From Candidatus Fimimonas sp. (GTDB taxonomy: Bacteria; Bacillota; Clostridia; Christensenellales; CAG-314): a stretch of 53,209 bases of DNA. Within the stretch, counting starts at the first letter, position 1. The number at the start of each line of letters is the position of its first letter. The position numbers were made by a program, and so were the translations under genes. The DNA is taken from positions 1-53,209 of the forward strand of contig JAZRHU010000037.1 of the NCBI GenBank assembly GCA_045644945.1. Reading direction: 5' to 3'. Shown piece after piece: positions 1-53,209 of this stretch. The notes below the pieces were generated by a model that made no database searches, was not told the DNA's origin, and saw nothing but the letters and a program-made list of their open reading frames with translations.

Positions 1-336
1 GACGGAACAATCAAGCAAATTACCGAAGACGCTGTTGGCCCATACATTTTGCACGACTACTTTATGTTTATGCTTTTGCGTAAGGGCTTTACTCCAAGCA
101 AAGTTTTTGAACTGGCAAAAATTTCCTTTGAAGGGGACTACACCGCTGACGAAATCTACAAATGGTTGCGCAAATTTATTTGGAGATTCTTCACACAACA
201 ATTCAAGCGTTCTGCCAGCCCCGACTACATCAAGCTTGGCTCGGTAGACCTTTCCGCAAGCGGAATGAATATCCCAAGTGATGCATGCGCAAACGTTTGG
301 CTTGCAGACTTGGAAAAAGTTGCACCACAAAAGTAA
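1..336 (+). CDS. nadE: Glutamine-dependent NAD+ synthetase, C-terminal part (5' end outside window)
   Basis: Frame open from base 1: QITEDAVGPYILHDYF...FIWRFFTQQFKRSASPDYIKLGSVDLS...PSDA, the typical NadE C-terminus. Confidence 0.9.
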   Translation, partial: DGTIKQITEDAVGPYILHDYFMFMLLRKGFTPSKVFELAKISFEGDYTADEIYKWLRKFIWRFFTQQFKRSASPDYIKLGSVDLSASGMNIPSDACANVWLADLEKVAPQK

Positions 337-351
337 AAGCAGGTAAACAAT

Positions 352-1020
352 ATGAGAATGAGACTAAAAAAGCACCTCGAGGAGCGTATTGCCGACTGTG
401 GCAATATGTTGGTTGCAAGAGAGGGCTCACTATTTTACACACTAACTGACGAACAAAAAACACAAAAACTTGATCTAACAACAATCTTTGGCAACAACAA
501 TCCATTGTACTTGGAGCTTGGTTGTGGCAAGGGCGCATTTGCCATCAAATCGGCAAAATTGTATCCCGAACGCAACTACCTTGCAATGGAAAAACTATCC
601 AACGTTATTGTTGTTGGTTGCGAGGAAGCTTACAAGGAAAACATCACAAACTTGCGCTTTATGAACGGACATGCGGAAAACCTACGTTTTTGGCTAGATG
701 ACAAAAGCGTTACGGAAATCATTTTGAATTTTTCCTGCCCATTTCCCAAAAAGACATACGCCAACCGTCGCATGACAAGCGAAAAGTACTTGGAAGTGTA
801 CAAACACTTGCTAACTGATGACGGAATCATTCGTCAAAAGACAGACGACCTTGCATTTTTTGAGTGGTCGATGGAAAGCTACAAAGCACACGGCTACGAA
901 GTGTTTGACGTGACCTACGATTTGCCACTTGGTGGAGATAACGTTACTACCGAATACGAAGAAAAATTCCGTTCCGTCGGCAAAAAGATTTACGCTTGCA
1001 AAGCAAGACCTATCAAGTAG
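352..1020 (+). CDS. trmB: tRNA (guanine-N7)-methyltransferase
   Basis: MRMRLKK start, LELGCGKG SAM motif, LNFSCPFPKK..RRMT, KTDD, TTEYEEKF. Confidence 0.95.
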   Translation: MRMRLKKHLEERIADCGNMLVAREGSLFYTLTDEQKTQKLDLTTIFGNNNPLYLELGCGKGAFAIKSAKLYPERNYLAMEKLSNVIVVGCEEAYKENITNLRFMNGHAENLRFWLDDKSVTEIILNFSCPFPKKTYANRRMTSEKYLEVYKHLLTDDGIIRQKTDDLAFFEWSMESYKAHGYEVFDVTYDLPLGGDNVTTEYEEKFRSVGKKIYACKARPIK

Positions 1021-1119
1021 TTGCACCGCTAACAGCTTGGTTAAATAGCTTAGCCAATGATCACTCTTGGTTGAACCAATTGGCCAAACGGAATACCAAA
1101 ATTTAAATTGTTGAATAAA

Positions 1120-1149
1120 AAAAACTCTCGAAGCAATTCGAGAGTTTTT
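1120..1149. terminator. Bidirectional intrinsic terminator
   Basis: AAAAACTCTCGAA-gcaa-TTCGAGAGTTTTT between convergent genes. Confidence 0.85.
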
Positions 1150-1217
1150 GTTTTATAGATAGGTTATGCCTACAAGTTGAACACTTGTAGATACATTGTG
1201 CGACAATCGGCAACAGG

Positions 1218-2240
1218 TTAAATTTTGTAAATCTTGGTTAGGTTTTTGCAGTCGGTTGTTTGAATAACAAAGTTACCCATTTGTACTTGCGGATTTTCCT
1301 TTGAGCCGAACATCACGAAAAATTGACTAATGATATGGTTTTTGTAAAATACAGCATTGTAAGCATTTACTGCCAAAATTTTGCAAGGAACATCGCATAT
1401 CACATCATTTTTAACCAATGCACTTTGTATTGTTTGCTCTGCATTGTTATAGAATTTTGCAAGGGCATCTTTGGTTGAATACTGCGATTGGCACTTGTGT
1501 GGAACAACACTTTTCAACAAACTTTCGCCAAAAGGTATGGGTGTAAAACCATCGTCAAATGCAATGTCATTTTGCATCAAAACATACAACAATAATGCGC
1601 CAATATCGTAGCAAACAATGCGAATAGGGAACAATTTGTTTGCATCCGTGATACCTTGTTGCATCGCCAATAGTCTTTGTTCGAACAACTGTGTCGAAAG
1701 TTGCTTTAGGCACATCAGTTCAACATAGTCGGCGGAGCCTTCCATTTGTTCGATACATGCTTCGTAGTGATACTCGTATGGGAAGTTTTCTGCGCGATAC
1801 TTACGCATGCCAAGCAATTGAGCATACACATTGCTATCAAATTGTTGCAACAAACTACAAAGCAGGTGATTTTCTGCTAGTTTTAGGTCTAAATTTGCCT
1901 CGCTGTAGTTGTAGTTACACAATGCATCCAACTCGTCAGGAAAACAACACTTGCCACGCACTGATTGGAATCCATGGAACATTTCGTGCACTATTTTTGA
2001 AGCCAAAACAACTGAGTCCATTTCATGTTGCAAATACCAAATAGCGACACGTTCGCCTTTGTACTCGATGCAGGTGTTAGCCAAAAATTCGCCAGTTTTG
2101 GGAATGTAGTTGCCATCAAAAAAGCACTCGGTATCGGTGTACAAAGCAAACTTAAGTGGCTCAAAACCATTCCAAAGTTTCGAGAAATCCAGTTTTTCTA
2201 TTTGGTTTTTAACTTCAAAATATATTTTGTCTAATTGCAT
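1218..2240 (-). CDS. Hypothetical protein with gluzincin-like metallopeptidase motif
   Basis: 340 aa; IVHEMFHGFQ (HExxH) plus downstream EGSADYVE. Confidence 0.65.
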   Translation of the reverse strand: MQLDKIYFEVKNQIEKLDFSKLWNGFEPLKFALYTDTECFFDGNYIPKTGEFLANTCIEYKGERVAIWYLQHEMDSVVLASKIVHEMFHGFQSVRGKCCFPDELDALCNYNYSEANLDLKLAENHLLCSLLQQFDSNVYAQLLGMRKYRAENFPYEYHYEACIEQMEGSADYVELMCLKQLSTQLFEQRLLAMQQGITDANKLFPIRIVCYDIGALLLYVLMQNDIAFDDGFTPIPFGESLLKSVVPHKCQSQYSTKDALAKFYNNAEQTIQSALVKNDVICDVPCKILAVNAYNAVFYKNHIISQFFVMFGSKENPQVQMGNFVIQTTDCKNLTKIYKI

Positions 2241-2347
2241 ACTGGAGTCCTGTTAAATAGTTGTTAGATACCTTGTTTTTGCCAAGTGTAGCCTGCAATG
2301 ATTACTGCTTACTTACGATGCATTTCGAACGTTGCGTAAAGAGTTTG

Positions 2348-4843
2348 TTAATTGTTTGCCTTGGTAGTGGTATCAACAAAACCAATTACCTTTTCTACCA
2401 CAATCGCACCACGCTTGCCTTGTGGTAGCTTGCCCTTGTGGTTTTTGCCTTCGACAGATACGTCTGCTGGATCAATCACAAGTGTGTTTGCCTTGTCGAA
2501 GATGGCAATCTTGGCGTGATTTTGTGCAACGTAGTTAGCGTACACGATGTGTGTTCCATTTACGCCAAACTCGATACCCTTGGCACCCTTGCAATTACGA
2601 GCGTGTTTTGTGATTTCCATAACGTCAAGGCGCTTGAGGTAGCCCTTGTTTGTTACCATAACTACGCAATTACCCTTGGTTGCTTGAACTTGTCCGCCAA
2701 ACATAACGTACTCGTCATCGGCCAAGTTGATGCAGTGTACACCACCGGCAACTCTGCCTTGGAGTGGCACTTCGGACACGTCAAATCTTGTGCAACCGCC
2801 ACGGTTAGTAACAAAGAAGATTTCCGCACCTTCGCGTACTGCTTCGACGTGGAATACCTCGTCGCCATCCTTGCCCTTGAAGCCTTGGAAAACAGGTTTG
2901 AGCAATTGATACTCCTCCCAACTGGAGCGCTTGATAAAGCCTTGACGAGTGTAGATTAGTAACTCGCCTTGTGGCATAGCATCACGTGGCATCACAAACA
3001 TTGCAACGGGTACTTCGCCACTTTGTGCAGCAGGGAACAACTTGGAAAGTTTCAAACCGTTGTCGCGATACTTGATTTCCGGCATCTTGTCGATATCAAT
3101 GCGGAAGCAGTTACCAAGGTTACTGAAGAACATTGCCTTTTGGTCGGTTTTTGCTTCGATGGCACTTGTCAAGATTTCACTCGAGTCGGAGTTGGTTGCA
3201 TCCTTTGTTGTCATGTTGAAGTTTTTGATTGGGATACGCTTGATTGTGTAGTCCGCAGTGATACCCAAAACAACAGTTTCAACAGGTTTTTCGTCCGTTT
3301 CGCTTGGAACAATTGCATCCTTTTCCGTCTTGCACATTTCACTACGGCGACCAACCTTGTAAGCACGTTTGATAGCGGAAAGTTCCGTTTTGATAAGTTC
3401 CATTTGCTCGCGCTTGCTGTTGATGATAACTTGCAATCTTGCAATTGTACGTTGTAATTCCTCAAGCTCGTTGACGAGTTTGTTTACTTCCAACTTGGTG
3501 ATGCGAGCAAGGCGCAAATCCAAAATTGCTTGCGCTTGGCGTTCACTAAGATCAAATGCTTGTCTAAGTTTTGTGCGTGCATCCGCTGTGGAAGCGGCGT
3601 TTTTGATAATTTTGATTACTTCGTCGATGTTTTGTACAGCAATAACAAGACCTTCGACAATGTGTGCACGTTCCTTGGCTTGTTCAAATTCGTACTTGGA
3701 ACGGCGCAAAATAACTTCGCGTTGGTAGTTTACATAGTAGGCAATGATATCCAACAAGCCCATTAGTTGTGGTTTACCATCGGCAATGGCGACCATGTTG
3801 ATACCGTAGGACATCTCTAGTTGAGAGTGTTTGTACAAGAGTGCCACCATCTTTTGAGGGTCGCAATCCTTGCGCAATTTGATTACTGCGCGCATACCTT
3901 CCTTGTCGCTTTCGTCAACAATTTCCGCAATACCAGCAAACAAATCCTTTTTGTCGTCCTTCAATGCGCCAATTTTGACAAGCAAGTCGGACTTGGAAAT
4001 GCCGTAGGGGATTTCTGTAATAACAATATTGCGCTTGTCACCAGTAGCAACTTCGATGTGCATCTTTGCACGAATAATAATTTTGCCCTTGCCAGTTTCG
4101 TATGCTTGCTCAAGACCTTCGCCTGGCAAAATGTAGCCACCAGTTGGGAAGTCTGGGCCTTTGATGATTTTCATCATTTGTTGCAATGTGATGTGTCTGT
4201 TGTCGATGTAGGCAATGGTACCATCGATAACCTCGCAGAAGTTGTGAGGAGGAATGTTGGTTGCAAGACCAACGGCAATACCACTTGCACCATTTACAAG
4301 CAAGTTGGGGTAACGACCAGGAAGCATGTCTGGTTCCTTGGTGGTATCGTCAAAGTTGTTGGAAAAGTGGACTGTGTCCTTGTCGATATCGCGCAAAAGT
4401 TCCACAGCCATTGGGGAGAGTTTTGCTTCGGTGTAACGCATGGCGGCAGCAGAGTCACCATCGATGTTACCAAAGTTACCTTGACCAATGATCAAAGGAA
4501 CGTTCATAACGTGTGGTTGAGCCATACGCACCATTGCATCGTAGATGGATGAGTCGCCATGTGGGTGGTAACGGCCCATGCAGTCGCCGACAATACGTGC
4601 AGACTTGCGAGTTGGTTTGTCAGGCAAGTTGCCTTGCTCGTACATAGAATACAAAATACGACGTTGAACTGGTTTGAGACCATCTTCAACACGTGGCAAA
4701 GCGCGATCCAAAATTACGTGCTCAGCGTAAGGCATCATGGATTCGTGCATTACCACTTCCATTGGCTTGGTAAGAAGGTTACTGCCATCTGCCAACTTTT
4801 CGACATCGCCATTGTTCAAGCCAAAAATATCTACTTGTTTCAT
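2348..4843 (-). CDS. parC: Type IIA topoisomerase A subunit (GyrA/ParC family), probably topoisomerase IV ParC
   Basis: [26 protein letters not shown] catalytic Tyr, beta-pinwheel CTD; no canonical QxRGGKG GyrA-box in the first blade; GGAGG RBS. Confidence 0.8.
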
Positions 4844-4857
4844 TACGGTTTTCCTCC

Positions 4858-6825
4858 TTACTTAAGTTTATCGAAGATTGCGTCTTTGTCTTGGTTGAAG
4901 TCGGCGTTATCGATGATGTACGCTTTGCGGGCATCAACTTGATCGCCCATCAAAGTTGTTACCATACGTTCTGCCTCAGCAAAGTCGTCAATGGTTACTC
5001 GCATCAATGTGCGAGTGTCTGGATTCATTGTTGTTTCCCAAAGTTGTTCGGCGTTCATTTCGCCAAGACCTTTGTAGCGTTGTAGTTCGTAGCCCTTGCC
5101 AAACTCTTGCACTATTTCTTGCAATTCGTTGTCGTCGTAGGCATATCTAACTTTGTCCTTTTTGGATACTTTGTACAATGGTGGCATACCAATGTACACG
5201 TGACCATCGGTGATGAGTTGCCTCATGTATCTAAAGAAGAATGTAAGCAAAATCGCTCTGATGTGTGCACCGTCTTGGTCAGCATCGGAAAGAATGATGA
5301 TTTTGTCGTACTTGAGGTCGTCGATATTGAAGTCTTCCTCGCCAATACCAGTGTCCAATGCGGAAATAAGTGAGCGGATTTCTTCGTTGGCAAGCACTTG
5401 GTCGATGCGTTTGCGTTCGGCATTTAGTGGCTTACCACGAAGTGGCAAAATTGCTTGGAAACGACGGTTTCGAGCTTGTTTTGCAGAGCCACCAGCGGAG
5501 TCGCCTTCGACAATGAACAATTCGTTTTTGGATGCATCGCGACCGGTGCAACTTGCAAGCTTGCCAAGCAAAGTGGAGTTGAAAATACTGTTCTTTTGAC
5601 GAGTAACTTCCTTGGCCTTGCGAGCAGCCTCTCTAACCTTGGCAGAAGCAATAGATTTTTTGATGATAGCTTCAGATACGGATGCTGTTTTTGCAAGCAA
5701 TTGTGCAAGACCTTCGGTAGCAAGCGCTTCGCAAGCAACACGTGCTTCCACATTACCAAGCTTTGTTTTTGTTTGGCCTTCGAATTGCACGTTTGCCATC
5801 TTAACGGACATAACCAAAGTGATGCCTTCGCGGAAGTCTTCGCCAATAAGGTTGTCGTCCTTGGCCTTTAAAAATCCTTTTGTGCGCGCGTAGTCATTGA
5901 AAACCTTTGTCATTGCGGTTTTCAAGCCAGTTTCGTGCATACCACCTTCGCCTGTGGGGATGTTATTTACGTAAGAAATAAAGTTTTCGGTGTAGCTATT
6001 TGTAAATTGGAAGGCAAACTCCAACTCGAGTGTATCATTTTTGCCAGTCCAGTACAATGGATGAGCATGCAAAGCAGACTTGTTTTCGTTGAGGTACTTT
6101 ACAAAGTCTGCAAGACCACCTTGGTAGCAGAAACTTTCGAATTTAGTACCACCATTTTCGTCGGCGCTGTTTTCGTCCGTCAAAGTGAATGTGATACCCT
6201 TGTTCAAAAAAGCAAGTTCCTTCAAGCGCTTGGAAATAACGTCGTAGTCCATCTTGATAGTCTTAAACACGCGTGCATCGGGCATAAATGTGATGGTAGA
6301 ACCATGCTTTTTTGTCTTGCCAACGCGAGTTAGGCTGTCAATAGGTACACCACTAGATACTTTTTCCGTTTTGGGATCCATTGGACTGTGGAAGTGTTGG
6401 ATATACTCGTAGCCATCCTTGTAGACTGTTACTGTAAGCCACTCGGAAAGGGCATTGGTTACACTTGCACCAACGCCATGCAAACCACCAGAGTAGCTAT
6501 AGTTGTCGTTATTAAATTTACCACCAGCGTGCAATTGAGTAAATACAACCTCTACGCCAGATACTCCCAATTGTGGATGTTTGTCTACGGGGATACCACG
6601 ACCATTGTCCGCAACTGTTACACTACCATCGACGTTGAGAGTAACGTCTACTTTAGTTGCAAAGCCGTTGGTTGCTTCGTCAACGGCATTGTCGACGATT
6701 TCCCACAAGAGGTGATGCAAACCTTTGGATCCAGTTGTACCAATGTACATACCTGGACGCATACGTACGGCATCCAAGCCCTCGAGTACTTGAATATCAC
6801 TTGCGCCATAAGAAATTTTGCTCAC
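4858..6825 (-). CDS. parE: Type IIA topoisomerase B subunit (GyrB/ParE family), probably ParE
   Basis: [50 protein letters not shown]; GTG start with GGAGG RBS. Confidence 0.8.
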
Positions 6826-7008
6826 GATTTATACCTCCAATTATCTTTTGTTATTTGGAAATTTGACCGAAATTATGCTCGGTCGAAACAAATTATTGTA
6901 AATGTAAGTTTGGCGATTACAGACAAAAAAACATTTAGATAAACATACTAGATGATTTGTCGTACGCCAAAAGTAGCCCCTGCTAGAAAGGTGGCACTTT
7001 ACTAGGAT

Positions 7009-7037
7009 ATTATAGCACAAATCAATTATTTTTGCAA
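7009..7037 (-). promoter_or_regulatory. SigA promoter of parE-parC
   Basis: TTGCAA-17 nt-TATAAT with extended -10 TG. Confidence 0.75.
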
Positions 7038-7204
7038 TACTTTTACTAATATTTATTCATATAATTTTTGCAAATTTCTTGCAGTTATATATTTATTTAT
7101 AAATATATAAAATTTTATGTCCGCTTTGCAATTTAGTGGTATTTATACATTTTTATGCATAAATACTAGCTTTGTACAAAATGGCAAGCTGATTGACTTG
7201 CAAC

Positions 7205-7232
7205 AAAAAAAACGGCGGAAATCCGCCGTTTT
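7205..7232 (-). terminator. Intrinsic terminator of lysophospholipase gene
   Basis: AAAACGGCGGA-aa-TCCGCCGTTTT with long T tract on the minus strand. Confidence 0.85.
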
Positions 7233-7256
7233 AAAATGCATTTTTGCTATTTAGTT

Positions 7257-8165
7257 TTACTTTTGCAACACTTGCTCAATCCAGTTTGCAACATCGTCAT
7301 AAACTTGTTGCTTGCAAAGTGGCTCGTTCAAAATTTCGTGGCGAGCACCATCGTATAAATGAGTTGTAACGTCCGTCAAGCCAACCTTTTTGAGGTAGAA
7401 CTTTTCCAACTTTTTGACACCCTTGCCGTAGTTGCCAACAGGGTCTTGATCGCCAGCGATGATCAACAATGGCTTGTTTTCTATCAGGCCATACTTATCT
7501 CTCTTGTAAAGACGAGAGATACCACCCATAAATGTACGATAGAAGTTTGCCGAACAGGTGTAGCCACACATTGGGTCGTCGTTGTACTTTTTAACTTCGT
7601 CAGCATCACGATTGAGCCAAGCGCTTGTGCCAGGGAATTTCTTTTCGTACATCTTAAATGACAAGTTTACAATCATTTGCGCAGGATATCTGCCACCCTT
7701 GTTTTTGCACATACTTTTTGCGATAAGTCCGCAAAGGTCAAAGCTGATATCTTTCATGTAGTTGGAGCCACACAAAATGTAGCCAGAAACATTTGGCGGA
7801 TATTCCTCCATCACCGCTTGAGTGATAAAACTTCCGTAGCTGTGACCCATCATGACAACTGGCAAATTGTAGGTTTGCTTGCAGTAGTCTATCAAGGCAA
7901 TTTGGTCGTTGACGTTGTTTGTCCACATGTCGCCATCTTCGTAACCAAGACTATCTGGCTCGGCAGTTAGGCCGTGTCCGCGATGGTCGTTCATCACTAC
8001 GATAAAACCCTTGCTATTGAGATATTGCGCAAAGTGGTCGTAACGCGCAGAGTGCTCCGCCATGCCATGGGCAATTTTTACCACCGCTTTTGGCTCTTGA
8101 ACATTATCCCAAACGTAGAGCGCTACTTTTTTGCCATCATGAGAGGTAAATTGACTTTGTTTCAT
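7257..8165 (-). CDS. Alpha/beta hydrolase, lysophospholipase/monoglyceride lipase family
   Basis: HGMAEHSARY, DHRGHG, GHSYG nucleophile, GDQD, ARHEILNE; start moved to ATG 8165 behind AGGAGG. Confidence 0.9.
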   Translation of the reverse strand: MKQSQFTSHDGKKVALYVWDNVQEPKAVVKIAHGMAEHSARYDHFAQYLNSKGFIVVMNDHRGHGLTAEPDSLGYEDGDMWTNNVNDQIALIDYCKQTYNLPVVMMGHSYGSFITQAVMEEYPPNVSGYILCGSNYMKDISFDLCGLIAKSMCKNKGGRYPAQMIVNLSFKMYEKKFPGTSAWLNRDADEVKKYNDDPMCGYTCSANFYRTFMGGISRLYKRDKYGLIENKPLLIIAGDQDPVGNYGKGVKKLEKFYLKKVGLTDVTTHLYDGARHEILNEPLCKQQVYDDVANWIEQVLQK

Positions 8166-8349
8166 TGCAAAAATCCTCCTTGGATTGTTAGTAAAATTGT
8201 ACACCACCGCAATAGCAAAGTCAATAGACATTTTGATTTTTCTGCATTAACTTTACGAATTATCATACACTACACTTAGCTCAAAACCGCAAATACCTTT
8301 GGGATACCACAACCAATTGAACAAATTTTACAAATGCGATAATTTACCT

Positions 8350-8376
8350 ATATTTTGCACTCAAAACACATAAACT
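8350..8376 (+). promoter_or_regulatory. Candidate SigE-type (mother-cell) promoter of murG, leaderless geometry
   Basis: ATATT-14 nt-CATAAACT, 6 nt before ATG, no Shine-Dalgarno. Confidence 0.5.
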
Positions 8377-8382
8377 AAATAT

Positions 8383-9402
8383 ATGAAAATAGTATTTTGT
8401 GGTGGCGGGACGGCAGGTCACGTAACGCCCAACTTTGCATTGATGGAAAAACTACACGGCAACGAGATGCACTACATTGGCACAAATGGTATGGAAAAAC
8501 GCTTGGTTGCGCCCTACGTAAACAACGGCACAATCAAAGGATACCACCAAATTACCGCAGGTAAACTAAAACGAAAGTTGGCACTATCCAACCTTTTGTT
8601 GCCATTTACCTTGGCAAAAAGCATACGTCAAGCCAAACGACACCTAAAAAGGCTTGCGCCAGACGTTGTGTTTAGCAAAGGCGGATTTGTTGGTTTGCCT
8701 GTCGTTATAGCCTCAAAACAACTAAAAATCCCCACCATTGTGCACGAAAGTGACATGTCACTTGGCCTTGCAAACAAAATTTCCAGTTGGTACGCAACAA
8801 AACTACTAACAACTTTTCCTTGTAGCAAAAAGGGAGAGGCTTTTGGAGCAATCGTAAGAGAGTCAATTCTTCAAGGAAACAGACAAAAAGGCATCGAAAC
8901 AATGGGCTTTGACGGCAAAAAGCCAATTTTGCTTGTTATGGGTGGAAGCCTTGGCGCAGGCGCATTGAATGATGCCATTTGCAACAATGCACAACTTGCA
9001 AGCACCTTTGATATTTTTGTTATCACAGGTAAAGGCAAGCAAATTGATTGCAACTTTGTGCGTCAGATGGAGTTTGTATCTAATATTGCAGACATTCTGG
9101 CAGCAGTTGACATTTGTTTAACACGTGCAGGAAGCAATAGTTTGGTAGAACTAACCCTTGCCAATGTGCCATTTGTAGCTGTGCCACTAACAAAAGGCTC
9201 ACGTGGAGAGCAGGTAAAAAATGCCAAATGGTTTACCAACAAGGGTTGCGGAGTGTATCTTGATGAAGCAAAGCTAACCAACCTTGCAACCACACTACTG
9301 ACGTTACACCACAACCGCAACGCCATTGTTGCCAAACAAAAACAATGTGAATATCTCAACGGCACCGATAAAGTTGTGGAAGAAATACTAAAATATAAAT
9401 AA
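8383..9402 (+). CDS. murG: Lipid II GlcNAc transferase MurG
   Basis: GGGTAGHV, SKGGFV, HESD..GLAN, GGSLGA, RAGSNS, EQ..NA. Confidence 0.92.
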   Translation: MKIVFCGGGTAGHVTPNFALMEKLHGNEMHYIGTNGMEKRLVAPYVNNGTIKGYHQITAGKLKRKLALSNLLLPFTLAKSIRQAKRHLKRLAPDVVFSKGGFVGLPVVIASKQLKIPTIVHESDMSLGLANKISSWYATKLLTTFPCSKKGEAFGAIVRESILQGNRQKGIETMGFDGKKPILLVMGGSLGAGALNDAICNNAQLASTFDIFVITGKGKQIDCNFVRQMEFVSNIADILAAVDICLTRAGSNSLVELTLANVPFVAVPLTKGSRGEQVKNAKWFTNKGCGVYLDEAKLTNLATTLLTLHHNRNAIVAKQKQCEYLNGTDKVVEEILKYK

Positions 9403-9403
9403 A

Positions 9404-9437
9404 AAAAACGCCCTACGTTTGTTTACGGGGCGTTTTT
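9404..9437. terminator. Bidirectional intrinsic terminator
   Basis: AAAAACGCCCT...GGGGCGTTTTT between convergent murG and NUDIX gene. Confidence 0.75.
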
Positions 9438-9452
9438 CGATATTCAAATTTA

Positions 9453-9878
9453 CTATTCAATCTCTTTAACAATTGCCTTGACATTATCGTAACTGCATTT
9501 TTGTAAAAATTCCGATATTTCCATCCATTGAACGGATATCATGCGTTTTTCTTTGGCAATTGGTTGACCTTCGCTTTCAACTTCGAACAAAAATGGCGCA
9601 ATTGTCTTTTGCACAAGTTTGTTAGATGGCGTGGAAAATTGATAAGAATACGGCGTCAATGCCTTGACCATGTTTTCCTCTGTCAAAACAATGTTTGTCT
9701 CTTCAAAACACTCCCTAATGGCCGTTTGAAGGAGTGTTTCGCCCTGCTCGTTGTGACCTTTGGGCAAAGATAACACGTTTCTTCCATAGATATCTTCCAC
9801 CGTGGCAAGAATTTTGCCCTTGCAAAGCACCACAGCCATGGCGCTTTGCTCAATGCTATCGAATTGTTCGTTTTCCAT
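9453..9878 (-). CDS. NUDIX hydrolase
   Basis: Nudix box LPKGHNEQGETLLQTAIRECFEETNI; AAGGAG RBS. Confidence 0.9.
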   Translation of the reverse strand: MENEQFDSIEQSAMAVVLCKGKILATVEDIYGRNVLSLPKGHNEQGETLLQTAIRECFEETNIVLTEENMVKALTPYSYQFSTPSNKLVQKTIAPFLFEVESEGQPIAKEKRMISVQWMEISEFLQKCSYDNVKAIVKEIE

Positions 9879-9928
9879 TAAGGCTCTCCTTTTATGCGAT
9901 ATTGCATTCCATAATCATAAAAAAATTA

Positions 9929-10849
9929 TCAATCGTCGCCGTAGTTATGATCCATAACCAATTGGCATCTTTCTACCAGGTCTTGACGTAGTCGCAATGG
10001 TTTTTCCACGCGCACACCAAGGCCCAATGAAAGAATTTTGCTAATAAGCAGTTCATCGTAGGGCAAGGTTGCTTTGGCAATGTAGGTATCGCCAAGGCGA
10101 GCAACGCTATTAACACCCAACCACTCCTCACAGGCGGAAAGCGCCGATGGGTGCACAGACAAAATTACTTCGCACATTTCTTTGTCCTTCAAAATGTCCG
10201 TTTGAATTACGCTTGGATCAGCATGGTACTCACGGCCAACAAAGTGGTCGCCAAGCGTCATTTTGACAATACGCGCCACCTTGAAATATCTAAAGCCCCT
10301 GCGCAAACGGCAAAAACAGTACACGTACCAAGCGCCATCTTTCAAAATAAGACAGTATGGCTCAACCATACGCACGGTGTTTACGCCATCCTTGGAGTGG
10401 TACTCAATTTCGCAAAGCACCTTTTGCGCAATACAATCGGAAAGTTGCGGAATAAGATCGCGTACAGAGTAGTCTACACTGTCCACCATAAACTGGTCTG
10501 TTCTAAGCACGTTGGCACCTGTGTGAGAACGCTTGAGGCCTTGCAACTTTTGTATTGCTTGCTTGGTTACTTCGTCTTGAAGAGTGGAACTTTGCAAGCA
10601 GAAGATAACCCTTTCGTACTCGTCTTCGGTAAAATAGGTAGCTTTCAGTTTGTAGGTATCAATGATACCCCATCCGCCATTGCGACCAAAGGAAGACATG
10701 ATTGGTATGCCACCCTCGGAAAGAGTTGCAACATAGCGATAGACGGTGCGTTTGGAAATTTCGAATTTTTCCGCAAGTTCGTTTGCGGTTACAAGCTTGT
10801 CTGTTGACAAAAGTGTTGATAAAATACCTACCAAAACTGGGATTTGCAT
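9929..10849 (-). CDS. YafY-family HTH-WYL-WCX transcriptional regulator
   Basis: TANELAEKFEISKRTVYRYV HTH, GRNGGW, RMVEPYCL...WYVYCFC..R..FRYFKVARI WYL domain; ATG 10849 with GAAAGGAG RBS. Confidence 0.93.
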   Translation of the reverse strand: MQIPVLVGILSTLLSTDKLVTANELAEKFEISKRTVYRYVATLSEGGIPIMSSFGRNGGWGIIDTYKLKATYFTEDEYERVIFCLQSSTLQDEVTKQAIQKLQGLKRSHTGANVLRTDQFMVDSVDYSVRDLIPQLSDCIAQKVLCEIEYHSKDGVNTVRMVEPYCLILKDGAWYVYCFCRLRRGFRYFKVARIVKMTLGDHFVGREYHADPSVIQTDILKDKEMCEVILSVHPSALSACEEWLGVNSVARLGDTYIAKATLPYDELLISKILSLGLGVRVEKPLRLRQDLVERCQLVMDHNYGDD

Positions 10850-10903
10850 GGCGTTACTCCTTTCGATGTTTTGACAACATTTTCGTTGTGTGACTATATT
10901 ATA

Positions 10904-10932
10904 ATTATAAAATGCTGACAGCATATTGTCAA
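10904..10932 (-). promoter_or_regulatory. SigA promoter of WYL gene with overlapping operator TGACA-N6-TGTCA (10916-10931)
   Basis: Perfect TTGACA-17-TATAAT; the palindrome covers -35 and spacer. Confidence 0.8.
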
Positions 10933-10968
10933 GGTTTTGCAAAAATAATTCAAAATATTTTTTAATGT

Positions 10969-11001
10969 TGCCATATATATGGCATAGTTATTTGGTAAAA
11001 T
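10969..11001 (+). promoter_or_regulatory. Operator TGCCA-N6-TGGCA plus extended -10 promoter of the 55-aa gene
   Basis: Perfect 16-bp palindrome TGCCATATATATGGCA (10969-10984) over the -35 position; TGgTAAAAT at 10993-11001. Confidence 0.7.
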
Positions 11002-11036
11002 GTAGACATCAAAAACATCAAAGGGAGGCATACCAA

Positions 11037-11204
11037 ATGAAATACGATTGCACAACTGAATTTGACCTTGACATCATCTACCAAAAACTTACAGCGCCAA
11101 GCGCAACACAAATGGTAAAGGCATGCAACTTTTTTGAGCAAGAGGATATGCTTACCATGTTTCAACATCGCCTCGAACGCGAAGCACAACTACTAACCGC
11201 ATAA
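11037..11204 (+). CDS. Small hypothetical protein (55 aa), divergent from WYL regulator
   Basis: GGGAGG RBS 8 nt before ATG; own promoter and terminator; MKYDCTTEFDLDIIYQKL... Confidence 0.75.
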   Translation: MKYDCTTEFDLDIIYQKLTAPSATQMVKACNFFEQEDMLTMFQHRLEREAQLLTA

Positions 11205-11205
11205 C

Positions 11206-11239
11206 AAAAAGCGTACTCAAATTGGGTACGCTTTTTTTT
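11206..11239. terminator. Bidirectional intrinsic terminator
   Basis: AAAAAGCGTACTCAA-a-TTGGGTACGCTTTTTTTT. Confidence 0.85.
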
Positions 11240-11259
11240 GTTTGGATTTTTTGCAATAG

Positions 11260-12339
11260 CTACTTTTTGTTGATTGCACCATTTAGCACCGAAGAAGGGT
11301 AACTTCGGACAAGTTTGCAATCCTGTTGAAAGTCGGCAATAGCCTGCTCAACAAGCAATTTACCAAATTGCGCTTGAGTGTAGATATTGCTCCAAAGGCC
11401 GTAAGCAAGAGAACCGGGGATTGAGTTGATTTCGTTGACATAGATTTTGCCACAGTTTTTGTCTACCAAGTAGTCCACGCGAATCACACCACTAAATCCC
11501 AATTTTTGGTAGATTTGCTGTGTCATTTGTTTTACGGCATTTTGCACATCTAAGTCAATATCCAACGTTGGCTTACACCACTTGCTTTGAGATATGTACT
11601 TATCGTCAAATGTAAGCAAATCGTGGGTGGTTATGGGCATGTCAACATCACTTGTTTGCACCATGTTATTTGCACACATTGCAGAACAATTTACTTCGTA
11701 AAAATTGGTTAGTGCTCTTTCGCAAAGCACATCATTGTCGTAGCAAAATGCCACTTGTAGCGCGTGTTTTAGTTCAACCTTGTTATGGCAAAGGGTTATG
11801 CCTATGCTAGAGCCAAGCTTGTTGGGCTTTACAATAACTGGATAGCCAAGGTTTCCTGTTGAGTAGATGTTCTTCTCAAACTGTTTGCGCGTGATGCGAC
11901 GCCCCATCACTGTGGGCATACCAATTGCTCGCAAGGCATGTTTTGTGGCAATTTTGTCCATTGCAATGGCGCTGGAAAGTAAGCTTGAGCCAATAAGTGG
12001 AATGCCTGTCATTTGGCAAATAGCAGATACTGTGCCATCCTCGCCACAAACACCATGGCAACAATTGACAGCAACATCAATATCGATATACTTTTTGACG
12101 CGCTTGCCTTTGCAAATTGCAATGCGCCTTTCTCCAAAGCAGAAGGAAATTTGCTCGTGAAATGTGTAATTTGTGTGCTTTGAGGGCGTAAAATCGTTTG
12201 GAACGGCAAAGCATCTGTTTTGCTTGTCGAAATACGCACCGATAATATTTCCCCTAAAATACCCCTTTACTAAGCAGGCAGTGATGATGGAAATGTCGTG
12301 CTCGCAACTTTGCCCGCCGTAGATAATCAATATGTTCAT
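11260..12339 (-). CDS. ddl: D-alanine--D-alanine ligase family protein
   Basis: YGGQSCEHDIS, HG..GEDG, MDKIATK, PVIVKP..LGSSIG, TFDDKY, RVDY, NEINSIPGS. Confidence 0.88.
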   Translation of the reverse strand: MNILIIYGGQSCEHDISIITACLVKGYFRGNIIGAYFDKQNRCFAVPNDFTPSKHTNYTFHEQISFCFGERRIAICKGKRVKKYIDIDVAVNCCHGVCGEDGTVSAICQMTGIPLIGSSLLSSAIAMDKIATKHALRAIGMPTVMGRRITRKQFEKNIYSTGNLGYPVIVKPNKLGSSIGITLCHNKVELKHALQVAFCYDNDVLCERALTNFYEVNCSAMCANNMVQTSDVDMPITTHDLLTFDDKYISQSKWCKPTLDIDLDVQNAVKQMTQQIYQKLGFSGVIRVDYLVDKNCGKIYVNEINSIPGSLAYGLWSNIYTQAQFGKLLVEQAIADFQQDCKLVRSYPSSVLNGAINKK

Positions 12340-12348
12340 AAAAATCTC

Positions 12349-13809
12349 CTACAAACTTACAACATCTGGTAAATCGTTTTGAAAAAGCACAATGCAGTTT
12401 GGCTTTGTGTAGCGTTGCAATAGCTTTGTACCTTCGGCAAGATTTTTGGCGTGCACAACTTTGCACTTACAGTTACTTGCACCACTTGAAATGTGTTTAG
12501 CATACTTGCCAATGGCAATGACAACATCGAAGTGTATTCCTAGCATTTGACCACAACGCTCGTTAAGTGTCCGCTGAAGTTTGCCACCCTCAACGATGCC
12601 TTGTGTTAGCACTATTTTGTAATTGTCGAAGCATGAAAGTGTTTGACAACAGTTGGAAATCCCCTTGATATTTGCATTGTAGGCATCGTCAATGATATAA
12701 AAATTGCCATTGTGCAATATTTGCATGCGATGGGGAGTTTGCTTGACTTTTTTGCAGTTTTGCGACGTCAAATTTACATCTTGCCCCAACAAATTGCACA
12801 TATCAAAGCACATCAAAAAGGTATCGACAATGTAGTTAGATATCTGTGGTAAACAAATATTGTACAGTTTACCATTGTGCTTGATATCAAACTGGGTGCC
12901 TTGCAATGTTGTTTGCCGGCCAGATACCATGCTTTTGTCTGTTACCTTTTTGCGACAAACACCTATTTGCGCAAGTGTTTGCACAATGCTATCCCCACCA
13001 TTTAGCACACAAAAGCCGTTTGCGGGCAAATTTTGCACCAGTTCGCCTTTGGTTTTGACGATGTTACCCAGCGTTTTGAAAGTGGACAAATGTTGCTCGC
13101 AAATGCCCGTTACAATGCCATATTTGGGTTGGAAAAGCTTGCAAAGTTGCCCGATATCACCAACATTGCGCGCGCCAAACTCCAAAATTAGGTACTTGTA
13201 CGTTGTTAGATCCGTTTGGTTTACAAACTTTGCAATGCCAAGTGGTGTGTTGCAACTACCATTGGGTGCAATGGAGCAATCCAACAACGTTGCAAGCATA
13301 TCCTTGGTGCATGTTTTGCCGTAACTACCTGTGATGGCAACAACAGTAACTTCGCTTTGTGACAGTTTTTTGACTGCCTTTTTGAGATAGTAGTTTGCTA
13401 TGATGGCATCAACTGGCAAGCAAATCATCCAAGATATTACCGCAACAAGAGGCAACGGCACAACAACGTAGCAACTGCCTACAAACTGACACAATACAAA
13501 TGTCAGCACAAACTGCACAACAATCATCCGCACAATGCGCTTGGTAAACTTTAGCGGACACTTGCGTTTTTTGAGAAAGCTTGTGGCCGTTGCAATACCC
13601 AATACAACAGTCACGTACCCTTGGTTCCACAATAAGTGACACAAAATAGCCAAAACTTGCGCAAAAACTAGCACCAAAAAGTAGCCACTTGCAAAAATTT
13701 TGAAGTAGCCACGTTGCGGTTTGTAAGAGCAGGATTGCAAAATACGAAAACTCTCTAACGAAAGCGCCGTTAGCAATAATGCTTCTAAAATATTGCAAAT
13801 CAGCATCAA
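12349..13809 (-). CDS. murF: MurF-type Mur ligase with N-terminal membrane segments
   Basis: Hydrophobic N-terminus then AITGSYGKT, NTPLG, EFGAR, QHL.TF, HRMQ, IIDDAYNAN, NDLPD. Confidence 0.82.
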   Translation of the reverse strand: MMLICNILEALLLTALSLESFRILQSCSYKPQRGYFKIFASGYFLVLVFAQVLAILCHLLWNQGYVTVVLGIATATSFLKKRKCPLKFTKRIVRMIVVQFVLTFVLCQFVGSCYVVVPLPLVAVISWMICLPVDAIIANYYLKKAVKKLSQSEVTVVAITGSYGKTCTKDMLATLLDCSIAPNGSCNTPLGIAKFVNQTDLTTYKYLILEFGARNVGDIGQLCKLFQPKYGIVTGICEQHLSTFKTLGNIVKTKGELVQNLPANGFCVLNGGDSIVQTLAQIGVCRKKVTDKSMVSGRQTTLQGTQFDIKHNGKLYNICLPQISNYIVDTFLMCFDMCNLLGQDVNLTSQNCKKVKQTPHRMQILHNGNFYIIDDAYNANIKGISNCCQTLSCFDNYKIVLTQGIVEGGKLQRTLNERCGQMLGIHFDVVIAIGKYAKHISSGASNCKCKVVHAKNLAEGTKLLQRYTKPNCIVLFQNDLPDVVSL

Positions 13810-14510
13810 GATTCCTCGAATAACTTTATCGTTTGGGCAAATGCTTGCGGGCAGTTGAAAAATGCAAAGTGTCCACCATCAATCTCCACTAAACTGCTTG
13901 ATTTGATTAGTTTTTGCAAGCTTTTTGCATGTTTTAGAGGAGTTTGAGTATCAGCATTGCCATTTACAATTAGTGTTGGGCATGTGATTTTCTTTGCAAA
14001 AGCGGACAAATCTTGATTGATAACCTTCACAAAGGTGTTTTTGATGCCGTTTTCGCAAGCGTTGTAGTCGGCACTTCCGTAGTGAGCTGTGATGTTTTGG
14101 CAAAGACCCATTTTGCACAAAAACTTGTGGATTTTGTACTTTGCAACCTTACACCAACGTTTTAGTGATGGCTTGCGCAGTCCTGCAGGGGCAACGAGCA
14201 AAAGTTTGCAAACCCGATTGGGATGTAACGATGCAAGCACCATTGCCACCCTACAACCAAAACTGTGGGCAACAATTGTTACTTTTTGCAAATTTTGCTC
14301 ATCCAAAAAGCGCAAAAGATCCTTTGCGTAGTCCAAAACTGTCCAACCTTCGATTGGCGGATTGTCACTTTTGCCAAAGCCTGCAAAATCTACCAAATAG
14401 TTGGCATAATTAGGCAACCATTGCACCACAGGTTGAAAAATGTCACCATCACAGCCCCATCCGTGGAGAAACAAAATGGGATTGCCATCTCCAAGTTTTT
14501 GAAAATACAT
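13806..14510 (-). CDS. Alpha/beta hydrolase (esterase), first gene of hydrolase-murF-ddl operon
   Basis: LHGWG, DFAGFGKS, AHSFGCRVA, D.QTP, GHFAF; ATG 14510 with AGGGAAG RBS; overlaps murF start. Confidence 0.88.
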   Translation of the reverse strand: MYFQKLGDGNPILFLHGWGCDGDIFQPVVQWLPNYANYLVDFAGFGKSDNPPIEGWTVLDYAKDLLRFLDEQNLQKVTIVAHSFGCRVAMVLASLHPNRVCKLLLVAPAGLRKPSLKRWCKVAKYKIHKFLCKMGLCQNITAHYGSADYNACENGIKNTFVKVINQDLSAFAKKITCPTLIVNGNADTQTPLKHAKSLQKLIKSSSLVEIDGGHFAFFNCPQAFAQTIKLFEES

Positions 14511-14528
14511 ACACTTCCCTTGCAAAGT

Positions 14529-14558
14529 AGTTTATGAAGGCGTTTTCCGTTTTGTGAC
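14529..14558 (-). promoter_or_regulatory. Candidate SigE/SigK-type promoter of hydrolase-murF-ddl
   Basis: GTCACAAA-14 nt-CATAAACT; -10 octamer identical to that of murG. Confidence 0.55.
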
Positions 14559-14584
14559 AATATGGAAAAATTTGTAAAAAATGC

Positions 14585-14622
14585 AAAAAAATACCGCCAA
14601 GGATATACCTTTGGCGGGTTTT
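14585..14622 (-). terminator. Intrinsic terminator of tsaE-tsaB-rimI
   Basis: CCGCCAA...TTGGCGG stem with T tract on the minus strand. Confidence 0.8.
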
Positions 14623-14663
14623 ATATTTTGAACAATAACAGTTAAATTAATACCGATACAATT

Positions 14664-15116
14664 TTACACCAAGCTTTTTGTCATCGTGTAGGCGTCACGA
14701 GAGTTGTAGCGTGTACGGCGGTAGAAGTTTTTGCGGATACCAGCTACCTCGAAACCGCACTTTTTGTACAATTCCACAGCGGGAGTGTTCTCGGTGTTAA
14801 CTTCCAACTCGCAAATTTGACAGCCCTTTTCCGCAGACAAACGAAGCATTTCTTCAATCAGTTGCTTTGCAATGCCTTGACGGCGGTATTCCGGCAAAAC
14901 TGCAACGTTGCACACTTGTGCTTCCTCGTACATGGCACGAACACATGTGTAGCCAACAAGTTTATCATCTTGATAGTAACCAATAAGATACGAATATTCG
15001 TTCATAAACTCGCCACGAAGGTTGTTTACAGTCCAAGCATCCTTGGCAAAACATGCTTCCTCGATATCGGCAAGGTCAAAAACGTTTTTCATGTTGTATT
15101 CAAGTAGTTTTATCAT
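14664..15116 (-). CDS. rimI: Ribosomal-protein-alanine N-acetyltransferase
   Basis: NVAVLPEYRRQGIA, LEV..EN.PA..LY.K.GF...G.RKNFY; follows tsaB. Confidence 0.9.
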   Translation of the reverse strand: MIKLLEYNMKNVFDLADIEEACFAKDAWTVNNLRGEFMNEYSYLIGYYQDDKLVGYTCVRAMYEEAQVCNVAVLPEYRRQGIAKQLIEEMLRLSAEKGCQICELEVNTENTPAVELYKKCGFEVAGIRKNFYRRTRYNSRDAYTMTKSLV

Positions 15117-15133
15117 AGTAAGACGTCCTTTAT

Positions 15134-15703
15134 TTAGGATTTTTTGAGTTCTTCCGCTTGACTTTTGCGGATGTAAAGTGGCTCGAGAGTTTGGTCGAAA
15201 TTGCCACTTTCAAATTGTTGTTTGGCAAGTGCTACAAGACCATCAAAGTAGTCGGTTGCATTTGCGCCTTTGCCAGCAAGCTCCGCACGACCATCGTCAT
15301 AGGAAATCAAGCATGGAGCAACATTGTTGTTGTAGTCGGCAAAGTAGTAGCCATTGCCTGCATCAATGATTGCGCTACCCTTGGCGCCACAGCTATTGGA
15401 AAGAGCAATGGCTTGCAATGTGTTTAATGCCAAGAGCTTTTTGGGACAGGCAAAGTTGTAGCCCTTTACTGTGGAAACGCCAATGCGAATACCTGTGAAA
15501 CTTCCTGGGCCGATGGAACAAGCATAAGCATCGATATCCGCCAAGGCAATTTGTGCCGTTTTCAAAAGTTCTTCCACAGTTACGCAAAGATTTTCGCTGT
15601 GGCGAGTGCCCAGTTGTGGCTTTGTACAATTGACAATTTTGTCATCATCAATCAAGGCCACCACCAAATCTTTTGTAGTTGTGTCAATTAGTAAAATTTT
15701 CAT
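15134..15703 (-). CDS. tsaB: t6A biosynthesis protein TsaB
   Basis: ILLIDTT, HSENL, GPGSFTGIRIG, EPLYIR. Confidence 0.93.
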   Translation of the reverse strand: MKILLIDTTTKDLVVALIDDDKIVNCTKPQLGTRHSENLCVTVEELLKTAQIALADIDAYACSIGPGSFTGIRIGVSTVKGYNFACPKKLLALNTLQAIALSNSCGAKGSAIIDAGNGYYFADYNNNVAPCLISYDDGRAELAGKGANATDYFDGLVALAKQQFESGNFDQTLEPLYIRKSQAEELKKS

Positions 15704-16128
15704 AGATACCTTTGTATAGTTATTTGACGAGAGTTTTCGTCAAGCTTTTCGATAGTTACGACAATGCAATCACGTGGCAAAAGCTCAGCGATATTTTCGC
15801 TCCACTCGATGCAAGAAACGGAGTCCTTTTCGCCAAAAAACTCGTTTAGGCCCAACATTTCTGCCTCTTCGGGGTCCATGATGCGGTAAAAATCGAAGTG
15901 ATTGAGAACAAGGCGTCCACCTTGGTATTGGTTGTGCAAAGCAAATGTGGGGCTTGTGATGACATCATCGATACCAAGTCCCTTTGCAACACCCTTGACA
16001 AAGTGTGTTTTGCCTGCGCCAAGGTCGCCGTTTAACAAAATGGTCTCCCCGCCAATAAGCGTAGTGGAAAATTGTTCGGCAAAATCTTGCGTTTGTTGTG
16101 CAGTTGTTGTGATTACTTGTGGTTTCAT
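15700..16128 (-). CDS. tsaE: t6A biosynthesis ATPase TsaE
   Basis: GDLGAGKT, SPTF, HFDFYRI, IEW. Confidence 0.95.
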   Translation of the reverse strand: MKPQVITTTAQQTQDFAEQFSTTLIGGETILLNGDLGAGKTHFVKGVAKGLGIDDVITSPTFALHNQYQGGRLVLNHFDFYRIMDPEEAEMLGLNEFFGEKDSVSCIEWSENIAELLPRDCIVVTIEKLDENSRQITIQRYL

Positions 16129-16134
16129 AGGTCA

Positions 16135-16163
16135 ATTATACATCAAATAAACAAAAAACTCAA
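16135..16163 (-). promoter_or_regulatory. SigA promoter, leaderless tsaE
   Basis: TTGAGT-17-TATAAT ending 6 nt before ATG; no SD. Confidence 0.6.
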
Positions 16164-16175
16164 CCATTACAACAC

Positions 16176-16204
16176 AAAAGGGCAACTATTTTGTAAGTTG
16201 CCCC
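16176..16204 (-). terminator. Intrinsic terminator after ribU
   Basis: GGGCAACT...AGTTGCCC followed by TTTTG on the minus strand. Confidence 0.7.
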
Positions 16205-16291
16205 GATGATTGAACGATATTGAAGATTTTGTTGGCAAATTTGCTTGCAGGCGTTTGTGTTAACCAGCAACAAACACACTACTTGCAACAA

Positions 16292-16978
16292 TTAGTCGTT
16301 GGGTTGATTTTTGCTTTTGATTTCCCAATGCAATGCCTTGGAAAGTGGCTTGTACGTTAGGTAGGATACTACCGCACAAATAACACATCTAAGCAAGTTG
16401 AAGGGCAAGACGCCAATTGGGATGTAGAATGCATAAAAGTTTTCTGTAGTGACACCGCTGTACAAAGCAGATACGGCATTTACGATGATTTGCATACCAG
16501 CTTCCGCATTGCCATTACCAAATTGATTAGCATAGAACGGAATCAAAATAAGCCAGTTGCACAATGCGCTGAAAGCAAGAGCACTAACTGTGCCAACCGT
16601 CATACCAATGATGGCATTTTTGCGCCCTTTGGAGATGTGGTAAATCAATGTGGCGGGCAAAACAAATGCAATACCTACAAGGATATCAGCACATTCGCCA
16701 ACACAAGCTGTGGAAGTAAAAGGCATCTTCAAAAGACACTTTACTACAACGATAATCACGCTTGCAAGTGGATTGATGGCAAAACCGCCAAGCAACGCTG
16801 GCAAATCGGAAATTTGAATGTCCAACCATGGTGGGAAAAATGGCAATGGGAACTTAACAAACATGTACAAGATGTAGGATATTGCTGTCAATACGGCCAT
16901 AACCGCCATGTTACCTGTTGTAAAAAGGTTCGACTTAGCCTTAGCTTGAGTGTTTTGTGTTGTAAGTTGTTCGCTCAT
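16292..16978 (-). CDS. ribU: ECF transporter S component, riboflavin (RibU)
   Basis: FPLPFFPPWL.IQISDLPALLGGF, multiple TM segments, LPFNL; downstream of FMN riboswitch; GAAGGAG RBS. Confidence 0.9.
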   Translation of the reverse strand: MSEQLTTQNTQAKAKSNLFTTGNMAVMAVLTAISYILYMFVKFPLPFFPPWLDIQISDLPALLGGFAINPLASVIIVVVKCLLKMPFTSTACVGECADILVGIAFVLPATLIYHISKGRKNAIIGMTVGTVSALAFSALCNWLILIPFYANQFGNGNAEAGMQIIVNAVSALYSGVTTENFYAFYIPIGVLPFNLLRCVICAVVSYLTYKPLSKALHWEIKSKNQPND

Positions 16979-17002
16979 AATTACTCCTTCTCTTTGGAAA
17001 GC

Positions 17003-17027
17003 AAAAACCCTTGGAATACTCCAAGGG
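17003..17027 (-). terminator. Riboswitch-controlled terminator (expression platform)
   Basis: CCCTTGGA-gtat-TCCAAGGG-TTTTT between aptamer and ribU RBS. Confidence 0.85.
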
Positions 17028-17051
17028 CGTAAAATGTCGCAAATATTCGAC

Positions 17052-17171
17052 AAATTCTTTTCTCATCCGGACTATACCGTCGGTGCAGGAATTTCACCCG
17101 CTCGGCAACCCAAAGGGTTGTTCATAGACTATAACTATCGGTGTGGAATTACACCACGCCCCAAAGAATTT
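17052..17171 (-). ncRNA. FMN riboswitch (RFN element)
   Basis: Minus strand TCTTTGGGGCGTGGTGTAATTCCACACCG...GGTGAAATTCC..CACCGACGGTATAGTCCGGATGAGAAAAGA matches the RFN consensus. Confidence 0.95.
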
Positions 17172-17187
17172 ATTTTGTTGTGATTGT

Positions 17188-17216
17188 ATTGTACTACTAC
17201 CTTGCAAATATGTCAA
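17188..17216 (-). promoter_or_regulatory. SigA promoter of FMN riboswitch-ribU
   Basis: TTGACA-17-TACAAT. Confidence 0.85.
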
Positions 17217-17322
17217 TAGTTTTGCAAAAATTAGCAAATAAATTTATTGCAAATTGAATTTTTCGCGGACACGTGGTGTGTTTTTGAGAATAATCCATCA
17301 TTAGATTGCCCAGCGAACAAGC

Positions 17323-17351
17323 AAAAAACCGCCTGATTTTGGGCGGTTTTT
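17323..17351 (-). terminator. Intrinsic terminator
   Basis: AAAAACCGCC...GGCGGTTTTT. Confidence 0.8.
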
Positions 17352-17397
17352 GTTGTTAGATTTTGTTGGAAATTTACCTAACAGTGTACTTACAAAA

Positions 17398-18681
17398 TCA
17401 ATGCGCTGTGTACTCGTGTTGTTTAACGATGTTGCCATCGTTAAGGCTTTGATGGTTTACGTCGTACATGTAGATTTGACCGTAGTCTGCACTACTTGTG
17501 TTAACGTTGATTTCAATCATGGATACACCCTTGCCAAGTTTGTTACCATTTTCATCTTGCCACAAATCAAGGTACATTGACGCACCTTCGAAACCCCAAA
17601 ACTTGGCAACGATCTTTTCCAAAAATGGATGCTCTCCTTCGCTTTGGAAGAAAGGATATGTATGGTAGCCACAACTTCTGCCGTAGGCCATAAAGATGCC
17701 ATCATCTGTCAAACCGCGCAATGTGTTTACGTGGTCGTGACCAACAAATACGCCCTTTGTTGAGCCAAGTGCAACCATCATATCATTCATAGCTTGACCA
17801 CATTCGCCACCTTGGAAAGCAATACCTGGCAGTATTTCGCCATGCCAATCTCTGTCCAACTCTTGAATGGAACCCGCTTTGTTAGGGTCGTTTAGCACTT
17901 CGAGATGAGTTTTGAATGGAATGTGCATAAACAAAGAACTTTGCACCTTTGCATTTTTACTTTGCAATCCTTGGATAACCCATTTGTACCAATTTGCTTG
18001 ATCTTGCTCAATTTCGCCATACTCGCGATTGAAAACATCAGTTTGGCCCTCTTGGTACATGTTGCTGTCCATCATGCACAAAGAGTAGACAAGGTTACCG
18101 CTTGTATCCTTGACATTTACAAAGTAGTTGCTCTCGCCAAGAATATTTGATGGGCCACCATCAAACAAACAATATTTGTATTTGGAAAGCAATTCTGCAT
18201 GACGATACTTGGAAAATGTTGTCTCTGAGTCGTGATTGCCATAGGCAAACGCCCAGTAAACTTGCTTTTTCTCCATAAAATCAGCAAAATGCTTTACTGC
18301 GCCCTTTGCAAAGATACTAAACGTCAAGTCGCCTGTGACAACTGCAATGTCCGGCTTGAGTTGATCGATGGCTTTGTCGAGCAAATCCATTGTTTTTGTA
18401 TCGTGTGTCCAACTACCAAATTTTAGTTGAGGGTCGGCAATTTGCATGATGCGAAGAGGTCTTGAGCCATCAAATGCAATTGGCAATGTGAGCATGCTTT
18501 GGTAGTAGTTATCAAAGTTTTCCGTTTGAGACCAAGTTGTGCCGTTGCCGTAGTAGTTTTCCTTTGGGGAGTAGGTGCCTGCTTCAACCCATACCAATAC
18601 GCTTATGACGATGAGCGCAACGACAGCCAATGCTATCAGTCCGCGTTTTTTGTTGCGTTTTTTGTTTTTAGCTTTTGCCAT
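17398..18681 (-). CDS. Membrane-anchored calcineurin-like metallophosphoesterase (Dcr2/PAP-like)
   Basis: Basic N-terminus plus one TM; IADPQL, VTGD, YGNHD, FMHIP, FVGHDH. Confidence 0.85.
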   Translation of the reverse strand: MAKAKNKKRNKKRGLIALAVVALIVISVLVWVEAGTYSPKENYYGNGTTWSQTENFDNYYQSMLTLPIAFDGSRPLRIMQIADPQLKFGSWTHDTKTMDLLDKAIDQLKPDIAVVTGDLTFSIFAKGAVKHFADFMEKKQVYWAFAYGNHDSETTFSKYRHAELLSKYKYCLFDGGPSNILGESNYFVNVKDTSGNLVYSLCMMDSNMYQEGQTDVFNREYGEIEQDQANWYKWVIQGLQSKNAKVQSSLFMHIPFKTHLEVLNDPNKAGSIQELDRDWHGEILPGIAFQGGECGQAMNDMMVALGSTKGVFVGHDHVNTLRGLTDDGIFMAYGRSCGYHTYPFFQSEGEHPFLEKIVAKFWGFEGASMYLDLWQDENGNKLGKGVSMIEINVNTSSADYGQIYMYDVNHQSLNDGNIVKQHEYTAH

Positions 18682-18695
18682 AGTTTACCTCGTGT

Positions 18696-18727
18696 GCAAA
18701 AATGAGCAAAGTTGCCCTTGCTCATTT
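18696..18727 (-). terminator. Hairpin/terminator between deoC and phosphoesterase gene
   Basis: AAATGAGCAA-8 nt-TTGCTCATTT, ending in a T run on the minus strand. Confidence 0.55.
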
Positions 18728-18746
18728 AGTAGTGTTTGTTTTGTTG

Positions 18747-19391
18747 TTATTTGCAGATTTCTACACCACAGCTTGCGCCAATACGGTCTGCGCCTGCTTC
18801 CATCATAGCAAGAGCTTCTGCTGTGTTGTGAACGCCACCGCTAGCTTTTACCTTGAGGCCATGAGGATGAACTGTGTCCGCCATGAGTTTTACTGCGTGA
18901 ACAGTTGCACCACCCTTGCCAAAGCCGGTGCTTGTCTTTACGAAGTCTGCGCCAGCAGCAATGGATGCTTTGCAAGCGTTTACAATTTGAGTGTCGGTAA
19001 GGTTGCAAGTTTCGATGATAACCTTCAAAACAAGATCACCGCATGCCTTTTTGAGAGCTGCGATTTCCTTTTCTACCTTTTTCCAGCTGTTGGACTTTGC
19101 GTGAGATTGGTTGATAACCATGTCAATTTCGGTAGCGCCATCCTTGATAGCTTGTTTTGTTTCGAAAACTTTTACCTTTGTAGTATTTTCGCCAAGAGGG
19201 AAACCAACTACTGTGCAAACTTTAACTTGAGTGCCTTCCAATTCCTTTGCGGCAAGTTTAACGTGAGTTGGGTTTACGCATACGCTTGCAAAGCCAAACT
19301 CGCGAGCTTCGGCGCAAAGTGTAACAATTTGACTTGCTTTTGCAGGTTTAAGCAATGTGTGGTCGATGATTTTAGCAATTTGAGTGTTCAT
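18747..19391 (-). CDS. deoC: Deoxyribose-phosphate aldolase
   Basis: IDHTLLKP, VVGFPLG, EIDMV, KVIIET, FVKTSTGF, KASGG, RIGAS. Confidence 0.97.
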   Translation of the reverse strand: MNTQIAKIIDHTLLKPAKASQIVTLCAEAREFGFASVCVNPTHVKLAAKELEGTQVKVCTVVGFPLGENTTKVKVFETKQAIKDGATEIDMVINQSHAKSNSWKKVEKEIAALKKACGDLVLKVIIETCNLTDTQIVNACKASIAAGADFVKTSTGFGKGGATVHAVKLMADTVHPHGLKVKASGGVHNTAEALAMMEAGADRIGASCGVEICK

Positions 19392-19449
19392 TTGTGCTCT
19401 CCTTGTTGTTTAATTTGATTGAAACAAGATTTGTTCCATAGTTGACAAG

Positions 19450-19478
19450 ATTATATCACAAATTGCTACAATTTACAA
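19450..19478 (-). promoter_or_regulatory. SigA promoter of deoC
   Basis: TTGTAA-17-TATAAT with extended -10 TG. Confidence 0.7.
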
Positions 19479-19593
19479 GACAATTAAAAATATTGTTTGA
19501 ACAATTTTGATATTTGCAACAAAACATTTTGTTGCAAAACAAGCATTTGCGCAAAACAATTACCGCCACTTGTGTAAAATACAAACAAAAAGT

Positions 19594-19767
19594 TTACTTT
19601 TTGCGCTTAGATATGTCGATTGTGAGGGTGTTTTCGTCAAAATCGAAGCTTTCCACACGCTTGCAGTGATTTCCCTTGATGGCCCTTACAAGCAAAAATA
19701 CTAGGTAGCCAACGCACAGTGCAATACCAACACAACAAAATATGATAATAGGCAAAACTTGCTTCAT
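19594..19767 (-). CDS. Small single-pass membrane protein (57 aa)
   Basis: GAGGTG RBS; MKQVLPIIIFCCVGIALCVGYLVFLLVRAIK hydrophobic helix then charged tail. Confidence 0.6.
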   Translation of the reverse strand: MKQVLPIIIFCCVGIALCVGYLVFLLVRAIKGNHCKRVESFDFDENTLTIDISKRKK

Positions 19768-19932
19768 AATGCACCTCGATTGCAGTTTAGCACATTTGTT
19801 GGAGCAAAGATTGTCAAATTTTGTGCATATTACGTCCATTTGAGCAAAAATACATCGCGCTTGCACACAAAAGTACAAAACTTTTCCTTGCAACCAAATG
19901 TGATTGTTTGCTTACAAAAAACGCGCTTGCAT

Positions 19933-19961
19933 GCATATTTTAGCCCGCAATGCAAACACTA
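19933..19961 (+). promoter_or_regulatory. Candidate SigG/SigF (forespore) promoter
   Basis: GCATA-17 nt-AACACTA upstream of YhcN/YlaJ-like gene. Confidence 0.5.
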
Positions 19962-19983
19962 ACACAAACACAAGGAGGAAACT

Positions 19984-20406
19984 ATGAAAAGATTTGTTAT
20001 ATACCTTGCCCTTGCAATGCTTGTTTTGGCAATTTTGCCAACGTTTGCAATGGCCACAACAACAGAAAAGGAAATAGCTAACGTTGCAATGCAAAACCCA
20101 AAGGTTACCAAGGCAAAATGTGTGATTTACGAGCGCAACTGCCTTGTGGCAATCCAAACGGAAAAGTTCCAAAGCAAAACGGAATACAGCAACTTTGTGG
20201 AAAAGTTTGAAAAGCTTGTAAAGGCCAAATACCAAATTGACAACATCTTGGTGACACGCAACCCCAAAGTGATGAGCAAGCTTGACCACTTTGAAAAACT
20301 GAGCGAATCAGAACGAAAGGCAGAAATCCAAAAGCTGATTGAGTACCTTTTGAATAAACCAACCCCACTGCCCGCACGACCAATCAAGCCACCATTTGAT
20401 AGATAG
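19984..20406 (+). CDS. Exported protein resembling YhcN/YlaJ sporulation proteins
   Basis: Signal peptide; IA...PKV.KA.CVI....CLVAI ... I.VT.NP pattern; AGGAGG RBS; no lipobox Cys. Confidence 0.6.
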   Translation: MKRFVIYLALAMLVLAILPTFAMATTTEKEIANVAMQNPKVTKAKCVIYERNCLVAIQTEKFQSKTEYSNFVEKFEKLVKAKYQIDNILVTRNPKVMSKLDHFEKLSESERKAEIQKLIEYLLNKPTPLPARPIKPPFDR

Positions 20407-20465
20407 TAACTAATTTTTGACTAAGTTTTGAATGAAAATGGCTGGAATTTAGTTAATAATCAATT

Positions 20466-20539
20466 AAAAAACACCTTGCAATTGCAGGGTGTTTATTTTT
20501 GCGACAAAAGAGCGCCATCCTTTTGGGATGACGCTCTTT
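20466..20539. terminator. Two tandem terminator hairpins between convergent genes
   Basis: AAACACCTTGCA/TGCAGGGTGTTT and AAAGAGCGCCATCC/GGATGACGCTCTTT. Confidence 0.75.
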
Positions 20540-20596
20540 GGTGGTCTAAATATTTTATAGTAAGTCCGATAAAGTTAAACTTATTTTCTTTATACC

Positions 20597-21511
20597 CTAC
20601 TTTTTGGTTAATCCGTGATGTTCTTGTGTTTCCTCAAGCAATTCTTCGAATTTGCACATCAATTCCGAATCATTGGCAACATCAATCTTTACACTAAATC
20701 TGTATTGATTTTGGATTACTTTTCTGTTAAATTCATCACGCACGATAGGGGAAACATCCATTGATAGTTGATGACGTTTATAATTAATACCGACCATTGT
20801 GTTTGCAGTTTCAATATAGGCAATAAACCCAAATTGCTTAAAGTACGCAATCTTATAAAAACTCATCTTTTGAGGATTAACTCCCCTTGCAATTAGAGGT
20901 TTGCTTATAGCGTTTGCTATCTCGGTATATTTTGTGTAGTCAATGTAGTGATTCAAAACACTAATATTATGTCGAACACAAATCATTGGGACTTCGTAAT
21001 AATATTGCAAAGAGACCAAACCGAATCTAATGATATATCCTCTTTTTCTCCATATATAACCTTCCCCTTCTCCAAATAGGTCAGGTGTTCCAAGGTCAAC
21101 TAAGAGTGTTTCAAACACATCATTAAACTCATCAGCACTCATATCATCATTAAATCTAATTGCATACTCATTGCGATAGTTCAAATAGGTAATACAATCA
21201 TAGCGATTGTTAAACTTGCCTCCAAAGCCTTTTTTGACTTCCTTAGTGATATCTTTCTTGGGAAGATTGATATCCGTATATTTAGCAATTAAATTTAGAT
21301 ATTCATCTACTTTATGACCGAACTGCTTATCTCCTGTTGTTTTTGATTTATTGGTTTTATGCAAAATGATCAAACAAGCAACTGCAAAACAAACTACCAG
21401 GATAGCCGCTACAATCCATCCAACTACTGGACTGACTACAAAAGCAAATATAGCAATCAGCACAAAAACTAGCGCAATAATTACAAGCTGTATCACAATA
21501 TCCTTTTTCAT
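20597..21511 (-). CDS. Hypothetical membrane protein (two N-terminal TM segments), AT-rich accessory gene
   Basis: 304 aa ORF; visibly more AT-rich codon usage than neighbours. Confidence 0.75.
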   Translation of the reverse strand: MKKDIVIQLVIIALVFVLIAIFAFVVSPVVGWIVAAILVVCFAVACLIILHKTNKSKTTGDKQFGHKVDEYLNLIAKYTDINLPKKDITKEVKKGFGGKFNNRYDCITYLNYRNEYAIRFNDDMSADEFNDVFETLLVDLGTPDLFGEGEGYIWRKRGYIIRFGLVSLQYYYEVPMICVRHNISVLNHYIDYTKYTEIANAISKPLIARGVNPQKMSFYKIAYFKQFGFIAYIETANTMVGINYKRHQLSMDVSPIVRDEFNRKVIQNQYRFSVKIDVANDSELMCKFEELLEETQEHHGLTKK

Positions 21512-21598
21512 AACGCATCTTTCCGTTTAATGCCCGGACGGCTTTCTGTTGATTGACTAGAACAAATTCAATCAATTTGATTGAGTAGTATCAACAAC

Positions 21599-23272
21599 TT
21601 ACAATCCCAAAATCTTTTCGCAAACGTCAACGACCATCTTGAAGGATTCTTCCTCAAATGGGGATTTCAAACCGCACTCTTCGATGAGTTCCACAAAGGT
21701 CTTGGTGCCACCAAAGTCCAAAAACTTGTTGTACTTGGCAAATGCGCTATCAAAATCTTGTTGGGACAAAGCCAAAAATTGCAATGCGGTAAATTGTGCA
21801 AGGCAGTAGTCGATGTAGTAGAAGGGGCTTTCGTAGATGTGTGCTTGACGTTGCCAACGACGGCCGTCTTGCAAAGCCACAATACCTTCCGTTGTCATGC
21901 AGGGCAAAAATTGCTTTTCAATTTGGTTGTAGAAAGCAATGCGCTCGGCAGGAGTCATGTTGGGGTTGTCGTAGCAGGTTTGTTGGAAGTAGTCCACAAT
22001 TGTGCCGTAGGGGATGAACGTGATTGCACCACCAATGTGGGTAAACTTGTAGTCTTCCGTTTGATCGCCAAAGAATTTGTCAATCCAAGGGTATGCCAAA
22101 AATTCCATGGACATGGAGTGAACTTCGGCAGTTTCCATGGAGATGCTGGAAAGGAAATCGCTTTCGATAAAGAAAGATTTGTAGAACTCCAACGCGTGGC
22201 CGAATTCGTGCGTGAGAACGTCGATATCACCAGCGGAGCCGTTCCAGTTGGCAAAGATAAATGGAAGTTTGAACTCGGGCAAACCATCGCAGTAGCCGCC
22301 GCCCGACTTGCCTTCTCTGCTCATAACGTCAAAGCACTCGCTCTCTACCATAGTATCGAACAACTTGCCCGTTTCGGCGGACATTTCGTTGTACATTTGG
22401 GAGGCCTTGGCGAAAAGCTCATCAGGAGTGCCAACAGGACGTGGTTCGTTCTTTGTGAACACACCGTGGTCGTAGTAGTACATCTTGTCGATACCAAGGT
22501 CTGCGCCTACCTTTGCACGGATTTTGTTTGCAAGGGGTACAATGTACTTCAAAACGTTACTACGGAACTTTGCAATGTCTTCCTTGGTGTAGCAGTTACG
22601 TTGCATTTGCATGTAGCCAAGCTTGGAGAAGTTTTCGAATCCCAATTTTTGGCCCATGCGGGTACGAACTGCAACAAGTTTGTCGTAGATTTCGTCAAGT
22701 TGAGCTTTGTTTTCTTCCAAAACTGTGCCAAGGGCAATTGCTGCTTGCTTGCGCACTTCGCGGTCGTTGGATGTAGCATACTTGCCAAGGCCACTCAAAG
22801 GCAATTTTTCGCCATTGAAATCGATAACAATGCTACTCATAAGCTTGCGGTAAGCTGTGGTAAGTTTGTTTTCTTCGATGCGGTCTTCTACCAAGCGTGG
22901 ATCGTTGGCATCAACGGACAATTGCAAGTTGGTAAACATTACCTTTGGAAAACGTTTTTCCAACTCAGCACGGAATGGGCTTGTAAGATAGCAGTTGGAA
23001 ATTTCCGCTTGAGCAACGCCAATTTGAGGCATTACTTCGTCAAGGTAGTCTTGCTCGCCAGCGTAGAACTCGTCACGAGTGTCTTGAGAAAAGCGGATAA
23101 AAGCAAGGTGCATTGGTGTGCTTGCCTTTTCCATGTAGGCCTTGAACTCGTCGTGTACAAGGTAAAACTCCTCTACTGTTTTGGCACTTTCGAAACGTTG
23201 TTTGAAGTTGGCAAGGTCTTGGAGAAGTTGGTCTTTGTCGGGACGAACGTACTTGATTTGAGAAAGTTTCAT
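21599..23272 (-). CDS. M3B-family oligoendopeptidase
   Basis: K..GGYC, PFIFANWNG, THEFGHA, ETAEVHSMSMEF, HIY..PFYYIDYCLA; AAGGAG RBS before ATG 23272. Confidence 0.93.
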   Translation of the reverse strand: MKLSQIKYVRPDKDQLLQDLANFKQRFESAKTVEEFYLVHDEFKAYMEKASTPMHLAFIRFSQDTRDEFYAGEQDYLDEVMPQIGVAQAEISNCYLTSPFRAELEKRFPKVMFTNLQLSVDANDPRLVEDRIEENKLTTAYRKLMSSIVIDFNGEKLPLSGLGKYATSNDREVRKQAAIALGTVLEENKAQLDEIYDKLVAVRTRMGQKLGFENFSKLGYMQMQRNCYTKEDIAKFRSNVLKYIVPLANKIRAKVGADLGIDKMYYYDHGVFTKNEPRPVGTPDELFAKASQMYNEMSAETGKLFDTMVESECFDVMSREGKSGGGYCDGLPEFKLPFIFANWNGSAGDIDVLTHEFGHALEFYKSFFIESDFLSSISMETAEVHSMSMEFLAYPWIDKFFGDQTEDYKFTHIGGAITFIPYGTIVDYFQQTCYDNPNMTPAERIAFYNQIEKQFLPCMTTEGIVALQDGRRWQRQAHIYESPFYYIDYCLAQFTALQFLALSQQDFDSAFAKYNKFLDFGGTKTFVELIEECGLKSPFEEESFKMVVDVCEKILGL

Positions 23273-23397
23273 AATATACTCCTTTGCCCAAATAACCTTG
23301 GGCAACAAAAATTTACAAATATATTGTGAGTGTCATATGCGCACAAACGGTTGTAATTTATTTGGATTGCAACACTTTTGCACGTTGACAAAATGTT

Positions 23398-24348
23398 TTA
23401 CAAAGAGATGTTTTCGATTTTATGTACAAAGTCACACACAACTTGCTCGTAGTGTGCGCGATCATCTGTGACGCTACGCGCGTGCTCGGAACCTTCGAAA
23501 AGATGTAATTCGCTGTTGGGGTTTTTGCAAACATTGTACATATCCACACTGTGATGTGGCAAAATGAAGGTATCTGATGCGCCATGGATAAAGCAAATGG
23601 GAACGTTGCTATCCTTTACACAATCGATGGGCACAGTTTTGGTAAAATCGTAGCCAATTGTACGTTTTGCAACACTGTTAGCAAAGTGCATTGTGGGGAA
23701 AGTTGGCAAATGCGCCACTTTGGAGCACAATTCGCGATAGTAGTTCATTGTGTGGGAAAATCCACAATCGGCAACAAGCAGGTCGATATCGCTACGCAAA
23801 CCCAACTCGCACAAGATTGTTACAGCGCCCATACTTTCGCCATGAAGTGCCAAAAAGCAATCTTGGCCAAACAAATTTTTGGTGTAGTCGATAACGGAAC
23901 TAAGGTCAAATTTTTCGTTGAAGCCAAGTGTTGTGTAGGGACCATCGGAAAGCCCAAAATAGGCGTGATCGTACAATACCAAACTGTATCCTTGATTGTA
24001 GAAAATTTGGCCGTACTTGACGGAAGTGATACGATTGCAGGTATGTCCGTGGCACACTATTGCCACCTTTTTGCGAGTTTGGTTTTGCATGTCTGGATGG
24101 AAAACAACTTCGCCACGAATTTTACCATGAACACCATCTACTTCGAAATCTTGTTTGTTCCAGTTGTGTAGGTAGTCGGTAAGATCCAAATTGAAAACAT
24201 TTTGTTGGTTTTCTATCTTTTGATCAATTGTGAAGGCAGTTGGACGAGTTGCCGTTTTTACCATGAAACTTGCAACGGCATAACAAAAAAGTGTAAACAA
24301 AACTGCAATACCCAAAATTACTAATAAAACAATTACTGCTGGATGCAT
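23398..24348 (-). CDS. Membrane-anchored alpha/beta hydrolase (YqkD-like)
   Basis: N-terminal TM, CHGH, LHGESMGA, ADCGF, FIHG..D, EHARS. Confidence 0.88.
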   Translation of the reverse strand: MHPAVIVLLVILGIAVLFTLFCYAVASFMVKTATRPTAFTIDQKIENQQNVFNLDLTDYLHNWNKQDFEVDGVHGKIRGEVVFHPDMQNQTRKKVAIVCHGHTCNRITSVKYGQIFYNQGYSLVLYDHAYFGLSDGPYTTLGFNEKFDLSSVIDYTKNLFGQDCFLALHGESMGAVTILCELGLRSDIDLLVADCGFSHTMNYYRELCSKVAHLPTFPTMHFANSVAKRTIGYDFTKTVPIDCVKDSNVPICFIHGASDTFILPHHSVDMYNVCKNPNSELHLFEGSEHARSVTDDRAHYEQVVCDFVHKIENISL

Positions 24349-24356
24349 GGTCTACC

Positions 24357-25055
24357 TCACATTTGTTGAATTGTTCCGCTTGTTCCACAAGTTGCAAGGC
24401 GGAAAATTTCTTGCGCAACTTCGCTTGGTTGGTAGCACTTGGTGTTGTGCTCCAAGCAAAAGGCTTGCTTTTCCTCCTCGGTGTAGCCAGCGCACATTTC
24501 CGTTAGCACTATCGGTGGGCAAATGCAGTTGACGTTTACCATGCCATCAAGTTCTTCAGCCAAGGATTTGGTTAGGCCCACTACGGCAAATTTGCTCATT
24601 GCATACACACTTTCGCAAGAAGCGCCTTTGATGCCCCAAATGGAAGACATGTTTACAATGGTTGGATTTGTGCCACTGCGCAAAAGGTCAAGGCCGTGTT
24701 TTGAGCACAAAAATGTGCCTTTGGCGTTGGTGTCCATCACAAAGTTGTAGTCTTCAATGGATACATCTTGAATAAGTCCACTACGACAAACACCTGCATT
24801 GTTTACAAGTACGTCAATATGCTTGAAATACTTTTGCACCCAAGCAAACATCTCCACCACTTGACTTTGCTTGGAAACATCAGCTTGGTAAAGGTGCACA
24901 TCACAACCTTGGCTTTGGAGTTCAAATTGCAATGCTTCTGCTTGAATTTTGCTGTTATTGTAATTGAGAATGACGGTGTAACCTTCGTGAGCAAATTTTT
25001 TGACACACTCTGCGCCAATACCACGAGATCCACCTGTGATAAGTGCTATTTTCAT
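24357..25055 (-). CDS. SDR family oxidoreductase (FabG/YmfI-like)
   Basis: TGGSRGIG, NNAG, SSIWG..GASCE.VYAMSK (YxxxK). Confidence 0.88.
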   Translation of the reverse strand: MKIALITGGSRGIGAECVKKFAHEGYTVILNYNNSKIQAEALQFELQSQGCDVHLYQADVSKQSQVVEMFAWVQKYFKHIDVLVNNAGVCRSGLIQDVSIEDYNFVMDTNAKGTFLCSKHGLDLLRSGTNPTIVNMSSIWGIKGASCESVYAMSKFAVVGLTKSLAEELDGMVNVNCICPPIVLTEMCAGYTEEEKQAFCLEHNTKCYQPSEVAQEIFRLATCGTSGTIQQM

Positions 25056-25138
25056 GATTGTTAATTTATATTCGATAATTTGTTAATGATGTACACTGAT
25101 TATTTACGATAGTTTGGACAATATTGGCATGTCACAAT

Positions 25139-27016
25139 CTACTCTTGGGATAAGGTTTCCCACTCCACAAGGGCATCTTCCAGTTGGGCGTTGGCATCAT
25201 CAAGCTGTTGCATCACAACGGAAAGTTTTGCAAAGTCACTTGCAATTTGTGGCAAAGCCATTTGGTTTTGCAAGTTTTCAATTTCTTGCTCGAGCTTTGT
25301 GATCAAGTTTTCCAACTCTTTGAGTCGTTTTGCCCTGTTTGTTTGTTCGGCACGTTGCTTTGCATTGCGGTAGTTGGATGTTGGTTTGGATTGTTTGGGC
25401 GCTTCCACCACCACTTGTTGCTTGCTTGCGATAAAGTTATCGTAGTTGCCAGGGTACACGTTGAGCTGTTTGTTTTCCAACTCGACAATGGTTGATGCAA
25501 TGGAGTTAACAAAGTATCTGTCGTGGGAAACAACAAGCAATGTGCCTGTGTAGGACTTGAGTGCTTGCTCGAGAGCTTCGCGACTGGGAAGATCCAAATG
25601 GTTTGTGGGCTCGTCCAAAATTAGCAGGTTGTTGTCCTTTGCCATTAGCATGGATAGGCCAAGTTTGGCCCTTTCGCCACCGGAAAGCTCCTTTACAAGT
25701 TTGTAGACATCGTCTGCACCCAAAGTTACTTGGGCAAGCAGACTGCGTACGTCTGTTTGCGACATGCGAGTGTTATCAAACCAAAGTTGATCCAAAACGC
25801 GCAAATTGCCGTCCAAATTGACGTTTTCTTGGTCGTAGAAGCCAAAGCGAACGTTTTTACCAAAGACAATTTTGCCCAGATCGTAGGGGTTTTGAGAGGC
25901 AATGCGACGTATCAAAGTAGATTTGCCTGTGCCATTCAAACCCAGCAATGCAACCTTTTGCCCACGGCGAATTTGCAAGTTTACGTTGTCCAAAAGGACT
26001 TTTTCGTCGTAGCCAAAGGTGAATTTTTGAATTGTGAGCGGAAACTCGCTTGGTTCGTTGGAGTAGCTAAATTGGAACCTTGGGGGACGCTCGTCCGCCT
26101 TGGGTGCGTTGACAATTTCCATCCTGTCCAACATCTTTTCGCGCGACTTGGCCATGTCGGCAGTGGAAGCACGAACTTTGTTGCGAGCAATGTAGTCGGT
26201 GAGCTTTTCTATTTCTTTTTGTTGCTTTTCGTAGGCGCGAGTTAGATTTTCGATACGTTCCGCCTTCAAAACGCGGTACTTGGTGTAGTTGCCTTTGTAT
26301 GCCACCACTTCCTTGTGTTGAACATCCCAAATGGAAGTACAGATTTTGTCCAAAAAGTATCTGTCGTGGGATACAACAAGCAAAGTGCATTTGGCTGAAA
26401 GTAAAAAGTTTTCCAACCAGTCGAGGGTTTTGTAGTCCAAGTGGTTGGTTGGCTCGTCCAAAATCATAAGTTCGGGACGTTGTAAAAGTAGCTTACAAAG
26501 CGCCGCTTTGGTCTTTTCGCCACCGGACAAGGTGGAAACAACCCTGTCAGCAAAGCGCATCATGCCCATACCATTCAAAACAGTTTTGACCTTGACCTCC
26601 ACCGAGTAGGCATCTTTGGCATCTGCTTCCAAAGTGAGATTGTGGTACTTGGCAGATAGCTTTTTGTACTCGTCACTATCGAATGGGCAACTTGCCATTT
26701 TGTTGGCAATGTCGTTTAGTTGCTCAATGAGCTTGGTGTGGTAGGCAAACACCGACATCATTTCGGCATACAAAGTGTTTGAGGAAACAAAGTCGCAATT
26801 TTGCTTGAGGTAACCAATTGTCAAGCCATTTTTGCGGATAACATCGCCACTAAACAACGAAAGTTCGCCACAAATACAGCCAAGCAAAGTGCTTTTGCCT
26901 GCGCCGTTTGCGCCAACAAGACCGATGGAATCCCCTTCGTTGATGTCCAAATTGACGTTACTAAATATTACGTTGTCGGCATATCGGAACTCGGCCGATT
27001 TTAGTTGCAATATCAT
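25139..27016 (-). CDS. ABC-F family ATPase with C-terminal coiled coil
   Basis: Two ABC domains (GANGAGKS, LSGGE, LDEPTNHLD twice), no TM segments. Confidence 0.93.
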   Translation of the reverse strand: MILQLKSAEFRYADNVIFSNVNLDINEGDSIGLVGANGAGKSTLLGCICGELSLFSGDVIRKNGLTIGYLKQNCDFVSSNTLYAEMMSVFAYHTKLIEQLNDIANKMASCPFDSDEYKKLSAKYHNLTLEADAKDAYSVEVKVKTVLNGMGMMRFADRVVSTLSGGEKTKAALCKLLLQRPELMILDEPTNHLDYKTLDWLENFLLSAKCTLLVVSHDRYFLDKICTSIWDVQHKEVVAYKGNYTKYRVLKAERIENLTRAYEKQQKEIEKLTDYIARNKVRASTADMAKSREKMLDRMEIVNAPKADERPPRFQFSYSNEPSEFPLTIQKFTFGYDEKVLLDNVNLQIRRGQKVALLGLNGTGKSTLIRRIASQNPYDLGKIVFGKNVRFGFYDQENVNLDGNLRVLDQLWFDNTRMSQTDVRSLLAQVTLGADDVYKLVKELSGGERAKLGLSMLMAKDNNLLILDEPTNHLDLPSREALEQALKSYTGTLLVVSHDRYFVNSIASTIVELENKQLNVYPGNYDNFIASKQQVVVEAPKQSKPTSNYRNAKQRAEQTNRAKRLKELENLITKLEQEIENLQNQMALPQIASDFAKLSVVMQQLDDANAQLEDALVEWETLSQE

Positions 27017-27059
27017 TGGTTTGCCTCATAGTAATTTTGACGGCACTACGCCGTCAAAA

Positions 27060-29531
27060 TTACTTTGTTTGTTTTTGTTTTTTGGTTCCAAAGAAAAGGA
27101 ACTCGAAGAAATTGAGAATGAAAGGTGTTGCGAGAATTTCCGCAATCAAAAGAATCATTTGCTCGCGTCCAAGTTGAACATAACTCAATGTTGAGTATAG
27201 TTGTGGTACAAACAATGCAACAAGCACAATTACCCAAACAAAAATGTAAGCTAATAGTTTCCACTTTGTGAGAGGTTTCAAGGCGTGGTGAACAGCACAA
27301 ATACCGCCAAATGTGTAGGTGATTGTTACCAATGTGCCAAGTTGCTCGTTAGTTGCAATCATATCTGGATACACCTCGCGCAATGCGTAAATTGATGCAG
27401 TTGTAACAATAAACGTTAATGATGCGGGGAAACAACGCTTTAGCACGTTGGTCAAGAAATTACCCTTGATAATATCGTTGTTGGGTATAAATGCTGCCAA
27501 TACGGTACTTGGTATCGCAACAACTACTGCGTCCATCAGTGTTACTTGCAAGCTTGTTAGTGGGCTTGCCATTGTTCGTCCAAATGCAAAGTGCATAACA
27601 ATCAACATGATGTTGAGCGCAATTACGTACACCGTCTTCATGAAGAACATTGATGTTGAATTTTGAATGTTGTTGACAACACGACGACCTTCGTGTACCA
27701 CTTTGGGCAAGGTGCCGAAGCTGTCGTTCATCAAAATCAAGTGAGCAACCTGACGAGCGGCATCGCTACCGCCAGCAAGGGAGATGGAACAATCGGCTTC
27801 TTTCATAGCCAAGATGTCGTTTACACCGTCACCCGTCATAGCAACAGTTTGGCCTGCTTGGCGCATTGCCTTGACCAAAATTGCCTTTTGGTCGGGGGAA
27901 ACTCTGCCAAATACTGTGTACTTGGTGGCAACTTCGCGAACTTGATCGTCCGTCATACCTTCCAAGCTGATGTAGTTTTCCGCATCTTCCACGCCAACGC
28001 GTGTTGCGATGTTTGCTACTGTGCTTGGGTTATCGCCGGAGATAATTTTGATTGCTACGCCATTTTGACGGAACCAGTTGATGGTTTCTTCCGCATCAGT
28101 ACGAATGTGGTCTTCGATGGCAATGATAGCAATTGGTCTGCGTACTTGTGGAATGTTTGCGCTACTGCTACTCATTGTTGTGGTGCTGTGCGCAAGCAAC
28201 AACACGCGTAGACCTTGTGCAGAAAATCTTGCAACCATGTCTGTTACGTGCTGATTTGGTGTTTTTAGAACGTACTCGGGAGCACCAATGAAATAGGTGC
28301 CTTCACCCTTGAAGGAAACTGCAGAAAGTTTGCGCTCGGAAGAAAATGGCACAACTGCTGAAACGTTATCCAAACTTGGGTTGCGAGGGGAGCCAAAGTA
28401 CTTTTTGAGGGCTTTGCTTGTCATGTTGTCTGCTTGCAAAGCGGTGTTCATACTGGAGATGATTTCGCGAACTGTGTACGCAACGCGTGTGCTTGGTCTG
28501 AGGTCGATGCTTTCCACAACTTGCATTGTGCCATCGGTGATTGTACCGGTTTTGTCCAAACACAATGTGTCAACACGAGCAAGCATCTCGATGCAGTACA
28601 ACTCTTGCACCATTGTTTTGTTCTTTGCAAGGTACAAGAAAGACTTACCAAGGGAAATGCTTGTAAGCAAGAATGGGCCAGCGGTTATCATGGAAATGAT
28701 GGATCCCGCGGTAAGCTCCAATGCTTTGTCGTGCAACTGCCAGGAAAGTAGCGCATCAAAGGATTTGACATTGATGATGTACAAGCAAATTGCCATTGGC
28801 ACAAGCACGATTGCCTCGAAAACCAAAATGCTGTTTAGCGCTTTGAGCATTTGAGAGCGTGGCTTTTTGTACTGTTTTGCACGACCAGTGAGACCTGCAA
28901 TGTAGTTGAATTTGCCAACGGCCGTTACCTTTGCTGTGCAACTGCCGGAAACCACAAAGCTACCTGCGTGCAAAATATCGCCGGGCTTTTTGGAAATGGC
29001 ATCACTTTCGCCCGTCAAGATGGCTTCGTTTGCCTCCACAAAACCTTCCAAAATTACACAGTCGGCGGAAATTTGTGAACCATTTGCAAGCACTACAACG
29101 TCATCAAGCACAAGTTGATCCACAGGGATATCCGTTTTGTTGCCTTCGCGAATTACTGTGATTTGTGGCTGAGTGATAAGATTGAGCTTGTCCAGTGTCT
29201 TTTTGGATTTGATTTCCTGTATGATTGCAATAAGTGTGTTTGCAACCACAACGGGCACATAGGTGCATTGCTCCCACTTGCCATTGGCCAACAGCAAAAC
29301 TGTGATAATCAAGTAGATTACGTTAAAAAAGGTCAGCAGGTTGGAAAAAATGATTTGACCGATGCTTTTGCTTTTGCGCGAAGTGTCGATGTTGAGCAAA
29401 CCTTCGTCCACACGGCTTTGCACTTGCTCGGCAGTCAAACCAACTTTGGCATCCACTTGATAATGCTGAATATTTAGCTGGTCCAAGGATTTGACCTTAT
29501 TTAGTTGTTTAATTTGTTTTTTAGTCATCAA
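27060..29531 (-). CDS. Cation-transporting P-type ATPase (CtpE-like)
   Basis: LTGES, CLDKTGTIT, PFSSERK, ISGDN, FGRVSP.QK, MTGDGVND. Confidence 0.93.
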   Translation of the reverse strand: MMTKKQIKQLNKVKSLDQLNIQHYQVDAKVGLTAEQVQSRVDEGLLNIDTSRKSKSIGQIIFSNLLTFFNVIYLIITVLLLANGKWEQCTYVPVVVANTLIAIIQEIKSKKTLDKLNLITQPQITVIREGNKTDIPVDQLVLDDVVVLANGSQISADCVILEGFVEANEAILTGESDAISKKPGDILHAGSFVVSGSCTAKVTAVGKFNYIAGLTGRAKQYKKPRSQMLKALNSILVFEAIVLVPMAICLYIINVKSFDALLSWQLHDKALELTAGSIISMITAGPFLLTSISLGKSFLYLAKNKTMVQELYCIEMLARVDTLCLDKTGTITDGTMQVVESIDLRPSTRVAYTVREIISSMNTALQADNMTSKALKKYFGSPRNPSLDNVSAVVPFSSERKLSAVSFKGEGTYFIGAPEYVLKTPNQHVTDMVARFSAQGLRVLLLAHSTTTMSSSSANIPQVRRPIAIIAIEDHIRTDAEETINWFRQNGVAIKIISGDNPSTVANIATRVGVEDAENYISLEGMTDDQVREVATKYTVFGRVSPDQKAILVKAMRQAGQTVAMTGDGVNDILAMKEADCSISLAGGSDAARQVAHLILMNDSFGTLPKVVHEGRRVVNNIQNSTSMFFMKTVYVIALNIMLIVMHFAFGRTMASPLTSLQVTLMDAVVVAIPSTVLAAFIPNNDIIKGNFLTNVLKRCFPASLTFIVTTASIYALREVYPDMIATNEQLGTLVTITYTFGGICAVHHALKPLTKWKLLAYIFVWVIVLVALFVPQLYSTLSYVQLGREQMILLIAEILATPFILNFFEFLFFGTKKQKQTK

Positions 29532-30769
29532 TCTATTTTGTTAAAAGTTCCGTTTCTAAATTCGTAAATTTCGTAACCTTGTTCTTTGAGTTGTTTGAAT
29601 TGGTAACCAATGTTTTTGATCTTTTTGAGCAATGTTACATTGTTACCTTGCTTACGTTGTTGACGGCAAAAATCCATTACGTACAACAAGGATTGTTTGT
29701 CCAACTTTTTGTCCACAAGCACAGCTTTACCCATGGATTTTTGTTCTGTTTTGCCACGTTCTTGCATCAAAAGCACAATGCGCTCGAATCCAATACTAAA
29801 TCCGCATGCAGGAACGTCTGTTCCGGTGATTTTGCCAATCATCTTGTCGTAACGGCCACCACCACCAACGGAGCTTGCCATACCTTCGACAGAAATTTCG
29901 TAGATGGTGCCTGTGTAGTAGCCCATACCACGTACAAGAGTAACGTCGAACTTAACTTTGCCATTTGTAACGGAGTTGTTTGCTACAAACAAAATTTGCT
30001 CGATGTTTGTTTTTACGTCTTCTGGCAAACTGTCGCCAAGTTCTTCCACACACTTAGCAAATGGATCGCTTGCGGAAGTGATGCGGTTGATGAGGTCAAC
30101 AAACTCGTATGCTTTGCCTGGAGCGATTTGTTCCACTTCGGCAAGCACGCCTGTTACGCCAATTTTGTCAAGCTTGTCCAATGCAATGAACACTTTGTCC
30201 TTTTGATCTTCGTCAAAACCGCAATGGCTTGCAAGTGCGTTCAAAAGACGGCGGTCGGAAAGGCGCACCACTACATCGTTAAAGCCCAAGTTGGCCAACG
30301 CTTGCATTGTTGCGGAAATAAGTTCTGTTTCGGCAATGTTGGTTTCTTCGCCAATGATGTCGATATCGCATTGAACGAATTGACGGAAACGACCGCGTTG
30401 TGGGCGGTCTGCACGCCAAACATTGTCCATTTGAATGGACTTGAATACAGTTGGGAGTTGTCCAACGTTGTTGGAGTAGAAACGAGCAAGAGGCACTGTC
30501 AAGTCGTATCTAAGACCAAGGTCGCACAAGTTTTCCTCTGTGGCGTTTTCCAACTTTTCGCCACGCTTCAAAATTTTGAAGATAAGTTTTTCGTTGTCGC
30601 CACCTTGCTTGGATGTGAGCAATTGAATGTTTTCTACAGCGGGAGTTTCGATACGTGTAAAACCGAAACTTTCGTAAGTTTTTTGGATTGTTGTAAGCAC
30701 TTGTTGACGAAGTGCAAATTCCTTGGGCAAAAAGTCACGCATGCCCTTGGCTGGAGTTTTTGGTAACAT
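29528..30769 (-). CDS. hisS: Histidine--tRNA ligase
   Basis: KGMRDFLP, LRYDLTVP, WRADRPQRGRFRQF.QCD.D, LVRGMGYYTG, GGGRYD, GFERI. Confidence 0.97.
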   Translation of the reverse strand: MLPKTPAKGMRDFLPKEFALRQQVLTTIQKTYESFGFTRIETPAVENIQLLTSKQGGDNEKLIFKILKRGEKLENATEENLCDLGLRYDLTVPLARFYSNNVGQLPTVFKSIQMDNVWRADRPQRGRFRQFVQCDIDIIGEETNIAETELISATMQALANLGFNDVVVRLSDRRLLNALASHCGFDEDQKDKVFIALDKLDKIGVTGVLAEVEQIAPGKAYEFVDLINRITSASDPFAKCVEELGDSLPEDVKTNIEQILFVANNSVTNGKVKFDVTLVRGMGYYTGTIYEISVEGMASSVGGGGRYDKMIGKITGTDVPACGFSIGFERIVLLMQERGKTEQKSMGKAVLVDKKLDKQSLLYVMDFCRQQRKQGNNVTLLKKIKNIGYQFKQLKEQGYEIYEFRNGTFNKID

Positions 30770-30779
30770 TTTGTTCTCC

Positions 30780-32177
30780 TTAGTCGATGATATATTTGTT
30801 GAGATCTGCTTTTGCGTTGCGCATTTCTTCTACTTTAGCTTCGTAGCCCTTTCTGCCAAACAAAGCGTATGTAGCATTTTTACCGCCTTCGACACCCGGT
30901 TGGTTGTAGGCATCAATGTTGAACATTGCGCCAGCATAAGCAGTTTGAAGTTGCATGAGGTAAAGCAATGCACCGATGTTGTACTCGTTTACAACATCCA
31001 TGCTGATTGTGTAGTTAGCACGACCACGTTGTGTAAGGTTGTAGCGTGTTGCGTGCAATTCCTTTGTCATAAGTTCGTTCAATGAGTGACCGCAAAGGAA
31101 GTTTACATCAGGGAAAGCTTCGCATCCGTGAGGGATTTGGCACTCGCTACGGAAGTTGTCTACTTCGAGGAAGGTGATAACCTTGTCGAATGGGCCTTCG
31201 TTGTAAAGTTGAACTTGGCTGTGTTGATCTGTTACACCAAGAGCTTTTACTGGAGTTTGGCCAACGTTTACCATGTTGCCATCGAGGTCAACCTCTTTAC
31301 CAAGGGATTCTGCCCAAAGTTGACAGTACCAATCGGCAATATATTTCAAACTATCGGCATAAGGCATCATAACACCAATGTTTTTGCCTTCCTTCATGGA
31401 GATGTATTGCAACAATGCAATTGCAAGTGCTGGGTTTTGAGCGATGTCTGCAACCTTGCACTTTTCGTCCATTTCGCGAGCACCGCGAAGAAGTTCGGCA
31501 ATATCAATGCCGATAACTGCTGCAGGAAGCAAACCTACTGGGCACAATTCGGAGAAACGTCCACCAACACCATCGGGGATGTAGAATGTTTCAAGCTCAA
31601 GTTCGTTCGCAAGCTTGATAAGGTTGCCCTTTGTTTCGCTTGTTGTTGCGATGATGCGGTCCTTTGCCTTGTCGCCAAGTTTCTTTGTGAGCATATCCAT
31701 GATGATGAGGTATTGGCTCATTGTTTCGCTTGTTGCGCCGGACTTTGTGATAACATTGAAAACTGTATTTTCGATATCGATGATATCAAACAAAGCATTC
31801 ATTCTTTCGGGATCAACGTTGTCGATAACGTAGAAACGAGGACCTTTGCGTACAGCACGAGGAAGTTCGTTGTAGTAGAGATGCTTTAGCGCTGTGAAAA
31901 CCGCAATTGGGCCAAGAGCTGATCCGCCAATACCCAAAACTACAAAGTTTTCGCAACTGTCTTGAACTTTTTTAGCAACTTGGTTGATGCGAGCAACAAC
32001 TTCGTCTTGATTGTATGGAGAGTCCATCCAGCCTTGCATACCTTGGCCACGCTTGCTTTCTACCTTGGCGTGTGCGTCTTGTGCAAATGGAACAAGACTT
32101 GTAAGTTGTTCGTGAGAGATACCCTTTTCTCCCAAAATATCTTGCATCATATTGTTGTAGTTAACTTTGATACTCAT
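30780..32177 (-). CDS. pgi: Glucose-6-phosphate isomerase
   Basis: LGIGGSALG, TKSGATSET, VGGRFS, QLWAESLGK, DQHS..QL, NQPGVEGGK. Confidence 0.97.
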   Translation of the reverse strand: MSIKVNYNNMMQDILGEKGISHEQLTSLVPFAQDAHAKVESKRGQGMQGWMDSPYNQDEVVARINQVAKKVQDSCENFVVLGIGGSALGPIAVFTALKHLYYNELPRAVRKGPRFYVIDNVDPERMNALFDIIDIENTVFNVITKSGATSETMSQYLIIMDMLTKKLGDKAKDRIIATTSETKGNLIKLANELELETFYIPDGVGGRFSELCPVGLLPAAVIGIDIAELLRGAREMDEKCKVADIAQNPALAIALLQYISMKEGKNIGVMMPYADSLKYIADWYCQLWAESLGKEVDLDGNMVNVGQTPVKALGVTDQHSQVQLYNEGPFDKVITFLEVDNFRSECQIPHGCEAFPDVNFLCGHSLNELMTKELHATRYNLTQRGRANYTISMDVVNEYNIGALLYLMQLQTAYAGAMFNIDAYNQPGVEGGKNATYALFGRKGYEAKVEEMRNAKADLNKYIID

Positions 32178-32200
32178 GTTTGTAATTCCTCCGTTTCTAG

Positions 32201-34585
32201 TTAGTCGATTGTGTATTTTCCAAACAAAGCGTTAAATGCTTTGCCGTGTTGTTTGTTTGCTGTGTGCAAAATAAATTTGATAAACTTGGCTGGTATTCCG
32301 CCTACACTCATCATGGAAATAAGTGGCGTTTGCATCATACCTGTAATTATCATTTGTGCAACGGGATCTTGCAATGTCTTTGATGGAGCTTTGCTCTTTG
32401 CAACCATCTTTCCTAGTTTTGCAATCATCTTGACAATTCCTACAGTTGGCATGTCTTCGAATGTGTTTAGCAATGTAAACTCGCCACGTTGGGGGATTGT
32501 GTACTCTTGCTTTTGTTGTCCTGCCAAAAGATAGAATTGTTGCTCGTCAATGGTAAATGTGCCTTGAGGTTTTGCAAAGTAGTCGGGATACAGTTGTTGG
32601 TCGTTGCCTGCCAAATCTTTGCCGAAGTCTACCACTACTCGTTCGCTAATCAATGTTTCGTTGACGTTTTTGCAGATGGAAATGCCATAGGCTCCGTTTA
32701 CTGCAACAAAGTCCGTTTCGTGATAGATGGAAAATGCGCGCTCGTCCAAATGGAAAGTTACAGTTTTGCTTTCGTTTGGTTGCAAAAGGATTTTGTCAAA
32801 TGCTTTTAGCTCGCGCTTTGCACGGATATATCCGCAGTTGCAGTTGTCAACGTAAAGTTGCACTACTTCGCTGGCAGGTACACTACCCACGTTTGTGACA
32901 TCCACAGACACATCAAAACCATTTTGGCAAGGTGTTACTTTCAAATTGGAATAGTCAAACTTGGAGTAACTAAGACCAAATCCAAATGGGAAGAGTGTTG
33001 GGATATCGAATGTATTGTAGTAGCGATAGCCAACAAAGATGCTTTCGCGGTGTTCGTCTACAAAACGATCGTTTGCAAAGTAGTTGTAGCAAGGAGTGTC
33101 TTGTAGAGCAAGTGGATAGCTTTCTGCAAGGCGACCACATGGGCTAACTTTGCCAAAAAGCAAATCGAATGCGCTTTCCATTACCGCTTCGCCACCCAAG
33201 TACATATTGAGCAATGCTTGAGTTTTGTTGAGCCAAGGCATAACAAATGGAGAACCGCCAAAGGCAACAAAGACAATGTTTTTGTTTACCTCGTACAGTT
33301 TGTCCAAAAGTTGTTGTTGACAAGTGGGGATTTCCAACTTAGTACGGTCGTAGCCTTCCCCTTCGAAGTCGTCGGTAAGTCCACCAAAGAACACAACTGT
33401 TTTGCAAGTTTTGGCAAGCTCGATTGCTTGTGTTTCCAATTTGTCTACCGCTTTGTCGCCAAGCACATTGTAGCCTTGGGCAAAATGGTATGTAACGTTG
33501 TTTTCGTCAAGCACTTGCAAAAATGTTTTTGCTTGTGCATTGATGTGGCTACTGCCTGCACCTTGGAAACGTGGTGTTGTGGCAAGTCCGCCAACTACCA
33601 AGATGGAATCATCTTGTGTAAGTGGCAAAATGCCATTGTCGTTTTTCAAAAGTACGGCGCAATCGTTTTCCACCTGACGGCAAACGTTGTGCGCGGAATC
33701 GAAATCCATTGTGAGTTGTGGTTTTTGAATAGAACACTTTTCTACAAGGTTTGCAACCCTTTGACAAGCACGATCGAGTGCTTCCATCGAAAGTGTGCCA
33801 TCGTTGACGTACTTGATGGTAAGTTTTTCGTGGTAGTCGCCACCGTCCGGCATTTCCAAATCCATGCCTGCCTCAAGTGCTTCCGCAACGTTATAGGTTG
33901 CGCCCCAGTCGGACATTACCAAACCAGTAAAGCCCCATTCAGTGCGAAGAATGTCTGTAAGCAAACGTTTGTTTTGAGCACAACTTTGACCATTGAGCTT
34001 GTTGTAGGCATTCATGATGCAGTATGGTTGAGCACCCTTTACTGCTTGCTCGAATGCGTAGAGATAGATTTCCCTAAGAGCTCTTTCGTCCACGATCGCA
34101 TTTACTGTCATACGGCGAGTTTCTTGGCTGTTTACGGCAAAGTGCTTCAAACAACTGCCTACACCTTTGCTTTGCATTGCTTGGATGTAGTTGGTTACCA
34201 TTTGGCCCGCCAAAAGGGGATCTTCGGAAAAATACTCGAAGTTGCGTCCGCAAAGTGGACTACGTTTGATGTTGACACCTGGTCCAAGCACCACCGATAC
34301 GCCTTGAGCGATTGCTTGCTTGGCAATTTCCTCCGCAACGATGCGGGCGTTTTGCACATTCCAACTGGATGCAACTGCGCACGCCGTTGGGAAGCAAGTA
34401 GCTTTGACACTGTCGTTGATGTTTTCTATTTTTTCGTTGAGGTCGTCTTGCTTGCGCAAACCATGGGGGCCGTCCGTCATCATGATGACAGGAAGTCCCA
34501 AGCCATCAGCAGTATGCCAACTGCCATTACCATGCACAAGTTTCGCTTTTTGTTCGATTGTTAAATTGTCGATGAATTTACTCAT
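32201..34585 (-). CDS. Glycoside hydrolase family 3 (beta-glucosidase) with Fn3-like domain
   Basis: TDGPHGLR, GRNFEYFSEDP, KHFA, MSDWG, LLKN, FVGYRYY, FPFGFGLSY; GGGAG RBS before ATG 34585. Confidence 0.95.
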   Translation of the reverse strand: MSKFIDNLTIEQKAKLVHGNGSWHTADGLGLPVIMMTDGPHGLRKQDDLNEKIENINDSVKATCFPTACAVASSWNVQNARIVAEEIAKQAIAQGVSVVLGPGVNIKRSPLCGRNFEYFSEDPLLAGQMVTNYIQAMQSKGVGSCLKHFAVNSQETRRMTVNAIVDERALREIYLYAFEQAVKGAQPYCIMNAYNKLNGQSCAQNKRLLTDILRTEWGFTGLVMSDWGATYNVAEALEAGMDLEMPDGGDYHEKLTIKYVNDGTLSMEALDRACQRVANLVEKCSIQKPQLTMDFDSAHNVCRQVENDCAVLLKNDNGILPLTQDDSILVVGGLATTPRFQGAGSSHINAQAKTFLQVLDENNVTYHFAQGYNVLGDKAVDKLETQAIELAKTCKTVVFFGGLTDDFEGEGYDRTKLEIPTCQQQLLDKLYEVNKNIVFVAFGGSPFVMPWLNKTQALLNMYLGGEAVMESAFDLLFGKVSPCGRLAESYPLALQDTPCYNYFANDRFVDEHRESIFVGYRYYNTFDIPTLFPFGFGLSYSKFDYSNLKVTPCQNGFDVSVDVTNVGSVPASEVVQLYVDNCNCGYIRAKRELKAFDKILLQPNESKTVTFHLDERAFSIYHETDFVAVNGAYGISICKNVNETLISERVVVDFGKDLAGNDQQLYPDYFAKPQGTFTIDEQQFYLLAGQQKQEYTIPQRGEFTLLNTFEDMPTVGIVKMIAKLGKMVAKSKAPSKTLQDPVAQMIITGMMQTPLISMMSVGGIPAKFIKFILHTANKQHGKAFNALFGKYTID

Positions 34586-34607
34586 AGATATAGTCTCCCA
34601 CTTTAGC

Positions 34608-34636
34608 ACTATAATTCTACCACATATTGCCGTCAA
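34608..34636 (-). promoter_or_regulatory. SigA promoter of GH3-pgi-hisS run
   Basis: TTGACG-17-TATAGT. Confidence 0.7.
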
Positions 34637-34696
34637 TGTGTACCATTATCGCACAAAAAAACTTGAATATTTTTATAAATTTTATTTATATATATC

Positions 34697-34725
34697 TTGA
34701 AATTTGTTGGAATTGGTATTATAAT
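34697..34725 (+). promoter_or_regulatory. SigA promoter of GH13 gene
   Basis: TTGAAA-17-TATAAT. Confidence 0.75.
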
Positions 34726-34880
34726 ATAAGGCGTTGAAAAAATATTGCTAAAAGGTGTGGCACCAAAAATGGTTGATTGGCAACTTTGACGTCAAGAACA
34801 ACCGGGGTTTGCGACAAAGCCTTACTAACAAGCAAGAGAAATGCCCTTTGCAATATGGCAAAAGGCACAAAGGAGTGTTT

Positions 34881-36569
34881 ATGAAAAATCAATGGTACAA
34901 AGAGGCAGTTTTTTACCAAATTTACCCACGCAGTTTTAAGGATTCCAACAGCGATGGTATTGGTGACATCAAGGGTATTATTTCCAAGATTGACTATCTT
35001 GTTGACTTGGGTATTGATGCTATTTGGTTTTCGCCACTATATGCAAGCCCAAATGCCGACTACGGCTACGATATCTCCGACTACACAGCAATCAACCCCG
35101 AATACGGCACCATGGAAGACTTCGACCAAATGCTGGAGTTGTTGCACAAAAACAACATCAAAGTTATCATGGACTTGGTAATCAATCACACAAGTGACCA
35201 ACACGAGTGGTTCCAAAAATCCCGCGACGTTAACAGCAAGTACCACGACTACTACTACTGGCGTGACGGCAAGGGCAAATGGGGCAAAAAGCCACCAAAC
35301 AACTGGACAAGCTTTTTTGCAGGTAGCGCATGGCAATATGACGAAAAAGTGGGCAAATGGTATTTGCACTTGTTTGATAAAAACCAACCCGACTTGAACT
35401 ACTTCAACCCAAACGTGATGAAGGAAATTCAACAAATTTTGCGTTTTTGGTTGGACAAGGGCGTTGACGGCTTTAGATGTGACGTTATCACACTGCTCTC
35501 CAAGACATTTGGTTTGCCAAATGGTGCTCCAAGCCCTGCACTTTGCGGACGCGAGCACTACATCGATGGCCCTCGCATGGAAGAGTTGCTTGGTCAATTG
35601 CAAGAAGTTTTGCGCGAGTACGATGCCTTTACCGTTGGCGAAAGCGTTTTGATCAACGTTCCAAAGGCACTACGCTACACCACCGAAGGCAACGAGTACC
35701 TTACAACAGTTTTTGCATTTGACTCGGTAAATGCCGATAACTACTTTGGCTTGAAGCAACTTGTGCGCCCATTTAGTTTGAGAAAACTCAAAAAGAGCAT
35801 GCGCACATGGCAACACGGCCTTTACGGCAAGAGCTGGAACACATTGTTCTGGGAAAACCACGACCAAGCACGCATTGTTGGTAGATACTGCGATCCAGTG
35901 GTAAATCGCGTGGAAGGCGCAAAGATGTTGGCAACAGTTTTGATGACACTTTCTGGCACACCATTTATCTACCAAGGTCAAGAGTTTGGTACAACATCCA
36001 TCCGCATGACGGACATCAACGACTACCAAGACGTAGAAGCAAAACGCACCTACAACATGATGAAAGGCATCTTTGGTGCAAAGGGCGCAATGAAGCGCAC
36101 CGCTTACTGCTCACGCGACAATGCTCGTACACCAATGCAATGGGACAGTAGCAAAAACGCTGGCTTTACCGAAGCGGACACAACTTGGCTAAAGGTTAAC
36201 CCCAACTACATCGACATCAACGCTGCCTACGCCGAAAGAGATCCCGACTCTGTTTTGCACTACTACAAAAAGCTAATTCAATTGCGCAAAAATGACAAAG
36301 CGTTTGTGTACGGCACCTACAAAGATTACTATCGCAACAGCTCCAAAATTTGGGCATATCTACGCGAAAGTGAGTACGGCAAGCTGTTTGTTGTGTGCAA
36401 CTTTGCAAACAAAGATACAAGCTTTACACCACCAAAAGAAATTGCAAAACAACACTTTGAAATTTTGACAAGTAACTACAAAGATTCCTGCGGAACACCA
36501 CAAAAAACAAAGCTCCGTCCATACGAAGCAGTTGTGTACAAATTAGATGACGTGTCCGCAAAAAAGTGA
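34881..36569 (+). CDS. GH13 oligo-1,6-glucosidase/alpha-glucosidase
   Basis: YQIYPRSF.DSN.DGIGD, DLVINHTSD, QPDLN, DGFRCDV, VGE, ENHDQ, RDNARTPMQW; AAGGAG RBS. Confidence 0.95.
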   Translation: MKNQWYKEAVFYQIYPRSFKDSNSDGIGDIKGIISKIDYLVDLGIDAIWFSPLYASPNADYGYDISDYTAINPEYGTMEDFDQMLELLHKNNIKVIMDLVINHTSDQHEWFQKSRDVNSKYHDYYYWRDGKGKWGKKPPNNWTSFFAGSAWQYDEKVGKWYLHLFDKNQPDLNYFNPNVMKEIQQILRFWLDKGVDGFRCDVITLLSKTFGLPNGAPSPALCGREHYIDGPRMEELLGQLQEVLREYDAFTVGESVLINVPKALRYTTEGNEYLTTVFAFDSVNADNYFGLKQLVRPFSLRKLKKSMRTWQHGLYGKSWNTLFWENHDQARIVGRYCDPVVNRVEGAKMLATVLMTLSGTPFIYQGQEFGTTSIRMTDINDYQDVEAKRTYNMMKGIFGAKGAMKRTAYCSRDNARTPMQWDSSKNAGFTEADTTWLKVNPNYIDINAAYAERDPDSVLHYYKKLIQLRKNDKAFVYGTYKDYYRNSSKIWAYLRESEYGKLFVVCNFANKDTSFTPPKEIAKQHFEILTSNYKDSCGTPQKTKLRPYEAVVYKLDDVSAKK

Positions 36570-36601
36570 TTTTTTGACGAAAAATTACCCCATAAAACAG
36601 C

Positions 36602-36634
36602 AAAGGAACAAGCAAAAAACTTGTTCCTTTTTTT
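36602..36634 (+). terminator. Intrinsic terminator
   Basis: AAAGGAACAAG...CTTGTTCCTTTTTTT. Confidence 0.85.
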
Positions 36635-36764
36635 GTGTAAATTTTACTGAAATTTATGCCAAAATTATGATGAAAATCTTGCAAAATTGCAAGCATTTTG
36701 CCGTTGATTTTACCAAAAGTTTTTGCCTTGCAACTTGGGGTTTATCAGGGATAAATTGACATTG

Positions 36765-37229
36765 TCAATTGCTACCAACAAGACCTTCGAGGTAGTGGGC
36801 CGGGGGTGTTTCCACATAGCAAACGTACGGCAAATTGCTTTGGTCGATTGGGTAGATTTTGACAGTAAGTTTGCGCGTTTGCTTGTCGAAAACAACGCAG
36901 TTCAAAACCACAGTTGGCACAAAACCATCCTTGGTTACAACCACAGTTTGGGTATACCAATCAGTTACATTTTTGTCGTAGCAGTTAGTTAGGTTATCAA
37001 GTTCAATTGCTGGAGAGTTGCCATTGTTATCGCAAAAGAAGGTTTTGCCATCAATTGTTACAAGGGCATTGTGCACAGGATTGTTATCCAAATCAACCAC
37101 AGTAACTTTGATTGCCGTTTTGCTTGCCGATACACCAATATCACTTGCCTTGTCGATGGCTGTTAGCACAACCATCACCATCATCAAAACCACCACCACT
37201 ATTGCTACGTTTTTTAGAGTTACTTTCAT
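36765..37229 (-). CDS. Exported/membrane-anchored protein with carboxypeptidase-regulatory-like beta-sandwich
   Basis: Hydrophobic N-terminus; VTVVD..NNPV.NALVTI, D.NG, VTKDGF pattern. Confidence 0.65.
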   Translation of the reverse strand: MKVTLKNVAIVVVVLMMVMVVLTAIDKASDIGVSASKTAIKVTVVDLDNNPVHNALVTIDGKTFFCDNNGNSPAIELDNLTNCYDKNVTDWYTQTVVVTKDGFVPTVVLNCVVFDKQTRKLTVKIYPIDQSNLPYVCYVETPPAHYLEGLVGSN

Positions 37230-37287
37230 ACAAGTAGACTACGCGCGAAATTTACAAAATATCACACAATTTAGTAGCAAAATTATC

Positions 37288-37320
37288 AAAAAAAAGCGCT
37301 CCCATCTTGGAGTGCTTTTT
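37288..37320 (-). terminator. Intrinsic terminator after degV
   Basis: AAAAAGCGCTCC...GGAGTGCTTTTT. Confidence 0.8.
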
Positions 37321-37336
37321 GTTAGTAAACTATGTA

Positions 37337-38194
37337 TTAGAGTTTTTCGCCATCGTTGATGTACAAAATACCAATTGTGTTTGGGCCACAGTGTGTTGTG
37401 ATTGTGCAACCAGCGGTTGTTTCCAACACTTCGTCAAAGTAGCCCCAGGACTTTACCTTTTCGATAATGCTTTGAACAAGCGCCTCGTCCATTTGTGTGT
37501 GGGTTACAAAACAACGTTTTTTGTCGGGAGATGTGCATTGGGACTTTACCAAATCGGCATACTTGCCAACACATCTGGCAAATCTACCCAAAAATTTGTT
37601 ACCAACGCCCATTTTGCCACCTTTAACTTCGATGGTTGGTTTCAAACTCATCAAGTTTGCAGCGTAGTACACAAGGGTTGTGCAACGTCCGCCTTTGTGG
37701 AGGTACTCCAATGTGTCGATAATAAAGGATGCGCGTACTGCGTCCAAACGAGCGGATACCTTTTCTACAATTTGTTGAGCATCAAGGCCTTCGCTTGCCA
37801 AATCGCAAGCATACAACACAAGAAGGCCTGTGCCGGTAGACAAGTTGCGACTGTCTACAACATAGACATTTTGCAAGTTTTGCGCTGCTGTTAGTGCGTT
37901 GTTGTGAGAAGCGGACATTTCGGAAGAAATGTTGAAGTGAATTACAGCATCATAGCCTTCGTCCAATTGCTTTTTGAAAAATTCCTCGTACTCTACTGCG
38001 GAACAAGCACCACTCTTAGGCAATTGCTTGTTTGTAGCGTAAAAGTTGTAGATATCCTCGGGAACGATTGTTACACCATCGTGGAAGTCGTCCGCGCCCA
38101 AAGATACGTGCAATGGGCTAATTGCCACGTTGTACTGTTCAACCAATTGTTTTGACAAATCGCAAGTGCTATCTGCTGTGATTTTGATTTTCAT
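37337..38194 (-). CDS. DegV/FakB fatty-acid-binding protein
   Basis: ITADSTCDL, ISSEMS.S, VDSRNLS.G, LEYLHKGGR, THCGP. Confidence 0.93.
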   Translation of the reverse strand: MKIKITADSTCDLSKQLVEQYNVAISPLHVSLGADDFHDGVTIVPEDIYNFYATNKQLPKSGACSAVEYEEFFKKQLDEGYDAVIHFNISSEMSASHNNALTAAQNLQNVYVVDSRNLSTGTGLLVLYACDLASEGLDAQQIVEKVSARLDAVRASFIIDTLEYLHKGGRCTTLVYYAANLMSLKPTIEVKGGKMGVGNKFLGRFARCVGKYADLVKSQCTSPDKKRCFVTHTQMDEALVQSIIEKVKSWGYFDEVLETTAGCTITTHCGPNTIGILYINDGEKL

Positions 38195-38225
38195 AATTGT
38201 TCTCCATTGTGTAAAATACTAAAAT

Positions 38226-38798
38226 TTATTCTGAAATGATGATATCTGATTTATTTTTACATTTATCGCAACCTTGGCAATTGGTTTGGCCACAATTGAC
38301 AAGTCTGCCAACGCCCACAACTGTGCAATTTGCGGGAACATCCTTTAGCACCACCGAGTTAGCACCAACTTTGACGTTGTCGCCAAGGGTGATGTTGCCA
38401 AGCACCTTTGAACCTGCACCAATAATGACATTGTTGCCAAGTGTTGGGTGACGTTTGTTGTGTTCCTTGCCTGTTCCACCAAGAGTTGCACCTTGATAGA
38501 TGGTACAGTTATCGCCGATGATGGCCGTTTCGCCAATCACAACGCCATGCCCATGGTCGATAAACAAGTTGCGACCAATTTTTGCTCCGGGATGGATTTC
38601 GATACCGGTAAAAAATCTTGTTGTGTAGCAAATGAGTTTTGCAGTAAAACGGAACCTGATTTTGTAGAAAAATCTAGCAATCCGATACCAAAACATTGCG
38701 TGCACACCAGGGTACAAAAGCAATACTTGCAAACCACTTCCCGCTGCGGGATCGCGTTGCTTGATTGATTTGATAAAACCAACTTTTTTCTCTTTCAT
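38226..38798 (-). CDS. cysE: Serine O-acetyltransferase
   Basis: [56 protein letters not shown]. Confidence 0.9.
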
Positions 38799-38915
38799 GT
38801 CTAAATAATACTACTGTTAAAAATTATAGCCCAAAAGCAAAATTTTGTCTAGCAAATTTCGCTTTTAGTATATATTTGAGCCAAAATGGCGCAATTTTGC
38901 AGTAAAATACCGCCG

Positions 38916-39575
38916 TTATTGCACATCAACCTTGTTTACACTACCCAAAATTTGCACTTTGTCGCCATCTACGATAAGTCCACCTTCGTGCCACATTTGG
39001 TAGATTGGTAGTTGCAAATCGACAATTGCACGCTTTGTGCACTCGTTTTGCAAGTCGGTTGCAAGGTAGTGAACTTCCAAATCCAAGCCTTTTACAAGGC
39101 CAAGACCTTGCCAAAGCCCGTAAGCTTCGTAGTCGTCGTCGGGGGTGATGTGGTATCTTTCCAGTTGCAACATTGCACCAGCTGATGCGCCCATAACTGT
39201 GCCGTTGAAGTTTGTGACAGCGTCCGTTATGCCTAGTTTTTCCATCCAAGCGATGGCTTTTTCCGGCATGCCACCGGTAAAGAATAGCACGTCGGCATTT
39301 TCAATCATCGCAAGGTGGTTTTGAGTGGTATCAAAGCAGTTGAGCCAAGCAATTTCTGTTTCCTTTAGGCCAAAAGCAAGGAATGGGCGAAGGATATTTT
39401 GGTATTTTTCGCCATTTTTGCCGTAGATTGATTGCCAACTTTCGTTGTCCCAAGCTTGAATTTCGCGGAAGGCAAGTGGCAAAATTAGCACTTTTTTGCC
39501 AGTGATATATGGGGAAACGTGATCTTTGGCCCAGTCGCCATCAAAGTTGTAGTAGTTGAGTAAGATGTTTGCCAT
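38916..39575 (-). CDS. Peptidase S51 / class I glutamine amidotransferase-like protein
   Basis: FFTGG.P, GASAGA nucleophile elbow, GLGL..LEVHY; start overlaps pdp stop (TAATG). Confidence 0.8.
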   Translation of the reverse strand: MANILLNYYNFDGDWAKDHVSPYITGKKVLILPLAFREIQAWDNESWQSIYGKNGEKYQNILRPFLAFGLKETEIAWLNCFDTTQNHLAMIENADVLFFTGGMPEKAIAWMEKLGITDAVTNFNGTVMGASAGAMLQLERYHITPDDDYEAYGLWQGLGLVKGLDLEVHYLATDLQNECTKRAIVDLQLPIYQMWHEGGLIVDGDKVQILGSVNKVDVQ

Positions 39576-40891
39576 TAGTACAACTCCACACCATTTTTAT
39601 CCACAAATGCGTAGGCAATTTTATGTTCGGAAGCTGGCTCTGTGCCAATTTCGATAGCATTTTGAATGAGGGATTTTGCATCATCCAAGCCTTTGCCATT
39701 GTTGTGGTAAACTTCGCACAAAACATCGCCCTTGTTGACTTTGCTACCGATGGCAACCTTCATGATTACGCCAACGGAAAAGTCGATGTTGTCGCTCTTT
39801 TTCATACGGCCACCGCCAAGGTGTGTTACTGCACGACCAATGTCTGCGGCAATCATGTGGCAAACATAGCCATCTTGTTGTGCCAAAACAACGTCTTTGG
39901 TGCCAATTTGGAACTTTTCGGGGTGCAAAATGTAGCTACCATCGCCATGTTGAGCGTAGGCCATTTCCGCAAACTTTTGCAAAGCTTTGCCACTGTCGAT
40001 TGCATCTTGGAAGGCAACTTCTGCCGAAGCCATATCGTACTTGCCTGTGAGGCAAAGTAGGCGCAAAGCAACTTCCCTAAGCTCGAAGTACAAACGATTT
40101 TGTTTGCCCTTCAAAACATCGATGATACCCAAAATTTCCAAAGTGTTGCCAACGTGATCGGACAATGGTTGTTCCATATCGGTGATCAAAGCGCCAATTT
40201 GCTTGCCTGCACGCGTGCCGATGGTTACCATCTTTTGTGCAAGCTCCAACGCGAGCTCGGCAGTTGGCATAAATGCGCCACTACCGTACTTTACGTCCAA
40301 CAGGATTGTGTCCGCACCGGAAGCCAATTTTTTGGACATGATGCTTCCGCAGATCAAAGGCAGGGAGTTTACTGTGCCAGTAACGTCACGAAGAGCGTAC
40401 ATTTTTTTGTCCGCAGGGGCAAGGTTTGCTGTTTGGCCAATTACTGCGCAACCAACCTTTTTTACAACGGAAAAGAATTCCTCCTCCGTAAGTGATGTAT
40501 CGAAGTTGGGGATACTTTCCAACTTGTCGATTGTACCACCTGTAAAGCCAAGTCCACGACCACTCATTTTGGCAACGTACACACCACAACAAGCAAGGAT
40601 TGGAGCAAGCGCCAAGGTTGTGCTATCGCCAATGCCACCTGTGGAGTGTTTGTCAACAACAATACCGCCAAGGTGGGACATATCCACAATATCTCCGCTG
40701 TGAAGCATTGCGCTTGTTAGGTCGAATGTTTCGCGGTCGGTCATGCCGTTGAGCACAATTGCCATCAATAGCGCGGACGCTTGATAGTCGGCAATTTCCC
40801 CCTTGGTAAAGCCTTCTACAAAATAGTTGATTTCCTCAGTGGAAAGTTCACGCTTATTTTTTTTGTTTTCGATAATGTCCAAAATAGTCAT
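39575..40891 (-). CDS. pdp: Pyrimidine-nucleoside (thymidine) phosphorylase
   Basis: DKHSTGG.GD, KMSGRGLG.TGGT.DKLE, APADK..YALRD, SIMSKK. Confidence 0.96.
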   Translation of the reverse strand: MTILDIIENKKNKRELSTEEINYFVEGFTKGEIADYQASALLMAIVLNGMTDRETFDLTSAMLHSGDIVDMSHLGGIVVDKHSTGGIGDSTTLALAPILACCGVYVAKMSGRGLGFTGGTIDKLESIPNFDTSLTEEEFFSVVKKVGCAVIGQTANLAPADKKMYALRDVTGTVNSLPLICGSIMSKKLASGADTILLDVKYGSGAFMPTAELALELAQKMVTIGTRAGKQIGALITDMEQPLSDHVGNTLEILGIIDVLKGKQNRLYFELREVALRLLCLTGKYDMASAEVAFQDAIDSGKALQKFAEMAYAQHGDGSYILHPEKFQIGTKDVVLAQQDGYVCHMIAADIGRAVTHLGGGRMKKSDNIDFSVGVIMKVAIGSKVNKGDVLCEVYHNNGKGLDDAKSLIQNAIEIGTEPASEHKIAYAFVDKNGVELY

Positions 40892-40967
40892 GTGTGGCCC
40901 TCAACTAAAATTCATTTTGAGGCATTGTTACACAAAAATTGCAACAATACACCTTTTTCGAAAGAAT

Positions 40968-40996
40968 ATTATACCATTTTTTTGAAGAATTTTCAA
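40968..40996 (-). promoter_or_regulatory. SigA promoter of pdp
   Basis: TTGAAA-17-TATAAT with extended -10 TG. Confidence 0.75.
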
Positions 40997-41091
40997 GGCT
41001 TATGGTAAATTTTTCTAGTATATTATAGTGAATTTTGCTGAATTTTGGCTGATGTTTTACAAATTTTAGCACAAAAATGTAAACTCATGAT

Positions 41092-41121
41092 AAAAGCACC
41101 TCAACAAATTGTTGAAGTGCT
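41092..41121 (-). terminator. Intrinsic terminator after small acidic gene
   Basis: AGCACCTCAAC/GTTGAAGTGCT stem followed by TTTT on the minus strand. Confidence 0.65.
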
Positions 41122-41128
41122 AATTTTG

Positions 41129-41305
41129 TTACCAGTCTTCGCTGATGTGAATTTTGATATCTGTGTAGAACTCTTTGTACTTGTCTTTGAACTTTTCCGC
41201 ATCCGTTCTGTCGTCTGTTGCGATTGCATCTGTTAGATCCAATCCATCGTCGTCCATCATTTCCGATTGGCGCATAAGTTCGTACATTGTTGATTTTTTA
41301 GCCAT
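41129..41305 (-). CDS. Small acidic hypothetical protein (58 aa)
   Basis: AGGGG RBS; own promoter and terminator; MAKKSTMYELMRQSEMMDDDGLDL...SEDW. Confidence 0.7.
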   Translation of the reverse strand: MAKKSTMYELMRQSEMMDDDGLDLTDAIATDDRTDAEKFKDKYKEFYTDIKIHISEDW

Positions 41306-41336
41306 GGTATACCCCTGTTGATTTATGATTAGGTAC

Positions 41337-41365
41337 ATTGTACTTTTTGTTGGAGGATATGTCAA
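41337..41365 (-). promoter_or_regulatory. SigA promoter of 58-aa gene
   Basis: TTGACA-17-TACAAT. Confidence 0.8.
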
Positions 41366-41370
41366 CAAAA

Positions 41371-41937
41371 TTAGAACAAGTTGTTACTAGCAAGCAACGC
41401 GTCAACCTGTTTAAATAGGTCATCCAATGTGCCGTTGTTATCAATTTTGACGGTGTAGTTGGTGGCAATTTGTTGCTTGGAGATGATGTTGAGAACATTT
41501 TGCGCAGTAACATTGTCGCGCTTGGTTACTGCATCAATTCGCGTTTGAAGGTCGCGTTCCACAAGCCAAATTTGTTGCCAATGGAAGTCGAAGGCATCAA
41601 TTAGCGGAATTTCCACAAACACAACGCCCTTTGATTGGTCTGTTGTTTCCACAAGCACTTCTCGTATGCGATTGTGGAAAATTTGGCTGTACTTTTGGTG
41701 CAAATTTTGGTTGGCAAACACAACGTTGCGGATTTTTGCGCGGTCGAGTTGGCCATCAACAACAAAATCGTCACCCAAAAGTTGGACAACTTGTTGCAAA
41801 ACTTGTGGCTCGTTGGAAATTTGACGAGAAATTTGGTCGCAATCCACTACAACAAAGCCCTTTGTGCGCAAGTAGTTGCCTACGGCACTTTTGCCACTGC
41901 CAATGCCACCAGTTAGGGCAATTGCATTACGCTTCAT
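41371..41937 (-). CDS. coaE: Dephospho-CoA kinase
   Basis: IALTGGIGSGKS, DCD.I, LDR..IR..VF, EIPL, IDNNG; overlaps polA stop. Confidence 0.93.
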   Translation of the reverse strand: MKRNAIALTGGIGSGKSAVGNYLRTKGFVVVDCDQISRQISNEPQVLQQVVQLLGDDFVVDGQLDRAKIRNVVFANQNLHQKYSQIFHNRIREVLVETTDQSKGVVFVEIPLIDAFDFHWQQIWLVERDLQTRIDAVTKRDNVTAQNVLNIISKQQIATNYTVKIDNNGTLDDLFKQVDALLASNNLF

Positions 41938-44452
41938 ACAAGTTTGCCCCCTCTTCCGTTTCGGCAATCAATGGACAAAGTAGTTCTACTGCACTTTCCA
42001 TTTGTTGTTTGATAATTTGTTTTACTTGTTCTGCTTCGTCTGGGTAGCAATCCACAATCAGTTCGTCGTGGATTTGCAATACAATTTTGCTCTTGAGGCC
42101 AGCACTTCGCAAAGCTTCGTCCACCTTGAGCATGGCAATTTTCATGATGTCGGCAGCGCTACCTTGCAAAGGCATGTTCATTGCAGCGCGCTCGCCAAAA
42201 CTGCGCATGTTGTAGTTGGATGACTTGATTTCGGGGATTTGTCTACGACGACCTGTGATGGTTGTAACGTAGCCATCGCGACGAGCATTTTCGATGCAAC
42301 CATCGAGATAGCTTTTGATGGTTGGGTACTTTTCGAAGTACAATTTGATGTACTCGCGCGCCTTTGGAACGCTGATTTTTGCATTTTGAGAGAGGCCGTA
42401 GTCGCTGATGCCGTAGATGATACCAAAGTTAACTGCCTTTGCCATACGGCGCATGTTGGAGTTGACCATTTCCACAGGCACACCCAAAATGTCGCTTGCA
42501 ACGGCTGTGTGGATATCTTGGCCATTGCGGTAGCAGTTGAGCAACGTTTCGTCCTTGGAAAATGCTGCCAAAAGGCGGAGTTCAATTTGAGAGTAGTCGG
42601 CGCCAATAAACAGGCCATACTTGGAAACAAACAGTTTGCGAATTTCCTTACCAAACTCGGTGCGAACAGGAATGTTTTGGAGGTTTGGCTCGCTACTGGA
42701 AAGTCGTCCAGTGGACGTTAGCGTTTGATTGAACGTTGTGTGCACCTTGCCAGACTTGAGGTTTGGCTTCAATCCATCAAGATAGGTGCTGACAAGTTTG
42801 GCAATCTTGCGGTATTGCAAAATTGGCTCGATGATTGGGTGTTTGTCAGCCAAGCTCTCCAAGATTTCGTTATCGGTGGAGTAGCCACGTTGTGTTTTGC
42901 GTCCATGTGGCAAAGCAAGTTTTTCAAACAAAATGCGAGATAGTTGCATTGGACTGTTTACGTTGAAACTTTCCCCTGCAAGTTCGTGAATTTGCTTTGT
43001 GAGTTCGTCTAGTTGCAAGTGGAAATCTTTGGACATTTGCTCAAGCAAGTCCACGTCCACCTTGACACCTTCCACTTCCATGCGATACAACAGGTCAGAT
43101 AATGGCAACTCGATATCGCGATACAAGTGCTCGACACCATTTTCCGCAAGTTTTTTAGCAAGCTTGTCGGCAACGGCGTAGATACCTGCGCCAATTTGCT
43201 CGTAGCCATTTGCGCCACACAAGCTTTCCACATCCTTATAGGAACGATATTCCACAAGGTATTGCATCAAGCAAATGTCGTCCGTTACGTTGTTGATTGT
43301 TAGGCCCATTTTGTCGAGATTGTGTCTAAGAGCCTTGGCATCGTACACAATTTTTGGAGCACCGCTACCTAGCAATGGAGCGATGATTGCGCAGAAGTTT
43401 CCAAGGGACATTTCATCAAGAAAACTATCAGAAATCGCGACCACGTACTCTTTTTTTGCATTGTTTGAGAGGTAAACTTTGTCGCCAAAAATATGGAAAG
43501 CAAACTTGCTTTGGGCAAAATCTTGCACCAAAGTTTGCAGTTCCGAGCAGGTGCGAATTTCCACACTTTCCACTTGGATTGCCTCTTCCACGGCAGACTC
43601 GTCAAAGTCCAAACGGGCAAGAATACTCTTGAATTGAAGTTGCTCCATGCGTTGTTTCACTTGGGTATCGAAGGTGGGCAATGCGCAACTTTCCATGTCG
43701 TAGTCGATATCGGCAGTTGTTACAATTGTTGCAAGTTGACGGCTGATAAATGCCATCTCCTTGTCATTTACAAGCTTGTCCTTCAATGCGCCCTTTTGTT
43801 GGTCGATGTTGGCGTAGATGTTGTCGATGTCGCCATACTTTTCCAACAGTTGCATTGCAGTCTTTTCGCCAACGCCCTTTACACCGGGAATATTGTCGGA
43901 AGTATCACCACGGAGTGCTTTGTACTCGATAACTTGCTTGGGGGTGAGTTGGTAAACTTCTTGTAGATAAGCAGGGTTTACTGTTTCCACTTCCGTTACG
44001 CCACGCTTTGTCAAAAGCACTGTAACCTTGTCGGAAACAAGCTGAAGCATATCGCGGTCACCAGAGATGATGATGCTTTCGCCATCGAAATGGCTACTGA
44101 TTGTGCCAATGATGTCGTCCGCTTCTACACCAGCCTTTTTGACAACGGCAACTTTCATAAGTTGCAAAAGTTCTTCTACAACGGGCATTTGGGCGGCAAG
44201 ATCGTCCGGCATGCCTTTGCGGTTTGCCTTGTAGTCGGCATACAAGTCCTTGCGGAAGTTGTGTCCGCGCATATCAAATGCCACCACCACTTTGTCGGGG
44301 GTGTAGTCTTGAATGCACTTGAGGAAGATGTTCAAAAAGCCGTAGACAGCATTGACGTTGCGACCTTGGTTGTCGCTTAGAAATGGCAAAGCGAAAAATG
44401 CTCTGTTGAGTATGCTGTTGCCGTCGATAAGAAGAAGTTTTTGTTTGCTCAT
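41927..44452 (-). CDS. polA: DNA polymerase I
   Basis: 5'-3' exonuclease (LIDGNS, EADD, GDTSDNIPGV), TGRLSS.EPNLQNIP, ADYSQIELR, KAVNFGIIYG, QIHDEL. Confidence 0.97.
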   Translation of the reverse strand: MSKQKLLLIDGNSILNRAFFALPFLSDNQGRNVNAVYGFLNIFLKCIQDYTPDKVVVAFDMRGHNFRKDLYADYKANRKGMPDDLAAQMPVVEELLQLMKVAVVKKAGVEADDIIGTISSHFDGESIIISGDRDMLQLVSDKVTVLLTKRGVTEVETVNPAYLQEVYQLTPKQVIEYKALRGDTSDNIPGVKGVGEKTAMQLLEKYGDIDNIYANIDQQKGALKDKLVNDKEMAFISRQLATIVTTADIDYDMESCALPTFDTQVKQRMEQLQFKSILARLDFDESAVEEAIQVESVEIRTCSELQTLVQDFAQSKFAFHIFGDKVYLSNNAKKEYVVAISDSFLDEMSLGNFCAIIAPLLGSGAPKIVYDAKALRHNLDKMGLTINNVTDDICLMQYLVEYRSYKDVESLCGANGYEQIGAGIYAVADKLAKKLAENGVEHLYRDIELPLSDLLYRMEVEGVKVDVDLLEQMSKDFHLQLDELTKQIHELAGESFNVNSPMQLSRILFEKLALPHGRKTQRGYSTDNEILESLADKHPIIEPILQYRKIAKLVSTYLDGLKPNLKSGKVHTTFNQTLTSTGRLSSSEPNLQNIPVRTEFGKEIRKLFVSKYGLFIGADYSQIELRLLAAFSKDETLLNCYRNGQDIHTAVASDILGVPVEMVNSNMRRMAKAVNFGIIYGISDYGLSQNAKISVPKAREYIKLYFEKYPTIKSYLDGCIENARRDGYVTTITGRRRQIPEIKSSNYNMRSFGERAAMNMPLQGSAADIMKIAMLKVDEALRSAGLKSKIVLQIHDELIVDCYPDEAEQVKQIIKQQMESAVELLCPLIAETEEGANLYEA

Positions 44453-44664
44453 AGTTTACCTTTGTTTGAGTGGGTATATTGTTTTGTATAAATTGGAAGT
44501 GATATCTAAAAATATGATTGTAAGGTAGCAAATTGCAACAAGATTGTGTTTTGTGCACGATTTTGTTGGGTATACAAATACCACATTGCAATATTTTTTT
44601 AATTCGGGAGGGGCAACCCCTCCCCTACAATTTGATGTGTAATTTGGGCTTTACAATTGATTAG

Positions 44665-47490
44665 TTACTCTGTTTTGTGTTGTCCGCCTTGCAAAATGGG
44701 GGCAAGAAATTGGCCTGTGTAGCTACCAGGGGTTTGGGCAACCTCTTCCGGTGTGCCTTGTGCCACAATTGTACCGCCTTGGTCGCCACCTTCGGGGCCA
44801 AGGTCGATGATGTTGTCGGCAACCTTGATAACATCCAAATTGTGTTCAATTACAATAACTGTGTTGCCTGCGGCTACCAAACGTTGCAAAATTGTGATGA
44901 GTTTGGCAACGTCATGTGAGTGCAAACCTGTTGTTGGTTCGTCCAAAATGTACAAAGTTTTGCCTGTGGAGCGCTTGGAAAGCTCTGTTGCGAGCTTTAC
45001 ACGTTGCGCTTCGCCACCGGACAAGGTTGTTGCAGGTTGACCAAGCTTGATGTAACCAAGACCAACATCGTACAATGTTTGGATTTTGTTTTTGATAGAA
45101 GAGATATTTTCGAAGAAGCCAACTGCCTCTTCTACTGTCATATTCAATACGTCAGCAATGGACTTGCCCTTGTACTTGACAGCCAATGTTTCGCGGTTAT
45201 AGCGTGCACCATGGCAAACTTCGCAAGGCACGTACACATCGGGCAAAAAGTTCATAGAGATGCGCAAAATACCATCGCCACTGCAATGCTCGCAACGGCC
45301 ACCGCTAACGTTAAAGGAAAACCTGCCAGATTTGTAGCCACGCTCTTTGGCATCGGGAGTGGAAGCAAACAAATCGCGAATGGCAGTAAACACGCCTGTG
45401 TAGGTTGCAGGGTTACTGCGTGGAGTACGACCGATAGCACTTTGGTCAATTGCAATTACTTTGTCCAAAAATTCGATGCCTTCGATACTGTCGCACAATA
45501 CGTCTTGTGGGCGCGTACGATTGAGTTTTTCGGCTAGTACAGGCAAAATTACCTCGTTGACAAGGGAAGATTTGCCACTACCAGACACACCCGTTACCAC
45601 GTTTAGGCAACCCAAAGGGAAGCTAACGTCAATGTGGTTGAGGTTGTTTTTGTAAGCGCCTTTGACGGTTAGGAAGTTGCCGTTGCCCTTGCGCCTTTCG
45701 GTAGGCACAGGAATGTACAACTCGCCTGTGAGATACTTGCCTGTGATGGATTGGGGGCATTGTTTGATTTCGTCCACTGTACCAGCGCAAACAATTTCGC
45801 CACCGTGAACACCAGCACCGGGGCCAACGTCTACAACAAAATCTGCTGCGCGAATTGTATCTTCGTCGTGCTCGACAACAATAAGTGTGTTGCCAATATC
45901 TCTTAGTCTTGTGAGTGTTGCAATGAGTTTTTCGTTGTCGCGTTGGTGGAGACCAATGCTTGGCTCGTCCAAAATGTACAATACGCCTGTCAAAGCACTA
46001 CCAATTTGTGTAGCAAGGCGAATACGTTGCGCTTCGCCACCGGACAAACTGCCACTTGCGCGGTTAAGTGTTAGGTATCCAAGACCAACATCCACCAAAA
46101 ACTTGAGTCGGGAGTTGATTTCCTTTAGAACCATGTGGGCGATTTTGCCCTTTGTTTCGTCAAGTTGAAGATTTTGGAAGAACTCCAATGCCTTGACGAT
46201 GGAAAGTTCGCCAACATCCCAAATGTTAAGTCCGCCAATCTTGACAGACAAAACTTCCTTTTTGAGGCGCTTGCCATGGCAGGTGTGACAGGGTTTGTCC
46301 ACCATAAATTTTTCGTACTCGCCACGGGTCCAATCGCTTTTGCACTCGGCGTGACGGCGTGTCATCATGGGAATGAGGCCCTCCCAAGTGGCGTTGAAGG
46401 TGCGTCCATCCTTGAGATAGCACACAAGTTGCTCGCCACCGTTGCCGTACATAACTGTGTTGTATGCCGACTTGGGCAAATCTTTTACTGGTGTGTTGCC
46501 ATCGAAGTTGTACTTTAGTGAAAGCGCATCAAACATCATGCGCATCCAGCTTGCTGCGCCAAGGTTGAAGCCCAAAAGTTTTACTGCGCCACCATAAAGT
46601 GACTTGGTATCATCGGGGATGATAAGTCGTTCGTCAAACTCTTGCTTGAATCCGAGACCAAGACAATCGGGGCAGGCGCCAAATGGGCTGTTGAAGGAAA
46701 ATGCGCGCGGCTCCAATTCCTCGATGGTAAAACCGCACTCGGGGCAGGCAAATTTGGTAGAAAATGTTGTTTCCGCCTTGCCATCGTACACCACAACAAG
46801 GCCATCGGCAAGCTTAAGTGCAGTTTCCACACTGTCGGCAAGACGGCTGTTGATATCTGGCTTTACAACAATGCGGTCGACAACAACGCTGATGTTGTGC
46901 TTGTTGTTTTTTTCTAGTTTGATTTCCTCGTCCAAGGTGCGCACTTCGCCATCCACCATCACGCGGACAAAGCCTTGCTTTTTGAGTTGGTCGAAAAGTT
47001 TTTGGTGTTCGCCCTTACGTCCACGCACTACCGGTGCCAAAATTTGCAATTTGGTACCTTGTGGGTAGCTTGCTACGCGGTCACAAATTTGGTCTACTGT
47101 TGTTTGTTTGATTTCCAAACCACAATGTGGGCAGTATGGTGTGCCAACACGTGCAAAAAGTAGACGGAGATAGTCGTAGATTTCCGTTACGGTGCCAACA
47201 GTTGAGCGTGGGTTGGAAGATGTTGTTTTTTGGTCGATGGAAATTGCAGGGGAAAGTCCGTCGATACTTTCCACGTCGGGCTTGTCCATTTGGCCCAAAA
47301 ATTGGCGGGCATAGGAGGACAAACTTTCGATGTATCGGCGTTGACCTTCGGCAAATATTGTATCAAAAGCAAGGCTAGACTTGCCACTGCCAGAAAGACC
47401 TGTAAAAACTACAAGTTTTTCGCGTGGGATTGTTAAGCTGACGCTTTTGAGATTGTTTTCTTTTGCGTTTACAATTTTTATTTCTTTCAT
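44665..47490 (-). CDS. uvrA: Excinuclease ABC subunit A
   Basis: [14 protein letters not shown], Zn fingers, LSGGEAQR twice, LDEP. Confidence 0.98.
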
Positions 47491-47493
47491 AAA

Positions 47494-49476
47494 TTAGTTG
47501 TTTTGATTGTGTTTTTTGCGTTTGAGTTTTTCCAACTGTTTCATCAATTTGTTTACTTCTTCGCGCAGTTGGATTGCCTTTTCGAAGTCGAGCTGGTTGG
47601 CAGCCGTCTTCATGCGGGCAGTTGTGTTTTCGATGGCGCGTTCCAACTCCTTGATGGTCATCACGTTTTCCGCCTTTTGGGTGATTTCCAAGGTGTTTTC
47701 TACGTGGTGCTCGATGGTTTTTGGAGTGATGTTGTGCGCAACGTTGTATTGATGTTGGATTTCGCGTCTGCGATTGGTTTCGCCAATGGCACGTTTCATG
47801 CTGTCGGTGATAACGTCGGCATACATAATAACTCGGCCTTGGGCGTTACGTGCTGCACGACCGATTGTTTGAATAAGCGAGGTGTCGCTACGCAAAAAGC
47901 CCTCCTTGTCGGCATCCAAAATGGCAACAAGCTTGACTTGGGGCATATCCAAGCCTTCGCGGAGCAAGTTGATACCAACAAGTACGTCAAACTCGCCCTT
48001 TTTGAGGCCGTTGACAATTTCTACACGCTCCAAGGTATCAATTTCCGAGTGCATGTACTTTACTCGAACATCTTGACGTGACAAAAATTCCGTCAAACTT
48101 TCCGCCATGCGTTTGGTCAAAGTGGTTACAAGCACACGACCGCCATCCATTGTGACCTTGTGAATTTCGCCAAGCAAATCGTCAATTTGACCTTTGACAG
48201 GGCGCACTTCCACCTGTGGATCCAGTAGACCTGTTGGGCGGATTAGTTGCTCAACAACGTTGTCGGCACGATCCATTTCGTAGGGAGCAGGGGTTGCCGA
48301 CACACAAATGAGTTGGCCGAGACGACTGTCGAACTCGTCAAATGTAAGCGGGCGGTTGTCGTAGCTAGATTGCAATCTAAAGCCGTAGCCAACAAGGTTG
48401 CCCTTGCGAGCGCGGTCGCCGTTGTACATGCCACGGATTTGGGGAATTGTCATGTGGCTTTCGTCAATGAAGGTAATAAAATCATCGGGGAAGTAGTCCA
48501 ATAATGTGAAAGGTGGTTGGCCGGGCTCACGGCCATCGAAGTATCTCGAATAGTTTTCGATACCGCTACAATAGCCCACTTCTTGCATCATTTCGATATC
48601 GTAGCTAACACGTTGCTTTAGGCGTTGGCTTTCCACAAGTTTGTTTTGGTCGGCAAAGGTTTGCACTTCCACCGCCATATCCTTTTTGATGTTGTCGATG
48701 GCCTTTTCCATTGTGATACCTTCCACAACGTAGTGGCTCGCAGGGAATACAAAAGCATGCAAAAGGTTGGCAACAACGTTGCCAGTTAGGGCGTCCACTT
48801 CGGTTATTTTTTCAATTTCGTCGCCCCAAAACTCCACACGAATTGCATGGTCGGTGTAGCTTGCAGGGAAGATGTCGATACAATCCCCACGCACGCGGAA
48901 AGTACCGCGGTGGAAGTCCATATCGTTGCGAACGTACTGGATGGAAATGAGCTTTTTGATGACATCCCTTGGGGACACTTGGTCGCCTGGGCGCAAGGAC
49001 AAACTCATTTTGTAGTACTCGCCGGGTGCACCCAAACCGTAGATGCAGGATACGCTGGCAACAACGATTGTATCTCGGCGCTCGAAAAGTGAGCAGGTTG
49101 CGCTGTGGCGCAGTTTGTCAATTTCGTCGTTGATGTCTATTTCCTTTTCGATGTACAAGTCACGTGCAGGGATGTAGCTTTCCGGCATGTAGTAGTCGTA
49201 GTAGCTTACAAAAAACTCTACGCGATTTTCCGGGAAGAACTCTCTAAACTCGTTGCAAAGTTGCGCAGCAAGCGTTTTGTTGTGACAAATTACCAAGGCA
49301 GGACGATTGACGTTGGCAATGATGTTTGCCATCGTGAAAGTTTTACCACTACCCGTTACACCACGCAAAACTTGTGTTGCCAAGCCATCACGTAGGCCTT
49401 GGGTAAGCTCTGCTATTGCTGTGGGTTGGTCGCCACAGGGCTGATATTTGGAATGTAAAATAAACTTGTCTGCCAT
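47494..49476 (-). CDS. uvrB: Excinuclease ABC subunit B
   Basis: [52 protein letters not shown] domain. Confidence 0.98.
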
Positions 49477-49484
49477 AAGGTTTG

Positions 49485-50255
49485 TTATGCGTTCATTTTG
49501 TAAATTTCGTAAAGGCCTTTAAGACTCAATTCGCGGTCAACGTAGTCAAAAAGTGGTTCGACACTTTGTACAATTTGAGAAAGGCCACCAGTTGCAATAA
49601 TTTTTAAGTTGGAAAGGCCAGTTTCCTTTTTAATGCGTTCGATCATGTACTTGACTTGGCCAACTACGCCAAAAATTACACCACTTTGGATGGCTTTTGC
49701 AGTAGATTGCGCAACAGTTTTTGCAGGAGTTTCCAACTCTACGTTGGGAAGTTTTGCTGTGCACTTGGAAAGGCTTTCGATTGTAGATTTCAAGCCCAAA
49801 GTGATTGCACCACCAATAAACTCGCGCTTTTCGTTTACAACGTTAAATGTTGTTGCTGTGCCAAAGTCCACCAAAACAAATGGCGCACCGTATTGCTTGT
49901 CCGCAGCTACGCAAGTGATGATGCGGTCGCTACCAAGCTCGCGTGGGAAATCGTATCTAATGGCAATGCCTGTTTTTACACCTACGCCAATGATGAGTGG
50001 TTTTACGCCAAAAACGTAGTTGATAACGTTTGTAAATGTGTAGTCAAGTTGTGGGATTACCGATGACAAAATTGCGCCATCGATGGAGTGCACATCAATT
50101 TTTGCATGATTCATAAGTTGCAACAAAAGTGCAACGTACTCGTCACTTGTACGTTTGACGTCACTTGACATTTTGAAAGATTTGGCAAGTTTGCCAGATT
50201 TGTCAAAAAGACCAATTTTGATGTTAGTGTTACCAATATCTATTGCGATAATCAT
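49485..50255 (-). CDS. coaX: Type III pantothenate kinase
   Basis: [34 protein letters not shown]; start set at ATG 50255. Confidence 0.95.
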
Positions 50256-50349
50256 GTTTTCTCGCTCCATTTGTAGTATATTTTCCCTGTGGGGAAGTTT
50301 GAAAAAAGTTAATTTTTCAGTTAAAAGCACTAGATGGCTGTGTGGGCAA

Positions 50350-50985
50350 CTAGTTGCCTGACTTTGGTTGTGCGCCTTCGATGCCGATTTTTAGACCACG
50401 GCGCACGCCCAGCACCACCAATGGCACGCCAATGATGGAAATGAGGTACTCGGGCAAAATGTTTGTTACAAGCAGTCCGTAGATAAGAACGAACACGCCT
50501 TGCGTTTGCACTTGGTACATTGCACGAGATAGTTCCAACATGGACAAAAATCCTACTGTGTTAGTGGCAAGCCCAAAGAAGGAGGCAACTGCCATCGATA
50601 CAATTTGGCGCTTGCGAGGGGTGGACTTTGCGCAAAGTTTTTGCACAAATCGGTACACTGCAAAGGCAACTGTGGTCATCAACACGCGTGGTGGAATTGT
50701 TACAAGTAACCAATATTGTGGTGGGAAAACTTGCCCCAAGGTTGCGCTTGGCATGATGAACTCCTTCAAGAAGGAGGCAAGACCAAAAAACAATCCGGAC
50801 ATTACCGCTGTTGACCATTTGTTTTCTAAAAAACAAAAAGATAAAGTAACCAGCAAAGCAACAACGGCCATGGAAAAGCCGATGGGCAAAATACTGATTG
50901 CTCTATCTAACATCATTGCAACGAATATTGTTGCAAACATTATTGCTAATTTTGCAACGTTATAAGCTTTGTTATTGTTTACCAT
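50350..50985 (-). CDS. Integral membrane protein, probable ECF S component (pantothenate PanT-like)
   Basis: About six TM segments; GLFFGL.SF, IPPR, TNT.GFL, N..PE motifs; directly upstream of coaX. Confidence 0.7.
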   Translation of the reverse strand: MVNNNKAYNVAKLAIMFATIFVAMMLDRAISILPIGFSMAVVALLVTLSFCFLENKWSTAVMSGLFFGLASFLKEFIMPSATLGQVFPPQYWLLVTIPPRVLMTTVAFAVYRFVQKLCAKSTPRKRQIVSMAVASFFGLATNTVGFLSMLELSRAMYQVQTQGVFVLIYGLLVTNILPEYLISIIGVPLVVLGVRRGLKIGIEGAQPKSGN

Positions 50986-51081
50986 AAAAACCTCAATTTC
51001 GCCCGCGGTGGGTGCGAATATCTTTTTTGGCAAAGATAAAATTTGAAAGTATCGTTTGGATACCCAATACGACCTATGTAT

Positions 51082-51110
51082 ATTTTACCACAATTATAAA
51101 TAAATTACAA
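51082..51110 (-). promoter_or_regulatory. SigA promoter of panT-like/coaX run
   Basis: TTGTAA-17-TAAAAT with extended -10 TG. Confidence 0.65.
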
Positions 51111-51201
51111 TATTATTGTAAAAGTTTTTAGAGATTGGATACATCTGTCTCAAAATGAAAATGGTATAACATTGCTTTACAAATACACCAAACAACAAAG
51201 C

Positions 51202-51231
51202 AAAAGACCTTGCATTTTGCAAGGTCTTTTT
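51202..51231 (-). terminator. Intrinsic terminator
   Basis: AAAAGACCTTGCA-tt-TTGCAAGGTCTTTT. Confidence 0.8.
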
Positions 51232-51256
51232 GTGAGTAATTTACATAAATGTTTTG

Positions 51257-52234
51257 CTAATAGATTTCGCTAAGCAACTGCACTAGTTGTTGATACTTTT
51301 CCTTTTGCTCGGCGGTTAGCTCGGGCATGGGGATCTTTTGCAACTCGCAGTAATGTGCATGGCTGTGAATGTACACTAAATTTTCTCGCGTTATTTCCAA
51401 AGGTGTATCTAGAGGGTAAACCATGTATGAATTATCGGAAAAATCGTAGATGGAATTGTCTGCTGAGCCCTCTGAAAAATGAGATACTTGCCCAACCACT
51501 ACCAACTGCCCGTCCAGTACAAAATTTGCTATTTCAAATTGGTCAAACAATGTTGGCAAATAGATAAACTCTGCGAAGGGAGCTGATGGCTTGTTCTTAC
51601 GTGGATCGTTTTGATCGTAAAACTCAATTGTGCGTTCGCTTAGCCATTTTCCCTTTTTGTAGTCCTTGATGGCAAGGGAAAACAGTTGTCTTTCGTAGTC
51701 GTTATCGCAAAAATCCGCCAAGTATTTTAAAATTAGACACATATCTTGAGTGCAGTAATGGTCTGCCAATGTAGCATACTGCATGATTGTTAGAGATGAT
51801 CTGTTTTCATAAAGATACTTTTGGATATCTGTAGATGGGACACAATGAATGATGTAGTTAGTAAGTAGATTGTAAATGTTATCTCGATCTTGCGCAGAAA
51901 TGTGTTTTGATCTTTTGATATCGTAAATGGTGCTTAACTCATTTTGCACAAAAACATAGGGTTGCCACAAAGCGTGCGCTAGGCGCTTGTGTCGTGGGTA
52001 TGTTCGAATTGCAAAAATGGAAAGCAACGGATATGCAACCAGGGTCACAATACAGATTCCTGCAAAAACAAATAACAATATTCTTGCATCTGGTTCAACC
52101 TTTGCGTATGTCAACGCGATATAAATAAACATTATCGCACAAAGAAGCGAAACTAAGCACAAAAGTACTAAACCAATAACTACACCTATACTAAGTTCTT
52201 TGTGTAACTTATTGTTGAAAAAATCTTTTTTCAT
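51257..52234 (-). CDS. Hypothetical membrane protein (two N-terminal TM segments), accessory gene
   Basis: 325 aa ORF; GGAG RBS; codon usage more AT-rich than neighbours. Confidence 0.75.
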   Translation of the reverse strand: MKKDFFNNKLHKELSIGVVIGLVLLCLVSLLCAIMFIYIALTYAKVEPDARILLFVFAGICIVTLVAYPLLSIFAIRTYPRHKRLAHALWQPYVFVQNELSTIYDIKRSKHISAQDRDNIYNLLTNYIIHCVPSTDIQKYLYENRSSLTIMQYATLADHYCTQDMCLILKYLADFCDNDYERQLFSLAIKDYKKGKWLSERTIEFYDQNDPRKNKPSAPFAEFIYLPTLFDQFEIANFVLDGQLVVVGQVSHFSEGSADNSIYDFSDNSYMVYPLDTPLEITRENLVYIHSHAHYCELQKIPMPELTAEQKEKYQQLVQLLSEIY

Positions 52235-52278
52235 AAATCTCCAAAGTTGTGTGCCAGTAAAAGAATTTTACATTTGCA

Positions 52279-52926
52279 CTATTCTTCAATTGGTTGGTCA
52301 TCATCATCGTCCACGATAGGGTTGTAGAAGGCGGTAAGCACCTTTTCCATGCGGTCGAAGATTTGCTCTTTGCCACGTTTTTCCAAAGCGGAAACGGGAA
52401 TGATGTTGTCCGTACCCACCTTGAGATAGTTGGCAATGGCACGACATCTGTTTTTGACTTGGCTCTTGGGGAGCTTGTCTGCCTTGGTGGCAACGATGGT
52501 ATAGGGCACGTTGTTCTTGAAAAGGTAGTTGTACATTGTAACGTCGTCCCTGGTGGGGTCGTGGCGAATGTCAACAAGGAAAAATACATGGACAAGTTTT
52601 TGCTCCTTGGCAAGGTACTTTTCCAACAAGTCCGCCCACTTGAGTTTTTCCGCATCGGAAACCTTTGCAAAACCATAGCCGGGCAAATCGGCAAGCAAAA
52701 ACTCTTCCGCGGAGTTTTCGTTAATCAAAAAGTAGTTGATTAGTCTTGTTCTACCGGGAAGTTTGGATGTGCGGGCAAGTTTGGAGTCATTTACCAAAAA
52801 ATTGATGAAACTAGACTTGCCAACGTTGGATTTTCCTGCTACGGCTATCTGCGGAAGGTCACTTACAATACAATCTTTGTACTGCGCAACTCCCTTGACA
52901 TAGCTTGACTTCTTTATTTGAAACAT
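52279..52926 (-). CDS. engB: Ribosome biogenesis GTPase EngB/YsxC
   Basis: GKSNVGKSS, ARTSK.PGRT, DLPGYG, VDIRH, TKADK; AAAGGTG RBS before ATG 52926. Confidence 0.96.
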   Translation of the reverse strand: MFQIKKSSYVKGVAQYKDCIVSDLPQIAVAGKSNVGKSSFINFLVNDSKLARTSKLPGRTRLINYFLINENSAEEFLLADLPGYGFAKVSDAEKLKWADLLEKYLAKEQKLVHVFFLVDIRHDPTRDDVTMYNYLFKNNVPYTIVATKADKLPKSQVKNRCRAIANYLKVGTDNIIPVSALEKRGKEQIFDRMEKVLTAFYNPIVDDDDDQPIEE

Positions 52927-53209
52927 TTTGTTCACCTTTGTTGTAGATGCGTTTTTTGCAATATGTTATAATTATGTTATATTTGTGCTACTAAAAATTG
53001 GGAAATTTTGCTTGGAAAAATAGTGTAACTGCGAGTAGATTTTGCCTCGAAAAGTGCCGAAAAATGCCAAAAATGGCTATTTTTGATATACTATGTGTGA
53101 AATAATACTATGATTTTGCACTATTTTTGGCAAACAGCAAAAGCTGTTAGCTGATTTTTAGTTGCTCGATAGCATCTTTGCGATTTTCCGCATTGAACAC
53201 CGCGCTACC

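Follow-up and report, generated by a model that had tools for sequence, protein, structure and literature searches.

A WYL regulator gene and a small gene lie divergent from each other

The window, that is the whole stretch of 53,209 nucleotides that was analysed, contains a gene for a transcription factor of 306 amino acids (plus stop) of the wHTH-WYL-WCX type on the minus strand (9929..10849), starting with the ATG at 10849. Divergent from it, on the plus strand, lies a gene for a soluble protein of 55 amino acids (11037..11204). It is preceded by the sequence GGGAGG (11023-11028) and followed on the same strand by an intrinsic terminator with a stem of 14 pairs and a T run (11206..11236). 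The strong ribosome binding site and the separate terminator of this gene had been described in a first-pass annotation and were both recovered here. A gene for a NUDIX hydrolase of 141 amino acids (9453..9878, minus strand; Pfam NUDIX, E 4.1e-15) lies behind the regulator gene, and the neighbours at the locus are murG, NUDIX, the microprotein gene, ddl and murF. No defence genes of the CBASS, BREX or another type were found beside the WYL gene, where the PADLOC matches were to generic WYL models only. Rfam returned nothing above the gathering score over 9300-11400.

The NUDIX gene had been suggested as a possible co-transcribed partner of the regulator. A terminator scan found no terminator-like site between the two genes (9878 to 9929), and the NUDIX gene is probably co-transcribed behind the WYL gene in this genome. 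However, of the 20 loci compared only two (L001 and L002) have it beside the WYL gene, and we therefore regard it as a lineage-specific add-on outside the conserved module.

The domains of the regulator were analysed with Pfam. An N-terminal winged HTH is present (HTH_11, residues 9-59, E 2.1e-13; score 50.4 bits, cut-off 25), followed by a WYL domain (residues 133-198, E 2.4e-17; score 63.1 bits, cut-off 21.8) and a WCX domain at residues 226-296 (E 9.3e-5), which with 23.1 bits is slightly below its cut-off of 23.9. PF13280 had a single match in the genome (G000), which accordingly has one WYL gene. The WYL orthologues of 17 loci share 64-97% identity, and W174-Y175-V176 did not vary among them.

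When the structural model of the WYL protein was searched with Foldseek, the best matches were PafBC (9fnd, E 1.5e-13) and DriD (8tp8, E 2.6e-11), and BrxR and CapW ranked below. The alignments spanned 320-340 columns of the full-length PafBC and DriD proteins, with a query model of poor quality (pLDDT 67, pTM 0.35). A profile search of solved structures gave similar strength for activators and repressors, with PafBC at E 8.6e-9 and BrxR (7qfz) at E 2e-8. In an ungapped alignment of the WYL core, the protein has R187-x-F189-K190 where PafB and PafBC have R-x-F-R, so that a lysine replaces the second arginine. BrxR has R-x-F-V and CapW has R-x-F-S at this place, a contrast that is based on two repressor sequences only. 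In DriD, the contacts to single-stranded DNA are described as R204, W206 and R207, with Y192 (PMC9186387). These were matched by our own motif alignment to Y175, R187, F189 and K190, which are invariant among the 17 orthologues. On this alignment, the residues of the ssDNA pocket (the tyrosine of the WYL motif and R-x-[FW]-R) have invariant counterparts in the WYL protein.

Two palindromes occupy the divergent promoters

Between the two genes lie two palindromes of the same geometry. Box 1 (TGACA-N6-TGTCA, TGACAGCATATTGTCA, 10916..10931) extends from -34 to -19 in the WYL promoter, whose -35 hexamer is formed by the right half of the box. This promoter (10904..10932, minus strand) consists of TTGACA (10932-10927), 17 nt and TATAAT (10909-10904), which is a match at 12 of 12 positions. 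Box 2 (TGCCA-N6-TGGCA, TGCCATATATATGGCA, 10969..10984) spans roughly -39 to -24 in the promoter of the small gene, with the G(G/T)C of its proximal half at about -27 to -25. Here only an extended -10, TGgTAAAAT (10993..11001, plus strand), was found, with the TG at 10993-10994 and the hexamer TAAAAT at 10996-11001. There is no -35 at 16-18 nt, the best candidate matching at 3 of 6 positions. The boxes are separated by an A/T-rich spacer (10932..10968), and their starts lie 53 bp from each other, which is close to five helical turns. From the two promoters, transcription would be expected to begin near 11008 on the plus strand and near 10897 on the minus strand. All elements were found where the first-pass annotation had placed them, including the box on the -35 of a perfect promoter and the box at the site of a missing -35; the gene starts were corrected by 1-2 nt.

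The window has 4 occurrences of the pattern TGMCA-N6-TGKCA, whereas 0.47 are expected and none of 100 shuffles reached 4. In this genome box 2 can form a small hairpin, which the terminator scan flagged as terminator-like. A further promoter-like site, TTGACA-18-TATATT, that had not been annotated before lies on the plus strand inside the WYL leader (10871..10900; 11 of 12 positions). Of the relatives, only the closest ones (L002 and L004) have a recognisable version of it; loci with a short WYL leader lack it, and its significance is doubtful.

The divergent unit and its boxes are conserved

The first-pass annotation had asked whether homologues of the small gene stay divergent from WYL genes with conserved boxes. 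In the 20 loci compared, the small ORF was always divergent from the WYL gene and box 1 was always present. Both boxes followed the strict pattern in 18 loci, and the other two have a box 2 with one mismatch at the same distance. The boxes of the 18 strict loci are spaced by 53 bp (7 loci) or 54 bp (11 loci). The WYL promoter has TTGACA in 20/20 loci, the 17-nt spacer in 19/20 and a -10 that matches at 5 or all 6 positions in 20/20, and for the small gene the -35 match was at most 3 of 6 in all 20. From the end of box 2 to the -10 hexamer there are 11 nt in 10 loci and 12 nt in the other 10, and a TG precedes this -10 in 16 of the 20 by script count. In many relatives box 2 is not self-complementary, for example TGACATATAGTTGGCA. 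Taken together, by this comparison the WYL gene and the gene for the 55-residue protein form a divergent unit that is conserved along with its two operators.

Only one genome of the genus (G029) lacks the small ORF. Its WYL gene, in the same slot between murG and ddl, is cut to about 85-108 residues. Outside the genus, other families of the order have WYL orthologues with an identity of only about 35% that are likewise accompanied by the box, and in more distant orthologues one box serves both back-to-back promoters. For the divergent partners of about 100 residues found in another family (L029-L031) a HIRAN-like domain was considered and dropped; Pfam gave no match to them at E up to 1.

The 55-residue protein belongs to a family without known relatives

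The N-terminal 35 residues of the small protein are conserved (MKYDCxxEFDLxxIYxKLT...VKAxxFF), and the C-terminus is variable. The dN/dS of the ORF was 0.12-0.21, which indicates purifying selection. With the single protein as query the locus search returned 5 loci. Within the genus, its profile matched in 44 of 45 other genomes, and within the family in 4 of 18 genera. A collection of 1.84 billion proteins contained 60 representatives. As the first-pass annotation had stated, the protein is uncharacterised: no match was obtained in Pfam, NCBIfam, PHROGs or PADLOC, no usable match in the ESM Atlas and none when its model was searched against the PDB with Foldseek. AlphaFold2 predicted helices at 11-19, 29-32 and 38-54 (pLDDT 81, pTM 0.32). 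On direct reading, the sequence has no long hydrophobic stretch and no membrane segment. A canonical sliding-clamp-binding motif of the QL[SD]LF type was not seen by eye. The predicted complex with residues 1-325 of FtsZ gave no answer (score 0.00), which is evidence neither way.

A sigma-70-like gene with a LexA box is a second target

The motif was then scanned in the whole genome, as the first-pass annotation had proposed. TGMCA-N6-TGKCA was found at 21 sites compared with 5.3 in block shuffles, and most of the sites are within ORFs. High-scoring matrix matches inside ORFs were found at C42:1422, C67:17400 and others. Outside ORFs, and with zero mismatches in palindromic orientation, the scan for the complete cassette of box and -10 returned only the small gene and a sigma-like gene. 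The second site (C43:21156, on another contig) consists of the WYL box, 12 nt and TGcTAAAAT, then AGAACAAATGTTCG, and lies upstream of a small sigma-70-like gene. The claim that the regulator controls a single microprotein gene does not hold, since a second conserved target emerged. The only other strict TGACA-N6-TGTCA of the genome (C73:22226, between plsX and a GNAT-dinB pair) was rejected as a target; it is kept in 1 of 24 plsX loci and has the wrong distance to a -10.

The small sigma-70-like gene is chromosomal and present in 40 of 41 genomes of the genus. Among 30 loci analysed, the LexA box was present in all and a strict WYL box in 26, always 12 nt from the -10 (26/26). Three of the remaining four have a WYL box with one mismatch and one is cut off. 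A TG precedes the -10 of nearly all these promoters. Over the 41 genomes the cassette pattern gave 70 matches, typically two per genome, whereas a reversed control gave 9. Cassettes were also found upstream of sigma-r4-like genes in three other genera, and additional copies of the WYL-plus-LexA cassette precede phage-like genes. This comparison of genomes establishes the operators, their geometry and the members of the regulon.

Because the sigma-like gene combines the cassette of the small gene with a LexA box, the regulon can be tied to DNA damage, and the copies before phage-like genes fit with damage induction. A link of the regulon to DNA damage is therefore indicated at the level of sequence. 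The upstream region of recA contains a LexA-like box but no WYL box, and no repair genes were found among the WYL-box sites of the genome. Consequently, a master role over repair genes such as that of DriD or PafBC was not seen. A search of sequencing runs for the locus returned no RNA run, and the DNA runs were all at shares of 0.10 or less.

Discussion

We propose that the WYL protein is a sensor-regulator that acts as a homodimer and has as its binding sites 16-bp palindromes of the TGACA-N6-TGTCA type with their inverted GAC/GTC triplets. By binding to box 1 over the perfect -35 it would shut off its own gene, in a negative autoregulation. At the small gene, box 2 would replace the missing -35, with the proximal G(T/G)C at about -27 to -25 and 11-12 nt before the extended -10. 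The same cassette, followed by the LexA operator, would drive the small sigma-70-like gene. Both sites would be activator sites of the kind used by DriD, DdaA, SiwR and PafBC. A ligand on the WYL domain, most likely single-stranded DNA derived from damage, would enable the dimer to help RNA polymerase at promoters that are weak alone. The 55-residue protein would then be switched on, and also the sigma-like factor once LexA is gone. To this reading, autorepression by box 1 and ssDNA-triggered activation of the two targets, we assign a probability of roughly 55%.

The promoter layout supports this reading. A GTC/GAC site at the place of the -35, with a fixed distance to the -10 and no -35, was found at the small gene in 20/20 loci and at the sigma-like gene in 26/26, there at 12 nt, and this is the layout of WYL activators. 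An autorepressed sensor that activates the microprotein had already been suggested in the first-pass annotation. The operator positions on a consensus -35 and in the known activator geometry agree with it, whereas we infer the direction of control, as we do the binding by the WYL protein, the identity of the ligand and the idea that the microprotein acts as a lineage-specific effector of damage or stress. The lack of a box at recA, which sets the locus apart from DriD, DdaA and PafBC, is a caveat to the activator reading.

A promoter with an extended -10 can be active even if the -35 is missing, and a protein bound over -39 to -24 could therefore just as well be a repressor. It is possible, with a clearly smaller chance of being right, that an unliganded dimer of the CapW/BrxR type blocks both boxes and the sigma-like promoter, and that the ligand, together with LexA cleavage at the sigma-like gene, derepresses all of them together. 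The boxes overlap core promoter regions, the profile search ranked BrxR close to PafBC, and for CapW a single palindrome in a bidirectional promoter is described from which ssDNA releases the protein (PMC11662680). However, repression does not require a constant distance to the -10, and yet box and -10 are 11-12 nt apart at both of these unrelated genes, and this across several genera. No -35 has arisen in either target promoter, whereas the adjacent WYL promoter keeps a perfect one. In addition, the neighbours murG, NUDIX and ddl are no defence system, and activators come first in Foldseek.

With the same operators and regulon, the WYL protein could also sense another nucleotide or metabolite unrelated to damage, with the LexA box as an independent input. 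MbpR of Lactiplantibacillus is reported as a WYL factor responding to c-di-GMP (PMC11880434), recA and the other repair genes have no WYL box, and in this species a hydrolase of nucleotide diphosphates is encoded behind the WYL gene. We consider this unlikely, since all 30 sigma-like promoters combine the LexA box with a WYL box (strict, with one mismatch or cut off), the phage-associated cassettes fit damage induction, the DriD contact residues for ssDNA have invariant counterparts and NUDIX is confined to two loci. Finally, the palindromes might be bound by another factor or be mere promoter or structural elements next to the WYL gene, to which the hairpin of box 2 would correspond. This is highly improbable because the box follows WYL orthologues of about 35% identity into other families, box 2 is often not self-complementary, the half-sites GAC/GTC match those of DriD and PafBC, and the WYL gene and the small ORF were lost together in one genome.

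Extending the activator reading, one may speculate about a damage circuit with two inputs in Oscillospiraceae, in which an ssDNA-sensing WYL protein activates promoters without a -35 and LexA gates one of them. The outputs would be a sigma-like factor for a second transcriptional wave and the soluble 55-residue protein. The latter, encoded in the murG-ddl cluster, would be a cytoplasmic checkpoint effector of a new kind that might, for example, halt division or wall synthesis. Phage-like elements would have copied the cassette to time their own induction. We regard this complete picture as tentative and rather improbable.

For Caulobacter, Acinetobacter and mycobacteria, WYL sensor-regulators of DNA damage have been characterised. 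In the literature searched, in part accessible as excerpts, we found no Firmicute WYL factor characterised as a damage regulator, and one Firmicute example, MbpR, senses c-di-GMP. The locus appears to be a further example of the WYL damage-type switch known from other bacterial groups, here in an uncultured gut Clostridia bacterium. It is a compact case with one regulator, three promoters and a clear operator geometry, where the WYL and LexA inputs meet at one promoter. What is new is the cassette of box and -10 with a LexA box before a sigma-70-like gene, in this genome and across the genus. As the main output, a conserved microprotein family without known relatives is flagged. If the microprotein is indeed a damage effector, it would be an addition to the small, fast-evolving checkpoint proteins.

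Comparison with known systems

The locus resembles those of DriD from Caulobacter crescentus with its target didA and of DdaA/aciT from Acinetobacter, which are described as homodimer-type wHTH-WYL-WCX factors (PMC9186387, PMC13004042, PMC13010146). Shared with them are a palindrome of inverted GAC/GTC triplets at a missing -35, with a fixed distance to the -10 as described for the DriD sites (PMC13004042), a box at the own gene that suggests negative autoregulation and a small lineage-specific target protein. Unlike the DriD box, given as CGAC-N7-GTCG (PMC13010146), the arrangement here is GAC-N8-GTC. In contrast to the available descriptions of DriD, DdaA and PafBC, the WYL box is absent from recA and no repair genes are among the sites; the SiwR regulon is likewise described without repair genes. 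Also unlike DriD, LexA is present here and common to one target promoter, the host is a Firmicute and, as aligned by Foldseek, the protein is only 12-13% identical to DriD. The microprotein differs from the DriD and DdaA targets in that a reading of its sequence reveals no membrane segment and that it resembles no known protein.

SiwR of Mycobacterium smegmatis is described as a homodimeric WYL activator, divergent from its targets, that binds without ligand to an imperfect palindrome between -35 and -10, with an essential -26 region (PMC10693628). Its targets are DinB/YfiT-like enzymes and it has one operator compared with two here; the available part of the SiwR report describes no second target shared with LexA (PMC10693628). 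PafBC, which acts by sigma adaptation in mycobacteria, is the best Foldseek and profile match of the WYL protein. Its hybrid promoter motif, tGTCgg-N10-tAnnnT, has a -26 element, no -35 and a GTC at about -27 to -25 (PMC8635444), where box 2 has its G(T/G)C. Unlike the locus here, with a single chain of 306 residues, a complete palindrome and a very small regulon, PafBC is described as a heterodimer or fusion that binds a non-palindromic half-site only with RNA polymerase and controls about 150 genes (PMC13004042).

With CapW and BrxR the protein shares the domain order. Their palindromic operator in a bidirectional promoter, from which ssDNA releases CapW (PMC11662680), is comparable to box 1, which as an overlap of the WYL -35 is a CapW/BrxR-like operator over a core promoter element. 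They differ in that no CBASS, BREX or other defence genes are adjacent here and that the two aligned repressors have V or S in place of K190. The sigma-like target can be compared to SigN (ZpdN) of the Bacillus subtilis plasmid pBS32, whose gene is described as LexA-repressed and damage-induced (PMC6751061). It differs in being chromosomal, and a WYL input is not apparent in the accessible account of SigN (PMC6751061).

Damage-induced small division inhibitors of the DidA, AciT, SulA and YneA type bind a protein of the divisome, and several are membrane-anchored. The 55-residue protein is small and lineage-specific, and its operators suggest control by the WYL factor, by which it may resemble this type. 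As with these inhibitors, the divergent partner gene of the WYL gene varies between the families of the order.

Organisation of the WYL locus

The WYL gene (9929-10849, minus strand) has AAGGAG ahead of its ATG and encodes a 306-aa protein with the Pfam domains HTH_11, WYL and a near-threshold WCX. Divergent from it, across 187 bp of intergenic DNA, lies the small ORF of 55 aa (11037-11204, plus strand), which has the ribosome-binding site GGGAGG and its own terminator of 14 pairs (11206-11236, plus strand). Between the two genes are two 16-bp palindromes, box 1 (TGACAGCATATTGTCA, 10916-10931) and box 2 (TGCCATATATATGGCA, 10969-10984). The right half of box 1 is the -35 of the WYL promoter, TTGACA-17-TATAAT on the minus strand, which matches at 12/12 positions. 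The promoter of the small gene consists of TGgTAAAAT alone (10993-11001, plus strand). Gene layout, twin palindromes and perfect WYL promoter were all present as described in the first-pass annotation. The degenerate palindrome occurs four times in the window versus 0.47 expected. A further near-consensus promoter, TTGACA-18-TATATT (10871-10900, plus strand), is located inside the WYL leader and directed toward the small gene; it is kept in the closest relatives only, and its transcripts would cross both boxes.

Behind the WYL gene, at a distance of 50 nt, follows a NUDIX gene of 141 aa (9453-9878, minus strand), for which co-transcription had been proposed. No terminator-like site was found in the gap, which is in favour of this proposal. 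The NUDIX gene adjoins the WYL gene in only 2/20 loci and hence does not belong to the conserved module.

Conservation of the small ORF and the twin boxes

The source assembly has 1.45 Mb and 43% G+C; the record titles of its relatives describe MAGs of uncultured Clostridia or Oscillospiraceae obtained from the guts of ruminants. A single-sequence search detected the small ORF in 34 of 36 further genomes within the genus and in none of 24 genomes from the order's other families. A profile built from 20 orthologues located it in 44/45 other genus genomes and in four of the family's 18 genera; in genome G012, the single-sequence search had missed a diverged copy, which has both boxes. Among 1.84 billion representative proteins, the profile recovered 60 relatives, all but one of 42-104 aa. 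The dN/dS ratio of the four closest orthologues was 0.12-0.21 (5 of 6 pairs computable), and therefore the small ORF codes for a protein that is under constraint. Most of the conservation falls in residues 1-35, with M1, K17, L18, V27, F32 and F33 invariant. In G029, the sole genus genome without the small ORF, about 85-108 N-terminal codons are all that is left of the WYL gene (locus L119, contig C83), again between murG and ddl.

Whether homologues stay divergent from a WYL gene and keep the boxes had been suggested as a check. The two genes are divergent in all 20 loci (our own and 19 fetched), flanked by murG and ddl wherever the locus extends that far. Both boxes match TGNCA-N6-TGNCA in 18/20 loci, and in the other two the second box has one mismatch at an unchanged position. 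Their start-to-start spacing is 53 bp in 7 loci and 54 bp in 11, about five helical turns, and stays constant while the remaining intergenic region is between 146 and 752 bp long. L007 and L012 have insertions of about 500-600 bp: in L007 the insert separates the small-gene promoter from the ORF (giving a leader of about 490 nt), and in L012 an insert with repeated words similar to GCGCATTA separates box 1 from the start of the WYL gene. Neither insertion affects the two boxes or their 54-bp spacing.

In 20/20 loci the WYL promoter has its TTGACA from box 1, with a spacer of 17 nt in 19 of them and a -10 matching at least 5/6 positions, which places box 1 at -34 to -19. The end of box 2 is 11 nt from the small-gene -10 in 10 loci and 12 nt in 10, and the best -35 match of this promoter was 3/6 or less in every one of the 20 loci. 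Box 2 thus spans roughly -39 to -24, and the G(T/G)C of its proximal half falls at -27 to -25.

The WYL protein profile has matches in 57/151 genomes of the order. Orthologues of about 35% identity have one TGACA-N5/6-TGTCA box between back-to-back promoters, serving as the WYL-gene -35 and separated by 11-12 nt from the divergent gene's -10. The twin-box layout is therefore derived from a switch with one box. The divergent partner is a microprotein homologue in a sister genus and elsewhere an unrelated protein of 58, 69 or about 100 aa, for which no Pfam family was found. Even at an identity of only 35-41%, the WYL orthologues of L027, L028, L040 and L041, which come from other genera and families, adjoin murG, so this location next to cell-wall genes is old; the two genes are convergent there, not co-transcribed.

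A second target carries a LexA box

The whole source genome was scanned with a matrix from the relatives' boxes and then with the cassette (box, 11-12 nt, TAnnnT). Outside long ORFs, two palindromic sites had zero mismatches, the small-gene promoter and C43:21156 of the source genome. The earlier proposal of one microprotein as the sole target is not supported, since this second site precedes a sigma-like gene. Its promoter (C43:21156-21216; L058, L071) consists of TGACAGGCAGTTGGCA, 12 nt and TGcTAAAAT, followed about 12 nt beyond by AGAACAAATGTTCG. The LexA operator of Bacillus and clostridia is GAAC-N4-GTTC (PMC4234289), and AGAACAAATGTTCG is, by its sequence, a predicted operator of this type. 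The genome encodes LexA, and the lexA promoter bears a similar box. The downstream gene (C43:21599-22069) encodes 156 aa with weak, below-threshold matches to sigma-70 region 4; its relatives bear PF08281, and NCBI labels two of them 'sigma-70 family RNA polymerase sigma factor'. The gene is present in 40/41 genus genomes. The LexA box occurs in 30/30 of its loci and the strict WYL box in 26/30, with the -10 always 12 nt away; of the other four, three have a one-mismatch WYL box and the fourth is an incomplete locus. In G029 the sigma-like gene (L078) retains WYL and LexA boxes despite the truncated WYL gene and the lost small ORF.

In 41 genomes, the cassette pattern had 70 matches versus 9 for the reversed control, typically two per genome. 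Additional cassettes with LexA boxes stand ahead of phage-like genes in G014 (C21, C37, C39), G010 (C93) and G008 (C31; together L100-L104), five being identical in G014; the genes behind them encode an N-terminal domain of the 'F.SYW.AI..LD...IKPQIDAN' type. Another copy, in G024 (C87, L105), has no LexA box and lies ahead of a large serine recombinase. Mobile elements thus seem to have taken the cassette over from their host. Box and -10 without a LexA box also precede sigma-r4-like genes in three other genera. In a sister genus (G161), box and -10 also stand before two other genes, one for a MerR-type HTH fused to a candidate Dam-like DNA methylase motif, as read from the sequence (C2, L107), and one for a 388-aa protein (C23, L114).

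A one-mismatch box, TGACAAAATTTTGTCT, with 12 nt and TAAAAT is found in the source genome outside long ORFs at C22:22082 (minus strand). The only other strict TGACA-N6-TGTCA (C73:22226-22241) has plsX on one side and, on the other, a GNAT gene that is followed by dinB (L059, L122; C73:23620-24920). This plsX-upstream palindrome, taken as a control, was kept in 1/24 genomes and is not conserved. A good LexA box is located 15 nt ahead of the dinB start; upstream of recA a LexA-like box is present and no WYL box was found.

Role of the microprotein and mode of regulation

For an activator and a repressor alike, the LexA box on the common cassette suggests that the physiological setting is DNA damage. 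No relatives of known function were found for the microprotein. Its model (pLDDT 81, pTM 0.32) has three helices and no confident compact fold, and looks like a peptide that would fold on a partner. The known WYL activators DriD and DdaA drive didA and aciT, respectively, both lineage-specific division inhibitors; by this analogy, our best guess is that the microprotein acts as a damage or stress effector.

The boxes fall into two position classes. At the WYL gene, the box covers the -35 of a consensus promoter; at the promoters without a -35, it lies 5-6 bp farther upstream at a constant distance to the -10. The WYL protein on box 1 would repress its own gene, and the ligand-bound protein would activate the promoters without a -35. 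We favour this combination of autorepression and ligand-dependent activation, at a probability of roughly 0.55, because of the activator-type promoter geometry together with protein-level evidence, which is weaker: Foldseek ranked PafBC and DriD above BrxR and CapW with a poor query model, and the WYL core R-x-F-K is closer to the R-x-F-R of the activators than to the R-x-F-V/S of the two repressors. The main rival, a CapW-like repressor released by ssDNA, is supported by the extended -10 elements, which may work without an activator; we consider it less likely.

The Firmicute setting of this WYL switch is new, and no characterised WYL damage regulator of Firmicutes was found in the literature searched. 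Also new are the duplicated operator with its strict five-turn spacing, the very small predicted regulon (the regulator itself, the microprotein and the sigma-like factor), a promoter uniting WYL and predicted LexA control, and the apparent copying of the WYL-LexA cassette by phage-like genes. The class without a -35 matches the promoters of known WYL activators. PafBC recognises tGTCgg(N10)tA(N3)T and contacts -28 to -23 at promoters without a -35 (PMC8635444), SiwR uses a palindrome with an essential -26 region (PMC10693628), and DriD sites lie over the position of the absent -35, all equally far from the -10 (PMC13004042). The half-sites described here have the GTC core in common with the DriD box, quoted as CGAC-N7-GTCG (PMC13010146).
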